The translations under genes and the position numbers were made by a program. A stretch of DNA of 64,000 nt from Candidatus Marinacidobacterium sp. (GTDB lineage: Bacteria > Acidobacteriota > Vicinamibacteria > Marinacidobacterales > Marinacidobacteraceae): positions 2,144,001-2,208,000 of the forward strand of contig OZ242011.1 in NCBI GenBank assembly GCA_965204755.1, written 5' to 3'. Positions 1 to 64,000 of this stretch are shown piece by piece; position 1 is the first letter of the stretch; each line of letters starts with the position of its first letter. The notes below the pieces were generated by a model, which made no database searches, was not told the origin of the DNA, and saw only the letters and a program-made list of their open reading frames with translations.

Positions 1-2210
1 TCGGCCACATCGGCCCCGGAAGCCGGCAGCGCGTGCACCGCCGCGAACTCGTGGCGAACCTTCACCGCCCCGCGCACCCGCTCGGCGATCTCCACGGCGA
101 CTTCGTCCTTGGAACGCATCTCGGCGCGCCCCTCGGCGAGTTTGGTGACGGTCGGCTGCGTGTCGAACCACGCCTGCGATTCGTCGCGGTAGAGGTGCGT
201 CGCCCGCGCCGCGAGCCGCCGCAGCGCGTCGTCGAAGACCGCGGACGACTCCCCGGGCAAGGCGCAACCGAGCCGCATCCGCTGGTCGTCGAGTCCGCGC
301 TGCGCGGTGCCCCGCTTCGGCGCGGAACCGAGGAAGATCGTCCGCGCCGCCCGCCGCGCCGCCTTGAGTTTGCCGAGCGCCGGCACTTCGTTGTCCAGAG
401 TGAGCGGCAACGAGTTCGGCCCGTCCACATCGAGCCCGATGATCGGCGTCCAGTTGTCGGTGAGGTAACGCGTGAGTTCCGGCTGCACCCGCGCGTCTTC
501 GATCGGGATCGAGGACGGCAGGATGAGCGGGGACCGGTCGCCGCTCTCCCAGAGGGTATGGATGACCGAAGCCATGAGCCGCAGCACGCCCCGCGTCCGC
601 TGGAACCGCAGCAGCGTGGACCAGTCGTCGTAGAGCCGGTCGAAGACCTCCGGGTGGATCGGGTACGCGGCCCGCAGCCGCGCTTCGTAGTCCGCTTCCC
701 GGCACTTCGGCGGGAACTCTCCCTTGCGCTCGCGGTAGAACCGGGCGAAAGCGCGGGCGGTCAAGTCGCGCTGCTTGAAGTTGTTCGCCGGCAACTCCTG
801 GAACAGCCGCCGCCGCACGATCTCGAAACCCTCTTCCGCGGTGGCCGGCCGCCAGGGCGACGCCACCCGCTCGATCACATTCCGCAACTGCGACAGCGCT
901 TCCCGGCCGCGCACGCCGCCCACTTCGTCGTCCGTCGTTTCCACGACGCTCTCGGAGTGCGGCGACGGCGCCATGTCCGAAGCCGGCAGCGAAACCACCA
1001 CGAGACAGTCGGCCACCTGCTTCGCCGACTCGGTGAGCGTCTGCGCGAAGGTGAACTGCGTCTCGAAGGTACCGCCGGGGAGGGGATCCGAACCGAGTTG
1101 CCGGGCGTACGCCACCCATTCGTCAATGAGGACGAGACACGGGCCGTAGTCGCGGAACAGGTCGGCGAGCGCGCTGCCGGGGTTCGTCGCCCGCTCGTCG
1201 CTGGGCCGGATGCGTTCGTAGGCTTCCTTGCCGCCGAGTTGCCAGGCGAGTTCGCCCCAGAGCGTCCGGACTTCCGTTCCGTCGTCCTTGACCGATGCCT
1301 GTCCGGGCGCGATGCGGTTCCCGACCAGCACCACGCGCCGCGCGCCGCCGGGCAGCGACTGCCCGGTCTCCGCCAGCAGCGCGTCCACTCCCTGCAGGTC
1401 GGCGCTGCCGGCCCCGGAGAACAGGTGGTAGAGCGCGAGCATCGAGTGCGTCTTCCCGCCCCCGAAGTTCGTCTGCAACTCGACGACCGGATCCCCGCCT
1501 TCGCCGCGGAGCCGCCGCACCGCATCGGTGAGCAGCGTCCGCAGGCTGTCCGTCAGGTAGGTGCGCCGGAAGAATTCGCTCGGTTTTCGGTATTCGTCCG
1601 CGCCTTCGCCCTGGTGCACCTGCCAGAGGTCCGCGGCGAACTCCGCCTCCCGGTACCTTCCGGTGGCCACATCCGGATGCGGTTCGATGAGGTCGCGCCA
1701 CGGCTTCGCCCCGCCTGCGGGTTCGCTCTCGATGAGCGGTTTCCGCGCCCGCTGCTTTTCGATGTTGCGCCGCTGTTCCTCGAACCGCTGCCGCAGCATC
1801 TCCGTCTTGATCGGTTCGAGTTCCCCCGCCTCCGGCGCGGAGACGGCGGTGAGCAGCCGCACCGCCGAGTCGATCGCCCGGTAGGCCTCGTCGCTGGAGA
1901 ACTGCTTCTGGTGCGCCCAGTTGTTCCGGTGCCCCCGGAGTTCGGACACCAGACTGCGCTCCGCCGCGCCGAGCACCGCCCGGAACACCGGATTCCACAG
2001 GTCCCACATCGCCCGCAGCAGCGCCGCGGCGTCCCACCGCGCGAGCGGCTCCCTCGCCTGCTTCGGGTTGTCCGCGACGGCGCGCACCACCTCGCGCCCG
2101 ACCTTCCCCTCGCGGATCGCCCGCTGCACCTCCCGCTCGACGAAGGGCGCCAGCCCCCGCCGCAGGAGTTCCAGCCCCTGCTCGACTCGTCCTCGATTCG
2201 TGGTGGCCAT
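1..2210 (-). CDS. DUF499-family AAA+ ATPase with N-terminal Swt1-like HEPN domain (3' end runs off the window)
   Basis: Manual minus-strand translation from ATG 2210 gives MATTNRGRVEQGLELLRRGLAPFVERE, a HEPN-like RNNWAH, KPWRDLIEPHPDV..EFAADLWQV, Walker A LQTNFGGGKTHSMLALYHL and Walker B LIDEW. It is absent from the ORF track because there is no stop in the window. Confidence 0.9.
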   Translation of the reverse strand, partial: MATTNRGRVEQGLELLRRGLAPFVEREVQRAIREGKVGREVVRAVADNPKQAREPLARWDAAALLRAMWDLWNPVFRAVLGAAERSLVSELRGHRNNWAHQKQFSSDEAYRAIDSAVRLLTAVSAPEAGELEPIKTEMLRQRFEEQRRNIEKQRARKPLIESEPAGGAKPWRDLIEPHPDVATGRYREAEFAADLWQVHQGEGADEYRKPSEFFRRTYLTDSLRTLLTDAVRRLRGEGGDPVVELQTNFGGGKTHSMLALYHLFSGAGSADLQGVDALLAETGQSLPGGARRVVLVGNRIAPGQASVKDDGTEVRTLWGELAWQLGGKEAYERIRPSDERATNPGSALADLFRDYGPCLVLIDEWVAYARQLGSDPLPGGTFETQFTFAQTLTESAKQVADCLVVVSLPASDMAPSPHSESVVETTDDEVGGVRGREALSQLRNVIERVASPWRPATAEEGFEIVRRRLFQELPANNFKQRDLTARAFARFYRERKGEFPPKCREADYEARLRAAYPIHPEVFDRLYDDWSTLLRFQRTRGVLRLMASVIHTLWESGDRSPLILPSSIPIEDARVQPELTRYLTDNWTPIIGLDVDGPNSLPLTLDNEVPALGKLKAARRAARTIFLGSAPKRGTAQRGLDDQRMRLGCALPGESSAVFDDALRRLAARATHLYRDESQAWFDTQPTVTKLAEGRAEMRSKDEVAVEIAERVRGAVKVRHEFAAVHALPASGADVA

Positions 2211-2337
2211 GGCGCTCTCAGGAGTCCTCCTCGCTGCGATGTCCCGATCCGGCGCCGCGCCGGTCGAAACGGGGCCGCGAAGTGTACCGGCGGCCGGTCC
2301 CGACTCTCCGGCGATAATGGGCGAGTCGTCTCCGCCG

Positions 2338-3918
2338 ATGCGCTTTTTCAACACCGAGGGCCCGGTGCGGGCGGACAAGCACTACACGCTTCCGCCGCTG
2401 GATCGCATCGACCTCGACCAGGTGCTCGCGCTCATCGGCTTGGAGAAGTACTTCGTTTTCCATGCGCCCCGCCAGACCGGGAAGACGACGACACTGCTCG
2501 CGCTCCGCGACCGGCTGAATTCCGGGGCGGCGGGCGACCTCCGCGCGGTGTACGCGAACCTCGAAGACGCGCAGGCGCTGCGCGAGGAACTGGAGCCGGC
2601 GATGCGCACCGTGCTGGCGCAGATCGCCCGCCAGGAGCGGCTGTTGGGGCACACCTTGCTCACCGACATCTGGCGGGACACCTTCGCCGAGGTCGGCGCC
2701 GGATCCGCCTTCGGCGAGTCGCTGACCCGCTGGTGCCTGGCGAGCCCCCGCCCGCTCGTGCTGCTCCTCGACGAAGTGGATGCTCTCGTCGGCGACACGC
2801 TGCTCTCGCTCCTGCGCCAACTGCGCGCCGGCTACCCCCAGCGACCGGAAGCGTTCCCCCTGAGCGTCGTGCTCTGCGGCGTGCGCGATGTCCGGGACTA
2901 CCGGGTGAAGTGGGCCCCGGACAGGGAAACGAATGAGGGGGGCAGCCCCTTCAACATCCGCGCCGAATCGCTCCGCCTCGGAGACCTGGACGAAGTCGGA
3001 ATCCGCACTCTCCTGGGCCAGCACACGGAAGACACCGGGCAGGCATTCACCGACGAAGCGCTCGCCGCCGTGTGGGAACAGACTCGAGGGCAGCCCTGGC
3101 TGGTCAACGCGCTCGCGTTCCAGGCCTGCTTCCGCGACCCCGCCGGACGGGACCGGAGCCGGATGGTCACCGCCGACCACATCCTGAACGCCCGCGAGGC
3201 GCTCATCCGGCGGCGCGAAACCCACCTCGACCAACTCGGCGCCCGCCTGCGACAGGAGCGCGTCCGGCGGGTGATCGAACCGCTGCTCACCGGCGCCAGC
3301 GTGGACGACTCCACCGCAGCGGACATCGAGTACTCGCGGGACCTCGGCCTGATCGCGTCCGACGACCCGATACGGATCACCAATCCGATCTACCGGGAGG
3401 TGATCCCGCGAGAGTTGACCGGCCGCGTGCAATCCAAGTTGGCCCAACAGCGGACGGCCTGGTTCGTGACGGAAGACGGCGGCCTCGATATGCCGCGTCT
3501 GCTGAGCCGGTTCCAGAAGTACTTCCGCGAGCACTCCGAACACTGGATCAGCCGCTTCGACTACGAGGAAGCCGGCCCGCAACTGCTGCTGCAGGCGTTC
3601 TGCCAGCGCGTCGTCAACAGCGGCGGCCGCATCGAGCGGGAGTACGGCCTCGGCAGAGGCCGGACCGATCTGCTGCTGATGTGGCCCGGAGCCGATGGCT
3701 GGCGGAAGTTCGTGGTGGAGTGCAAAGTCCGCCACGGCAGCCGGGCGGAAACGGAACGCCGGGGCTTGGAACAGACGGCAGCGTATATGGATCGCTGCGG
3801 CGCCGAGTCCGGCCACCTCGTGATCTTCGACCGCCACGCCAAACGCACCTGGAGGGAGAAGATCTACCGCAAGGAGGCCGAAGTGGACGGCTCTCCCATC
3901 ACCATCTGGGGGATGTAG
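2338..3918 (+). CDS. AAA-like ATPase with C-terminal PD-(D/E)XK nuclease-like domain
   Basis: MRFFNTEGP N-terminus, Walker A HAPRQTGKTT, Walker B LLLDEVD, C-terminal REYGLGRGRTDLL...FVVECK. Alternative in-frame ATG at 2317. Confidence 0.85.
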   Translation: MRFFNTEGPVRADKHYTLPPLDRIDLDQVLALIGLEKYFVFHAPRQTGKTTTLLALRDRLNSGAAGDLRAVYANLEDAQALREELEPAMRTVLAQIARQERLLGHTLLTDIWRDTFAEVGAGSAFGESLTRWCLASPRPLVLLLDEVDALVGDTLLSLLRQLRAGYPQRPEAFPLSVVLCGVRDVRDYRVKWAPDRETNEGGSPFNIRAESLRLGDLDEVGIRTLLGQHTEDTGQAFTDEALAAVWEQTRGQPWLVNALAFQACFRDPAGRDRSRMVTADHILNAREALIRRRETHLDQLGARLRQERVRRVIEPLLTGASVDDSTAADIEYSRDLGLIASDDPIRITNPIYREVIPRELTGRVQSKLAQQRTAWFVTEDGGLDMPRLLSRFQKYFREHSEHWISRFDYEEAGPQLLLQAFCQRVVNSGGRIEREYGLGRGRTDLLLMWPGADGWRKFVVECKVRHGSRAETERRGLEQTAAYMDRCGAESGHLVIFDRHAKRTWREKIYRKEAEVDGSPITIWGM

Positions 3919-4009
3919 TCACATCATTTGGTGTTTTCGGTGCCGATAGAGCTACTCACTCGAACTGAACCCGGGGGATCTCGGTACCCGCTGTTGCGGA
4001 GGGCACGAA

Positions 4010-4261
4010 ATGACACACACTTGGTGCGGACTCAGGAGTCTGAGCGATGAGAAACTCGTCGAATGTCACGACGGCCTCCTCAAGAGCATGAACTTTGCCG
4101 CAACTGTGGCCTACTACCAGGCGGAGTTGCGACATCGGGAGCAGTTGCGTCTCGCTGAGAGCACGACAAGGTTCACCAAGAGAATCTTCTGGCTGACGGT
4201 GGCTATTGCGTTCTTCACCGTCGTGAATGTCGGAATCGTGGCTTGGGTTGCTACTCGGTAA
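4010..4261 (+). CDS. small hypothetical membrane protein
   Basis: 83-aa ORF preceded by GGAGG, with a C-terminal hydrophobic helix IFWLTVAIAFFTVVNVGIVAWVA, in lower-GC DNA. Confidence 0.55.
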   Translation: MTHTWCGLRSLSDEKLVECHDGLLKSMNFAATVAYYQAELRHREQLRLAESTTRFTKRIFWLTVAIAFFTVVNVGIVAWVATR

Positions 4262-4314
4262 GTCGGAACATTCGACCAAGACCGCCGTCATGTCGAGGCG
4301 TTTACCGAGCGGTG

Positions 4315-7232
<2,918 letters not shown>

Positions 7233-7248
7233 GACGAAGTCGGACGCT

Positions 7249-8229
7249 CTACGCCATCGCGGGCTGTGGGGCCCGTGACTCCCAGAGTTCCATTTCGCGC
7301 CGGACGATGGCCGTGAGCGGTTTCTCGCCCATCTCCAACACTCGGTTGCGGCGCAAGCCGGCGCAGAATTCCTCGGCCTCGGCGTAACTGATGGGGCCGA
7401 GGGCCGCGGCCAGCCGCTGGGGACTCACACCCAGGGACTCGCCGATGTCGTCGGCGAACTTCTCGAAGTAGCGGGCGATCTGCTCGGAACTCGGCGCCGG
7501 CAACTCCAGACGCAGTTGGAAGCGGCGCCAAACGGCGCGATCCAGAAGTTCCGAGTGGTTCGATGCAGCGACGACGATCGTGTAACTCGGCAGGTCGTCC
7601 ACCTGCATCAGCAGCGAGGTCACGACTCGCTTGATCTCGCCGGTCTCGTTCACATCACCCCGTTCCTTGCCGACGGCGTCGAATTCGTCGAAGAACAGGA
7701 CGCACGGCGTGGTCCGCGCGTAGTCGAAGACCCGCCGCAGTCTGGTGGCGGTCTCGCCGAGGAAACTGCCGATGATGGCGTCGTAGCGAACGACGAAGAA
7801 CTCGACTCCGAGCGCCTCGGCGATCGCCTCCGCCAGCGAAGTCTTGCCGTTGCCCGGAGGGCCGACGAGGAGGACCCGGTGGCGGGGCTCGAGGCCGTGG
7901 GCGCGCAGGAGATCGGCGCGATGCTGCTCTTCGACGAGGCGATGACAGGCCCGTTCGCACATCGGCGGCAGGAACAGGTCGTCGAACCGCTTCGTGGGCG
8001 TCGTCCGGAGCAAATACTCTCGCGCCTTGGGCGGGCGGCCGTTGACCGGAAAGCCGGTCCGGCCGGCGCTGCCGTTCGCGTGGAGCGCCCGGGAGAGGCG
8101 GTCGGCGAGGATGTTGTGCTGCTTGGCCCGCTCCTCGGCGATGAGGGCTTCGACGGTCTTGGCCAATTCGCGGCTGTTGCCTTCGACTCCCGCTCGCACC
8201 AGCGAAACGAGCAGATCGCTACGAGCCAC
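7249..8229 (-). CDS. AAA-family ATPase (IetA-like)
   Basis: GTG 8229 after GGGAGG; [32 protein letters not shown]; Walker [10 protein letters not shown]; Walker B LFFDEFD; GEIKRVV; [11 protein letters not shown]. Confidence 0.88.
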
Positions 8230-8803
8230 GGCGGCCTCCCCGGCGCTCGAGCGTCGCGGGCAGCGTCGCGCGAGGAACGGCGTCGGTCGCGGGTGGGCGC
8301 GTGGCCGGCGGTCCCGTGGCGTCGCCCGGCGCGGCTGCGGGAACCGTGACGGCGGTCGCGCCCTTTCTCGTCTGCTCGTCCGCGTCCGCCAAGTCGCGGA
8401 AGGCCTCACGGAGGAAACCGTCCGGCAGATCGGAAGCACTCGCGTACTTGGCGCGCAGGCCGCGCCGATGGATGAACCCGAGGCACAGGACGCTTCCGTC
8501 CGCCTCGCAGATGACGATGACAGAGTGCCTGGTCTTCGTGGTGGCATCGAGGGCGATCTCACCGTCGAACAGCGGATACGCCGAAAGGCGTTGGGGAAAC
8601 AGTCGGTAGAGCCGCGGAAGCAGAAACCGCGCGTTGCGCCGCGCCGACGGTGACGGCAGGGGCCACCCGTTCTCCTCGGCGTCCTCGTCGGCCTCCTCAA
8701 GTTCCCGGAGCGCGTCGCCGAGGTCGGGGTGGATTCCGCTCTCCGCCTCGACGAGCCGTTCCCCGGATCGCTCCGGAACCGAGCAGCGCGGGGATGAGGA
8801 CAC
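8219..8803 (-). CDS. hypothetical protein
   Basis: Protein-like core (DALRELEEADEDAEENGWPLPS...DGEIALD...VICEADGSVLC...LPDGFLREA) overlapping the ATPase start. Start codon uncertain. Confidence 0.6.
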   Translation of the reverse strand: MSSSPRCSVPERSGERLVEAESGIHPDLGDALRELEEADEDAEENGWPLPSPSARRNARFLLPRLYRLFPQRLSAYPLFDGEIALDATTKTRHSVIVICEADGSVLCLGFIHRRGLRAKYASASDLPDGFLREAFRDLADADEQTRKGATAVTVPAAAPGDATGPPATRPPATDAVPRATLPATLERRGGRRGS

Positions 8804-9070
8804 GAGGTGGTGGAAGAGACGGTCCGGCGCGACTGCGGAATGTCCCGTGATCGCTGCTGCGGCAGCGGATTCTACGACGCGGGGAACCTGCCGCTCCGCC
8901 GTCGCGGGCGCTCTGCGCTGTCGGGATGGACCGAGACCGCTCGGGACCTCGCGCGGCCTTCGCGGGCGCCCGGCGGCTCATCCGTTTGGGAGAGAATCCC
9001 CGGCCTTGAACCGACGCGACAGCCGCCGCCGGCGCACCGCGGCGACTCCTCCGGCGGGGTGTCCGCGCCC

Positions 9071-11887
9071 ATGACCGCGCGGGCCGCCGGGCGGGGCGCG
9101 GCCTCCGGCGGCGCCGGGACGCTCTCGGCGTTCGAAGGCGCGGACACGACGCTGGTCGCCGACCTGACCCCCGGCGGCGAGATCGTCCTCCGCTACGGCG
9201 CGGACGAGTCCGGGCAGGACTGGCCCGGGGAGCCCGGGAACTACATCCGCGCCGCCTTCACCTCGGACCGGGTCGCCGAGGCCTTCGCCGAAGGCCGGGC
9301 CGCCGGGGTCCTCCATCTCGGGGCCGCGGAATCTCGCACCCACCTCCACCCGACCCTCGGTTGGTGGCGGGACCTGGGAGGGGCCTTCGTCGCGGCCGCC
9401 TGCGCCGCGCTCGATCCGCTGAATCCGGAAGAGCCGGCGAGGCCGGAGCCGGACCGCGCGTGGCTGCAGCAACACGCGCTCTCCGCTCCGCCGATGGTCG
9501 GCGCGGAGACGGTTTCGCCGGCGCTTCTCCGCGAAGTCTGGGCGGAACTGGTGGACGCGCTCGCCGAGCGGGGCGGGGATACGCCGGGAGGCGCGGCGGC
9601 GTGGCTGCGGGAGCAGGACGAGCGATGGCATTCCGTGGGGCGGGTCTGGCTCCACCTCGCCGAGAATCGCCGCGATCCGGAACGGCCGTTCGCATTCCTC
9701 GCGACCTATGTGCACCGCGCCACCGGGCAGGCGGAGCCGGTGCACCTGCCGCTCCACCGCGCGCAGACGGAATACGCCGCCAAACGCGACCGCGGCAAGT
9801 TGCTCAACCTGCTCGAGCCGCTCAGCCGCGCGGCCGACGAAAGCGACCTGATCCGCGAACTGATCGCGTCCGGGCGCATCTACCGGCCCATACCCTGGAC
9901 TTCGGAAGAGGCGCTCCGTTTCCTCCGGGAAACCGACCTCTACGAAAACGCCGGACTCGTCGTCTCCACGCCCGATTGGTGGAATCGCAGGCAGCGGCCC
10001 CGGCCGCAGGTGCAGGCGACCGTGGGCGCCCGGCCGCCCTCCCGCCTGGGTATGGACGCGCTGCTGGACTTCGACATCCGTCTCACGCTGGGCGGCGAGC
10101 GGCTGACCGCCGCCGAAGCGAAACGCCTGCTGCGGGGAACCGAGGGACTCCAGTTGATCCGCGGCAAGTGGGTGGAGGTGGATTCCGAGCGCCTGCGCGA
10201 GGTATTGGCCGCGTGGGATGCGGTGCAGGAACGAATCGAACGGGACGGGCTCGACTTCGCGGAGGCGATGCGCCTGCTCAGCGGGATGGAGTTCCCCGAA
10301 GACGACGGGGGCGGCGTGATGCCGGAACGCACGGTCGCTGCGTGGTCGGAGGTCGTTCCCGGCGACTGGCTCCGGGAGCGGCTCGCCGAGATCCGGGACG
10401 CGCGGCCGGCGGGGGAGAGCGCCCGCGAAGCCGGTCTCCGCGCCACGCTCCGCCCTTACCAGGAGCGGGGCGTCGGTTGGCTGCTCACGCTGCGCGCGTT
10501 GGGGCTCGGCGGCTGCCTGGCCGACGACATGGGGCTCGGCAAGACGGTGCAGGCGCTCGCGGCGCTCCTCGTCGCCAAGGCGGGCGGCGAAACCGGCACG
10601 GCCCTGCTGGTGGCGCCGGCGTCGCTGCTCGAGAACTGGCGGCGGGAAGCGCAGCGGTTCGCGCCGGGTCTCTCGGTGCTGGTGGCGCATCCGTCGCGGA
10701 TGCCGGCCGCGAAACTCGGGAAACTCTCCGCCAAACGGCTCGGCGGCGTGGATGTGGTCCTCACGACTTACGGCACGGTGCTGCGCCACGCCTGGATGCG
10801 GCGCTGCCGTTGGCGGACCGTCGCGCTCGACGAGGCGCAGGCGATCAAGAACCCGGGCGCCAAGCAGACGCGCGCGGTGAAGTCGCTTCGCGCCGACTGG
10901 AAACTGGCGTTGACCGGGACGCCCATCGAAAACCGGTTGACCGATCTCTGGTCGCTCTTCGACTTCCTGAACCCCGGTTTGCTCGGCGCGGAGCCCGGGT
11001 TCCGGCGGCGGTGCCGGGCGATGGCGCAGGATCGGGAACGCGGTTACCGGCCGCTGCGGGAGTTGGTGCGTCCGTACATCCTCCGCCGGTTGAAGACCGA
11101 CAAGGACATCGTTTCCGACCTGCCGGACAAGTCGGAGGTGAACGCCTGGTGCTCGCTCAGCCGGATGCAGGCGGCGCTCTACGCGCAGTCGGTGTCCGAG
11201 ATGGAGCAGCGCGTCCGCGAGGCGGAAGGCATCGAGCGGCGCGGCATCGTCCTGCAGTTCCTCATGCGGCTGAAGCAGATCTGCAACCACCCTTCGCAGT
11301 GGCTCGGCGACTTGGACTTCGACCCGAAGGCGAGCGGGAAGTTCGGGCGGCTGCGGGAGATCGGCGAGTCCATCGCCTCGCGCCAGCAGAAGGCGCTGGT
11401 GTTCACGCAGTTCCGCTCGCTCACCGGGCCGCTCGCGCAGTTCCTGGCCGAAGTGTTCGGCAGGGAAGGGCTGACGCTCCACGGGGGTACGCCGGTGAAA
11501 AGGCGCGCCGAGATCGTCCGGCGGTTCCAGGAAGACGAGCGGACGCCGTTCCTGCTGCTGTCGCTCAAGGCGGGTGGGGTCGGGCTGAACCTGACCGCGG
11601 CCTCGCATGTGATCCACTTCGACCGCTGGTGGAACCCCGCGGTGGAGGACCAGGCCACCGACCGGGCCTACCGCATCGGCCAGCACCGGAATGTGCTGGT
11701 GCACAAGTTCGTCTGCCGGGGGACGCTCGAAGAGCGCATCCACCAGATGATCCAGGACAAGCGCGAACTCTCCGGCGAAGTGCTGTCTTCCGGCAAGGAG
11801 ATCTCGTTCACCGAACTGGGCGACGACGAGTTGACCGACCTGGTGAGGTTGGACCTGGACCGGGCCGTCGAGGCGGAGGCGGCCTGA
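9071..11887 (+). CDS. SNF2/SWI2-family helicase (SWIM-associated type)
   Basis: LRPYQ, LADDMGLGKT, LDEAQAIKN, ALTGTPIEN, LKQICNHP, LSLKAGGVGLNLT, WWNPAVEDQATDRAYRIGQ. Confidence 0.95.
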   Translation: MTARAAGRGAASGGAGTLSAFEGADTTLVADLTPGGEIVLRYGADESGQDWPGEPGNYIRAAFTSDRVAEAFAEGRAAGVLHLGAAESRTHLHPTLGWWRDLGGAFVAAACAALDPLNPEEPARPEPDRAWLQQHALSAPPMVGAETVSPALLREVWAELVDALAERGGDTPGGAAAWLREQDERWHSVGRVWLHLAENRRDPERPFAFLATYVHRATGQAEPVHLPLHRAQTEYAAKRDRGKLLNLLEPLSRAADESDLIRELIASGRIYRPIPWTSEEALRFLRETDLYENAGLVVSTPDWWNRRQRPRPQVQATVGARPPSRLGMDALLDFDIRLTLGGERLTAAEAKRLLRGTEGLQLIRGKWVEVDSERLREVLAAWDAVQERIERDGLDFAEAMRLLSGMEFPEDDGGGVMPERTVAAWSEVVPGDWLRERLAEIRDARPAGESAREAGLRATLRPYQERGVGWLLTLRALGLGGCLADDMGLGKTVQALAALLVAKAGGETGTALLVAPASLLENWRREAQRFAPGLSVLVAHPSRMPAAKLGKLSAKRLGGVDVVLTTYGTVLRHAWMRRCRWRTVALDEAQAIKNPGAKQTRAVKSLRADWKLALTGTPIENRLTDLWSLFDFLNPGLLGAEPGFRRRCRAMAQDRERGYRPLRELVRPYILRRLKTDKDIVSDLPDKSEVNAWCSLSRMQAALYAQSVSEMEQRVREAEGIERRGIVLQFLMRLKQICNHPSQWLGDLDFDPKASGKFGRLREIGESIASRQQKALVFTQFRSLTGPLAQFLAEVFGREGLTLHGGTPVKRRAEIVRRFQEDERTPFLLLSLKAGGVGLNLTAASHVIHFDRWWNPAVEDQATDRAYRIGQHRNVLVHKFVCRGTLEERIHQMIQDKRELSGEVLSSGKEISFTELGDDELTDLVRLDLDRAVEAEAA

Positions 11888-11927
11888 CGCTTCGGCGTTG
11901 CGGAATCCGTCGGCGGGGAAGCGTTCG

Positions 11928-13160
11928 ATGGCTCGGTACGGCCGACGGCGGTACTGGGACGCCTTCGCCCAGCCCTCCACCTACATGGTGGGCGCGCGGG
12001 CTCTCGAGGCCAAACTGGCGTTGAAGGCCGAGGGCCTGGAGTTGTCGCCGGTGGAGCCGGTGCGAGGACACCGCATCGCCGCGACCTTCTGGGGGCAGGC
12101 GTGGTGCCGCAACCTGACCCGGTACAGCGACTACGAGAACCGGATGCCCCGGGGGCGCTCCTATGTCCGGCACGGCTCGGTCGTCCACCTGGAGGTGGAG
12201 CCGGGGGAAATCCATGCGCTGGTCAGCGGGAGCGACCTCTACCGGGTAACGATCCGCATCGAACCGCTCGCCCGGAAGCAGTGGGACGCCATTCTCGGCC
12301 AGTGCGCCGGGGAGATCGAGGACTTGGTGCACCTGCTCCGGGGGGAGCCGCCGAAGCGGGTGATGGAGATCGTTACCCGGCCCGGTGACGGTCTTTTCCC
12401 GACGCCGAAGGAGATCGAACTCGACTGTTCCTGCCCGGACTGGGCGGACATGTGCAAGCACGCGGCGGCGGTGTTGTACGGGGTCGGCGTTCGGCTCGAC
12501 CACGACCCGGAGCAGTTGTTCCGGCTGCGGAGCGTCGATCCGAACGACCTGGTGTCCGCCGTGCCGGATGCGGCGGAGTCGGGCGAGGACGACGCGCTCG
12601 CCGGCGAGGACCTGTCCGCGCTGTTCGGCATCCGGTTGGAAGAGGAGGATTCGCCGGCGACCTCGGGCGCGCCGGGGTCGATGGGGGCTGTTCGGCGAAA
12701 GGTGTCGCGCAAGAAGGTGACGCGCAAGAAGGCGGCGCGCAAGAAGGCGACGCGGAAGAAGGTGACGCGCAAGAAAGCCGTCCGCAAGAAGAGCGGCGCC
12801 ACTCGGAAGAAGGCGACCGGCGCGGCGGCCCGGAAGGTCGCTCGCAAGAAGATCGGCGGCGGCGCGGCGGTGACGAAGAAGGCGACCCGGAAGAAGGTCG
12901 CGTCGGTCACGACGGTGAGGAAGAAGGCGACCCGCAAGAAGACGGCGGCGCGCAAGAAGGCGGTTCGCAAGAAGGCCGCGACGACGACCGCGCCGAAGAA
13001 GGCGACCCGGAAGAAGACGACGACCCGGAAGAAGGTCGCGCGGAAGAAGACGACCATCCGGAGGAAGACGACCACCCGGAAGACGGCGTCGCGGAAGAAA
13101 GCCGTCCGCAGGAAGGCGGCGCGGAAGAAGGCGGTTCGCAGGAAGACGGCAGGGCGGTAA
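11928..13160 (+). CDS. SWIM zinc-finger protein with C-terminal Lys/Arg-rich histone-H1-like tail
   Basis: FWGQAWC, NRMPRGRSYVR and SWIM motif CSCPDWADMCKH; the last ~155 aa are RKKxx repeats. Confidence 0.9.
   Translation: MARYGRRRYWDAFAQPSTYMVGARALEAKLALKAEGLELSPVEPVRGHRIAATFWGQAWCRNLTRYSDYENRMPRGRSYVRHGSVVHLEVEPGEIHALVSGSDLYRVTIRIEPLARKQWDAILGQCAGEIEDLVHLLRGEPPKRVMEIVTRPGDGLFPTPKEIELDCSCPDWADMCKHAAAVLYGVGVRLDHDPEQLFRLRSVDPNDLVSAVPDAAESGEDDALAGEDLSALFGIRLEEEDSPATSGAPGSMGAVRRKVSRKKVTRKKAARKKATRKKVTRKKAVRKKSGATRKKATGAAARKVARKKIGGGAAVTKKATRKKVASVTTVRKKATRKKTAARKKAVRKKAATTTAPKKATRKKTTTRKKVARKKTTIRRKTTTRKTASRKKAVRRKAARKKAVRRKTAGR
12693..13157 (+). repeat. coding degenerate repeat, about 25 RKK(A/V/T)(T/V/A) units
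   Basis: Recurrent cgcaagaag/cggaagaag every 15-30 nt. Confidence 0.9.
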
Positions 13161-13367
13161 CCGGGCGGTAGCCGGGCCCCGCGGACCTCGGCCTCCGGGC
13201 CCTCGCGCGGCATCGGCGGCCCGGCGAAGAAGGCCGCCGGCCGCCCCCCTCGCCCCCCGAAACCCCGCCCGCTCCCGACCCCGGCGCCCCGCGTTCGCCT
13301 CCCCGCGCCGCGCCGCCGAACCCCCGCCCGAACCGCCTTCCCCGGCGTACCATTCGCGCCGCTTGCC

Positions 13368-14783
13368 ATGAGTGTGCAGATCGTTCGGCGCGGATTCGAC
13401 CTCCGCCTCGCCGGCGCCCTGCCGAAGGATCCGCCGCCCCCCGAGACCCGCGTCCCGGCGCGGATCGCCGTGCTGGGCGCGGATTACCCCGGGATGCGCC
13501 CCGCGATGCGCGTCCAGGTCGGCGACTCCGTGAGCCGCGGCGCCGTCCTCTTCGAGGATCGCAAGACCCCGGGCGTCCGCTTCACCGCGCCGATGGCCGG
13601 CCGCGTCGCCGCCATCCACCGGGGAGAGCGCCGCGCCTTCCGGGCGCTCGTCATCGAGACCGCCTCCGAAGAGAGGTCGGGCCGCCCCGGCCGCGCCCGG
13701 TCGCTGCGCGGCGCGGCCGGCCGCCATCCGGAGGGGATGACCGCCGACGCCGTCCGCGAACTCCTGCTCGACTCCGGCGCCTGGACGGCCATCCGCGCGC
13801 GCCCCTTCGGCCGCGTCGCCGACCCGGAACGCCGGCCGGCGGCGCTCTTCGTAACCGCCGCCGACACCGCGCCGCTCGCGCCCGACCCGGCGCGGGCGGT
13901 CGCCGGACGGGACGACGATCTCGCCTGGGGCCTCGCCGCGCTGGCCCACCTCACCGACGGCCCGGTCTTCGTCTGCTCCCGCGCCGGGCGGCGGCTCCCC
14001 GTCCCCGACAAGGACCGCATCCGCCAGTTCGAGTTCGCCGGGCCCCATCCGGCCGGCACCGCCGGGCTCCACATCCACCGGCTGGCCCCCGCGCGCCGCG
14101 GCCGGGAGGCCTGGCACCTGGACGCGCAGGACCTCGCCGCCGTCGGCGCCCTGTTCCGGACCGGGTCGCTCGACCCGCTGCGGGTGGTGGCCCTCGCCGG
14201 GCCGCCGCTCGCCCGTCCGCTCCTGCTGCGGACGCCCCTCGGCGCCGACGCGCTCGACCTGGCCCGGGCGGAACTCCGGCGCGGCAACGAGACCGCCATC
14301 CGCCCGGCGCACGAAGACCCCGCCGACCGCTGCCGGGTGATCTCCGGCTCGATCCTCTCCGGGCGCATCGCCGCGGACGACGACGGCCGCTTCCTCGGCC
14401 GCTACCACCGCCAGATCACCGTGCTCGAAGAGGCGCGCCGCCGGCGGCTGCTGGGTTGGCTCGGGCCGGGCTTCGGCGCGCTCTCCGCGAGCCGCGCGTT
14501 CCTCCCGGGGTCGGGTCGGGGACACGCGCCGGACACCGACGCGCACGGCTCCCGGCGCGCCATCGTCCCGACCGGCGCCTACGAACGCGTCATGGCCTTC
14601 GACATCCCGCCGGTGTTCCTGCTTCGCGCGCTCCTCATGGAAGACCTCGAGCGCGCGGAGGAACTGGGGGCGCTCGAGTTGGTGGAGGAAGACCTGGGCC
14701 TCCTTTCGTTCGTCTGCCCGGCGAAGAACGACTACGCGCCGCAACTGCGCCGGGTGCTCGACGCCCTGGAGCGGGAAGGTTGA
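13368..14783 (+). CDS. nqrA: Na+-translocating NADH:quinone oxidoreductase subunit A
   Basis: IVRRGFDLRLAG, DYPGMRP, FAGPHPAG, ELGALELVEEDLGLLSFVCPAK. Confidence 0.95.
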   Translation: MSVQIVRRGFDLRLAGALPKDPPPPETRVPARIAVLGADYPGMRPAMRVQVGDSVSRGAVLFEDRKTPGVRFTAPMAGRVAAIHRGERRAFRALVIETASEERSGRPGRARSLRGAAGRHPEGMTADAVRELLLDSGAWTAIRARPFGRVADPERRPAALFVTAADTAPLAPDPARAVAGRDDDLAWGLAALAHLTDGPVFVCSRAGRRLPVPDKDRIRQFEFAGPHPAGTAGLHIHRLAPARRGREAWHLDAQDLAAVGALFRTGSLDPLRVVALAGPPLARPLLLRTPLGADALDLARAELRRGNETAIRPAHEDPADRCRVISGSILSGRIAADDDGRFLGRYHRQITVLEEARRRRLLGWLGPGFGALSASRAFLPGSGRGHAPDTDAHGSRRAIVPTGAYERVMAFDIPPVFLLRALLMEDLERAEELGALELVEEDLGLLSFVCPAKNDYAPQLRRVLDALEREG

Positions 14784-14844
14784 CCGCCGCGGCGCGCCGC
14801 GCCCCGACCCGGATGGCTCCCGCCCGCCGCCGCTGAGTCGAGGG

Positions 14845-16104
14845 ATGCTCCGCCCGCTTCTGGACCGGATCGGCCGGCCGTTCGCCGAGGGCGGGCCGCT
14901 CGCGCGGTTCTGGCCGGCCTGGGACGCCGTCGACTCGTTCCTCTACACGCCGGGACGCCGGACCGCCGGCCCGCCGCACGCCCGCGACCGGCTGGACATG
15001 AAACGGCTCATGTTCACCGTGGTAACCGCGCTGGCCGGCACGGTGGCGATGGCGTTCTACAACACCGGGCTGCAGGCGAACCGGGCCATCGCCGCCGGCG
15101 CGTCGCCGCTGCCCGGCTGGCGGACCGCGGTGATCGAATCCGTCGGCGTCGGGTTTTCGCCGGACAGCCTCCTCGCCTGCGTCGTCCACGGCGGTCTCTG
15201 GTACCTGCCGGTGCTGGCGGTCACCTTCGCCGTCGGCGGGACCTGGGAAATGGTCTTCGCCGTCGTCCGCCGCCACGAAGTGAGCGAGGGTTTCCTGGTA
15301 ACCGGGATGCTGTTCCCGCTGATCCTGCCGCCGACCGTGCCGCTCTGGCAGGTCGCGCTGGGGATTTCCTTCGGCGTGGTCGTGGGCAAGGAGATCTTCG
15401 GCGGCAGCGGTTTCAACATCCTGAACCCGGCGCTCACCGCGCGCGCCTTCCTGTTCTTCGCGTATCCGGCGGACCTGACCGGCGACCGCATCTGGATCGC
15501 CGCCGATACCTCGCCGGACGCGGTCAGCGGCGCCACTTGGCTCGCCCGCCTCAGCCTCCGGGGGCCGGAGGCGTTCGCGGAAACCTTCCATCCCGCCGGC
15601 GCCGCCGGCATCAGCCCCTGGGACGCTTTCCTCGGTTTCCTTCCCGGTTCGATGGGGGAAACCTCGGTGCTCGCCTGCCTGTTCGGCGCGTTGGTGCTCG
15701 CGGTAACCGGGATCGGGTCGCTTCGCATCATGGCGGCGGTGGCGCTCGGCACCCTGGTCATGGGCGGGGCGCTCAACCTGGTCGGCTCGGACACGAATCC
15801 CTTCTTCGCCGTCCCGTTCTGGTGGCACTACCTGCTCGGCGGCTGGGCGTTCGGGACCGTGTTCATGGCGACCGAACCGGTAACCGCGCCTTCGACGCCC
15901 GGCGGGCGGGCGGCGTACGGATTCCTGATCGGCGTGTTGGTGGTGCTGATCCGGGTGGTGAACCCGGCCTACCCGGAAGGGATGATGCTCGCCATCCTGC
16001 TGATGAATGTGTTCGCGCCGCTCATCGACCACTTCGCGCTCCGCCGGAATATCCGCCGCCGCGCCCGCCGGGGAGCGGACGAGCGGCTGCCCGCGGCCGC
16101 CTGA
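14845..16104 (+). CDS. nqrB: Na+-NQR subunit B
   Basis: DMKRLM, EGFLVTGMLFPLILPP, KEIFGGSG, FMN-attachment DAVSGAT, PEGMMLAILLMNVFAPLIDH. Confidence 0.95.
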   Translation: MLRPLLDRIGRPFAEGGPLARFWPAWDAVDSFLYTPGRRTAGPPHARDRLDMKRLMFTVVTALAGTVAMAFYNTGLQANRAIAAGASPLPGWRTAVIESVGVGFSPDSLLACVVHGGLWYLPVLAVTFAVGGTWEMVFAVVRRHEVSEGFLVTGMLFPLILPPTVPLWQVALGISFGVVVGKEIFGGSGFNILNPALTARAFLFFAYPADLTGDRIWIAADTSPDAVSGATWLARLSLRGPEAFAETFHPAGAAGISPWDAFLGFLPGSMGETSVLACLFGALVLAVTGIGSLRIMAAVALGTLVMGGALNLVGSDTNPFFAVPFWWHYLLGGWAFGTVFMATEPVTAPSTPGGRAAYGFLIGVLVVLIRVVNPAYPEGMMLAILLMNVFAPLIDHFALRRNIRRRARRGADERLPAAA

Positions 16105-16199
16105 CCGCGGCGGGTTCCCCGCCGGGCCGCGCGGTTTCGCCGGGCCGCCGTTGGCGCAAGGCGTCGGCGATGGCTACTATCCCCAACAATTTCGCGTAG

Positions 16200-17186
16200 A
16201 TGCATCCCGTCTTCGCGCCCCGCTCGATTCCGTTCGTTCGCCGGTCCCGCCGCCCCGGGGGATTTCCCGCCGTGCTCGCCTCGGCGCTGCTGGTCTTCGG
16301 AGCGGCGTTCGCCCAGGCCGAAGAGGTCAGCGGCACGCTCCGCGGACGGGTCGTGGACGACCAGGGCGGCGCGATTCCGGGCGCGGCCGTGTTCGTGTTT
16401 TCGTCGGCGATGCCGGAAGGCGTCCGCGAAGCGACCAGCAGCCAGGCCGGGCGTTACCGGTTCCGCAACCTGCCGCCCGGCGACTACACGCTGGAAGTCG
16501 TCATGGAGGGGTTCGACGACTACGCGCGCGAGGGTCTTCCGGTCGAGGCCGGGGAAACGACGGATTGGGATCCGGTGCTCGCCGTGCCGGCGCTCGCCGA
16601 GAATGTGAGCGTGGCGACGGAACTTCCCGAAGTGGACCTCCGGAAGTCCGGGGTTTCGACGAACCTGCGCTTCGTGGAGGTGCATCCCCGAACCTGGCCG
16701 ATCTTCGATACGGCGTTCGGGGCGTACCGCACGAACCGGCGGGACCTGCTCGTGGAACTCGGGATCCCGGACGCCGAGGTGCTGCCGGAGACGGCGCGGG
16801 TCCTCGGACTCGCGCTCGGGTTCATGCGCGCCCGCCACCCGGAACGGGAGACGAGCGCGGCGTTCTTCGGACGGGCGGCGGTCGGCGCGGTGCACAACAA
16901 CTGGTTCGGCGTGGTCTTCGACTTCGGCGTTCTGCGCTTGACGCGAAGCGGCTTCTTCGGCGTGGGCGCCGGCGTGTGGGGTTTGGGCGATCCCGATGTG
17001 ACCGATGTGGGTCTGTTCTACACGCAGGGTTTCGATACCGCCTGGCGGACGAAGGCCGGCCCGGTGCAGTTCTTCGTCGAGGCCCGCGTGTTCGCCCGGC
17101 AGTTGGACGCGCTGCAGGACAACTTCTCGGTGAACGGCGGCTTCCGAATCAACTGGCGCCCCCACCACCGAGTCGAAATCCGCTGA
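16200..17186 (+). CDS. exported protein with carboxypeptidase-regulatory-like domain and probable C-terminal beta-rich domain
   Basis: Signal peptide (..FGAAFAQA), then GTLRGRVVDDQGGAIPGA...GRYRFRNLPPGDYTL; amphipathic beta strands near the end (FSVNGGFRINW). Confidence 0.75.
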   Translation: MHPVFAPRSIPFVRRSRRPGGFPAVLASALLVFGAAFAQAEEVSGTLRGRVVDDQGGAIPGAAVFVFSSAMPEGVREATSSQAGRYRFRNLPPGDYTLEVVMEGFDDYAREGLPVEAGETTDWDPVLAVPALAENVSVATELPEVDLRKSGVSTNLRFVEVHPRTWPIFDTAFGAYRTNRRDLLVELGIPDAEVLPETARVLGLALGFMRARHPERETSAAFFGRAAVGAVHNNWFGVVFDFGVLRLTRSGFFGVGAGVWGLGDPDVTDVGLFYTQGFDTAWRTKAGPVQFFVEARVFARQLDALQDNFSVNGGFRINWRPHHRVEIR

Positions 17187-17231
17187 CCGTCCGCTGACCG
17201 CCGCGCGGCCGGGCGGCGGCCCCGCGCGCCG

Positions 17232-17747
17232 CTACGGAGCGGGGAAGAGTCCGAGCGCCGCCCGCTGCTCCGCGCCGAGCGGATAGTCCGGGTTACGGCA
17301 CGGGTAGATCTTCGCGGCGTCCCAAAATTCCACGGGGATATGGGTCGGTTCGGTGATCTTGACTCCGGCCTCTTCGAGATCGTGGTGGAGGCGGTACCCG
17401 TCGAAGAGGAAGACGAACTCGATCGCCCACGGGCCGGACGGTTGCTCGCCGGCCTTCGGCCCGTTGATCACCAGGTAGTAGTCGGGAGGCGTCGGCTTCA
17501 GGTCGAGGTAGCCCGGGTGTTTCGCGTAGCGCTTGACTTCGACGGTCTTGCCCCGGAGACACTTCGCTCCGTACCGCCCGTCCGCGAAGAATCCGTCGCT
17601 ACCGGGGTGCAGCGGGTCGTCGTGCAATGCGACAGGGAAGACGCCGGCCGCGATGAGTTCCCCGAAGTTCCCGGAGATCGCGGCGTAGTTGCCTGCCGCC
17701 ATGGCGCCGTCGGCAGCGGACTCCAGCGGGCGCAGGAGGCCGGCCAT
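17232..17747 (-). CDS. hypothetical protein, PD-(D/E)XK-nuclease-like motifs
   Basis: G.FGELIAA..F, GSDG, TVEVK, PDYYLV. A better RBS (GAGGA) + GTG at 17773 is one nt out of frame, so the 5' end may be frameshifted. Confidence 0.6.
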   Translation of the reverse strand: MAGLLRPLESAADGAMAAGNYAAISGNFGELIAAGVFPVALHDDPLHPGSDGFFADGRYGAKCLRGKTVEVKRYAKHPGYLDLKPTPPDYYLVINGPKAGEQPSGPWAIEFVFLFDGYRLHHDLEEAGVKITEPTHIPVEFWDAAKIYPCRNPDYPLGAEQRAALGLFPAP

Positions 17748-17892
17748 GCGTTTCAGGAGTTCGAGATCGTCACTTCGTGTTCCTCGGTTCAGGCGCAGTC
17801 GAACCTGGTGGGAGCCGCAAGGCGGCAGGTCGCTTCGTGGAGACCGCAGTCCCGCCGGACGACCGCCCGGATTCGCGCCGGCCGGCGACCGT

Positions 17893-19143
17893 GAAGGTCG
17901 TCGATCCGCGCCCCGACGACCGCGAAGGATCTCGATCTACGGGATCGAGCCGACGAAAGGGGGTGTCGATCGGCGCTATTCGGTAACCGCGAAGGGTGTC
18001 GATCCGGCGGCGCGGAAGGGTGTCGATCTGCGCCCCGGCGACCGCGAAGGGTGTCGATCCGCGCGGCGTGGAGCGAACTGGAAGGGTCTCGATCCGCGCC
18101 CCCGGAGACCGGGCAACTGTTCGATCCGCGCGGGTCTGGAGCGGGGGGCAAGTGTTCGATCCGCACTCCGCCCCGCCGCGTAAGTGTTCGATCCGCGCGT
18201 TCGGCAAGTGTTCGATCCGCAGGATCGAGCGGACCGGAAGGGTGTCGATCCGCGCGCCCGGCGCCCGCGAAGGGTGTCGATCCACGGCGCGGATCGGGCC
18301 GGAAAGGTGTCGATCCGCGCGTCCGGCGACTCCGAAGGGTCTCGATCCGCGGGATCGAGCAGACCGGATCTGTTCGATCCGATCCCCCGGAGATGGCGCA
18401 AGTGTTCGATCCGCGCGTCCGGCAAGTGTTCGATCCGCGGGATCGAGCGGACCGGAAGGGTGTCGATCCGCGCGCCCGGCGCCCGCGAAGGGTGTCGATC
18501 CATGGCGCGGATCGGGCCGGAAAGGTGTCGATCCGCGCGTCCGGCGACTCCGAAGGGTCTCGATCCACGGGATCGAGCAGACCGGATCTGTTCGATCCGC
18601 GTCCCAGGGGACCGCGCAAGTGTTCGATCCGCGCGTCCGGCAAGTGTTCGATCCGCAGGATCGAGCGGACCGGAAGGGTGTCGATCCGCGCGTCCGGCGA
18701 CTCCGAAGGGTGTCGATCCGCCGGATCGAGCAGACCGGATCTGTTCGATCCGCGCGCCCGGCGACCGGGCAAGTGTTCGATCCGCGCGGGCGTGGAGCGG
18801 GGTGCAAGTGTTCGATCCGCGCGTCCGGCAACTGTTCGATCCGCCGGTTTGCGCGGGCCGGAAGGGTGTCGATCTGCGCGTCCGGCGACTCCGAAGAGTC
18901 TCGATCCGCGGGATCGAGCGCCTCCGGAGGTGTTCGATCCGCGGTCTCGGCGCCTGCGCAAGTGTTCGATCCGTGGCATGGAGCAGGACGGATCTGTTCG
19001 ATCCGAGCCCCCGGCGACCGCGCAAGTGTTCGATCCGTGGCATGGAGCAGGGTGCAAGTGTTCGATTCGCACTCCGCCCGGCCGCGTAAGTGTTCGATCC
19101 GCGCGTCCGGACAAGTGTTCGATCCGCAGGATCGAGCGGACCG
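17893..19143. repeat. composite tandem array of ~40 units anchored on TCGATC(C), period mostly 32-33 bp (some 24-25, 31 and 34-35), with 218-bp higher-order repeat
   Basis: Cores counted at 17901, 17932, 17966, 17999, 18023 ... 19094, 19119. Three head variants: GAAGGGTG-, CAAGTGT- and GGATCTGT-TCGATCC. Equivalent cores at 18212, 18430 and 18648 are 218 bp apart. Confidence 0.95.
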
Positions 19144-19309
19144 GAAGACGCTCGCGGCGACCAACCCCCCGAAGTCGCCGTTGACCCCCGTGCCCTGCGG
19201 CGTCGCGATCAGTCGGCCGGCGGGTTCGTCCAGCGCCCGCACCACGCGGGTGATGCATTCAGGAGTTCGAGATCGATCACTTCGTTTTCCTGTTTCAGGC
19301 GTAGTCGAA
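19144..19309 (-). pseudogene. diverged 5' fragment duplicate of the 17232-17747 gene and its leader
   Basis: 19144-19309 aligns with 17637-17803 (shared TTCAGGAGTTCGAGATCG, TCACTTCGT, TTCAGGCG.AGTCGAA). The peptides ITRVVRALDEPAGRLIATPQGTGVNGDFGGLVAASVF and MAGLLRPLESAADGAMAAGNYAAISGNFGELIAAGVF align without gaps. Confidence 0.8.
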
Positions 19310-19356
19310 TCAAGGGTCGGGGCTCAAGCGGCGCTGTGGGGCCGCTGCGTGGTGTT

Positions 19357-19770
19357 TCAGGCGTGTACGCCGAGAGGGGCGACGGTGAGTCCGGGGAGGG
19401 CGGCTTGGAGGTGTCGCGCTACGAGGGTGCGGTGACACTCGGAGTCTCGGAGGCAGGCGCAGAGGAGGACGATGCGCTTGCCTTCGCGGATGGCGTCGAG
19501 GATGAGGGTCGTGTCGGCGTCCGGGTCGGCGAGGATGGGCGAGGAGTCTTCGTCGAGTGCGGCGTTTCCGAGGCCCGGGTGGTGCGAGTAGGTGATCCCG
19601 TGGGGTGCGAACCAGTTTCGGATGGCGGCTCCGCCCCAGATAAAGCGGGGGGATGTGGGTCGGAGTCGGATGTCGGCGATGTGGTTGACATCGGCGAGTT
19701 GGAGCCGTTCGAGGAGGGATTCTCGGGAGTGTCGGGCGTATCCGCCCTGATGGATGAGGGGTCGGGTCAT
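19357..19770 (-). CDS. DUF488-family protein
   Basis: GY..., IADIRLRPTS, ITYSHHPGLGN, IVLLCAC..SECHRTLVA. Confidence 0.8.
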   Translation of the reverse strand: MTRPLIHQGGYARHSRESLLERLQLADVNHIADIRLRPTSPRFIWGGAAIRNWFAPHGITYSHHPGLGNAALDEDSSPILADPDADTTLILDAIREGKRIVLLCACLRDSECHRTLVARHLQAALPGLTVAPLGVHA

Positions 19771-19841
19771 GCGAAGAGTCGGTCTCGGGAGTCTTCCCAG
19801 GCGTTGCCGACGGATTCGAAGGCGCGAAGCGACGGCATCGG

Positions 19842-20876
19842 TCAGCCGGCGAACTGGGTGGCGGCGTGGACGAGGCGGCCGTCGAGGGTAAGGGCGTGGT
19901 GGATCAGGCGCTCGTCCTTCGCGTGGAACTCCACCCCCAGCCCGAGACCCGGATTCCGGCGGAGCGGCATCCAGGTGGGGCGGCGGACGCCCCAGAGGGC
20001 GCGGGTCGCCGACGGTTGGCCGGGGCGCTCGGGGAGGTCGAGCAGGTGCGACCTCACGAGGCTTCCCCAGTGGGCCGCCAGCAGCCCCGGAGCGCCGAAG
20101 AGGTCCACGGAGACGACCCGTTCGCCGTGGGTGACCACGACGCCGCGCTGACCGGGGAGCGGGCCGCGGGCGGCCAGTTCCCCCGCCGCGCCGCCTCGGC
20201 CGCGGTCGCGCCGGAAGACCGCTTCCTCCGCCTCCGCGGCGGACCTCGACGCGGACGGGGCGCCGTGGGCCGCCATCAGGTCGTCCACCTCCCCCCAGGC
20301 GGCGCCCTGGTCGGAGGCGTAGCCGCGCTCTTCCCGGAGCGAGTCGGCGACGGCCCCGACCACCACCCGCCGCAGGCGCCGCGGGGCCTTCGCCGCCCCG
20401 ATCCGGAGCCGGCGGGACGACTCCGGGTCGTCCGGCGCCGTTTCGGGCGGCGCGGCGCCCGGCGTCCGACCGCCGTCCGGCGTCATGCCGACGATCGGGC
20501 TGCGCCTCGGGCCGGGGCGGCCGTAGGCCCAGCGGCCGGCCTCGAGGCAGGTCACCGGGATGTCGAGCGCCGCGCCCGGGGCCAGCAGCACCGAGCCGTT
20601 GACCACGCGGTTCTGCATCCCGCCGACGAAGTGCTCGCCTTCGACGAGCAGGATCGGCGTCGCCGTGGGGTTCGCCGCCCGCACCGTGTTCACCTGTTCC
20701 CGGTCGAGTTCCTTCACCACCAGCCCGGCGCCTTCGCCGGTGCGGATCTCCGGCAGGTCGTTGCCCTGCAGGTAGATCGGGTGGAAGGAGACATGCAGCC
20801 GGGTGATCGGCGCCCCGACGGCGGCGGTATCGAGCGCGGGGAGGGCCCCCCGCGGGTCGGTCGTTTTCTCGGTCAT
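19842..20876 (-). CDS. DUF6569 / ARPP-1 family protein
   Basis: VKE...VNTVRAAN...PILLVEGEHFVGGMQNRVVNGSVLL...IPVTCLEAGRW, DQGAAWGEV, PLPGQRGVV. RBS GGAG upstream of ATG 20876. Confidence 0.8.
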   Translation of the reverse strand: MTEKTTDPRGALPALDTAAVGAPITRLHVSFHPIYLQGNDLPEIRTGEGAGLVVKELDREQVNTVRAANPTATPILLVEGEHFVGGMQNRVVNGSVLLAPGAALDIPVTCLEAGRWAYGRPGPRRSPIVGMTPDGGRTPGAAPPETAPDDPESSRRLRIGAAKAPRRLRRVVVGAVADSLREERGYASDQGAAWGEVDDLMAAHGAPSASRSAAEAEEAVFRRDRGRGGAAGELAARGPLPGQRGVVVTHGERVVSVDLFGAPGLLAAHWGSLVRSHLLDLPERPGQPSATRALWGVRRPTWMPLRRNPGLGLGVEFHAKDERLIHHALTLDGRLVHAATQFAG

Positions 20877-20904
20877 GGTCTGGTTTCTCCCCGGCTCGTT
20901 GGCC

Positions 20905-20970
20905 GTCTATTGGTCAGATAGTTGTTATCTGAGAGACTAATACTAACGGGTTAAAGTCTCGAAGTCAAAT
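20905..20970. promoter_or_regulatory. AT-rich divergent promoter region with inverted repeats; candidate NrtR-type operator
   Basis: TCAGATA-gttgt-TATCTGA (20914-20932) and GAGACT...AGTCTC (20933-20960), lying between divergent DUF6569 and Nudix-wHTH genes. Confidence 0.6.
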
Positions 20971-20983
20971 TCCTCCCGCGTCC

Positions 20984-21943
20984 ATGCCGTCGAAGCGCCC
21001 CCCCGGGTACGACCCGCTCGCCTTCCCGCCGGTGGCGGTAACGGTGGACCTCGTGGTGTTCACCGTCCGCGGCGGAGCGCTGCAGGCGCTGCTCGTCCGG
21101 CGCGGCCAGCCGCCGTTTCGCGGCGACTGGGCGCTTCCGGGCGGGTTCGTCCAGCCGGAGGAGGACCTGCTCGACGCCGCCCTGCGGGAACTGGAGGAAG
21201 AGACCGGGGTGGGGCGGGAGGCCGTCCACATCGAGCAGTTGCGGGCCTACGGCGCTCCCGGCCGCGACCCCCGGATGCGGGTGGTGACCGTGGCCTATTG
21301 GGCGGTGGTCGGGTCGCTGCCGCCGCTGGCCGCCGGGACGGACGCCGAGTCGGCGGCCCTCGTCCCGGTGAAGGACATCGACGAGGGGGGCGTCCGGCTC
21401 GCCTTCGACCACTTCGGGATCGTCCGCGACGCCGTCGCCTACATCCGGAGTCGGCTGGAAGACGATCCGGCGCTCGCGGCGCGGTTCTGCCCGCCGGAAT
21501 TCACGATCACCGAACTCCGGCGCGTCTTCGAGGCGGTGTGGCGGACGGCGGTGGAGCCGGCGAACTTCCAGCGCCAGGTGCGGAAGAGCGGCGTGTTCCG
21601 GCGGCTGCCGGGGACGGCGGCGTCGGGGTCGCTGGGAGGACGGCCGGCTTCCCGGTGGGTCGCGCCGGAAGTGACCGCGTCGGCGGCGGCGCCGGAGGCG
21701 TTCGTGGGCGCGGCGCCCCCGGACGGCGCTCCGATGGCGGGCGCCGCGGAAGGCGTCGAGAGTCCGGGGGGCTTCGATCCGGTGTCGGTCGGTTCCGCCC
21801 CGGAAGCGCCCGCCGCCGGCCCGGCCGACCGCGGGGACGGCGCCCCGCCGCCCGCCTCCCCGGACTCGCCGCCCCGGGTGCGGTTCCCCCGGCCTCGCCG
21901 CCGCCGCCGCCCGGCGCCGCCGGACTCCGGGGGCGGCGGCTGA
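20984..21943 (+). CDS. NrtR-like Nudix hydrolase / winged-helix transcriptional regulator
   Basis: VTVDLVVFT, Nudix box WALPGGFVQPEEDLLDAALRELEEETG, RDPRMRVVTVAY, LAFDH, FTITELRRVFEAV..ANFQR, GGRPA; Pro/Ala-rich tail. Confidence 0.88.
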   Translation: MPSKRPPGYDPLAFPPVAVTVDLVVFTVRGGALQALLVRRGQPPFRGDWALPGGFVQPEEDLLDAALRELEEETGVGREAVHIEQLRAYGAPGRDPRMRVVTVAYWAVVGSLPPLAAGTDAESAALVPVKDIDEGGVRLAFDHFGIVRDAVAYIRSRLEDDPALAARFCPPEFTITELRRVFEAVWRTAVEPANFQRQVRKSGVFRRLPGTAASGSLGGRPASRWVAPEVTASAAAPEAFVGAAPPDGAPMAGAAEGVESPGGFDPVSVGSAPEAPAAGPADRGDGAPPPASPDSPPRVRFPRPRRRRRPAPPDSGGGG

Positions 21944-21989
21944 CCGCCCGGGCCTCCCGCCGTTAGGATTTTCGCCCCCCGCCGCCGCC

Positions 21990-22772
21990 GTGGACAGCGC
22001 CCGTTACATCCTCGGTTTCGCCGCCGCGGTGTGTCTCGTGTGCGCGGTGCTGGTCTCCGGCTCCGCGGTCTCGCTCCGCTCGCTCCAGGCGGAGAACGCC
22101 GAGCGCGAACGCCAGCGGAATGTCCTGTTCGCCGCCGGCCTCGCCGACCCGGAGGAATCCCTCACCGACGAAGAGATGGCGGCGCGGTTCGCCTCCGTTA
22201 CCCCCGTCGTCGTGGACCTCGAAACCGGCGCCGACCTGCCGGACGCGGACCCCGCGCAGGTGGACCCGCTGGTGGAAGCCGGCGTCCCGGACACTTCGCG
22301 CCCGGTGGCGGACAACCCGGCGCGGGTGCGGCGGGTGGAGCGGCGCTCGGTGGTGTACCGGGTCGAGGACGGGTCCGGCGGCCTCAGCGCCGTCGTGCTC
22401 CCGGTGCGGGGGCAGGGGCTCTGGGGCGTCCTCTACGGTTTCCTCGCGCTCGAAGCCGACCTCGACACCGTGCGCGGGCTCACCTTCTACCGGCACAAGG
22501 AGACTCCGGGGCTCGGCGGCGAAGTGGACAACCCCGCCTGGAAGGCGCTCTGGCCGGGCCGCCGCGTCTTCTCCGCCGGGGGCGAACCGGTCATCGAAGT
22601 CGCCCGCGCCGCCGCCGGGCCGGTCGCCTCGGACCCCCACCGGGTGGACGGGCTCTCCGGGGCGACGATGACCAGCCGCGGCGTGACGAACCTGCTGCGG
22701 TTCTGGCTCGCGGAGAACGGGTTCGGGCCTTACCTCGACCGGTTGCGCGCGGACGCGGGCGCCGGGGGCTGA
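21990..22772 (+). CDS. nqrC: Na+-NQR subunit C
   Basis: N-terminal TM helix, [29 protein letters not shown] site [14 protein letters not shown]. Confidence 0.95.
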
Positions 22773-22789
22773 CGAGGGGCGGAGGAGAC

Positions 22790-23416
22790 ATGGCCGACCG
22801 ACCGGCGCGGCGGGTGCTGATGGACCCGCTGATCCACAACAACCCGATCGCGCTCCAGGTCCTCGGCATCTGCTCGGCGCTCGCGGTGACCACCGGGATG
22901 CAGACCTCGGTGGTCATGAGCGCGGCGGTGGTCGCGGTAACCGCGCTCTCCAACCTCTCGGTGAGCCTGCTGCGGAACCGCATTCCCACCAGCATCCGCA
23001 TCATCGTCCAACTCACGATCATCGCCTCGCTGGTCATCGTCACCGACCAGATCCTGAAGGCGTACCTCTACGAGATCTCCAAACAACTCAGCGTCTTCGT
23101 CGGGCTCATCATCACGAACTGCATCATCATGGGCCGGGCGGAAGCGTTCGCCATGCAGAACCCGCCGCTCCGCAGTTTGCTCGACGGGATCGGGAACGGT
23201 CTCGGTTACGCCGCGCTCCTGCTGGTTACCGGCGCCGCCCGGGAAATCCTCGGCGCCGGCGAGTTCTGGGGCATTCCGGTATTGCCGCTCGCTTCGGAAG
23301 GCGGGTGGTTCACGCCGAACGGGCTCATGGGACTCTCGCCGGGGGCGTTCTTCGTGATCGGGTTCCTGATCTGGCTGCTGCGCGCGTTCCGGCCGGAACA
23401 GGTGGAAGCGGAATGA
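22790..23416 (+). CDS. nqrD: Na+-NQR subunit D
   Basis: GGAGGAG RBS + ATG 22790; [18 protein letters not shown]; [22 protein letters not shown]. Confidence 0.96.
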
Positions 23417-23454
23417 CCGCGCGGTCGGGTGGGCCGGCGCCCCGGACGAAGTAA

Positions 23455-24072
23455 GTGCTCCAGGACTACCTGAACATCGCCGTCCGGGCGATCTTCGTGG
23501 AGAACATGGCGCTCGCCTTCTTCCTGGGCATGTGTTCCTTCCTCGCCGTCTCGAAACGCGTTTCCACGGCGATCGGGCTGGGCGCGGCGGTGGTGTTCGT
23601 CCTGACGGTAACCGTGCCGCTGAACCAGGCGATCAACGACTACCTGCTGCGTCCGGGGGCGCTCGGCTGGCTGGGGGAAGCGCTGGGCGAGCAGGACCTC
23701 TCGTTCCTGCAGTTCCTCACCTTCATCGGGACGATCGCCGCGACGGTGCAGGTGGTGGAGATGGTGCTCGACCGCCACTTCCCGGCGCTCCACGCCGCCC
23801 TCGGCGTGTTCCTGCCGCTCATCGCGGTGAACTGCGCCATCCTCGGCGCGTCGCTCCTCATGGTGGAGCGCGGGTTGAACCTCGGCGAGTCCGCCGTCTT
23901 CGGGTTCGGCTCCGGTCTCGGCTGGGCGCTCGCCATCGCCGCCCTCGCCGGCATCCGCGAACGCCTGCGCTACCACTCCATACCCGCCGGGCTCCGCGGG
24001 CTGGGCATCACCTTCCTGCTGACCGGCCTGATGGCGATCGGTTTCATGGCGTTCGGCGGGATACAACTGTGA
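23455..24072 (+). CDS. nqrE: Na+-NQR subunit E
   Basis: [44 protein letters not shown]. Confidence 0.96.
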
Positions 24073-24100
24073 CCGCCCGCGGAAGGAGCGCCCGCCGGCC

Positions 24101-25330
24101 GTGAACACGGTTCTTCTCGGGGTCGCCGGGTTCTCCGGCGTCATCCTGGCGCTGGTGGCGGTGCTGCTCTACGCCCGGAGGCGGCTGGTGGCCACCGGGG
24201 AGGTCACGATCCGCGTCAACGACGACCCGCAGCACGACCTGGTGACTCCGGCGGGAGGGACATTGCTCGGCGCGCTCGCCGAGTGCGGGGTGTTCGTGCC
24301 GTCCGCGTGCGGCGGTAAAGGCAGTTGCGGCGTCTGCACCCTCCGGGTGAAGTCCGGCGGCGGCGCGGTGCTCCCGACGGAGCGGAGCCACCTCTCCCGC
24401 GGCGAAGAGCGCGAAGGCGTGCGCCTGTCCTGCCAGGTGAAGGTGAAACAGGATCTCTCCATCGAGGTGCCGCCGGAACTCTTCTCCGTCCGCAAGTGGA
24501 AGTGCCGCGTGCGCTCCAACCACAATGTGGCGACCTTCATCAAGGAACTCGCGCTCGAGTTGCCGGAAGGGGAAGAGGTGCCCTTCCGCGCCGGCGGTTA
24601 CATCCAGATCGATTGCCCGCCCCACGAAGTGCGGTACCGCGACTTCGACATCGAAGAGGAATACCGCGACGACTGGGATCGCTTCGGGATGTGGGACTTC
24701 ACTTCCGCCGTCGAACCCGGTGAAGAGGTGGTGCGGGCGTATTCGATGGCGAACTATCCGGAGGAGAAGGGCGTCATCCTGCTGAATGTGCGGATCGCCT
24801 CCCCGCCGCCGCGCCAACCGGAACTGCCGCCCGGCAAGATGACTTCCTGGCTTTTCCGCCTGAAACCCGGCGACGAAGTCACGATCTCCGGCCCGTTCGG
24901 CGAGTTCTTCGCCAAGGACACCCCGAACGAGATGATCTTCATCGGCGGCGGCGCGGGTATGGCGCCGATGCGCTCCCACATCTTCGACCAGTTCCGCCGG
25001 CTGAAGACGAATCGCAAGGTGTCCTTCTGGTACGGCGCGCGGAGCCTCCGCGAGGCGTTCTACCAGGAGGACTTCGACCGGATCGCCGCCGAATTCCCCA
25101 ACTTCGACTGGAAACTGGCGCTCTCGGAGCCGCTCCCGGAAGACGAATGGACCGGCCTCACCGGTTTCATCCACCAGGTGCTCTACGACAACTACCTGAA
25201 GGCCCACCCCGCCCCGGAGGACGCCGAGTACTACCTCTGCGGCCCGCCGATGATGCTGCAGGCCTGCCTGAAGATGCTCGACGACCTGGGCGTCGAACCG
25301 GAGAACATCGCCTTCGACGACTTCGGCTGA
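24101..25330 (+). CDS. nqrF: Na+-NQR subunit F
   Basis: 2Fe-2S motif [49 protein letters not shown]-terminal FDDFG. Confidence 0.97.
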
Positions 25331-25401
25331 CCCCGGCCGCGATTCCTACCGTCGTCGTTCGCGGGGAACGGGAAACCCCTTCCCGCGCCCCCGCGGCGTC
25401 T

Positions 25402-27530
25402 TCACTCCCGGCGGATCTCCGCGCTCCAGGTCTCCCCCTCGCCGCTTCGGTATCGGCCGGTGCGCACGCGGGCGATCCCGTAGTCCGGCAGCGGGACCGT
25501 CGCCAGGCAGGCGCGCCCCCCGCCGGCGAGTTCGAACAGGACGCCCCACCGGAAGAAGTCGAAGTCCAGGTTCTCGAAACGGTGCGGCGCGCGCTCCGCC
25601 GGGAGGACCCCCGGCGCTTCGGGATAGACATGCAGGAAGAAACGCCCCTCGCGCAGCGACTCTTCCCGGCAGGAGGCCCGCCGATAGAACAGCATCGGCC
25701 CCTTCGCGGCGGAAACGGAACCGCGGTCGAAGTACACCTCGAAGTCCGCCTCCGCGTCCGGCTCCTTCGTTCGCAGGAACTCGTATGCCTCCCGGTAGCG
25801 ATGCGAAGGCGGCGCGTATCCCCGGTCCACGGCGAAGACCGCGCCGTCGGCGAACTCCGCCAGCGGACGGAGACCGGGCGTGGCGAACAACACCGCCGGG
25901 GGCCCGGCCCGGTAACGGGGCCGCAGGAAGTCCGTGCTCCACACCAGCCGGGCGCCCTCGGGTACTCCTTCCAGGAAGGCGGCGAGCCGTTCCTGCGGGA
26001 GATCGTCTCCCGGCGCCTCTCGACCGACCCAAACCCCGCGGATCGCGCGAAGGTCCGGCCCCCCGCCGAGATGGGCCAGGACCGGCGTCCACAAGTTGGT
26101 GTAGACGCGGCGGGACTCCCCGTAAGAGTCGGCCCGGGCGAACCGCAAGGTCTCCGAACTCGCCCAGGGCTCGCCGAGGTAGCCGTTGGTGAAGAGGACC
26201 TCCGCGGAGTTGGCCCGCGCGACCGCCCGCCGCTGGAGACCGACCTGCCCGACCGCCCACGCCGAGAGGAGCGCCGCCGCCGCGACGGCGCCGGCCCGCG
26301 CGAAGAGTCTCCTGCCGCTCCCGGCTTCGAGGAGCGGGTCGAGCGCCGTAACCAGAGCGAGGACGAGCGGCAATCTGGCGGGAAACAGGTGCCTGGGTTC
26401 GACGCCGTCCTCGCTGTGACCGAGCATCAACGCCGCGAAATAGAGACCGATGAACGCGAGCGCGAAGCCGCCGAAGAGCAGAACCCGCCGCGCCGGTTTC
26501 GTCGGGGACGCGAGGCCGACGCCCGGAGCGGAGCCCCCCCCCCCCCCCCCCCCCCCAATTCTCCGAGGCCGAGGGCTCGGCGGACGGTTCCCGTCCGGGG
26601 CGAACGCAGGAGCGCCGCCAACGGAAGCAGGGCGCCGAGGGCGAGCAGGGCGCCGGAACTGCCGTCGAATCGCGCCCAGGCGAGGACCGCGCTCCCGATG
26701 TCGCTCAAGATCTCGGCGGCGGCGTAGTCCGTAGGGGGAGGACGCCCGGCCCAACTGCCGCTGACGAAGTAGTTCCTCGCAGACCAGGCGAGCATCGGCA
26801 GACCGGCGATCGCGGTGTAGGCCGCCGCGTTCCGGAAGTTCTCCCGGCCCCGCGCCCCCCGGCGCGTCAGGAGAAGCGCGCCGGCGAGGAGCAACAGGAC
26901 CGCGCCGACGAACCGGGTCGAAAACGCCAAACCGGCGAACACCGCGGACCACGCCAGGCAAGCGCGCTTCCCCTCCTCGAGGAAGCCGCCCAGCAGGATC
27001 AGGGCGAGGAGCGTGAACAGTACGAAGACCGGCTCCGTGACCCCGCGCCAGGCCCACTCGGCGAACGGAAGGGACAGCGCCGCCGCGGCCGGTGTCCACA
27101 GGCGGAGGAACCTCGACCGGAGATGACGCGCCGCATACCGGCCGACGACGAAGACGGTGAGCGCGAAGAAGGCGGCCCCCACCAGGTGGATCCCGGAGAA
27201 GAGATCCAGTCCGCCGAGGCGCGCCGCAGAAAGGAGGAGCGGATAGAACGGAGGCCCGGCATAGGTCGGGGCTCTTCGCGAAGGCCAATGCGTGAAGCCT
27301 TCGCCGTCCAGCAGGTTGTCGGTGACGCGGAGGTAGTTGATCGAGTGGATGTCCACCGCCGGCCCGTAGGTGGCGCCCCTCGCCAGCACCAGCGCGAAGG
27401 CGAGCGCGGCCAAGGCGACGACGAACGCGCCGTACCGACTCGACACAAACCGGTTCGGGCGAAGCGGGGACGCTCTCCCGCCTTCGACGCCCGGCCCTCT
27501 CCGCGGCGCCCTCGATCCGCGCAAACCCAC
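25402..27530 (-). pseudogene. polytopic GT-C (ArnT/PMT-like) membrane glycosyltransferase, frameshifted at a G23 tract
   Basis: N-half (26427-27530): SINYLRVTDNLLDGEGF, PPFYPLLL, TEPVFVLF, STRFVG. The C-half frame (ending 25402) continues after the G run with TM helices, RHLFP and a soluble domain RFFLHVYP...FENLDFDF. Confidence 0.75.
26534..26556. repeat. C23 / G23 homopolymer inside the glycosyltransferase gene
   Basis: 23 consecutive C counted on the + strand. Confidence 0.97.
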
Positions 27531-27796
27531 GCTACCGGGAGTCGCCGGCCTCCGCCCGCTCGTCGAGGGAGGGACGAATCCTCGAGTGCTCCGTCAGCGC
27601 CTCCGCGGCCCGCCGGCGCCCATGGCGACGAAAGGCGGCGTTTCCCGGGCCGCTCCCCGCCGCGCCGGCGATGTACCGGTACCGGGCCGCGACCGGTATC
27701 CCGCGTTCTTCCGCCAACGAGTCCATTGCGAACTCGCGGGCCTCACCGAGGTCTTCCGGAGGAAAGGGAGTCGGCGAGGCGCTGTTTCACGGCTTG

Positions 27797-28333
27797 CTAC
27801 GGCGCCGGTCGGTGCGGGTCCACCGCCGGGTCGGGCGGTTCCATGACGAAGGGGACCTCGATCTCGTACGGAGCGCCTTCGAAGCGGAAGTAGAGGATGG
27901 CGACCGCGTCGTCTTCCTCGACCACCGGCTCGCTGCGGGCGATCCACGCCTCGCCGAATTCGTCTATCTCCGGCCTCAGCGGTTCGAGGACCGCGTCGTC
28001 GCCTTCGCCGCGGCGGAGCGTGATGCGCACATCGTCCGCGACCGCGGCCGGCAACTCGCTGCGGACCGCGTCGGAGAAGTAGAGCCGGTGCTCGCCTTCC
28101 GGCGTGAGCACCACCTCGAAGTGCAGGTCGCCGTGCATGAACACATACCCGCCGTAACGCGGCTGGTGGTCCCCGTGCGCCATGCCGCCCATTCCCGCCA
28201 TTCCGTCCATGCCGCTGTCCATGGACGAATCCGGGTCCCCGCCGCCGCAGCCGGCGAACCACAGCGCCGCCGCGGCGGCCGCGACGGCGAAGGCGCTTCG
28301 GGCGCGTCGGCGGTTCGCCGGTCGGGTACTCAT
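27797..28333 (-). CDS. lipoprotein with Met/His-rich segment (possible metal binding)
   Basis: Lipobox FAGC, then MDSGMDGMAGMGGMAHGDHQPRYGG...HGDLHFEVV. Confidence 0.7.
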   Translation of the reverse strand: MSTRPANRRRARSAFAVAAAAAALWFAGCGGGDPDSSMDSGMDGMAGMGGMAHGDHQPRYGGYVFMHGDLHFEVVLTPEGEHRLYFSDAVRSELPAAVADDVRITLRRGEGDDAVLEPLRPEIDEFGEAWIARSEPVVEEDDAVAILYFRFEGAPYEIEVPFVMEPPDPAVDPHRPAP

Positions 28334-28387
28334 GCTTTCGCGGGGCGGCGGATGATACCGAGCGTTCCGCCGCCGTCCGCGCCGGAC

Positions 28388-29665
28388 TCAGCGCGGCGCC
28401 AGGCCCATCTGCAGCCGGGCGAGGTCGGCGGGCGTCAGCGCTTCGGCGGCGGCGCGGCGGACGGCTTCCCACCGCTCGTCCGGCGGCCGGGTCGGCCCGA
28501 TCACAGCCTCCAGCGCGCGGCGGAACCCGGGGTCGGCGGACGGGCGAACCAGCGAGTAAGCGCCGAACCGGTCGGCGTGGCCGAGCAGGGCGTGCGGGTC
28601 GGACACCAGCGCCTCGAAGTCGAGCGCCCGGAGCGCCGACAGCCGGGGCCGCCGGCCGTCCAGGTAGTCGAAGAGGATGGAGGCGACCACCGGTTCCAGC
28701 GCGCGCAGGGCCTCGTCGGCGGGGTCGGACGGCGCGAGCGCTTCCGCCATCGCGGCCAGCCCCTCGAAGACGGCGGTGCGCGGGCCGTAGAGCGGGACGA
28801 TCCCCAACTCCGGCCACCCGGTCTCCCGGAAGCGCGCCTCGGCGGCCGCCGCCTGCAGGTGGTGGCCGGGGACCCCTTCGTGGCACGCCAGCCGGCGCAA
28901 CTCGCCGGCCCGGTACGGCCGCCAGCCGGGCAGCCGCAGCGCGCCCCGGCCGCCGCCGAGGTACCGGTAGAACGGCGACGCCCCGACGGGATCGCCCGCC
29001 GCCGCCTCCCGCGTGAGCCATTCGACCGCGAGCGGCTCGAGAGCGAGCGCGGCGCCCCCCTCCGGCGCCGGCGCCGAGGCGCGGCAGTCCGCGAGCGCCC
29101 GCTCCACCTCCCGCCGGGCCTCCTCCCCGGCGATCTCCCCCTTCCGGTAGCGCCGGCTCACGCGCACCCGCAGCGGCGCGAGGCCGGGAATCGCCCGCCC
29201 GACCCGGAAGTGGAGCCGCTCCAGGTCGAAGTCCGGCGCCTGCCAGTCCAGCCCGAAGACCCGGCGCAGTTCCTCGGCCACCGGAAGCCGCTCGCCGAGG
29301 AGCGAGCGGACGCGGACGAGGAGCGCGTCCGCGGTGGCGGCCAGGTAGCGGAGCCGGCCTTCGTCCTCCCCCCGCGGCAGCGAGCCCGCGCCCGCGGCGA
29401 GCCGCGCCGCCCGCCGTTCGAGGTCCGCGAGCGGCGCGGGTTCCGACGCGAGCGTCGGCCCGCCCGGGAACCGGTAGTCGAGGAACAGCGGGTCGCGTTC
29501 CGCGAGTTCGAGCGCCAGTTGCGCGAACTCCTCCCCGAGGTCGTCCGCGGTCCGCCACTCCGCCGCCGGTTCGTCCTCCGGGGCGCCGCCGCACCCGGAA
29601 CCGAAGATCACCGCGCCGAGGAGGAGCGGCGTCCCGCGAACCGCCGCGATTCGGCAGGGTCTCAT
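28388..29665 (-). CDS. hypothetical lipoprotein with DUF885-like HEGxPGHH motif
   Basis: Signal/lipobox-like IFGSGC; LACHEGVPGHH...VFEGLA. Confidence 0.65.
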   Translation of the reverse strand: MRPCRIAAVRGTPLLLGAVIFGSGCGGAPEDEPAAEWRTADDLGEEFAQLALELAERDPLFLDYRFPGGPTLASEPAPLADLERRAARLAAGAGSLPRGEDEGRLRYLAATADALLVRVRSLLGERLPVAEELRRVFGLDWQAPDFDLERLHFRVGRAIPGLAPLRVRVSRRYRKGEIAGEEARREVERALADCRASAPAPEGGAALALEPLAVEWLTREAAAGDPVGASPFYRYLGGGRGALRLPGWRPYRAGELRRLACHEGVPGHHLQAAAAEARFRETGWPELGIVPLYGPRTAVFEGLAAMAEALAPSDPADEALRALEPVVASILFDYLDGRRPRLSALRALDFEALVSDPHALLGHADRFGAYSLVRPSADPGFRRALEAVIGPTRPPDERWEAVRRAAAEALTPADLARLQMGLAPR

Positions 29666-29867
29666 CGAGTCGGCTTCACCGGAGGACGGGCAGGCTGCCC
29701 GGCGGATTCTCCCGCGCCCGGCCCGCCGCCGGCGAACTTCGGTAGGCCGCCGCGAACCTTGACAACCCGCCGCCGTCCTTCTAGCGTTCGCGCCCCTGCC
29801 GGGCGGAATGGCCCGTCCCGGCGCCCAGTTTTCCCAGCATCCCGGAGGACGGAAAGAAAAGGCATTC

Positions 29868-30062
29868 GTGGCGGAAATCTCCATCCAGGAAGGCGAGACC
29901 ATCGATGTGGCGCTGCGCCGGTTCAAGCGGCGCGTCCAGTCCGAGGACATCATCAAGGAAATCAAGCGGCATTCCTTCTACATGAAGCCCGGCGACAAGT
30001 TGCGGGCGAAGCGCGCCGCAGCCCGGAAGCGCGCCCGGAAGCGCCGGCGCCGCACGCGCTGA
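29868..30062 (+). CDS. rpsU: 30S ribosomal protein S21
   Basis: GTG start; EGETIDVALRRFKRRVQSEDIIKEIKRHSFYMKP. Confidence 0.95.
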   Translation: MAEISIQEGETIDVALRRFKRRVQSEDIIKEIKRHSFYMKPGDKLRAKRAAARKRARKRRRRTR

Positions 30063-30098
30063 TCCGCGGAGCGGTCTCCACCCTCCTCCCCGCCTGCG

Positions 30099-31382
30099 AT
30101 GCGGGTGCTGCTCGTCGGCGGGGGCGGTCGGGAACACGCCCTCGCCTGGGCGATTGCGAAGAGCCCCGACCTCACTGAGTTGATCGCCGCCCCGGGCAAC
30201 CCCGGGATCGGGCGGCTGGCCCGGCTCGCGCCGGTGTCCGCCGAGGACACCGAAGGCGTCGCGGCCCTGGCGGCGAGCGAGCGGGCGGACCTGGTCGTCG
30301 TCGGCCCGGAAGCGCCGCTCGCCGGCGGGCTCGGCGACCGGCTCGCCGAACGGGGGATCCCCTGCTTCGGCCCGCGCCGGGACGCGGCGCTCCTCGAATC
30401 CTCCAAGGCGTTCGCCAAGGACTTCTGCGCCCGCCACCGCATCCCCACCGGCCGGCACACGGTCGTCCGGGATCCGGAGTCCGCCCGGCTGGCCGTCGCC
30501 TCCGGCGAGTTGGGCGAACGGCCGGTGGTGAAGGCGAGCGGGCTGGCGGCGGGCAAGGGGGTCTTCCTCCCGGAGAGTGACGACGAAGCGGTGGCGGCGG
30601 CGGAACGCCTGCTCGGCGGGAGTCTGGGGGAGGCCGGGGCGGAAGTCGTGCTCGAAGAGCGCCTCTCCGGGCCGGAGGTCAGCGTGTTCGCGCTCACCGA
30701 CGGGAAGACGACGGCGGTCTGCGGGACGGCGCAGGACTACAAGCGGCGGTTCGAGGGCGACGAAGGCCCGAACACCGGGGGGATGGGCTGCGTGAGCCCG
30801 TCGCCGCGCGCCGGGGCGGGGCTCCTCTCGCGGATCGGCCGCGAGGTCGTCGAGCCGACCGTCGCTGGCCTCGCCGCCGAAGGCCGGCCCTACCGGGGCG
30901 TGCTCTACGCCGGGCTGATGCTGACCCCGGACGGCCCGAAGGTGCTGGAGTTCAACATCCGCTTCGGCGATCCCGAGGCGCAGGGGCTCCTCCCGCGGCT
31001 GGACTCCGACCTGCTGCCGCTGCTCCACGGCGCCGCCGCCGGCGGGCTGCCGGCGGAGGAAGTCCGCTTCCGCCCGGAAAGCGCGGTCACCGTGGTGCTG
31101 GCGTCGGAGGGGTACCCCGGCGCCTACGCGAAGGGCCGGCCCATCCGCGGCTTGCCGGAGGGCGTCGAGGACGGCGCCGGCGGGCTGGTCTTCCACGCCG
31201 GGACCCGCGCCGAGGAGGGCGGCGTGGTAACCGCCGGGGGCCGGGTCGCCGCGGTGACCGGGCTCGGCGCCGACCCCGCGGCCGCCCGCCGCGCCGCCTA
31301 CGCCGCCGCCGACCGGATCGAGTGGGAAGGCCGCGTCCTCCGCCGCGACATCGCCGCCGCCGTTCCTTCCGACTCCGCGTAG
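30099..31382 (+). CDS. purD: phosphoribosylamine-glycine ligase
   Basis: GGGGREHALAW, KASGLAAGKGV, DEGPNTGGMG, EFNIRFGDPE. Confidence 0.97.
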   Translation: MRVLLVGGGGREHALAWAIAKSPDLTELIAAPGNPGIGRLARLAPVSAEDTEGVAALAASERADLVVVGPEAPLAGGLGDRLAERGIPCFGPRRDAALLESSKAFAKDFCARHRIPTGRHTVVRDPESARLAVASGELGERPVVKASGLAAGKGVFLPESDDEAVAAAERLLGGSLGEAGAEVVLEERLSGPEVSVFALTDGKTTAVCGTAQDYKRRFEGDEGPNTGGMGCVSPSPRAGAGLLSRIGREVVEPTVAGLAAEGRPYRGVLYAGLMLTPDGPKVLEFNIRFGDPEAQGLLPRLDSDLLPLLHGAAAGGLPAEEVRFRPESAVTVVLASEGYPGAYAKGRPIRGLPEGVEDGAGGLVFHAGTRAEEGGVVTAGGRVAAVTGLGADPAAARRAAYAAADRIEWEGRVLRRDIAAAVPSDSA

Positions 31383-31444
31383 TCCCGGATCGGGCCGATT
31401 CCCCCCAGCCCCGACCCCGAATCCCCCAGCAAGGAGATCCCCTC

Positions 31445-31954
31445 ATGAGTTCCCCAACCCGCCCCCGAGTGCTGATCGTCATGGGCAGTCCCTCGGACAC
31501 CGAAGTGATGCGCGAGGCGAAGAAGGTCCTCGAGTCGCTCGGCGTGTCCTGCCGGATGGGCGTCTATTCGGCGCACCGGACGCCGGAGCGCGCCGCCGCG
31601 CTCGCCGCTTCGGCGCGGGAGAACGGCGTCCGGGCGATCATCGCCGGCGCCGGCGCCGCCGCGCACCTCGCGGGGGCCCTGGCCGCCCGCACCACGATCC
31701 CGGTGATCGGCGTCCCGCTCGCGGCGACCCCGCTCGCCGGTCTCGACGCGCTGCTGGCCACGGTGCAGATGCCCGGCGGGTTCCCGGTGGGCACGATGGC
31801 CATCGGCAAGCCGGGGGCGCAGAACGCCGGGTTCTACGCGGCGCAGATCGTGGCCCTCGAGGACGCGCAGGTGGCGGAGAACATCGCCGCCTGGCGCCGG
31901 GCGAAGGCCGCCGCCGCCGAAGCCGCTTCGGACGAACTCGAAGCCGAGGACTGA
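31445..31954 (+). CDS. purE: N5-CAIR mutase / AIR carboxylase
   Basis: [39 protein letters not shown]. Confidence 0.96.
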
Positions 31955-31977
31955 CCGCCCGGCCGCCGGTCAGCCGG

Positions 31978-33195
31978 TCAGGCGGTCGCGGGCGACCGGC
32001 GGGAGGCGACGAGTTGCCCGCAGGCGGCGAGGACCTCGGCGCCCCGGCTGCGACGGAGCGTCGCCGGGAGTCCGGCGGCGGCGAGCGCCGCGAGGAAGCG
32101 TTCGGCGTCCCGCTCGGTTCCCCGCCGGTGGGGCGCGCCCGGCGCCGGGTCGCTCCAGGGGTTGAACGGGATCAGGTTCACCCGGAGGTCGAGGCCGGCC
32201 GCCGTGAGCCGGCGGAGTTCGGCGGACAGCGCGGCGGCGTCGGCCTCGCGGTCGTTCTCTCCGCCGAGCAGGACATATTCGACGGTGACGCGGCGGCGCG
32301 GCGCGGCGGAGAGGCCGCGCAGCGCGGCGAACACCGCCTCCATCGGGTGTTTGCGGTTGATCGGGAGGAAGCGGTCGCGCGTGGCGTCGTCGCCGGCGTG
32401 GAGGCTCACCGCCAGGCCGACTTCCGGCGCTTCCCGGCCCAGCCGGGCGATGCCCTCCGGGAGGCCGACGGTGGAGACGGTGATGCGGCGGGGAGGGATG
32501 GCCAGGCCGTCCGGGTGGGTGAGCAACTCCAGCGAGGCGAGCACGCCGTCGGTGTTCAGCAGCGGCTCGCCCATCCCCATGAAGACCACATTGCGCCGCC
32601 CGCCGCCGGCGCCCCGGGCGCGGGCCGCCGCCTCCGCCAGCATCACTTGGCCGGCGATCTCGCCCGCCGTCAGGTTGCGGGCGAAGGGGACGGTCCCGGA
32701 ACGGCAGAAGGTGCAGGCCAGCGGGCAACCCACCTGGGTGGAGACGCAGACGGTGAGGTCGGTCGGGGTTCCTCCGGCGCCGTCCGCCCCGGAGGGAACC
32801 GCCGGAGACTCGCCGGAGGGCCGGGGCGCGAAGGCCCGGCCGGCGCGGCCGCCGCTCTCGCCCCGGCGGTTCAGGATGGCTACCGCCTCCACCTCGTAGC
32901 CGTCCTCGAGCAGGACGCCGAGTTTGGCGGTCCCGTCGCCCGAGTCCCCGGTCGCCGCCGGCCGGGGCCGGGCGATCCGGTACTTCGCGGCGAGGAGGGC
33001 GCGGAAGTCGGTCGGCAGGTCGGTCAGTTCCTCGAACCGGTCGGCGCGCCGCCGGTACAGGTGGCGGAACAACTGCCGCCCGCGGTACGCCGGGTGTCCG
33101 TGCTCCTCCGCCAGCCGCTCCAGTTGGCGACGGGAACGCCCGAAGAGGTTTTCCGGGGCGGACGGAGCGGCCGTCGCCCGGCCGCCGGCGGTCAC
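31978..33195 (-). CDS. rlmN: radical-SAM RNA methyltransferase RlmN
   Basis: [36 protein letters not shown]. The GTG overlaps the tyrS stop. Confidence 0.93.
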
Positions 33196-34412
33196 TTCCG
33201 GGGCAGGACCCGCAGGAACCGGCGCTTCCCCACGCGCAGGACCGCCCCCCCGTCGGGGAGGACGACCGGCTCCTTCCAGGAGGTGATGGTTCGCCCGTCG
33301 AGTGACACCGCGTTGTTGTCCACCAGGCGGCGTCCTTCGGAGCGGCTCTTCGCGAACCCGGACCCGGTGAGCAGGTCGAGCACGCCCGCGGGCGAGTCCA
33401 CGCGCAGCGCCGGCAGGTCTTCCGGCGCCTCCCGCCGGACGAAGACCGCCTCGAACCGGTCGCGCGCTTCGGCCGCCTCGGCCCCGGAGTGGAAGCCGGA
33501 GACGATCTCGACGGCGAGCGCCTGCTTCGCCTCGCGGGGATGGACTTCGCCGGACTCGATCCCGGCGGCGAGCGCGCGGACCTCCGCCGGCGTGCGGTCG
33601 GTCAGCAACTCCGCGTAGCGCAGCATCACCTCGTCGCTGACGGACATCAACTTCCCGAACATCTCGCCGGGGGGATCGGTGACCCCCACCGCGTTGCCCA
33701 GCGTCTTGGACATCTTCTCCACGCCGTTCAGCCCTTCCAGGAGCGGCATGGTCAGCGCGACCTGGGGGGTCAGCCCGTATTCGCGCATGATGTGGCGGCC
33801 GACCAGCAGGTTGAACAACTGGTCGGCGCCGCCGAGTTCGAAGTCGGCCTTCGTCCATACCGAGTCGTAGGCCTGCGCCAGCGGATAGAGGAACTCGTGG
33901 ATCGAGATCGGCCGGTTGCCGCGGAACCGGCGCTCGAAGTCGTCCCGCTCCAGCATCCGGGCGACGGTGTAGCGGGAAGCGAGCCGGATCAGCCCCTCGC
34001 TGCCGAGTTCGGAGAGCCACGAACTGTTGAACGCCACCTTGGTCCGCTCCGGGTCGAGGATCCGGAACACCTGCTCCCGGTAGGTGCGGGCGTTCTCCTC
34101 GATCTGCTCGCGGGTGAGTTGGGGGCGCGTCCGGGAGCGGCCGCTGGGGTCGCCGATGAGACCGGTGAAGTCGCCGATCACGAACCAGACCTCGTGCCCG
34201 AGATCCTGGAAGTGCTTCATCTTCCGCATGACCACGGTGTGGCCGAGATGCAGGTCGGGCGCGGAGGGGTCGAAACCCACCTTCACCCGCAGCGGTTCGC
34301 CGGACTCGGCGGACCGGCGCACCCGTCCGGCGAGTTCGCCGGCGGGCTCGATGCGGTCGGCGCCCTTCTCCAGGTAGGCGATCTGCTCCTCGACGGGAGC
34401 GGAGCCGTCCAT
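33192..34412 (-). CDS. tyrS: tyrosine-tRNA ligase
   Basis: GFDPSAPDLHLGH (HIGH-like), ELGGADQLFN, KMSKT, C-terminal S4-like domain. Confidence 0.97.
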   Translation of the reverse strand: MDGSAPVEEQIAYLEKGADRIEPAGELAGRVRRSAESGEPLRVKVGFDPSAPDLHLGHTVVMRKMKHFQDLGHEVWFVIGDFTGLIGDPSGRSRTRPQLTREQIEENARTYREQVFRILDPERTKVAFNSSWLSELGSEGLIRLASRYTVARMLERDDFERRFRGNRPISIHEFLYPLAQAYDSVWTKADFELGGADQLFNLLVGRHIMREYGLTPQVALTMPLLEGLNGVEKMSKTLGNAVGVTDPPGEMFGKLMSVSDEVMLRYAELLTDRTPAEVRALAAGIESGEVHPREAKQALAVEIVSGFHSGAEAAEARDRFEAVFVRREAPEDLPALRVDSPAGVLDLLTGSGFAKSRSEGRRLVDNNAVSLDGRTITSWKEPVVLPDGGAVLRVGKRRFLRVLPRK

Positions 34413-35083
34413 CAGTCCGGGGCGCGCCGGGTCACGCGCCGCCCCTCGATCCAATACCCGCCCCGGCGCAGCCGCCGCACCGCTTCCGGCAGGAGGCGGT
34501 GTTCCACCTCCCGCACCCGGTCGGCCAGGGTGTCCGGCGTGTCGTCGTCCTCGACCGGGACGCTGCCCTGGAGCAGGATCGGCCCGTGGTCGAGGTATTC
34601 GTCCACCAGGTGGACGGTGGCGCCGCTGACCTTGACGCCCCGGTCGAGGGCTTGGTGGTGCGCCCTCAGGCCGGGGAACGCCGGGAGGAGCGACGGGTGG
34701 ATGTTGAGCACCCGGTCGGGGAAGGCGCGGGTCACCACCGGGGAGACGATGCGCATGAACCCGGCGAGGCAGACCAGGTCCACCCGGTGGCGGCGGAGCG
34801 CCTCCACCACCGCCCGGTCGAAGGATTCCCGGTCGGGGAACGCCCGGTGGGGGATCACCTCGGTGGGCACGCCGGCGTCCTTCGCCCGCTGCACCCCCGG
34901 CGCTTTCGCCCGGTTGCTGATGACGACGACCGGCTCGGCGTCGAGCGAGCCCTCCCGCGCCGCTTCGAGCAGCCGCATCATGTTCGTGCCCTGGCCGGAG
35001 ATCAGGATGCCCAGCCGGGGGCCGGGAACCGGGAGCGCTTCGTCCCGGTGCGGGTGCTCGTGCGGCGGGAGTTCGTAACTCAC
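34412..35083 (-). CDS. purN: phosphoribosylglycinamide formyltransferase
   Basis: ISGQGTNM, LAGFMRI, NIHPSLLPAFPG, GATVHLVDEYLDHGPI. Confidence 0.97.
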   Translation of the reverse strand: MSYELPPHEHPHRDEALPVPGPRLGILISGQGTNMMRLLEAAREGSLDAEPVVVISNRAKAPGVQRAKDAGVPTEVIPHRAFPDRESFDRAVVEALRRHRVDLVCLAGFMRIVSPVVTRAFPDRVLNIHPSLLPAFPGLRAHHQALDRGVKVSGATVHLVDEYLDHGPILLQGSVPVEDDDTPDTLADRVREVEHRLLPEAVRRLRRGGYWIEGRRVTRRAPD

Positions 35084-36135
35084 CGGAGGGCTCCCCGGAA
35101 GCGCGCGCCCGGCGGGCCGGCGCTCGCGACGACTTCGCCGAGCGGCCAGGCTCCCGGCAGTCGTCGGAGCGCCTCGTCCCGTTCGGCGGCGGGGACGACG
35201 ACGACCAGGCCCACGCCGCAGTTGAAAGCGCGCAGCATCTCGTCGGCGGCGATCCCCCCGGCTTCGGCGAGCAGGCGGAAGAGCGGCGGGAGGCGCCAGG
35301 AGTCGAGGTCCACTTCCGCCGAACAGCCGTCGGGCAGCACCCGCGGCAGGTTGCCGGGGAGGCCGCCGCCGGTGATGTGGGCCAGGGCGGAGACGAGGCT
35401 GTCCCGCAGGAGCGGCCGGACTTCCGGCAGGTAGCAGCGGTGGCGGGCGAGGAGCGCGTCGGCGGCGGACGCGTCCATCCCGGGCAGCCGATCGGAGACG
35501 GTGAGCCCCAGCCGGTCTTCGAGGACGGCGCGGGCCAGGGAGTAGCCGTTCGTGTGGAGCCCGTTCGAGGGAAGCGCGAGCAGCGCGTCCCCGGGTCGGA
35601 CGCGGCTTCCGTCCACGATCCGGTCGCGCTCGACGGCGCCGACGATCGTCCCGGCGACCTCGTAGTCCCCGGCGGGGTAGAAGCCGGGCATCTCCGCGGT
35701 CTCGCCGCCGAGGAGCGCGGCGCCGAACTCCCGGCAGGCCTCGGCCATCCCGCGCACCAGCCCTTCCACGGCGTCCTCGTCGAGCGACCCCATGGCGATG
35801 TAGTCGAGGAAGAAGAGCGGCTCCGCGCCCTGCACCAGGATGTCGTTCACGCAGTGGGACACGAGGTCGTAGCCGGGCACTTCGTGCCGCCCGGCCTGCC
35901 GCGCCAGCCGCAGTTTCGTCCCCACGCCGTCGGTGGAGGCGACGAGCACCGGATCCCGGAACCGGGCCGCGTCGAACCGGAAGAGCCCGCCGAAGTGCCC
36001 GATCTCCCCCAGCACCGCCGCGCCGTGCGTCCCCTGAACCAGCGGCCGAATCCGGTCGAGCGCCCGGTCGGCGGCGGCGATGTTCACGCCGGCCGCCCGG
36101 TAGTCGAGGGCAGGCGCGGAGGGCTCGGCGGACAC
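35080..36135 (-). CDS. purM: phosphoribosylformylglycinamidine cyclo-ligase
   Basis: YRAAGVNI, STDGVGTK, GGETAEMPG, GLHTNGYSL, AHITGGG. Start uncertain (36135 or 36255). Confidence 0.96.
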   Translation of the reverse strand: MSAEPSAPALDYRAAGVNIAAADRALDRIRPLVQGTHGAAVLGEIGHFGGLFRFDAARFRDPVLVASTDGVGTKLRLARQAGRHEVPGYDLVSHCVNDILVQGAEPLFFLDYIAMGSLDEDAVEGLVRGMAEACREFGAALLGGETAEMPGFYPAGDYEVAGTIVGAVERDRIVDGSRVRPGDALLALPSNGLHTNGYSLARAVLEDRLGLTVSDRLPGMDASAADALLARHRCYLPEVRPLLRDSLVSALAHITGGGLPGNLPRVLPDGCSAEVDLDSWRLPPLFRLLAEAGGIAADEMLRAFNCGVGLVVVVPAAERDEALRRLPGAWPLGEVVASAGPPGARFRGALR

Positions 36136-36395
36136 GGTGCGCGGATTATCGCCGGCACCGGTTCCCACACCGTCCCGCCCAGCGGGGTCGGCCCGGAGGC
36201 TTACGGCCGACCGCGACTCTGGCGAACCGCTCGCCGTTCCCTTTTCGGGGCCCAACAGGTACTATCTTCTAGCGTCTCACCGACCGGATGGCTCGTCTTC
36301 CCGGCTTCCCTAGGCCGCCGACCCCCGCCGTTCCCGTCCGCGGCCCCGGCCGGCTTGGACGACCGCTCCGCGCCCCTCGGTCCAGAGGAGAACAG

Positions 36396-37595
36396 TTGGC
36401 CGGCATCTTTTCCGGGCCGACTTGCGAATGGCTCCGTGCGACCGATGTGCGGTCTCGGAAGGCGCTCGGGCAATACATGACGCCCCGGGCGCTGCGCGAG
36501 CGGCTACTCGACCAGTGCGACCTCTGGCCGGGCATTCGCGTGCTCGATCCGGGTGTAGGCACGGGGGAGTTCCTCGCCTCCGTGCTCGAGCGGCAACCGG
36601 ATGCCCGCACTTCCGGCTGGGATGTAGACACGGACATCCTCTCAGTCGCTCGTAAGGTTGTTCCCGACGCCCACCTCGAACGGCGATCCGCCCTCGATTC
36701 CTGGGACGGAACACCATTCGACTTGGTCGTAGGGAACCCTCCGTACTTTCAGTTTCGTGCGGACACCCAAACCAGGCGTCGTTTTCGTAAAGTGATCTCC
36801 GGGCGAGTCAACATCTTCTCCCTGTTCTTCCAGATCGGCATCGAAGTTCTGCAACCCGGGGGTCAACTCGCTTTCGTCGTCCCGCCGTCAATGAACAGCG
36901 GGGCGTACTTCGATCGCCTGCGCATGTTCCTCGCACATCGGGCAGATGTGGAATTCCTGAAAGTCCACACCGCACATGACTTGTTCGATGGCGCCCACAC
37001 AGCGGTGCAACTCATCGTCCTACGAGTCGGGTCCCAATCTTCAACGAATCGCCATGTTGCGATCTTTCGCGACGAACGGAGCGGCTTTAGGCGGACGGTC
37101 TTCTGCGAAGATGCGGACGCGTTACGCCGACGCCAGACGAAGGGCAGGACGCTCTTCGAACTCGGTTACAAGGCTGCTACGGGCACCATCGTGTGGAACC
37201 AGCACCGCCACGCTCTGCGACATGAGTCTAACGGCGCTACGGTCCGTCTTATCTGGTCGCACAACATCGAAAACGAACTCAACTTCAACGCTCATCGGCG
37301 TAAGCCTCCGTTCATCGAGACTTCGAAGAGGATTCATGGCCCGGCCATCGTCGTGAATCGCATTACCGGTGCAGTTGGTCGGGCAGAACTCCGCTGTGCG
37401 CTCGTACGCGACGAGGTTTTCGTCGCGGAGAACCATGTCAATGTAATCCGTCCGCATGGTCTCTTTGAACCCCTGCTGGAATGGGAGCATCTGTTGGAAT
37501 CTCTCCGCCACCCCGATGTTGCCGACCACGTGCGACTGATAACGGGTAATACTCAGATTTCTGCTACCGAATTGACTCATATGCTTCGCGTCTGA
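36396..37595 (+). CDS. N6-adenine DNA methyltransferase, gamma-type (TaqI/Eco57I-like)
   Basis: KALGQYMTP, motif I VLDPGVGTGEF before motif IV VVGNPPY. GAGGAG RBS precedes TTG 36396. Lower GC than the flanks. Confidence 0.88.
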   Translation: MAGIFSGPTCEWLRATDVRSRKALGQYMTPRALRERLLDQCDLWPGIRVLDPGVGTGEFLASVLERQPDARTSGWDVDTDILSVARKVVPDAHLERRSALDSWDGTPFDLVVGNPPYFQFRADTQTRRRFRKVISGRVNIFSLFFQIGIEVLQPGGQLAFVVPPSMNSGAYFDRLRMFLAHRADVEFLKVHTAHDLFDGAHTAVQLIVLRVGSQSSTNRHVAIFRDERSGFRRTVFCEDADALRRRQTKGRTLFELGYKAATGTIVWNQHRHALRHESNGATVRLIWSHNIENELNFNAHRRKPPFIETSKRIHGPAIVVNRITGAVGRAELRCALVRDEVFVAENHVNVIRPHGLFEPLLEWEHLLESLRHPDVADHVRLITGNTQISATELTHMLRV

Positions 37596-37599
37596 GTTT

Positions 37600-38502
37600 C
37601 TACTGTGAGTGTGATCGATCCACTCCGATCCATATGTGAAAACATGCAGTCCGAACCCAATTCGCGGCGGGCACGACTTCGCCGCCGGGGGCTCGCCAAG
37701 AATTCTTGTAGTGCGGATAGATTTTCGCTGTCCGTCCCGAGTGTTCTCCCCTGAGCATCACGGTAAGCCTCGGCGGTGAAGAGGAGGCGTCGGGGTGCGA
37801 AAGAGTGACTGACTCGACGAGAATCTGTTCGGTGTCTTGGAAACTGTGTTCTTCCTTCCTCCATCCGACTTTCAGGTCGGCATGAAAGATCGTCGGCGCA
37901 GCGCCGATGACATCGTCGGCAGTCTCCAGCCGTTCGATGACAGCCTTCGTAGTTATCCCGCGCGCTACGCAGCGAATGTAGTGTTGAAGGCGAGCCGGTG
38001 CGGGCTCTCCGGGAGTTAGGTGTCGTCGAAAATAGTCTCGCGCGCGACTCATCGTCTCCTGCTTCGATCGGTCAACCTCGTCGTAGTCGCCGTTCAGGTA
38101 AGCCCTCTGCCGGTCCTTCATCGTGGCGCTCATGATCGCCTTCAGTTCCAAACTGGAATCACTCAGAGCCCATGCGATCGATGAGAGTCCGGGGTTCCCG
38201 TCCGTCACCGGTCCGCCTGATTTCAACTCAACGGTTTGTCCGGTGGACGGTATCCGCAGATCCGAGCCCCAGAGGTTGTTCTCGGAGGTCTCGAAGACTG
38301 CGGCGTCACCGTACCACTCACGAAGAAACCGTCGCCCACGATCTACCCACGCTTCCAGAGCCGTGTAGTTGAGGCTCCTGAACAGCGTGGGACGCTGGGG
38401 GTTCGGGATCAGAGACATCTCGCGGACGACTGTCGCGAGCGCTGCGGGCGTCGCGACCATGGACCGCCGGACCAGGCGCTCAAAGGAGTCGAAATTGGCC
38501 AT
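37600..38502 (-). CDS. putative restriction endonuclease (PD-(D/E)XK-like)
   Basis: SDLRIP...TVELKSG catalytic-like motif; convergent with the MTase (4-nt gap between stops); same low-GC block. Confidence 0.55.
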   Translation of the reverse strand: MANFDSFERLVRRSMVATPAALATVVREMSLIPNPQRPTLFRSLNYTALEAWVDRGRRFLREWYGDAAVFETSENNLWGSDLRIPSTGQTVELKSGGPVTDGNPGLSSIAWALSDSSLELKAIMSATMKDRQRAYLNGDYDEVDRSKQETMSRARDYFRRHLTPGEPAPARLQHYIRCVARGITTKAVIERLETADDVIGAAPTIFHADLKVGWRKEEHSFQDTEQILVESVTLSHPDASSSPPRLTVMLRGEHSGRTAKIYPHYKNSWRAPGGEVVPAANWVRTACFHIWIGVDRSHSQ

Positions 38503-38623
38503 GGAAGTCGCGCCGAGCGCTGCGTCCCCAGTGTACCGGATGCCGGCCCCGGAGATGAGCACCAGAAAGCGGGCTCGTTCCGGTTGGTATCCTTGACCCT
38601 TCTGTTTTCTGTCGGAGGCCCCA

Positions 38624-40078
38624 ATGCGCACTGTGCCCTTTCTGCTCGCGTTCTCCGCGAGCGTCACCGTTTCGGCTTACGCCCAGGATCACCCCAAACT
38701 CCAGAAGGACTTTCCCGCGGAGGAGTTCGTGGAGCGCCGCGCGCGGGTCATGGAGGCGATCGGGGAGGACGCGATCGCCATCGTCCAGGGCGCGCCGGCG
38801 GCGCCGGGGTTCGTCGTCTTCCGCCAGTCGAACGAGTTCTACTACCTCACCGGGATCGAGGTCCCGCATTCCTACCTGCTCATGGACGGCCGGCAGCGGC
38901 GGTCGCTCCTGTTCCTGCCCCGGCGGGATCCGCGGAAGGAGCGCGGGGAAGGCCGGATGCTCTCCGCCGAGGACGAAGAGGAAGCCGTCGCGGCCACGGG
39001 AGTGGACGCCGTGTTCGCGATCGACCAGTTGGCCCGCCAGTTGTACGGCTTCGCGCTGCGGCCGCCGTCGCCGACGGTCCATACCTTCCTGAGCCCCGCC
39101 GAAGAACGCCAGCAGAGCCGGGACGAGAACCTGATCGGCCACGCGCAAAGGGTCTCCGACCCGTGGGACGGCCGCGCTTCGCGGGAAGGGGCGTTCGTCG
39201 GCCACCTGCGCGCCCGGTACCCGCAGTTCGAAATCGCCGACCTGACGCCGATCGTGGACGCCATGCGCCTCCACAAGTCGCCGCGGGAGATCGCGCTGGT
39301 GCGGCGGGCGAGCGAACTCGCCGGGCTCGGCATCATGGAGGCGATGCGCTCCACCGAGCCGGGGCTCCACGAGTACCAACTCGACGCGGCGGCGCGTTAC
39401 ATCTACCTCATCAACGGCGCGCAGGGCGAGGGGTACCGCTCCATCACCGCCACCGGGACGAACGCCTACTACGGGCACTACTACCGGAACGACGCGGAAC
39501 TGAAGGACGGGGAGTTGATCCTGATGGATCACGCTCCCGACTACCGCTACTACACGAGCGACATCGCGCGGATGTGGCCGGTGAACGGCGTGTTCGACCC
39601 CGACCAGCGGAAACTCTACGGGTTCATCGTGCGATACGCCGAAGCCTTGATGCGCCGCCTGGGGCCGGGCGTTACCCCGGACCAGGTGCTCGACGGCGCC
39701 GCCGAAGAGATGGCGCCGGTCGTCGAGGAGATGGGGTTCACGAACCCGCTGCACGAACAGGCGGCGCGGGAAGCGCTCTCCTTCCGGGGCCACCTCTCCC
39801 ACCCGGTCGGCCTCGCCGTCCACGATGTGGGGAGTTACCGCGGCCGCCCGATGGAGGCCGGCCTGGTGTTCGCCTTGGACCCGATGCTCTGGGTCCACGA
39901 GGAGCGGCTCTATGTGCGCATGGAGGATGTGGTGGCGATCACCGAGAACGGCGTCGAGAACTTCACCGACTTCATGCCCCGCACTGTAGAAGAGATCGAG
40001 GCCTTCCTCCGCGAGGACGGCGCCCTGCAGCGCACGCCCCCCATGCCCGGAACGCCCCCGCCGCCCCCCGGCCGGTAG
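38624..40078 (+). CDS. exported Xaa-Pro aminopeptidase (M24B)
   Basis: Signal peptide; FRQSNEFYYLTG; KSPREI; YTSDIARMWP; SHPVGLAVHDVG; RMEDVV. Confidence 0.9.
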   Translation: MRTVPFLLAFSASVTVSAYAQDHPKLQKDFPAEEFVERRARVMEAIGEDAIAIVQGAPAAPGFVVFRQSNEFYYLTGIEVPHSYLLMDGRQRRSLLFLPRRDPRKERGEGRMLSAEDEEEAVAATGVDAVFAIDQLARQLYGFALRPPSPTVHTFLSPAEERQQSRDENLIGHAQRVSDPWDGRASREGAFVGHLRARYPQFEIADLTPIVDAMRLHKSPREIALVRRASELAGLGIMEAMRSTEPGLHEYQLDAAARYIYLINGAQGEGYRSITATGTNAYYGHYYRNDAELKDGELILMDHAPDYRYYTSDIARMWPVNGVFDPDQRKLYGFIVRYAEALMRRLGPGVTPDQVLDGAAEEMAPVVEEMGFTNPLHEQAAREALSFRGHLSHPVGLAVHDVGSYRGRPMEAGLVFALDPMLWVHEERLYVRMEDVVAITENGVENFTDFMPRTVEEIEAFLREDGALQRTPPMPGTPPPPPGR

Positions 40079-40091
40079 CGCTTCGGCAGCC

Positions 40092-41249
40092 CTACCGGGG
40101 TCGGTCGGCCCGCAGCAGCGCCGGGATGTGGCCCGGCGAGCACACCGTCACGGTCCTTCCCCCGAAACGCCGGGCGTAGGGCTCTTCGACGAACGGGCAG
40201 CAGAGCAGGTCGGGGCCCTCCGGGTAGGCCTCGCGGAACGCGCGGATGCCGCCGGCGGAGAACGCGTCGGGTGAAATCTTCGTTTCCACCGCCGCCACGC
40301 GATCGCGTCCGCAGGGGATGACGAAGTCCACTTCGCGCCCGGCGCCGTCGCGCCAGTAGTGGAGGCGGCTCGCCGGCAACTCCGCCAGGAGTTCGTCGAG
40401 CGCCAGGTTCTCCCAGAGCGGGCCCCGGTCGGCGGGCCGCAGCCCGGTCCAGCCCCGGGCGTGGCAGACCAGCCCGGTGTCCAGGCCGTAGAGGCGCGGC
40501 CGCCGCCGCAGTTCCCGCCGCCCGCCGCCGTGGAACGGCGGCAGCCGAACCGTGATGCCGCAGAGGTCCAGGAGGTCGAGGTAGGCCACGGTTGTCGGCC
40601 GGCTGACGCCGGCGTCGCGAGCGAGCGAAGAGGCGTCCGGGAGGCCGCCGTTGTGGACGAGCGCCAGCGAGACGAGGCGGAGGAACCCGCCGCGGTTCCG
40701 GACCTCGAACAGCGCCTGGATGTCCCGGGCGAAGAAACCGTCCAGCCACTCCTCGAACCAGGCGGGGTCGGGCGCCGCGGCGAGCAACTGTTCCGGGAAG
40801 CCGCCGTGGAGCAGCCGCCGGTCGAGGTCCGCCGCCCCGAGCCAATCGGGACACTCCCGCCAGAGGATCGGGCGGAGGGGCACGGTCCACTTCCGCCCGG
40901 CGAGCGAGTCGCGGAACTTCCGGCCGGCGAAGAGCGAGGAAGAGCCGGTGGCGAGGAGGCGCGCTTCGGGGAACTCGTCCGCGGCGATCTTGAGAAGCGA
41001 GGACGGGTCCTCCGCCCGGTGTACTTCGTCGAGGACCGCCCGACTCCCGGCCGGGAGCCCGCGGAGGAACGCCTCCGGGTCGGCGAGCCGGGCCTGCACC
41101 GCCGGCAGGTCGCAGTTGAAGTAGCCGCAGTCCTCGAGGCCCCGTCCGAGGACCGTCTTTCCGAGCCGCCGAGCCCCGGAGAGCCAGACGATGCTCCGCG
41201 TCCGCCAGGCGTCCTCGATCCGGTGACGCCAGAAAGGTCGCTCGATCAT
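40092..41249 (-). CDS. AAA_14 ATPase + DUF4143 protein
   Basis: SGARRLGKT, LDEVH, ATGSS, SLAGRK, LYGLDTG, YWRD..REVDFV..VETK. Confidence 0.9.
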   Translation of the reverse strand: MIERPFWRHRIEDAWRTRSIVWLSGARRLGKTVLGRGLEDCGYFNCDLPAVQARLADPEAFLRGLPAGSRAVLDEVHRAEDPSSLLKIAADEFPEARLLATGSSSLFAGRKFRDSLAGRKWTVPLRPILWRECPDWLGAADLDRRLLHGGFPEQLLAAAPDPAWFEEWLDGFFARDIQALFEVRNRGGFLRLVSLALVHNGGLPDASSLARDAGVSRPTTVAYLDLLDLCGITVRLPPFHGGGRRELRRRPRLYGLDTGLVCHARGWTGLRPADRGPLWENLALDELLAELPASRLHYWRDGAGREVDFVIPCGRDRVAAVETKISPDAFSAGGIRAFREAYPEGPDLLCCPFVEEPYARRFGGRTVTVCSPGHIPALLRADRPR

Positions 41250-41265
41250 GCGAAGTGGAAGTGTA

Positions 41266-41294
41266 TTTTACATTTTACCGAGTAAAAAGTAAAA
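41266..41294. promoter_or_regulatory. AT-rich inverted repeat, candidate operator/promoter of the DUF4143 gene
   Basis: TTTTACATTTTAC-cga-GTAAAAAGTAAAA (one mismatch), 17 nt upstream of ATG 41249. Confidence 0.6.
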
Positions 41295-41348
41295 CATAAC
41301 TTCGTTTCGGCAGCGCGGCGCCGCGGGTCGCGTAGCGGCGGCCGCCCG

Positions 41349-41861
41349 TCAGCCGGCGCCGTCCCCGCCCGCTGCGACCTCGAAGGTGACGCCGAAGCGC
41401 TCGGCGTAGTCCACGACCTGGGTGGGGTTCGGGTCCACATTCAGGATGAGGAAGGTGGCGCCGGGCGGGGAGAGGAGGTGGCGGTCGAGCGAGTGCCAGG
41501 TTCCGGTGTGATAGACGAACGGCGTTCCGGGCGCGATGAGGAAGGCGCGGACTTCCTCCGGCTTCGGGATCGCCCGCTCGTCGTCGGGATCCGTCGGCGG
41601 CGCGACGCAGACCGCGGAGGGAGGCCCCTCGAGCGGCACGAACCCCTGGGCCACGGCGAAGTGGCGCTCGAGCAGGGTGAACCGGCGGTCGTCGGCGTAG
41701 GGCTGCCAGATCACATCCAGCGTGGGGCGTCCGTCGATGGAGAAGGGCACCGGGAAGAAGAGGCGCTCGTCCGCCGGGCGCTCCGGCGCCAGGCCGAGGT
41801 GGCCGAACGGCGCGAACGCCTCGGCGGTCATCGGTTCGGCTTCGAGTTCGAGGATGCGCAT
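41349..41861 (-). CDS. ureidoglycolate lyase-family protein
   Basis: AEPMTAEAFAPFG, LLERHF..QGFVPL, VRAFL...YHTGTWH; GGAGG RBS. Confidence 0.8.
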   Translation of the reverse strand: MRILELEAEPMTAEAFAPFGHLGLAPERPADERLFFPVPFSIDGRPTLDVIWQPYADDRRFTLLERHFAVAQGFVPLEGPPSAVCVAPPTDPDDERAIPKPEEVRAFLIAPGTPFVYHTGTWHSLDRHLLSPPGATFLILNVDPNPTQVVDYAERFGVTFEVAAGGDGAG

Positions 41862-41906
41862 CGCCGTTTCCTCCCGTCTTCGGGGCGCCGGCCCGCCGCC
41901 GCGGAC

Positions 41907-43319
41907 TCAGAACGGGCCGAGCGGAATCGCGTGCGCCACGACCAGTCCGACCGTGGCGAAGCCGAGTACATACCAGAACAGGGGCAGGTAGAACCGCAGC
42001 CAGACCCGCAGGCTGACCCGCCCGATCACCAGGGTGGCGAGGAAGTAGCCCGAGGTGGGGAAGACGATGTTGGTGATGCCGTCGCCCCAGTGCGTGGCGA
42101 GCACCACCACTTGCCGGGTGACCCCGATCAGGTCGCCTACCGGGACCAGGATGGGCAGGGTCAGCAGGCTCTGCCCCGACCCCGAGGGCACGAGGAAGTT
42201 GAACGCGGACTGGGCGTAGAGGATCCCGACGGCGGTCAACTCCTCCGGGAGCGCGGCGACGAGGGCCGCGAGGTGGAAGACCACGGTGTCCAGGATGCTC
42301 GCCTCCACCATCACCACCGAGACGCCCCGGGCCAAGCCGCAGATCAGCGCGCCGACCAGCATGTCCCGGAACGCCGAGTTGAAGTCGTCGCAGATCCGGT
42401 TGGCGCCCCGGCCGGCGACGACCGACGCGACGACCGCGGTCAGGACGAACAGCCCGCTGATCCCCTCGAAGCCGAGCCGCAGGACGACGAAGGCGGCCAC
42501 CGACCCGAGGAAGAGGACGAGGGCGGCGACCGCGGCCCACGCCAGCCGGCGGGGCGCCGGCCGGGACTCGTCCGCCGCGTCCGGCCCGGCGGCCCGGCGG
42601 AGCGCGGCGTCTCCTTCCGGGTTCAGGGCGGTCTCCGGACGGGTGCGCACCCTCCGGGCATAGCGGAGCACGAAGACGGCGGCCATGGTCTGGACCGCCG
42701 CGAACGAGGCGGAGCGAAACCCCGCTCCGGAGAACATCGGCAGCCCGGCGAGGGCGTGCCCGATCCCGATGGTGGAAGGCGCGGTAACCCCGAACGCGTA
42801 GCCCAGCGAGGTCGGGACCAGGGCGACCGCGGTGGCGGTCACCGTGTCGTAGCCGAGCCGCAGCAGCAGCGGCAGGACGACCGGGAGGTAGGCGATCGCC
42901 AGTTCGGGAGTCCCCACCAGCGCGGCGACCGCGGAGAAAGCGGCCATGAGCACCGGGATGAGCAACTCCGACCGGCCCCCCAGCCGGCGGGTCAGCGCCC
43001 GGATGCCCAGGTCGAGGATCCCCGCCCGGTGGACCACCCCGACGGAACCGCCGACGAGGAGCACCAGGAAGACGATGCTCGAGGCCTCCCGCAGCCCCTT
43101 CGGGACGGCGGTGACCAGTTCGAGGAAGCCGGCCGGGGAGGACTCGACCACCCGGTACGAGCCGGGGATCACCACTTCCCGCCCGTCGGGGAGGACGGCG
43201 CGCTCGAACGAGCCCGCCGGGACGATCCAGGTGAGGCCCGCCGCCAGGACGATGAAGCCGAGCAGGATCAGGTAGATGTCCGGCCGGGCCGCGGCCCGGC
43301 GGGCGCCGCCGGCGGTCAG
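41907..43319 (-). CDS. YfcC-family (ion-transporter superfamily) membrane transporter
   Basis: PDIYLILLGFIVLAAGLTWIVPAGSFER, NFLVPSGSGQ, GDGITN..PTSG. The first helix lies upstream of the tracked start (43175) and has no ATG/GTG/TTG before it, so CTG 43319 is tentative. Confidence 0.8.
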   Translation of the reverse strand: MTAGGARRAAARPDIYLILLGFIVLAAGLTWIVPAGSFERAVLPDGREVVIPGSYRVVESSPAGFLELVTAVPKGLREASSIVFLVLLVGGSVGVVHRAGILDLGIRALTRRLGGRSELLIPVLMAAFSAVAALVGTPELAIAYLPVVLPLLLRLGYDTVTATAVALVPTSLGYAFGVTAPSTIGIGHALAGLPMFSGAGFRSASFAAVQTMAAVFVLRYARRVRTRPETALNPEGDAALRRAAGPDAADESRPAPRRLAWAAVAALVLFLGSVAAFVVLRLGFEGISGLFVLTAVVASVVAGRGANRICDDFNSAFRDMLVGALICGLARGVSVVMVEASILDTVVFHLAALVAALPEELTAVGILYAQSAFNFLVPSGSGQSLLTLPILVPVGDLIGVTRQVVVLATHWGDGITNIVFPTSGYFLATLVIGRVSLRVWLRFYLPLFWYVLGFATVGLVVAHAIPLGPF

Positions 43320-43459
43320 TTGGGGGTCCGTGTCCTTCGCTGTCGAGGATACCGGGGAGGGACGGCTCGGCGGTTCGCCGCCGGGGGCGGGGAAGCGCCG
43401 GGCCCGGAGACCGGATGAGACGCCGGAAACGGACGCGTCGCGCTAAACTCGAAGGGAAA

Positions 43460-43572
43460 GGGCTGTCGCCTCTACGGTCGCGCGGATGCGCTGAGGGGTG
43501 CCTGGAAACCCAAAAGGAAGGCGCCCGGCCTCGTGCCGGGCGACGGGTCTGAGCGATGCCCGTCGGCAGCCC
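43460..43572 (+). ncRNA. candidate structured RNA (multibranch, unidentified)
   Basis: Closing stem GGGCTGTC/GGCAGCCC around CCTC/GAGG, GGTGCCT/AGGCGCC, GCCCGGC/GCCGGGC and GACGGGT/GCCCGTC. The wobbles are G-U only on the + strand. Confidence 0.35.
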
Positions 43573-43633
43573 CGCGGGACTACCAGGCGCAGTCCCACCG
43601 CCGCCTCCCGCGAGGACGGCCTGGAGCGCTCGG

Positions 43634-43681
43634 CCACAACCGGTTGTGGCCGACGGCCCTTGACACCACAAGATGTTGTGG
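43634..43681. promoter_or_regulatory. tandem NrdR-box-like palindromes
   Basis: CCACAACCGGTTGTGG (43634-43649) and CCACAAGATGTTGTGG (43666-43681): 16-mers 32 bp apart with TTGACA between them. Confidence 0.65.
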
Positions 43682-43690
43682 TGCGCGGCA

Positions 43691-43720
43691 TTGACCGGCT
43701 TCGCGCGCCGGTGCTAATCT
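43691..43720 (+). promoter_or_regulatory. sigma70-like promoter for the MBL-purB-purSQL operon
   Basis: TTGACC (43691) - N18 - TAATCT (43715), with an extended TGn. Confidence 0.45.
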
Positions 43721-43822
43721 CGCCGGCTTCGGGCGGCCGGGGCGGCGTCCGTTTCCCCGGCGGCCGGCGGTCCGAGAGCGGCGCCCGGGGCGGCTCTCCG
43801 GCGCCGGTTCCGCCCGATCCCG

Positions 43823-44716
43823 TTGTCCCCAGCCATCCACCTCCGCGCCCTCGGCTCCGGGAGTTCGGGCAACGCCGCGCTGGTCACCGGCGGCGGCTCG
43901 TCGCTGCTGGTGGAGGCCGGGTTCTCCTGCCGCGAACTGGAGCGCCGGCTGGCGCGCGCCGGCTGCGAGCCGGGGTCGCTGGACGCGGTGCTCGTCTCCC
44001 ACGAACACGGCGACCACTCCCGCGGCGCGTTCCGCTTCGCCGCGCGCCACGACCGGCCGCTGTTCGCCACCGACGGCACCTGGGAGCGCCTGCTCCGGTC
44101 GGCGGGGAACGGCGCTTCCGCGAACGGTGAGGGTCTGCCCCCGCCTCGGCGGGGCCGGCTCCGCGCCGGGCTGCCGGCCCCGGTCGGCGCGTTCACCGTC
44201 GTCCCCTTCGCCATCCCCCACGACGCCCGCGAGCCGGTCGGCTTCCGGCTGGAGGCGGGTCCGGAGGCGGTGGTCCTGGTCACCGACTTCGGCCACATCT
44301 CGCCGGAGATGGAGCGAGCCATCGAGGGCGCCTCCGTGCTGCTCATCGAGTCGAACTACGACGAGCGGATGCTCTACGACAGCCGCTACCCGTTCCCGCT
44401 CCGGGAGCGGATCGCCTCCCGTTTCGGCCACTGCTCGAACGGCGCGCTCGCGCTCTACCTGCGGCGGCGGCTGCCCCGTTCCGTTACGACCCTCCTCCTC
44501 GCCCACCTCTCGGAGAACACGAACACCCCGGCCCTGGCGCTCGCCGCCGCCGAGGACGCGCTCCGCGCCGCCGGCCGCCCGGAGGTGGAAGTGCGGGTGG
44601 CCGCCCGCCGAGACCTCTCCGACCCGGTGAGCACCCCGCTGCGCCCCGTGATGCCGCCGCTTCCCCCCCGTTACCCGCTCCCGGGCGGCGCGCCGTCGCT
44701 GTTCCCGGCCGGCTGA
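43823..44716 (+). CDS. MBL-fold metallo-hydrolase (YycJ/WalJ-like)
   Basis: LGSGSSGNA, SHEHGDH, IPHDAREPVG, IESNYD, GHCSN, LAHLSE. Confidence 0.9.
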   Translation: MSPAIHLRALGSGSSGNAALVTGGGSSLLVEAGFSCRELERRLARAGCEPGSLDAVLVSHEHGDHSRGAFRFAARHDRPLFATDGTWERLLRSAGNGASANGEGLPPPRRGRLRAGLPAPVGAFTVVPFAIPHDAREPVGFRLEAGPEAVVLVTDFGHISPEMERAIEGASVLLIESNYDERMLYDSRYPFPLRERIASRFGHCSNGALALYLRRRLPRSVTTLLLAHLSENTNTPALALAAAEDALRAAGRPEVEVRVAARRDLSDPVSTPLRPVMPPLPPRYPLPGGAPSLFPAG

Positions 44717-44783
44717 CCGGCAGCCCGTGGAGAAAGTCCGGGGAGCGCCCGTCAGCGCGGAGCGCCCTCCCTGCGGGCGGTAG

Positions 44784-46094
44784 ATGCTCACCGACCGGTA
44801 TGTCCGCCCCGAGATGGGGGCGCTCTGGACCGACGAGGCGCTGTTCTCCTCCTGGATGGAGGTCGAAGTGGCCGCCGCCGAGGCGATGGCGGCGGAGGGG
44901 ATCGTCCCGGAAACCGCCGCCGCCCGGATTCGGGAACGGGCCGGCTTCGACCTCGAGCGCATCCGGGAGATCGAGGCGGTCGTCCACCACGATGTCGTGG
45001 CCTTCACCCAGGCGATGGCGGAGCGGGTCGGCGAAGAGGGCCGCTACCTCCACTACGGGCTCACCAGTTCCGATGTGGTGGACACCGCGCTCGCGGTCCG
45101 GCTGACCCGGGCGGCGGACCTGGTGCTCCGGCGGGTGGAGGGCCTGCGCGAAGTCCTCCTCCGCCGCGCCGAAGAGCACCGGCGGACGGTGATGGTGGGG
45201 CGCACCCACGGCGTCCACGCCGAGCCCATGACCTTCGGCATGAAGATGCTCCTGTGGTGGGCGGAGATGGGCCGGAACCGGCGGCGGCTGCGCGCGGCCC
45301 GGAGCGCGGCGGCGGTCGGGAAACTGAGCGGCGCGGTGGGCACCTTCGCCCACCTGCCGCCGTCGGTGGAAGCCCGGGTGTGCGCGGCGCTGGGGCTGGC
45401 GCCGGCGCCGATCTCGACCCAGGTCGTCCAGCGCGACCGCCACGCCGAACTCGCCGCCGCGCTCGCCATCACCGCCGGCACGCTGGAGAAGATCGCCACC
45501 GAAGTCCGCAACCTCCAGCGCACCGAGATCCGGGAGGTCGAGGAGCCCTTCGGGCGGGGCCAGAAGGGCTCTTCGGCGATGCCCCACAAGCGGAACCCGG
45601 TGGGCTGCGAGCAGGTCTGCGGCCTCGCCCGGGTGATCCGCGCCAATGTGGTTCCGGCGATCGAGAACATCGCGCTGTGGAACGAGCGGGACATCTCGCA
45701 TTCGTCGGCGGAGCGGATGACGATCCCGCAGAGTTTCCTGCTGCTCGACCACATCCTGCTGCGGACGACCGCGATCGTAGACGGGCTGCTGGTGTATCCC
45801 GAAGCGATGCGCGCGAACCTGGAGCGCATGAACGGGCTGGTGTTCAGCGGCGGCGCGCTGCTCGAACTGGCCGCCCGGGGGGTGTCCCGGGAGGAGGCCT
45901 ACCGGATGGTGCAGTCCTGCGCGATGCGGGTCTGGGAGCGGGGGACGCCGCTGCGGGAGGAGATGGGGCGGCGCGCGGGGATCACCGCGGTGCTCGGCGA
46001 GGCGGAACTGGACGCGGTCTTCGACCTCGACACCCATCTCCGCCGGGTGGACGAGGTGTACGAGCGCGTCCTCGGGGAGGAGGAGTCCCCGTGA
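44784..46094 (+). CDS. purB: adenylosuccinate lyase
   Basis: HHDVVAF, HYGLTSSD, GRTHGVHAEP, GSSAMPHKRNP. Confidence 0.97.
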   Translation: MLTDRYVRPEMGALWTDEALFSSWMEVEVAAAEAMAAEGIVPETAAARIRERAGFDLERIREIEAVVHHDVVAFTQAMAERVGEEGRYLHYGLTSSDVVDTALAVRLTRAADLVLRRVEGLREVLLRRAEEHRRTVMVGRTHGVHAEPMTFGMKMLLWWAEMGRNRRRLRAARSAAAVGKLSGAVGTFAHLPPSVEARVCAALGLAPAPISTQVVQRDRHAELAAALAITAGTLEKIATEVRNLQRTEIREVEEPFGRGQKGSSAMPHKRNPVGCEQVCGLARVIRANVVPAIENIALWNERDISHSSAERMTIPQSFLLLDHILLRTTAIVDGLLVYPEAMRANLERMNGLVFSGGALLELAARGVSREEAYRMVQSCAMRVWERGTPLREEMGRRAGITAVLGEAELDAVFDLDTHLRRVDEVYERVLGEEESP

Positions 46095-46360
46095 AGTACC
46101 GGGTCCGGGTGGAAGTGCGGCTCCGGCCCTCGATCTACGACCCGCAGGGCGAAGCGATCCGCCGGGCGCTGGCCGCCGGCGGCGCCTCCGGGGTGACTTC
46201 GGTGCGGCAGGGGAAACTCTTCGAACTCGAACTCGAGGCCGACTCCGCCGCCGCCGCCGAAGAGCAGGCCGCCGACCTCGCCCGCCGGGTCCTCGCCAAC
46301 CCGGTGCTCGAGGACTGCGCGGTTTCGTCGCCTACGATGCATCAGGTCCCCACCGCCTGA
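46091..46360 (+). CDS. purS: FGAM synthase subunit PurS
   Basis: GTG overlaps the purB stop; DPQGEAI, VRQGKLFEL, LANPVLED. Confidence 0.93.
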   Translation: MKYRVRVEVRLRPSIYDPQGEAIRRALAAGGASGVTSVRQGKLFELELEADSAAAAEEQAADLARRVLANPVLEDCAVSSPTMHQVPTA

Positions 46361-46635
46361 CCGGTCGATTCTCCCCGGTGATCGCCGTTCCTGCCAAGAG
46401 GTTCCTTCATGCCTCGAAGGACGAGGTTGGCGGGGGGACTCGCGGAGCGATTCCCGCCGCCGGCCCCCGGGCAGCGGCCCGCGGGGAACCGACGGGCGGG
46501 GGCCCTTCCGCGGGCGGGTACGATGCGGCAGGTCCCCACCGCCTGACCGGTTTGGATTTTTGCCGGTGATCGCCGTTCCTGCAGTGAGGTTTTCTTCCTA
46601 CTTGGTCTCCAAGGACGAGGTTGGCGGGGGGACTC
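46333..46635. repeat. two diverged direct copies (~110 nt) of a structured element between purS and purQ
   Basis: 46333-46441 and 46520-46635 share CAGGTCCCCACCGCCTGACCGGT...CCGGTGATCGCCGTTCCTGC...GAGGTT...AAGGACGAGGTTGGCGGGGGGACTC. Confidence 0.9.
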
Positions 46636-46699
46636 CTTCGCGCTTCGCCGGCCGGCGCCGCTCTCGCCGGGCGCCGCGCCGCCGGCTCGCCGGCAACCG

Positions 46700-47410
46700 A
46701 TGAAGCCGCGCCGGATCGCGGTCCCGGTGTTCCCGGGCACCAACTGCGAGGAGGATGTGCTCCACGCGCTGCGGACCGTGACGCCCCACCGGGCGGAACT
46801 CGTCTGGCACCGGGAGGGCTCGCTCGCCGGGTTCGACGCCGCGGTCGTGCCCGGCGGTTTCGCCCACGGCGACTACCTGCGCGCCGGCGGGCTGGCCCGG
46901 TTCTCCCCGGTGACGGCCGCGCTCTCGGAGATGGCCGGGGCCGGGAGGCCGGTGCTGGGCATCTGCAACGGGTTCCAGATCCTCCAGGAGGCGGGGCTCC
47001 TGCCGGGAGCGATGCTGAAGAACCGCTCGCTCACCTATGTCTGCCGGGAGGTGTTCGTCCGGGTCGAGACGAGGGAGACCCCGCTGACCGCCGCCCTCGA
47101 AGTCGGCGAAGTGCTGCGGCTGCCGATCGGGCACGCCGAAGGGAACTTCCACCTGGACGACCGCGGGATCGCCGAACTCGAGGCCGAAGGACAAGTGGTG
47201 TTCCGCTACTGCCGGTCGGACGGGGCGCCCGACGAAGCGGCGGCGGAAGTGAATCCCAACGGCTCCCGGAACGCCGTCGCCGGCGTCCGGAACCGGGCCG
47301 GGAATGTGGCGGCGCTGATGCCCCACCCGGACCGGGCCTACGAAGCGGCGCTCGGCGGCGAGGACGGCGTCCGGGTGTTCGCCGGCCTGACCCGGTGGCT
47401 GGAGTCCTGA
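46700..47410 (+). CDS. purQ: FGAM synthase glutaminase subunit PurQ
   Basis: [39 protein letters not shown]. Confidence 0.96.
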
Positions 47411-49776
47411 TGGCGCCGGCGGCGGGCCGAGCCGGGCCACCGGCGGAAGGATCTGCCGGGCCACCGGCGAAAGGTCCAGCCGGGCCACCGGCGAACGGCG
47501 CTGTCGAGCGGCCCGTCGGGCCGGGCCAGGGGTTGGCCGATGCGCTCGCGGCGGGTCTCACCGAGTCCGATTTCCGGGAGATCGAGGCCCGCCTCGGGCG
47601 CGCGCCGAACGCCGCCGAACTCGGCATGTTCTCCGCCATGTGGTCGGAGCACTGCTCCTACCGGTCCTCCCGAAGGCATTTGGCGCGCTTCCCCACCGAG
47701 TCGCCCCGGGTCCTCGAAGGGCCGGGCGAGAACGCCGGCGCCGTCGAGATCGGCGACGGGCTGGCCGCGGTGTTCAAGGTGGAGTCGCACAACCATCCCA
47801 CCTTCATCGAGCCGTACCAGGGCGCGGCCACCGGCGTCGGCGGCATCCTGCGGGACATCTTCACCATGGGCGCCCGCCCGGTGGCGCTGATGAACTCGCT
47901 GCGCTTCGGCCCGCTCGCCGACCGGAACAACCGCCGGCTGTTCGCCGGGGCGGTCGCCGGCATCGCCAACTACGGGAACAGCATGGGCATCCCCACCGTG
48001 GGAGGGGAAGTGGGGTTCGAGGACTGCTACTCGCTGAACCCGCTGGTGAACGCCTTCGCGCTCGGTCTCGCGCCGGCGGACCGGTTGTTCCGCGCCCGGG
48101 CGGAGTCGCCGGGGCATCCGGTGTACTGCGTCGGCGCGAAGACCGGCCGCGACGGCATCCAGGGCGCGGCGATGGCTTCCGCGGCGTTCGACGACGAAGC
48201 GGAGGCCAAGCGCCCCACGGTGCAGGTCGGCGACCCGTTCCTGGAGAAACTCCTGTTGGAGGCCTGCCTCGAACTCATGCGGGGCGACGCGCTGGTCGCC
48301 GTCCAGGACATGGGCGCCGCCGGGCTGACCTGTTCCACCGCCGAAGTCGCCGCGCGGGGCGGGTGCGGCGTCCGGGTGGACCTCGACCGGGCGCCGCAGC
48401 GCGAAGCGGGGATGTCCGCCTACGAAATCCTCCTCTCGGAGTCGCAGGAGCGGATGCTGTTGGTGGTGCGGCGGGGGCGGGAGGGCGAGGTGGAGCGGGT
48501 CTTCGCCAAGTGGGACCTGGACGCGGCGGCGCTCGGCGAGATCACCGACGACGGACTGCTCCGGGTGACCCACCGGGGCCAGCCGGCGGCGCTCGCGCCC
48601 TGCCGGGCGCTGACCGAGGACGCTCCGCTGGAAGACCGGCCGATGGCCGCGCCGTCTTCGTGGCCCCCGGCGGAGGTGACCGCCGCCGACCTCGACGAGC
48701 CGCGCGACTGGAACGAGGCGGCCCTGCGGCTGGCGGCTTCCCCCGGGCTCGCCAGCCGGCGGTGGGTGTACGAGCAGTACGACCACATGGTGCGGAGCGA
48801 CACCGTGGCCCGCCCCGGCGCGGACGCCGGCGTGATCCGCATCAAGGGCTCGCGGCTGGGTGTAGCCATGTCGCTCGACGGCAACGGCCGCTACGCCGGC
48901 GCCGACCCCCGCCGGGGCGGGGCGCTGGCGGTGTCCGAGGCCTGCCGCAACCTGGCGGCGGTGGGGGCGGAACCCGTGGGGGCGACCAACTGCCTCAACT
49001 TCGGCAACCCGGAGAAGCCGGAGGTGATGTGGCAGTTCTCCGAGGCCATAGACGGCATGGGCGAGGCGCTGCGGGCGCTCGGCGCGCCCATCACCGGCGG
49101 CAATGTCAGTTTCTACAACGAGACCGACGACGCCGGAATCCTGCCGACCCCGGTCGTGGGCGTGGTGGGGGTGCTGCCCGATGTCCGGGCGTTGGTGCGC
49201 CAGCACTTCCGGGGACCGGGCGACGCGGCGTACCTGGCCGGAGGAGCGTCCGCCGGCGCTTCTTCCGGCGGCGCGTCGCCGACCGTCGCGCTCGGCGCGA
49301 GCGAGTACCTGAAGGTCATCCACGGCCGGACGGACGGTCGCCCCCCGGCCCCGGCGCTCGAGGCGGAGGCGCGCCTGGGCGCGTTCCTGCGCGCGGCCGC
49401 CGCCGCGGGGATCACCCGCTCGGCCAAGGACCTCTCCGAGGGCGGCCTGTTCCAGGCGGCGGTCGAGTCGGTCTTCGCCCCCGACGGTGCCCGCTGCGGC
49501 GCGTCCCTCTCGCTGGAAACCCCCGACCGGATCGAGGGCCCCCTCTTCGGCGAAGCCCCGGCCCGCGCGCTCGTCACGGCGGGGGTCGAGGACACGGCGG
49601 CCCTGGAGTCTCTGGCCGAGGAGCACGGAACCCCGCTGACCCGCCTCGGGACCACCGGGGGCGATGCGCTAAACGTCCGGGCGAACGGCGCCGCCGTGAT
49701 CCATCTGCCCACGCCCGACCTCTGGGACGCCTTCGGCATGGGCCTGGAACGCGAGATGTCGGGGACGGCGCCGTGA
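47410..49776 (+). CDS. purL: FGAM synthase subunit PurL
   Basis: [43 protein letters not shown]. Confidence 0.97.
47431..47502 (+). repeat. 3 x 24-bp in-frame tandem repeat at the purL 5' end
   Basis: GCCGGGCCACCGGCG + 9 variable nt, encoding AGPPAEGS / AGPPAKGP / AGPPANGA. Confidence 0.85.
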
Positions 49777-49859
49777 CGGGCGCGGGTCGCCGCGCCGCCG
49801 GGGGTGTCAGGTTTTGGCGTTTCCCTGCGCGAAATTCCCCTCCGGTCTCCGAAGCCTCC

Positions 49860-51023
49860 ATGGACCCGGCCGTTGTCCGCACCGAACGTGCGTCGTCTTC
49901 CCCGCGTCGTCGCCCATCCTCCGCGCGACTCGATCGGCTGGCGGCTTCGGCGGCGTCAACGGCGCGTTCGACCGCGGTAGGCGCACTCCCGCCGCGCCGA
50001 GTTCATCCCGGTGCGGCAGCCGCGCCGGTCCTGCTTCCCGGAAGGCGGACGCGTCCGTCGGTTCGCCGCTCCGGCGGCGCCTCGCCTCGCCGCGCGCGGC
50101 CGTGGGTGCTGCCCGAGGACTGCCGGGATGCCCTCCCCGAACTTGCGGAGAACAGCGTCGCTCTGGTCTTGACCGATCCTCCCTACTTCACGGACCGAAT
50201 GGGCGCGGAATGGGACCTGCGCGCCCTCCGGTCGCGGGTGAAGAACGGGGTCGTCGGCGGCCTGCCGGTCGGTATGAAATTCGATCCGAAACAGGGCCGC
50301 GACCTCTACGAGTTCCTGCGGCCGATCGCGGAGGAGTGGCGGCGGGTCCTCAAGCCGGGCGGTTTCGCCCTCTGCTTCTCCCATCCCCGGCTCGCCCACC
50401 GCACGACCTCGGCGATAGAGGACGCCGGTTTCGAAATTCGGGACCTGCTCGCCTGGAAGCACGAGGGGCAGGCCAAGGCGTTCACGCAAGAGCACTTCGT
50501 TCGCCGCCGCGACCTCTCCGACCGAGAGAAGGCGCGCATCATCCGCTCGCTCGGCGGCCGCAAGACCCCGCAACTCAAGCCGCAGATAGAGATGATCGTC
50601 CTGGCGCAGGCGCCGCGCGCAGGGACTTTCGTGGACAACTGGATGGAGTACCGCGCCGGGCTGATCGATGTCTCCCGCCCGCTCCTCGATCCCGGACGCT
50701 TCCCCGGAACCCTGATCCCCTGCCCCAAACCCAAGGAGCGGTTCGGGCACATGACGGCCAAACCCGTCGCCTTGCTCCGCCACCTCATCCGCATCTTCTC
50801 CGCCCCGGGAACGAACTCGGTCGTCCTCGACCCCTTCGCCGGCTCCGGTTCGACCGGAGTGGCCGCCCGCCTGGAGAAACGCGGCTTCCTCGGCTTCGAG
50901 ATCGACGCGGCCATGGCGAAGACCGCGACAGAGCGGCTTGCGAAGGAAGCCGACGCGCGTCCACCGCGGCTTCGGGCTACGAGATCGCGAACTCCGCGGA
51001 TGAGGAGCCGTAGGCGTCCGTGA
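49860..51023 (+). CDS. site-specific DNA methyltransferase, beta-type (N4C/N6A)
   Basis: Motif IV LVLTDPPY precedes HMTAKPVALL and motif I VLDPFAGSGSTG. Start uncertain. Confidence 0.88.
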   Translation: MDPAVVRTERASSSPRRRPSSARLDRLAASAASTARSTAVGALPPRRVHPGAAAAPVLLPGRRTRPSVRRSGGASPRRARPWVLPEDCRDALPELAENSVALVLTDPPYFTDRMGAEWDLRALRSRVKNGVVGGLPVGMKFDPKQGRDLYEFLRPIAEEWRRVLKPGGFALCFSHPRLAHRTTSAIEDAGFEIRDLLAWKHEGQAKAFTQEHFVRRRDLSDREKARIIRSLGGRKTPQLKPQIEMIVLAQAPRAGTFVDNWMEYRAGLIDVSRPLLDPGRFPGTLIPCPKPKERFGHMTAKPVALLRHLIRIFSAPGTNSVVLDPFAGSGSTGVAARLEKRGFLGFEIDAAMAKTATERLAKEADARPPRLRATRSRTPRMRSRRRP

Positions 51024-51367
51024 TGTTCCAACTGCCTCCGGCTCCGGAATCCTGCTTGGCGGGAGATGTTGTCGGCGCGGCGCTTCGTCGCACGGAAGCG
51101 ATGTGGAAGGCGGCAGGTTTCGGTTTCCGGCCGTACGACCCTCCACAGGCCAAGTACGTCCTCGACACCTTCTTCACCGAATCCCACGGCGGGCTCGAAC
51201 TGCTCGACTTCGTCGTCGAGTCCGCGGAAGAGCCGTTCTCGGCGATCCGGATGCGCGTCCGGTACACGGACGACGAGGACGGAACCGGTATGACCCGGTG
51301 GTTCGTGTGGCGGAAGGCCGACGAGGATTCGAGCGCCTGGGCCTTCCAGGAAGACGAAGGCTGGTGA
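51020..51367 (+). CDS. hypothetical acidic protein
   Basis: 115-aa ORF overlapping the MTase stop (GTGA) and ending 4 nt before purF. Confidence 0.55.
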   Translation: MMFQLPPAPESCLAGDVVGAALRRTEAMWKAAGFGFRPYDPPQAKYVLDTFFTESHGGLELLDFVVESAEEPFSAIRMRVRYTDDEDGTGMTRWFVWRKADEDSSAWAFQEDEGW

Positions 51368-51371
51368 CGCC

Positions 51372-52808
51372 GTGAAGACGGGTGGTTCGCGCCCCGACGC
51401 GCCGGATCGGTTCCATGACGAGTGCGGGGTGGTCGGGGTCTGGAATCATCCGGAGGCGGCGCGGCTCGCGTACCTGGGGCTCTACGCGTTGCAGCACCGG
51501 GGGCAGGAAGCGGCGGGGATCGTGGCGGTGTCGCCCTCCGGGCAGTCGCTGAACGAGGTGAACGGTCCCGGACATGTCGCGGATGTGTTCGACCGGAAGT
51601 CGCTCGACGCGCTCCCGGGGCGGGCGGCCATCGGGCACACCCGCTACTCGACCTCCGGCGAGAACAGCACCGAGAACATCCAGCCGATCCAGATCGAGTG
51701 CAAGTACGGCCAGATCGCGGTCTGCCACAACGGCAACCTGGTCAACGCCCACATCCTCCGGCGGGAACTCGTGGACCGGGGCTCCATCTTCCGGACGAGT
51801 TCGGACACGGAAGTCCTGGTGCACCTGTTCGCCAAGTCCGGGCAGGCGACGGAACTCGATGCCGTCATCGAGGCGGTGCGGCAGGCGGAAGGAGCGTTCT
51901 CCCTCCTGTTCCTGACCACGAACGCGCTCTATGCGGTGCGCGATCCCCGCGGTTTCCGGCCGCTGCTGCTCGGCCGGGTGGGCGACGGGCATGTCGTGTG
52001 CTCCGAGACCTGCGCGCTCGACCTGCTCGACGCCGAATTCGTCCGCGACATCGAAGCCGGGGAGATGCTGCGGATCGACGACGACGGCGTCCATTCCCTC
52101 TCCCTCTTCGACGCCAAGCGGATTTCGCAGTGCATCTTCGAGCACATCTACTTCGCGCGCCCGGACAGCCGGGTGTTCGGGCGCGATGTGTACCGCACGC
52201 GCATCGCCCTCGGACACAGTCTGGCGAAGCGCACCGGAGTGGACGCCGATGTCGTGGTGCCGGTTCCCGACTCGGGCCTGATCGCGGCGATCGGGTATTC
52301 GCAGGCGACCGGCATCCCGATGGAGTTCGGGTTCATCCGCAACCACTATGTCGGGCGGACCTTCATCGAACCGCGCCAGTCCATCCGCAACTTCGGGGTG
52401 CGCGTGAAACTCAACCCGGTGCCGGCGGTGCTGAACGGCCGCCGGGTGATCCTCATCGACGACTCCATCGTGCGCGGAACCACCAGCCGCAAACTGGTGC
52501 AGATGGCGCGGAACGCCGGCGCCGCCGAAGTCCACTTCCGGGTCTCGTCGCCGCCGACTACCGGCCCCTGCCACTACGGCATAGATACGCCGCTGGAGTC
52601 GGAGTTGATCGCCGCCTCCAAGTCCGTCGAGGAGATCCGCGAGTACCTGAACGCGGACAGTCTCGCCTACCTCCCGCTCGAAGCGCTGGAGGAGTCCGTC
52701 GAGGACGAGCCCGACCGCTACTGCATGGCGTGTTTCTCCGGCGACTACCCGCTACCCGTCCCCGAACTCGAACGCGCCCGAAGCCTCTTCGCGAAGAACC
52801 GGACCTGA
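51372..52808 (+). CDS. purF: amidophosphoribosyltransferase
   Basis: HDECGVVG propeptide junction, LQHRGQE, GHTRYST, CIFEHIYFARPDS, IDDSIVRGTT. Confidence 0.97.
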   Translation: MKTGGSRPDAPDRFHDECGVVGVWNHPEAARLAYLGLYALQHRGQEAAGIVAVSPSGQSLNEVNGPGHVADVFDRKSLDALPGRAAIGHTRYSTSGENSTENIQPIQIECKYGQIAVCHNGNLVNAHILRRELVDRGSIFRTSSDTEVLVHLFAKSGQATELDAVIEAVRQAEGAFSLLFLTTNALYAVRDPRGFRPLLLGRVGDGHVVCSETCALDLLDAEFVRDIEAGEMLRIDDDGVHSLSLFDAKRISQCIFEHIYFARPDSRVFGRDVYRTRIALGHSLAKRTGVDADVVVPVPDSGLIAAIGYSQATGIPMEFGFIRNHYVGRTFIEPRQSIRNFGVRVKLNPVPAVLNGRRVILIDDSIVRGTTSRKLVQMARNAGAAEVHFRVSSPPTTGPCHYGIDTPLESELIAASKSVEEIREYLNADSLAYLPLEALEESVEDEPDRYCMACFSGDYPLPVPELERARSLFAKNRT

Positions 52809-52858
52809 TCGTCAAATACCCAGCGGGCCACGGAGACAGGTTGAGCGACGGGAACTCG

Positions 52859-53494
52859 TTATGGTTTCCGCCGAACACCGTTCGGTCCGATCCATATTCG
52901 GTGTCGGCACGGATCTACGATAGGGCCGTCTCCGAATCTCGACTTGATGCGTAGAGCTGCGAAACTACGAATTACCGTGGTGGGAAACTGTTCGCGCAAG
53001 CGCGCAACGGTCCCCATGATCGTGGCGCCTCGCCCGAGAACGTCGTCGACGACCGTTATTCGTTCGGGCACGGTGTCGGATATGCCCCTTATCTCGAGGG
53101 AGTCGTAGTGTTCTCGATGTGTGGGGCGCTCACCGGGTGCCGAAAAGGCGGACTTAGGCATGGTGTATGTTCTGCGTATCAACAGAGACACACTGATTCC
53201 GAGTCCATGGTTCTTCAACGCTTCCGCGAGGAGGAGGCCGACCCACTTCTGTTGCTCTCCCCGCCAAGGTACGGAGCCCGGGACTGGGACAAGTGTCGTC
53301 TTGGCGCCAAAGAGATCACGCAGTCCCTCATGTTGTGTCAACGCGACAACTTTTTCAGCCACTTGGTTTATGGCCCAATCGTGGCCGTTCTTCACGGCAC
53401 TGCGTATCTGCCGTGACTTGCGTGCGATCTCGCTTGTCTCCTTTGACGAGTAGGCGAGAGCCGTGCCACAGACGACCTCAGAGAAGAGACTCAT
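52859..53494 (-). CDS. type I phosphoribosyltransferase-fold protein (ComF/ShosT-like)
   Basis: LVPVPGS and PRPP loop ITVVDDVLGRGAT. ATG 53494 overlaps the end of the DprA gene. Low GC. Confidence 0.75.
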   Translation of the reverse strand: MSLFSEVVCGTALAYSSKETSEIARKSRQIRSAVKNGHDWAINQVAEKVVALTQHEGLRDLFGAKTTLVPVPGSVPWRGEQQKWVGLLLAEALKNHGLGISVSLLIRRTYTMPKSAFSAPGERPTHREHYDSLEIRGISDTVPERITVVDDVLGRGATIMGTVARLREQFPTTVIRSFAALRIKSRFGDGPIVDPCRHRIWIGPNGVRRKP

Positions 53495-54215
53495 CGACGA
53501 TCGTTCGTTCCTCAACACTCTCGCACCATCTGGAGACATCCTCTTGGCGAAGCGGTTCAGCACCGTACCGTATCTGGTCTTCAACCCAATCGATACCACT
53601 GGAAGCGAGAGGTTCCAGAATGGCGAGAGGGCGCCCCAGATTGATTGCTTCCCAGCCTTGGTGTTTCGTACCACTTGTGGGGCTGGCAGCCACGATTACA
53701 GTGGCGTCAGAGAGGATCGCCATGGTGCGATTTCGCATCGCGAAATTTCGCCGCTGGACCGAGGAAGACTCCGGAAACTGGGAGACCACCAAGTGTTCGG
53801 TCGCGATGGTGTGCTGCAACGAAGCGTTGGATGCGGGGTAGGCACGGGAGAGCGGTGTTCCAAGGACGGCCACGGTCTTTCCGTGGAGTTCGATTGCGGT
53901 TTTGTGCGCGACGGTATCGATTCCATCGGCGAGGCCGCTGACCACAGAGATGCCGGCTTGGACGAGACACTCCGCTACGGATCGAGCGAGAGCCAAGTCC
54001 TCTGCACCCGCTCGACGTGAGCCGACGATGGAAATGCGTCGACCTTCTTGCAGCAGCGTGGGGTTTCCCGCGAGGTAGAGCGCCCGTGGCGCGTTTCGAC
54101 TCTCGAACCGGTTGAGGGGGCCGAGAAAACTCTCGATCGGAGTAGCGCCGTCCGCCCTGTCGTGAACGGCTGCCCCGAAGAGCGAAGACGGGGGCGCTTC
54201 GCGGGGGCGGCTCAT
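53478..54215 (-). CDS. DprA/Smf (SLOG)-family protein, short form
   Basis: ISIVGSR, VVSGLADGIDTVAH, AVLGTPL, NFAMRNRTMA, SGTKHQGWEA. Confidence 0.88.
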   Translation of the reverse strand: MSRPREAPPSSLFGAAVHDRADGATPIESFLGPLNRFESRNAPRALYLAGNPTLLQEGRRISIVGSRRAGAEDLALARSVAECLVQAGISVVSGLADGIDTVAHKTAIELHGKTVAVLGTPLSRAYPASNASLQHTIATEHLVVSQFPESSSVQRRNFAMRNRTMAILSDATVIVAASPTSGTKHQGWEAINLGRPLAILEPLASSGIDWVEDQIRYGAEPLRQEDVSRWCESVEERTIVDESLL

Positions 54216-54320
54216 CGGTTCGGCCCTCGGTAGGCCGTCCGAAGCAAGCCGGACAGCCCGCTGTCGGGACGAAGGCGTGCCCATCGTTGTTCGGGATTCT
54301 AGGCGACGAGTGCGACGGGC

Positions 54321-57143
54321 TCAGGCGATCGCGGCCCCGTCGGCGTCCATGCGGCTGATCGGGCCGTAGCCCAGGCGGGAGAGGCCCGGCTCCAAGCGGT
54401 CGGCGTCGCCGACCACCACCAGCGCGCCGCCCTCCGGGGAGAGGTGCTTCGCCGCCGCCTCGGCGACCTGGTCGCGGGTCACGGCGGCCACCCGGTCGGG
54501 GAACTCGCGGATGTCCGACAGCGGGCCGCCGCGGTGGAGGATGCCGCCGATGACCCCTTTCACGCCGCCCAGCGTCTCGAAGTGCTGGGTGTAGGTGCGG
54601 ATGAGCGTCTTCTTCGCCTCCTCCACCTCCCGGACGAGGACGCGGCGCCGGCCGGAGGCGATCCGCTCGACTTCCGCGAGCAGTTCCGGGATGGCGGCGT
54701 CCGCCATCTCCAGGTTCACCGACGCGGAGGCGGAGAGGATCGAGCCGTCGGTCAACTGGCGGCTGCCGGCGAAGGCGCCGTAGGTCGCTCCCATCCGCTC
54801 CCGGAGGTTCAGGTTCAGCCGGCTGGAGAAACCCCCTCCCAGGATCTGGAGCGCCAACCGGAGCGCCAGCCGCTCCGGAATGTCCCGAGGCGGGCCGGCC
54901 TTCACCCAGCGCGCGACCGCCTGCGGGCTCTCGGCGGCCATCCGGTGGAGCAGGACCCCCCGGCCGGGCGGCGCCGGCAGTTCCGGCGCGGGCGGCCGCT
55001 CCGGGACTTCGCCCCGCGCCCACTCGCCGAAGAACTCGTCGAAGACCTCCACCACCCGGTCGGTCTCGATGTCGCCGCAGACGATGAACGCCGGATCGTC
55101 CGGGACGAACCGCCGCCGGTGGAACTCGGCCAGGTCGTCCACCCGCACGGCGGCGAGCGAGTCCTCGTCCGACCGCCAGCCGTACGGGTGCTCGTCGGAG
55201 AAGACCGCCCGCCGGGCGATGCGGCCGGCGACCGAGTTCGGGTTGGCCCGCGCCTGTTTCAACGCGTCGAGATGGAGCGGGATCAACTGGGCCAACTCCT
55301 TCTCCGGGAAGGTCGGCCGCCGCAGCAGGTCCACCGCCAGGGCCAGCGTCGGGCGCAGGTGCTCGGTGAGGCAGGAGAAGGAGACGCTCATCGCCTCGGC
55401 CCCGGCCCCGGCGCCGAGGTCCGCGCCCATCCGGTCGAGCGCCGCCTCGAACTCGTGCGCGGTCCGGCTGCCGGCGCCCCGGCTCATCATGGTCGCCGTG
55501 AGGCCGGCGAGACCGGCGAGCCGGCGCGGCTCGTTCACCTTGCCTCCGCGAAACCGGAGCGTGGCTTCGATCATCGGCAGGTCCCGGCGTTCGTGGACGA
55601 CCACCGGGACGCCGGCCGCCGACTCCCGGGACTCCGGCAGCGGCGCGGTGAACCGGCCGGCCGGCCCGCGGCGCGGCGGGCGGGAACGGTCCGGTTCCGG
55701 CGGCAACTCCGGAACGGGCCCGACCGGGGTGACGGTCGGCGCCCGCCAGTCCGCCGGCCCCACCGGGACCGGGACTACGGGCGGCGCCCCGGCGGCGTCC
55801 GGCTCGCCGTAGAGCAACTCCACCCGGGGCGCGAGCAGGTAGCGGTTCGCGACGCGCGCCAGGTCCGCCTGCTCCACTTCGCGGTAGCGCACCCAGTGTT
55901 CGGAGAGTTTGTCCGGCTCTCCGAGATAAGTGGTGTACCGGGCCAGCAGGTCGGCCTTGGTGGCGAGCCGCTCCAAGGCGCCCACGAACGACACCTGCGT
56001 CTCCGCCTTGACCCGCTCCACTTCCTCCGGGGTCGGCCCTTCGGCGGCGATCCGCGCCAGTTCCTCGTCCATCGCTTCCCGGACGCGGTCGAGCGGCGTC
56101 CCCGGCCGGGCGGTAACCACCACCCCGGTCAGCCCGCCCGACTCCAGCGAGTACTGGAACGCGTTCACGCCCGACGCGATGCGGTCCTCATAGACCAGCC
56201 GGTGGTAGAGGCGCGAGTTCAGGCCGTCCGAGAGGACATCGGACAGCATGTCGAGCGCCGGCTCGTCCGGGTGGAAGAACGGAATGGTCGGCCAGCAGCA
56301 GTAGAGGCGGGCGTGGGGCACTTCGTCCGGGGCCGTGATGCGCCGCGTCTCGGTGAGTCCGATCGGCGGGAACTCGGGACGGCCCGGGCGGTCGCCGGGC
56401 GGAATGGAACCGAAGTAGCGCGTGGCCTGGGTAAGCGCCGTCCGCTCGCCCAGGTCGCCGGCGATCACGAGGACGGCGTTGTTCGGGACATACCACGCGC
56501 GGAAGAAGTCGTGGACTTCCTCCAGGGTGGCTTCGGCGAGATGTTCCATGTCGCCGATGACATCCCAAGAATACGGATGCCCGGCGGGAAAGAGCGCATG
56601 GAAGATGCGCTCCCACGCCGTGCCGTACGGCACATTGTCCATGCGCTGCAGCCGCTCGTTCCGCACGACTTCGCGTTGGGTGTCGAGCCGCGTCCGGTCG
56701 AGGACATCGAGCAGCCAGCCCATCCGGTCCGACTCGGCCCAAAGCGCCAGCCCGAGCGCCTCCTTCGGGACGGTCTCGTAGTAGTTCGTCCGGTCGTGGC
56801 TGGTCGTGCCGTTCACCCCCCCCGCGGACAGGCTGGCCCCGGCTTTCTCCATCAACCGGATGAAGTGCTGGTCGTTGTTCCGCGAACCTTCGAACATCAG
56901 GTGTTCGAAGAGGTGGGCGAACCCGGTGCGCCAGGGCTGTTCGTTCTTCGAGCCCACGTGGTACCAGAGCGCGACATGCGCCACCGGCAACCGGCGGTCC
57001 TCGTGGAACAGGACGCGGAGGCCGTTGTCGAGCGTGTGGAGACTCGAAGGGACGCTGACTTCCGCCGCCATCTCGAGCGGCGCGGCGTTTCCCCGGGCCG
57101 GGCGGGCCGATCGGGGCGGGGCGGGAAGCGGGGGTTCGGGCAT
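54321..57143 (-). CDS. M16 (pitrilysin-like) zinc protease
   Basis: TLDNGL, WYHVGS..TGFAHLFEHLMFEGS, NGTTSHDRTNYYE, SRLNLNLRERMGATYG. Start 57143 or 57071. Confidence 0.93.
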   Translation of the reverse strand: MPEPPLPAPPRSARPARGNAAPLEMAAEVSVPSSLHTLDNGLRVLFHEDRRLPVAHVALWYHVGSKNEQPWRTGFAHLFEHLMFEGSRNNDQHFIRLMEKAGASLSAGGVNGTTSHDRTNYYETVPKEALGLALWAESDRMGWLLDVLDRTRLDTQREVVRNERLQRMDNVPYGTAWERIFHALFPAGHPYSWDVIGDMEHLAEATLEEVHDFFRAWYVPNNAVLVIAGDLGERTALTQATRYFGSIPPGDRPGRPEFPPIGLTETRRITAPDEVPHARLYCCWPTIPFFHPDEPALDMLSDVLSDGLNSRLYHRLVYEDRIASGVNAFQYSLESGGLTGVVVTARPGTPLDRVREAMDEELARIAAEGPTPEEVERVKAETQVSFVGALERLATKADLLARYTTYLGEPDKLSEHWVRYREVEQADLARVANRYLLAPRVELLYGEPDAAGAPPVVPVPVGPADWRAPTVTPVGPVPELPPEPDRSRPPRRGPAGRFTAPLPESRESAAGVPVVVHERRDLPMIEATLRFRGGKVNEPRRLAGLAGLTATMMSRGAGSRTAHEFEAALDRMGADLGAGAGAEAMSVSFSCLTEHLRPTLALAVDLLRRPTFPEKELAQLIPLHLDALKQARANPNSVAGRIARRAVFSDEHPYGWRSDEDSLAAVRVDDLAEFHRRRFVPDDPAFIVCGDIETDRVVEVFDEFFGEWARGEVPERPPAPELPAPPGRGVLLHRMAAESPQAVARWVKAGPPRDIPERLALRLALQILGGGFSSRLNLNLRERMGATYGAFAGSRQLTDGSILSASASVNLEMADAAIPELLAEVERIASGRRRVLVREVEEAKKTLIRTYTQHFETLGGVKGVIGGILHRGGPLSDIREFPDRVAAVTRDQVAEAAAKHLSPEGGALVVVGDADRLEPGLSRLGYGPISRMDADGAAIA

Positions 57144-57195
57144 GAAGCGCGCCAATATACTGCCCCGTTCCGCCCGTTCGGCCCCCGATTTCCCG

Positions 57196-58362
57196 TTGCG
57201 AACCACCCCCCGGACGCGGCGTTCGGCCGCCGCTCGCCGCTTCGCCGGCGGGCTCGTTCTCGCGGCTTCCGCCTCCGGAGCGGCCCCGCCGCCCCAACCC
57301 GCCGACCCGTTCACCGCCGACCGGCCGGTCGAGGCGATGGTCGGCAAGCAGGTGGTCTTCGAGACGACCCGCGGAGACTTCGTCGTCGAGGTCCTGCCGG
57401 AGAAGGCGCCCAACCACGCGGCGTTCTTCCTGAAGCAGGCGGAGGAAGGGGCCTACGACGGCACCGCCTTCCACCGGGTGATCGCCCGCGGCATCGTCCA
57501 GGGCGGGGATCCCCTGTCGAAGGACCCGGAGGCGGCGGACCGCTACGGGACCGGCGGGCTGCTGCGCCTCGCGCGGGAGCCGAACGACGAACGCCACACC
57601 CGGGGCGCGGTGTCCGCGGTGCAGGTCCCCGGTCAGCCGGACAGCGCCGGTTCCCAGTTCTTCGTGGTGATCACCGACCAACCCGGGCTCGACGGCGCTT
57701 ACACCGTGTTCGCCCGGGTGGTGGAAGGCCTGCGCCCGCTCACCGCGATCTCGGAGGTCGAGGCGGACGAGGGCGGCCGGCCGCTCGAGCGGGTGGAAGT
57801 GGTTCGCGCGGTCGTCCGCGACCGGCCGCCGGAAGTCGCCCCGCCGTTCACGGAGGAAAGCGACGCCGAACTCGCGAACCACCGGGTCGTCCTCGAAACG
57901 CCCTTCGGCGAGATCGGGATCGAGTTGCTCCCGGAGACCGCGCCGAACCATGTCCGCAACTTCCTCCGGCTGGCGGCGCTCGGCGCCTACGACGGTACCG
58001 CGTTCCACCGCGTCGTTCCCGGCTTCATGATCCAGACCGGCTGGATGGAGACCCGGGAGCCGCTGCTGCCGGAATCGCTCGAAAAACACATCACCAACCT
58101 GCAGCCGGAGTTCTCCGACCTGCCGCACGAGCCGGGGACGGTCTCCATGGCGCGGCTAGCCGAACCCGACAGCGCCATGACCAGTTTCTTCATCGTCACC
58201 GCGCGGGCGCCGGCGCTCGACGGCGAATACACGGTCTTCGGGAGGGTGGTCTCCGGCTACGAGGCGGTGGAAGCGATCGAGGCCCTCCCGGCGGCGGAGG
58301 ACGAGTCGCCGCTCGAACGGGTCGCGATCCGTCGGGCCCGCACCGAGCCGGTCTCCCGATGA
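57196..58362 (+). CDS. tandem-domain cyclophilin-type peptidyl-prolyl isomerase
   Basis: Two repeats of APNH..F...YDGTAFHRV...Q.G...FF...LDG.YTVF.RVV. Start uncertain (57142 or 57196). Confidence 0.9.
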   Translation: MRTTPRTRRSAAARRFAGGLVLAASASGAAPPPQPADPFTADRPVEAMVGKQVVFETTRGDFVVEVLPEKAPNHAAFFLKQAEEGAYDGTAFHRVIARGIVQGGDPLSKDPEAADRYGTGGLLRLAREPNDERHTRGAVSAVQVPGQPDSAGSQFFVVITDQPGLDGAYTVFARVVEGLRPLTAISEVEADEGGRPLERVEVVRAVVRDRPPEVAPPFTEESDAELANHRVVLETPFGEIGIELLPETAPNHVRNFLRLAALGAYDGTAFHRVVPGFMIQTGWMETREPLLPESLEKHITNLQPEFSDLPHEPGTVSMARLAEPDSAMTSFFIVTARAPALDGEYTVFGRVVSGYEAVEAIEALPAAEDESPLERVAIRRARTEPVSR

Positions 58363-59387
58363 ACGCCTCCCGGCCGGCGAGTTCCCGAACGGCCGGCGGG
58401 CCGCTCGAGGTGGCCATCGTCGGCGCCGGTCCCTCCGGACTCGCCGCCGCCATCGAATGCCGGCGGCAGGGCCTCCGCCACGAAGTCTTCGAGAAGGGGA
58501 GTCTGGTGGACACCATCCGCCGCTTCCCGGTCCACATGGTGTTCTTCACCACGCCGGAACTCCTGGAGATCGGCGGGCTGCCCCTGGTGTGCCACCGGGA
58601 GAAGCCGTCGCGTTTCGAGTCGCTCATCTACTACCGGAAGGTGGCGCAGCACTTCGACCTGCGCCCGCGCCTGTTCACCCGGGTGGCCCGGTTGGAGCGG
58701 TCGAAGAGCGGTCTCTTCACGCTCCACCTGAAGAGCGAGCGGCAGGGGATCCCCGACCCGGCGCCGGTCGAGGCCGAGAATGTGGTCCTCGCCATCGGGT
58801 ACTTCGACAACCCGAACCGCCTCGGGATTCCGGGAGAGGACCTGGACAAGGTCTCGCACCGGTTCGTGGAGACGCACCCCTACTTCGGCTCGCGGGTCGC
58901 GGTGGTCGGCGGCGGGAACTCGGCGGCGGAGACCGCGCTCGAGTTGTACCGGGCCGGGGTCGAAGTGACGCTGATCCACCGGGGCGAGACGCTCTCGTCC
59001 CACTTGAAGTACTGGGTGCGGCCGGACATCGAGAACCGGCTGGAGCGGAAGGAGATCGCCGGCCGGCTGGGGAGCGCGCTCACCGAGGTGCGGAGTGACT
59101 CCATCCTCGTTCGCGGCCCCGACGGCCGGAGCGAGGAGATCGGGAACGACTTCGTGCTGCCGCTCATCGGCTACCGGCCGGACTACCGGTTCCTCGAGTC
59201 CGTCGGCGTGCGGAGCGCCGGCCCCGACGAGGCGCCGGTGACCGACCCGGAGACCTTCGCCACCGAAGTGCCCGGGCTCTATCTCGCCGGAGGCGTGGTC
59301 GCCGGCAAACGGACGAACACCGTCTTCATCGAGAACGGACGGTTCCACGGCGAGGCGATCGTCCGCCACCTCTGCCGGGAGCGGTGA
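58359..59387 (+). CDS. YpdA-family FAD/NADPH oxidoreductase (bacillithiol disulfide reductase-like)
   Basis: GAGPSGL, FPVHMVFFTTPELLEIG, GGGNSAAE, KYWVRPDIENR, FIENGRFHG. Confidence 0.9.
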   Translation: MNASRPASSRTAGGPLEVAIVGAGPSGLAAAIECRRQGLRHEVFEKGSLVDTIRRFPVHMVFFTTPELLEIGGLPLVCHREKPSRFESLIYYRKVAQHFDLRPRLFTRVARLERSKSGLFTLHLKSERQGIPDPAPVEAENVVLAIGYFDNPNRLGIPGEDLDKVSHRFVETHPYFGSRVAVVGGGNSAAETALELYRAGVEVTLIHRGETLSSHLKYWVRPDIENRLERKEIAGRLGSALTEVRSDSILVRGPDGRSEEIGNDFVLPLIGYRPDYRFLESVGVRSAGPDEAPVTDPETFATEVPGLYLAGGVVAGKRTNTVFIENGRFHGEAIVRHLCRER

Positions 59388-61084
59388 GTCCGGGTCGGGG
59401 CCCCCGGCCCCCGGCGGCGGCTGCCCGCGCGGGGGGGCAGGGGGCGGTCGGCGCGAGGCGGGAGCCGCTCGACTGGCGGATCGAACACGCGCTCATCGTG
59501 GACGGGACCGGCGCGCCGGGCCGGTTCGGCCACCTCGGCATCCGGGCCGGCCGCTTCGCGCCGCCGGAGGCCCCGGCGCACCGCCGCCTGAATGCCTCCG
59601 GGCTGGTGGCGGCGCCGGGATTCGTGGACCTCCATTCCCACGGGGACCTGGTCTTGGCGAGCGAGGGCCCGGGCCGCTCCCGGATGATCGCCGGCCGGCT
59701 GGCGCAGGGGATCACCACCGAGGTCATCGGCAACTGCGGCCTCGGGGCCGCCCCGCTCCACGGGGAGGCGGCGGCCCTCGCTCCCCCGGTGCACGCCTGG
59801 ATGACGCCGGCGGGCGTCCGCTGGCGGTGGGAGTCCCTCGCCGACTACTTCGCCGCGCTGGAGACCCTGGGTCTGCCGCTGAATGTGGCGGCGCTCGTTC
59901 CCCACGGCCTGCTCCGCCTCGGCGCGATGGGCCTCCGTCCGGGAGCGCCGGACGCCGGCGAGAAGGCGGCGATGGGCGCTGCGCTCGAACGAGCGCTCGA
60001 GGAAGGGGCGTTCGGCCTTTCCTGCGGCCTGATCTACCCGCCGGGGATGTTCAGCCCCACCGAGGAACTGCTGGGGCTGGCGCGGGACCTGGCGGCGACG
60101 GACGGGCTCTTCACCGCGCATGTGCGGGGATCGAGCGAGACCCTGCTCCCGGCGGTGGACGAACTGATCGCCATCGGGCGGGGCGCCGGGGTACGGGTCC
60201 ACCACAGCCACGCCGAGGCGGTGGGCCGGGCCCACTGGCCGCAACTCGACCGCTTCCTGGCGGCCGAAGCCCGGGCGCGCCGGGAAGGCGTGCGCGTCTC
60301 GGCGGACATGTTCCCCTACCCGGTGGCCGCCACCATGATGTACGCCATCTATCCGCCGTGGGCGCTCGAAGGCGGGACGGCGGAGTTGCTGGCCCGGTTG
60401 CGCGACCCCGGGACCCGCGCCCGGATCGCGGGGGACATCGAGACCGTCCGCCCGGAGTGGCCTCCGTGGGAGCCGGGCGGCTGGCCCCACAACCTGGTGG
60501 CGGCCGTCGGGTGGGACCGGATCCTGGTGTCCGGCGTCGGCAGCGGCGCCCCGGACGCGGTCGGCCGGTCGCTGGCGGAACTCGGCGAGGCCGCCGGGAA
60601 GACCCCGTTCGACGCGGTCTCGGACCTCATGCTGGAAGAGGAGGGCGCTGTCGGGCAGTTCGTCCTGGACATCACCGGCGAGAGGGGTCTCGCCCGTCTC
60701 GCCGCCGAGCCGGAAGTCGCCTTCATCACCGACGCGAACGACTACGGCCGCGGCTCGCCGCACCCGGCGGCCTGCGGGGCGTTCCCGAAAGTCCTCGCCC
60801 GCTATGTCCGCGCGGAGGGGGCGCTCTCGCTGGAGGAGGCCGTCCGGCGCATGACCTCGCTGCCGGCGGACATCGTCGGCCTTCGAGACCGCGGCCGCAT
60901 CGCCGACGACCTGCCCGCCGACCTGGCGCTCTTCGACCCCAACACCGTCACCGACCGCGCCACCCTCGAGTCCCCCCGCCGCCGCGCCGCCGGCATCCGC
61001 CTGACCTTCGTGAACGGCATCCCGGTGACCCGCGACGGCCACTACACCGGCGCCCTCCCCGGCCGCGTCCTCCGCCGGTCCTGA
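59384..61084 (+). CDS. N-acyl-D-amino-acid deacylase (amidohydrolase family)
   Basis: APGFVDLHSH, QGITTEVIGNCG, GLIYPPG, HPAACGAFPKVL, RMTSLPA. Confidence 0.88.
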   Translation: MSPGRGPRPPAAAARAGGQGAVGARREPLDWRIEHALIVDGTGAPGRFGHLGIRAGRFAPPEAPAHRRLNASGLVAAPGFVDLHSHGDLVLASEGPGRSRMIAGRLAQGITTEVIGNCGLGAAPLHGEAAALAPPVHAWMTPAGVRWRWESLADYFAALETLGLPLNVAALVPHGLLRLGAMGLRPGAPDAGEKAAMGAALERALEEGAFGLSCGLIYPPGMFSPTEELLGLARDLAATDGLFTAHVRGSSETLLPAVDELIAIGRGAGVRVHHSHAEAVGRAHWPQLDRFLAAEARARREGVRVSADMFPYPVAATMMYAIYPPWALEGGTAELLARLRDPGTRARIAGDIETVRPEWPPWEPGGWPHNLVAAVGWDRILVSGVGSGAPDAVGRSLAELGEAAGKTPFDAVSDLMLEEEGAVGQFVLDITGERGLARLAAEPEVAFITDANDYGRGSPHPAACGAFPKVLARYVRAEGALSLEEAVRRMTSLPADIVGLRDRGRIADDLPADLALFDPNTVTDRATLESPRRRAAGIRLTFVNGIPVTRDGHYTGALPGRVLRRS

Positions 61085-61138
61085 GCCGCGGGGCGCGCCC
61101 CGCGCGGCCCCGTCGCCGCCCGGTCGCGCCCGGCCCGA

Positions 61139-61528
61139 TTACGGCTCTTCCCGGCCGTCGCGCGGGACCAGAACCGTCCGGAACCAGTCCTGACGATCGG
61201 CGGCGGCCCGCAACGCCTGACCGGCCCGTGGATCCCTCTTCTCCACTTCGCGGACCAACTGCATCAACTGCTCGTGCTTCTCGCCGGCGTCCTTCGCGAG
61301 TCGGCGCCGCAGTCCGTCGTCACGATGGGCGACTTCCGCGAAAGCGCACCAGAGGTCCTGCGCCACTTTCTCCCAGTCGTGCCGGAACGCTTCGGCGTCC
61401 GACATCACCCGGGTCCGGCGGGGGGCGAGTCCGTACAGGTCGAAGACGCTCGCCAGCCCTTCGAGGAATGCCGCCCACCGGCGCCGCTTGGGCTGCGGCG
61501 CGCCGGGCCCACCGCCGTTTCGAGTCAC
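61139..61528 (-). CDS. hypothetical protein
   Basis: AFLEGLASVFDL...SDAEAFRHDWEKVAQDL; the GTG overlaps the peptidase stop. Confidence 0.65.
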   Translation of the reverse strand: MTRNGGGPGAPQPKRRRWAAFLEGLASVFDLYGLAPRRTRVMSDAEAFRHDWEKVAQDLWCAFAEVAHRDDGLRRRLAKDAGEKHEQLMQLVREVEKRDPRAGQALRAAADRQDWFRTVLVPRDGREEP

Positions 61529-64000
61529 GGTTCCAGCCCCGGAGACCGATCGCTCGAGGCCCCGCTCGACTTACTCCCCTGACCCGGCGGAGGTGAGGAG
61601 TCCGTCGGCGGTCGGTCTTCGGCGCCGCCGGTCAGGTGGCGGTCGAAGAAGTCGGTCATGCGGCGGTAACTGTCGCGGCGGGTGGGGATTTCGTCCCAGC
61701 CGTGGTCCTCCACCGGATAGACCACGAGGTCGAAGTCCTTCTGCTTCTCGATGAGGATCTGCGCCAGCCGGAAGGAGTCCTGGATCTGGACATTGCCGTC
61801 CACCAGGCCGTGCTGGATCTGGAGCGCGTCTTCCAGCCCGTCGGCGTAGTACACCGGGCTCGAAACGCGGTAGGCCTCCTCGTCGTCGAGTTGGCTGCCG
61901 TTCAGGATGCGGCTCGTGTACCCCTGGTTGTAGTGGGCCCAGTCGGTCACCGGGTAGAGGGCCACTCCCGCCGCATACCTCCCGGGATGGCGGAAGAGGG
62001 ACATCAGCGTGAAGAAGCCGCCGTAGGAGCCGCCGTACACCCCGATTCGTCCGGGGTGGACGCCGTTCCGTTCGACGAGTCGGTCGAGCAGCGGCAGGGC
62101 GCTGTCGATGTCGGAGACGCCCATCTGCCGGTAGGCGTAGGTGCGGTTCCGGTGCCCGTAGCCGGAACTCCCCCGGTAGTCCACGGAAGCGGCGGCATAC
62201 CCGCGTTGCCGGAGGAAGTTCGCATAGACGATGCTGCCGAGTCGGCTCCAGCCCTTGACCACCGCCTGCGCGCACTCCCCGCAGCCGTGCGCGTACACCA
62301 CCGCCGGCGTCTCGCCGGCGACGGCGCCTTCGGGGGTGTCCCAGATGCGCGCCCAAGCCGTGTTGCCGTCGGGCAGGTCGTACTCCACGATCTCGCTTCC
62401 CGCCCAGGCCGTCCGGTAGAAGGCGTCGGTTCCGCTCTTGGTGACGCGGACCGGTTCGGCGCCGGATTCCGCGGCGTCCAGCAGGTGGAGGTCGCCGAAC
62501 TCGGTGAGCGACTGGCGGACGAGGGCCACCCGTCCGCCGTCCGGGGAGACCTCCCAGGAGTGCATCGCCTCCCCCTCGGTCAGCCGGGTGAGCGGGCCGC
62601 CCTGCGCCGGCAGCCGGTAGAGATGCTCCTCGCCCGGGTGTTCCCTGCTGGTGGTGAGGAAGAACGACTCGCCGTCCGGCGCGAGTTCGGCGCGCCGCAC
62701 TTCGAACGCGCCTTCCGTGAGCGCCGAGACTTCGCCGCCTTCGGGCCTCGCGAGCAGCAACATGGCCCAGCCGCTCTCCACCGACCCGAAGACGAAACCC
62801 CGGGAGTCCGGAAGCCAGGTGAGCATTCCCGGCCGCCAGCGCCCTTCGACCAGCGGACCGCCGATCCACGCCTCTTCGGTCTGGTGGTCGAGGTGGCGGA
62901 GCGCGGCGGTGTCGAAGTCCAGCAGCGAGATCCAGCGGCTCTTGTGATCCATGGAGAGCGTCTGCATCGCGGCCCACCGGCCGTCGGGGCTCCATTCCGG
63001 GCCGTGGATGACGGTCGCCCGTTCCTCGCCGTCCTCGATCCAGCGGATGTCGATGTCTTCCTGCCGCGCGGCGGGGTCCACCTCGACGAACCCGGTGCGC
63101 CAGGACGGGAGCGCTTCGCCGACCTTGGGCCGCGCGTCCTTCTCCGTCGCCCGCCCGCTCTCGTTCACGAACTCCATGAACTCGGTCCGGCGCGGCTCCG
63201 CCGGGTCCTTCCGCGAACGGAACGCGAGGTATCGGCCGTCGGGGGACAGCCGCAGGTCAGTAATCCGCTCCCCCTTCGGGACCGGTATCCGCTGCGGCGG
63301 CGCGGTGCGCTGCATCCGGCGCAATTCCTCCCGGCGTTCTTCGCGTTCCTTCCGTTCCCGCACGACGGCGACCAGTTCGGTCTGCTGCGCCTCCAACCAC
63401 GCCTGTTGTTTCGAGTCCTCCTCTTCCGCCGGAACCGCTTCGGCCACCTGGCGGACCAGCCCGGAGGCGAGGTCGTACTCCCACAGGTCGCCGTTCTCCG
63501 AAGCGGTCGGGGTCAGCCCCTCCGTGGCGAAGTGGAGGACGCTCCCGTCCGGACGCATCCGCAGCGCGCCGAGCGATCCCGCGGCGGAATAGACCGCGCG
63601 GGTTCCCCGTTCGGCGGTCCAGACGAACAGCGTCCCGTCCCGGCTCCAGGCGGTGGCGCCCGTGTCCCGGGAACGAACCGCGTCCGCTCCCGGAACCAGC
63701 CGGACCTCGTCCGGCGCGAGTTCGCGCAGCGTCCGCCCTTCCCGGTCGGCGGCGAACCAGGGGTCGTCCTCCGGCAACTGCCCGGGGGTCGGGGATTCAT
63801 TCCAGCGGAAGTAGATCTCGCTCCCGTCGGGCGCCCAGCGCAGGTCGCGCGGCGCGAGCCCGAAGACCCGGGGGCCGCCGCCGAGGTGGTCGAGCGTCAG
63901 TCGGAAGGTCGGGTCGGCGTCTTCGGGCGTCAGGGAAGACTGGGAGCGCAACTGCGCGGACGCCGGCAGGACGCCGCAGAGCGAAACGGCGGCGGCGGCC
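61525..64000 (-). CDS. S9-family (prolyl oligopeptidase/DPP-IV-like) peptidase, 5' end off the window
   Basis: Beta-propeller repeats (WSPDG, LSPDG), VDYRGSSGYG, nucleophile GGSYGG, HGLVDGNV, YPVEDHG. Confidence 0.92.
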   Translation of the reverse strand, partial: AAAAVSLCGVLPASAQLRSQSSLTPEDADPTFRLTLDHLGGGPRVFGLAPRDLRWAPDGSEIYFRWNESPTPGQLPEDDPWFAADREGRTLRELAPDEVRLVPGADAVRSRDTGATAWSRDGTLFVWTAERGTRAVYSAAGSLGALRMRPDGSVLHFATEGLTPTASENGDLWEYDLASGLVRQVAEAVPAEEEDSKQQAWLEAQQTELVAVVRERKEREERREELRRMQRTAPPQRIPVPKGERITDLRLSPDGRYLAFRSRKDPAEPRRTEFMEFVNESGRATEKDARPKVGEALPSWRTGFVEVDPAARQEDIDIRWIEDGEERATVIHGPEWSPDGRWAAMQTLSMDHKSRWISLLDFDTAALRHLDHQTEEAWIGGPLVEGRWRPGMLTWLPDSRGFVFGSVESGWAMLLLARPEGGEVSALTEGAFEVRRAELAPDGESFFLTTSREHPGEEHLYRLPAQGGPLTRLTEGEAMHSWEVSPDGGRVALVRQSLTEFGDLHLLDAAESGAEPVRVTKSGTDAFYRTAWAGSEIVEYDLPDGNTAWARIWDTPEGAVAGETPAVVYAHGCGECAQAVVKGWSRLGSIVYANFLRQRGYAAASVDYRGSSGYGHRNRTYAYRQMGVSDIDSALPLLDRLVERNGVHPGRIGVYGGSYGGFFTLMSLFRHPGRYAAGVALYPVTDWAHYNQGYTSRILNGSQLDDEEAYRVSSPVYYADGLEDALQIQHGLVDGNVQIQDSFRLAQILIEKQKDFDLVVYPVEDHGWDEIPTRRDSYRRMTDFFDRHLTGGAEDRPPTDSSPPPGQGSKSSGASSDRSPGLEP

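Follow-up and report, generated by a model that had tools for sequence, protein, structure and literature searches.

A dispersed, genus-restricted family of non-coding satellite arrays built on a TCGATCCG box in Acidobacteriota

The array at 17893–19143 of the window, by which we mean the whole 64,000-nucleotide stretch of DNA analysed here, is one member of a dispersed, genus-restricted family of non-coding satellites built on a TCGATCCG box. Satellite DNA is generally regarded as all but absent from bacterial chromosomes. In the present case, two small genomes, the source genome (G000) and a congener (G001), give ~0.2% and roughly 0.5% of their DNA, by summed array spans, to one satellite family. 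The family behaves like a eukaryotic satellite: its box is fixed and its spacer free, its units build higher-order blocks, and its loci differ between species. It also clusters at anti-phage defence genes. Our preferred reading, which we hold tentatively, is that these are fast-turnover, genus-restricted satellites whose box may be a protein docking site, and that the arrays may act at the borders of defence cassettes and supply homology for spread.

Anatomy of the array and its flanks

A scan of 17850–19200 at up to one mismatch found 41 TCGATCC-like sites. Of these, the site at 17945 forms the inverted arm of a hairpin, which leaves the 40 direct units at which the sequence-only reading of this DNA had put the array. 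Units are most commonly spaced at 32 bp; spacings of 33, 35, 31 and 24/25 bp also occur, and the six short units of 24/25 bp, likewise noticed in that reading, have their cores at 18023, 18212, 18430, 18648, 18836 and 19119. Each unit consists of a conserved head of 14–15 nt and a variable part of 9–21 nt. Tallied by eye, the heads are of the GAAGGGTG type (19 units), the CAAGTGT type (17) or the GGATCTGT type (4). The left edge of the array is degenerate and its centre is homogenised. The variable parts recur in a higher-order block, for which TRF gives a period of 218 bp, 3.2 copies and a score of 999; the blocks are 95% identical to each other. Alignment bore out three further early observations: the seven-unit block itself, its third copy lacking two units, and the recurrence of 18139–18240 close to the right edge (Table 1).

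Forward cores number 35 in the 1.25 kb of the array and 13 in the remainder of the 64-kb window, so the array is not a product of chance. Nor is it an assembly artefact, because the array and its flanks are present in contigs of four runs from four studies. The runs that contain the stretch include sponge-recorded and marine-recorded metagenomes, and the source genome is a single contig of 3.98 Mb with 71.7% GC. In contigs of three other runs, which have diverged by an estimated 1–3% in the array flanks, the joints inside the array differ (skips of 165, 323 or 855 bp; back-steps of 368 or 831 bp), with the proviso that short-read contigs in repeats can be chimeric. These differences fit a change in unit number between populations and could also be a graph artefact.

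The array is non-coding DNA. Its GC content is flat across codon positions (0.67–0.70), whereas the neighbouring genes have a GC3 of 0.86–0.94 and a GC2 of 0.46–0.56, and a Pfam search with the two longest open reading frames across the array gave no match. Together with unit periods that are not multiples of three, these results rule out a protein-coding repeat, which had been judged unlikely from the outset. All six frames summed contain only five stops.

Some units form hairpins of 8–10 bp, for example TCGATCC-GCR-GGATCGA. The hairpins that had been described in many units are thus present, but they are modest: the RNA fold z score for 18205–18430 is −2.50 on the plus strand and −2.36 on the minus strand. 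As the two strands score alike, we regard the hairpins as DNA palindromes and not as a strand-specific RNA signal. The sole match of the Rfam 15 covariance models in 15000–22000 was a chance lncRNA (E 0.41) outside the array, and a scan of the array for consensus promoters and terminators returned zero of each. The CAAGTGT heads contain GTTCGATCC, which we take to resemble a tRNA T-loop; descent from a T-loop was rejected, since the first T is a G or C in other arrays and Rfam returned nothing.

The array sits between two copies of one gene start (17752–17803 and 19258–19309), and its neighbours are gene A and genes for DUF488, ARPP-1 and NUDIX proteins. The gene A protein had no match in Pfam, NCBIfam or PADLOC, and its homologs form only five clusters among 5.8 billion proteins. 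An AlphaFold (AF2) model of middling confidence (pLDDT 67, pTM 0.71) gave NhoI (Z 8.8) and Eco15I-N (Z 8.7) as best fold matches, followed by Hjc, PvuII and DpnI (Z 6.5–6.7). NhoI and the N-domain of Eco15I are BisI-family enzymes (PMC11347163). Among candidates for the catalytic motif, D51 is invariant; E70-V-K72 is present, but by eye reads N-V-K in the paralog, and the fold scores come from the pLDDT-67 model. It is reasonable to regard the product as nuclease-like, with a restriction-endonuclease-like fold. This agrees with what the sequence-only reading had suspected of this neighbour, the best matches of the predicted model being PD-(D/E)xK restriction endonucleases. The homologs of gene A start nine codons earlier (MIDLELLKR); judging by eye, a loss of 1 nt within 17748–17775 has occurred in this genome, so that gene A starts at an internal ATG.

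On the other side of the array lies A', the remnant of a second gene of the gene A family. Its residues are identical to residues 10–46 of the homolog P0004 (180 aa) at 33 of 37 positions, against 13 of 37 for gene A. The break falls precisely at the edge of the array, so this second gene was cut after codon 46 by the array itself or by whatever event introduced it. In run X3, a single contig connects 19143 with 17624 via 11 letters, with 54 letters on the shorter side of the joint. As we read them, the 11 letters restore the open frame, which hints that an uninterrupted form of the gene exists in that population. The A' remnant retains the longer start, but by eye it seems frameshifted at codon 9.

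Table 1. Features of the array and its flanks (positions in the window)
Feature	Position	Strand	Basis
Gene A, 171 aa, lineage-restricted, PD-(D/E)xK-like predicted fold	17232..17747	-	AF2 model and fold matches
Gene A 5' region, repeated across the array	17752..17803	.	90.6% identity over 53 nt to 19258-19309
TCGATCC-anchored satellite array	17893..19143	+	40 direct units, 35 of 40 with exact core
Higher-order block, copy 1	18205..18422	+	7 units, 218 bp; 208/218 identical to copy 2
Higher-order block, copy 2	18423..18640	+	Alignment with copy 1
Higher-order block, copy 3	18641..18793	+	Without 65 bp (two units); TRF period 153
Terminal recurrence of 18139-18240	19045..19147	+	97/103 aligned columns identical
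A' remnant, codons 10-46 of second gene-A-family gene	19144..19254	-	37 residues; cut off exactly at array edge
Second gene-A 5' region, part of A' remnant	19258..19309	.	Alignment with 17752-17803
DUF488 gene	19357..19770	-	Pfam DUF488, E 1e-7; PADLOC candidate families PDC-M19A, PDC-M45B/C

A family of arrays, its box and its turnover

Clustering of cores identified seven core-bearing arrays in the 3.98-Mb source genome, counting the one at 17893–19143; the six further arrays lie at genome positions 245k, 340k, 756k, 1840k, 2588k and 2781k. The 340k array has ~116 units of 15–16 bp, while those at 2588k (2.0–2.2 kb) and 2781k (1.7 kb) are composed of units of 28–32 bp in higher-order blocks. 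A TRF census of the same genome listed nine tandem arrays that span 250 bp or more and have a shortest period of at most 40 bp; five of them contain the core. The congener G001 (one contig of 4.48 Mb) has 553 triple-core matches, and arrays were located at no fewer than 14 loci there. Among them are a 19-bp satellite, present at eight loci or more, and an array in which a 30-bp unit occurs 57 times.

Several other repeats were seen in these genomes. A segment of ~1.2 kb beside the 2781k array (L007 2100–3440; G000 2778.8–2780.2 kb) has ~20 copies in G001 at 67–71% identity, and its open reading frames had no Pfam match. An IS-like element of 1.92 kb occurs in G000 in four near-identical copies (1258520, 2340989, 3342607 and 3935261) and one partial copy (1588955). 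It contains a box, ~465 bp inside the element and not at its ends, and a link between element and arrays was discarded on that account. Giant in-frame tandem repeats at 850503–958630 (108 kb, period 387 bp), 513168–538331 (25 kb, 387 bp) and 3527219–3546639 (19 kb, 351 bp) presumably encode giant repeat proteins. A relation of array orientation to replication was also rejected: with the origin placed at dnaA (1.82 Mb), the box is on the leading strand in five of the seven G000 arrays, which is no signal, and the cumulative GC skew is weak and irregular.

The arrays share a box with the consensus A-N-G-G-G-S-TCGATCC-G, set among array-specific spacers that are unrelated to each other and range from 1 to ~20 nt. 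In an array-weighted profile of 14 arrays, three positions outside the anchored 7-mer are also conserved, G(+7) at 0.94, G(−2) at 0.88 and A(−6) at 0.77, and the information content of spacer positions is 0.06–0.6. As members of the family were identified through the core, the statement that all of them share it is partly circular; only the TRF census, the range of periods and the additional conserved positions beside the core are independent of that search. The core remains constant amid changing surroundings across 21 arrays in two species. A near-invariant core with drifting flanks, as first remarked within the single array, therefore holds even more strongly across the family. The proposed phasing of 32 bp, or about three helical turns, did not survive: array periods are 15/16, 19, 24 and 26–35 bp, so phasing is not a property of the family. 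The lack of a common helical phase argues against a single cooperative assembly on one face of the DNA.

Outside the arrays, G000 has 134 G[GC]TCGATCCG sites, which look like ordinary coding sequence. The idea that such solo boxes are operators was set aside for this reason, a control with the reversed motif being uninformative as it contains the depleted CTAG. Among tetramer palindromes in G000, CTAG (385), AGCT (332) and ACGT (265) are nearly absent, while GATC (24,976) and TCGA (30,361) abound, against ~10,000 each expected by composition. The near-absence of the former three looks like strong restriction avoidance.

Beyond the genus, triple-core matches are scarce. Each of 39 other genomes of the family and order has 0–3, which resemble coding repeats. 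In a sample of 400 genomes from the phylum, only G345, a member of another class, has many (290). They stem from short dispersed arrays of CGATCC-N heptamers with a GATGCCTTTCAGATCC spacer, on both strands (L284–L286), which are an independent family built on nearly the same word as the TCGATCCG box. Genomes G128 and G188 have 16 matches each, from an 8-bp microsatellite, and every other sampled genome has at most seven; the unpublished genome G192, within this tally, has one. Most of the genomes compared are fragmented assemblies from which repeats may be missing, so that absence here means not found in those searched. Triple-core patterns run against all genome contigs gave 1–3 matches per locus from many phyla, among the matches listed, and are uninformative on distribution.

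Even between the two species, the arrays turn over. No array was found at the same orthologous site in both (0 of 11 examined). Empty orthologous sites exist in G001 for three G000 arrays and in G000 for three G001 arrays. At the G001 site that corresponds to 17893–19143 (L267 8463–9164), the CarboxypepD_reg and ARPP-1 genes are separated by 700 bp that contain one core, and the entire block of gene A, A', array and DUF488 gene is absent. The sites of the 340k and 2781k arrays are empty in G001 as well. The 30-bp array of G001 (L267 13426–15112; 1.7 kb, non-coding) lies 3 kb from the site orthologous to 17893–19143, inside the respiratory nqr operon (nqrD–nqrE), and splits nqr genes whose orthologs are 193 bp apart in G000. 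For four of seven G001 arrays, the flanks map to distant places in G000; two of those four have a multi-copy HmaB flank, which makes their orthology uncertain. In both species, the nqr genes are themselves interrupted by CarboxypepD_reg, ARPP-1 and NUDIX/NrtR genes (window 13368–25330).

Neighbouring genes and possible roles

The flanking genes of the arrays in G000 and G001 include no single gene partner common to all, and no flank or leader shared by all arrays was found. Sister arrays stand beside genes for PCYCGC, hexapeptide transferase/DegT, ClpB and DrmD helicase proteins or inside the nqr operon; those away from defence genes are the nqrD–nqrE array in G001 and the arrays near PCYCGC, ClpB and DegT in G000. 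With such unrelated neighbours, the array is not a local system with the gene at 17232–17747, DUF488 or DUF6569, as had been envisaged, and the only paralog of that gene in G000 is not beside an array. The sequence-only reading had named similar arrays at unrelated loci, without a consistent partner, as the mark of a neutral minisatellite. That pattern is largely what we found. The array is nevertheless not fully reduced to a neutral one, because the box is constant across species and there is a real, if partial, link to Hma cassettes.

A bias of the arrays towards defence loci is nonetheless clear. Hma has been described as a candidate defence system of helicase, methylase and ATPase (PMC8565338). 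G001 has 13 close HmaB paralogs, and the DNA upstream of 12 of them was inspected. A conserved leader of ~130 nt containing TGGATAAT precedes eight of the 12 (L269, L272, L279, L281, L282, L283, L287 and L290) and, from its sequence and position, may be a cassette promoter or 5' UTR. Box units, in either orientation, occur at most 350 nt upstream of six of the eight leader-bearing HmaB genes in G001, compared with none of the four leaderless ones. Other arrays adjoin a DrmD-like helicase and PDC-M02B (G000 756k), a Type I REase subunit, a Fic protein (SoFic) and an HmaB fragment. The HmaB link in G001 could arise simply from joint copying of array, leader and gene. In G000, an array is near only one of three HmaB paralogs, and downstream of it. 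The HmaB gene nearest to 17893–19143 is 10 kb away. In each species, one HmaB gene has a gene A homolog immediately upstream; the 17893–19143 locus thus has components in common with the 5' edge of Hma cassettes. Elsewhere in the window, at 5781–8700, an IetA-like ATPase gene (E 1.7e-142) lies directly upstream of the N-terminal half of HmaB (E 1.4e-210). Together with a second Hma locus that immediately precedes the window, this locus makes up a defence island adjoining the nqr operon.

In the preferred reading, arrays would expand and shrink by slippage and by unequal recombination of single units and multi-unit blocks. They arise quickly at new loci and can destroy the gene in which they land, as with the truncated copy of the restriction-endonuclease-like gene. 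The box would stay constant as the working part, most likely as the docking site of a lineage-specific DNA-binding protein. At the borders of anti-phage defence cassettes, the arrays may act in cis, with a nucleoprotein platform forming just upstream of the cassette promoter, and as portable homology they may duplicate and reshuffle the cassettes. Any benefit to the host, like the protein binding, is inferred. We favour constraint on the box because orthologous genes of the two species are only ~70–91% identical in DNA, and a purely neutral repeat would not retain the same 8–14 nt in arrays that have neither spacer nor period in common. If the box is a docking site, it offers a handle on how uncultured sponge symbionts regulate and shuffle an unusually large number of Hma cassettes.

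Close behind ranks a selfish or neutral satellite without host function, which we consider possible, if somewhat less so. Its spread would be due to ectopic recombination and to being duplicated along with Hma cassettes, and its box would be kept by concerted evolution or by slippage-prone TCGA/GATC mini-palindromes. Much of what is described above suits it: loci that are unrelated and have no universal partner, a gene destroyed by the array at 17893–19143, a G001 array within the nqr operon, gains and losses between congeners, and degenerate edge units. The 19-bp satellite of G001 also recurs with the same leader and HmaB block, and unrelated TCGATCC-based repeats in G345, G128 and G188 hint that the word itself is prone to amplification. 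The constancy of the box is harder to accommodate, as concerted evolution homogenises whole units within an array and not one word across arrays of wholly different period and spacer, and the shares of ~0.2% in G000 and ~0.5% in G001 are much neutral DNA for genomes of 4–4.5 Mb. Were the selfish account right, the family would show cleanly, in a bacterium, how satellites turn over and disrupt genes. A more ambitious version of the docking-site idea, which we think rather unlikely, makes the arrays the cis half of an undescribed system: at the 5' edge of defence cassettes, Hma ones among them, a lineage-specific protein would occupy TCGATCCG boxes by the tens or hundreds, switching or insulating the cassette promoters and driving duplication of the cassettes and their exchange between loci. 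If true, this would amount to satellite-based diversification of a bacterial immune repertoire.

Two further accounts place the function elsewhere. Arrays transcribed as long 5' leaders of defence operons or by read-through might work as repeat RNAs, protein sponges or small-RNA precursors. Many arrays do have co-directional genes on either side or a gene start directly downstream, some units have the 8–10 bp hairpins, and the 52-nt repeats of Bacillus are reported to be transcribed (PMC8161180). Box orientation relative to flanking genes varies, with two sense and four antisense among the six HmaB-adjacent arrays, and this, together with fold z scores that are similar on both strands and the lack of an Rfam match or a promoter or terminator consensus, makes a role at the RNA level improbable. 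Least probable of all, in our estimate, is a cluster of epigenetic targets, an idea drawn from the overlapping TCGA and GATC in the box (GGATC on the other strand): the box would be a methylation site, and an array upstream of an Hma methylase gene would serve to sense the methylation state or to buffer it. The position of G001 arrays immediately upstream of promoter-like HmaB leaders is consistent with this, as are the strong over-representation of GATC and TCGA and the ~30-fold depletion of CTAG, AGCT and ACGT. But 13 diverged HmaB paralogs are unlikely to have one common target, arrays also occur far from any methylase, and outside arrays the box is neither avoided nor enriched beyond the over-representation of GATC and TCGA, the reversed-motif control being uninformative on this point.

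Comparison with known repeat systems

A literature search whose scope left out most subscription journals found no description of the TCGATCCG-box family. Searching for TCGATCC returned only primers and the like; a search for intergenic tandem repeats in Acidobacteria or sponges gave nothing relevant, and one for STRR gave passing mentions only.

Among eukaryotic repeats, alpha satellite with its CENP-B box combines diverging monomers, a fixed short box, homogenised multi-monomer blocks and fast turnover between close species. The TCGATCCG-box arrays share all four traits. Unlike alpha satellite, they are arrays of kilobase scale that belong to a bacterial chromosome of 4 Mb, and they imply no role as a centromere. 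Bacterial VNTR/MIRU minisatellites are intergenic repeats of tens of bp whose unit number varies between strains while the loci remain positionally stable. The repeats described here are similar in size and intergenic setting, but the loci themselves are gained and lost, and one box is common to all.

REP/BIME-REPIN elements with their RAYT partners are dispersed short extragenic repeats, palindromic and clustered in alternating orientation. The present arrays are likewise dispersed clusters of short extragenic repeats with some palindromic units. An assignment to this class was rejected: all 40 units at 17893–19143 are direct, most are not palindromic, an inverted half-core is present in only some, and a Y1 transposase is lacking (PF01797 gave no match in G000, which is 89% complete, and was found in six of 14 control genomes). 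CRISPR arrays, in which repeats of ~23–47 nt are separated by unique spacers of similar length, resemble ours in alternating a constant with a variable part. They too were rejected, as the constant part here is 8–15 nt, the 'spacers' are 1–21 nt and fall into few recurring classes, and no common leader and no cas context were seen. Plasmid iterons and par centromere repeats were discarded, since the flanking proteins scanned include no rep or par gene and the arrays are chromosomal and lie at many loci.

The closest precedent is the set of bacterial tandem-repeat families described by Subirana and Messeguer in 2021. They report many non-coding tandem-repeat families in Bacillus, each with a species-specific short word, and propose either protein polymerisation on DNA, with a role in the nucleoid, or small RNAs (PMC8161180). 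The resemblance to those families is close: many non-coding arrays per genome, several sequence families, a characteristic word and partial conservation between strains. Where those authors look for non-coding arrays of at least four repeats at many loci, we find seven in G000 and at least 14 in G001; where they look for a characteristic word in all repeats, we find the TCGATCCG box with its conserved G(−2) and A(−6). Their repeats have a constant length (52 or 20–21 nt) and a varying sequence, whereas here the word is constant and the length ranges over 15–35 nt; only the 19-bp satellite of G001 approaches their 20–21 nt. Compared with those families, which are from Firmicutes, those of these Acidobacteriota differ in their higher-order blocks, their bias to defence cassettes and their disruption of a gene.
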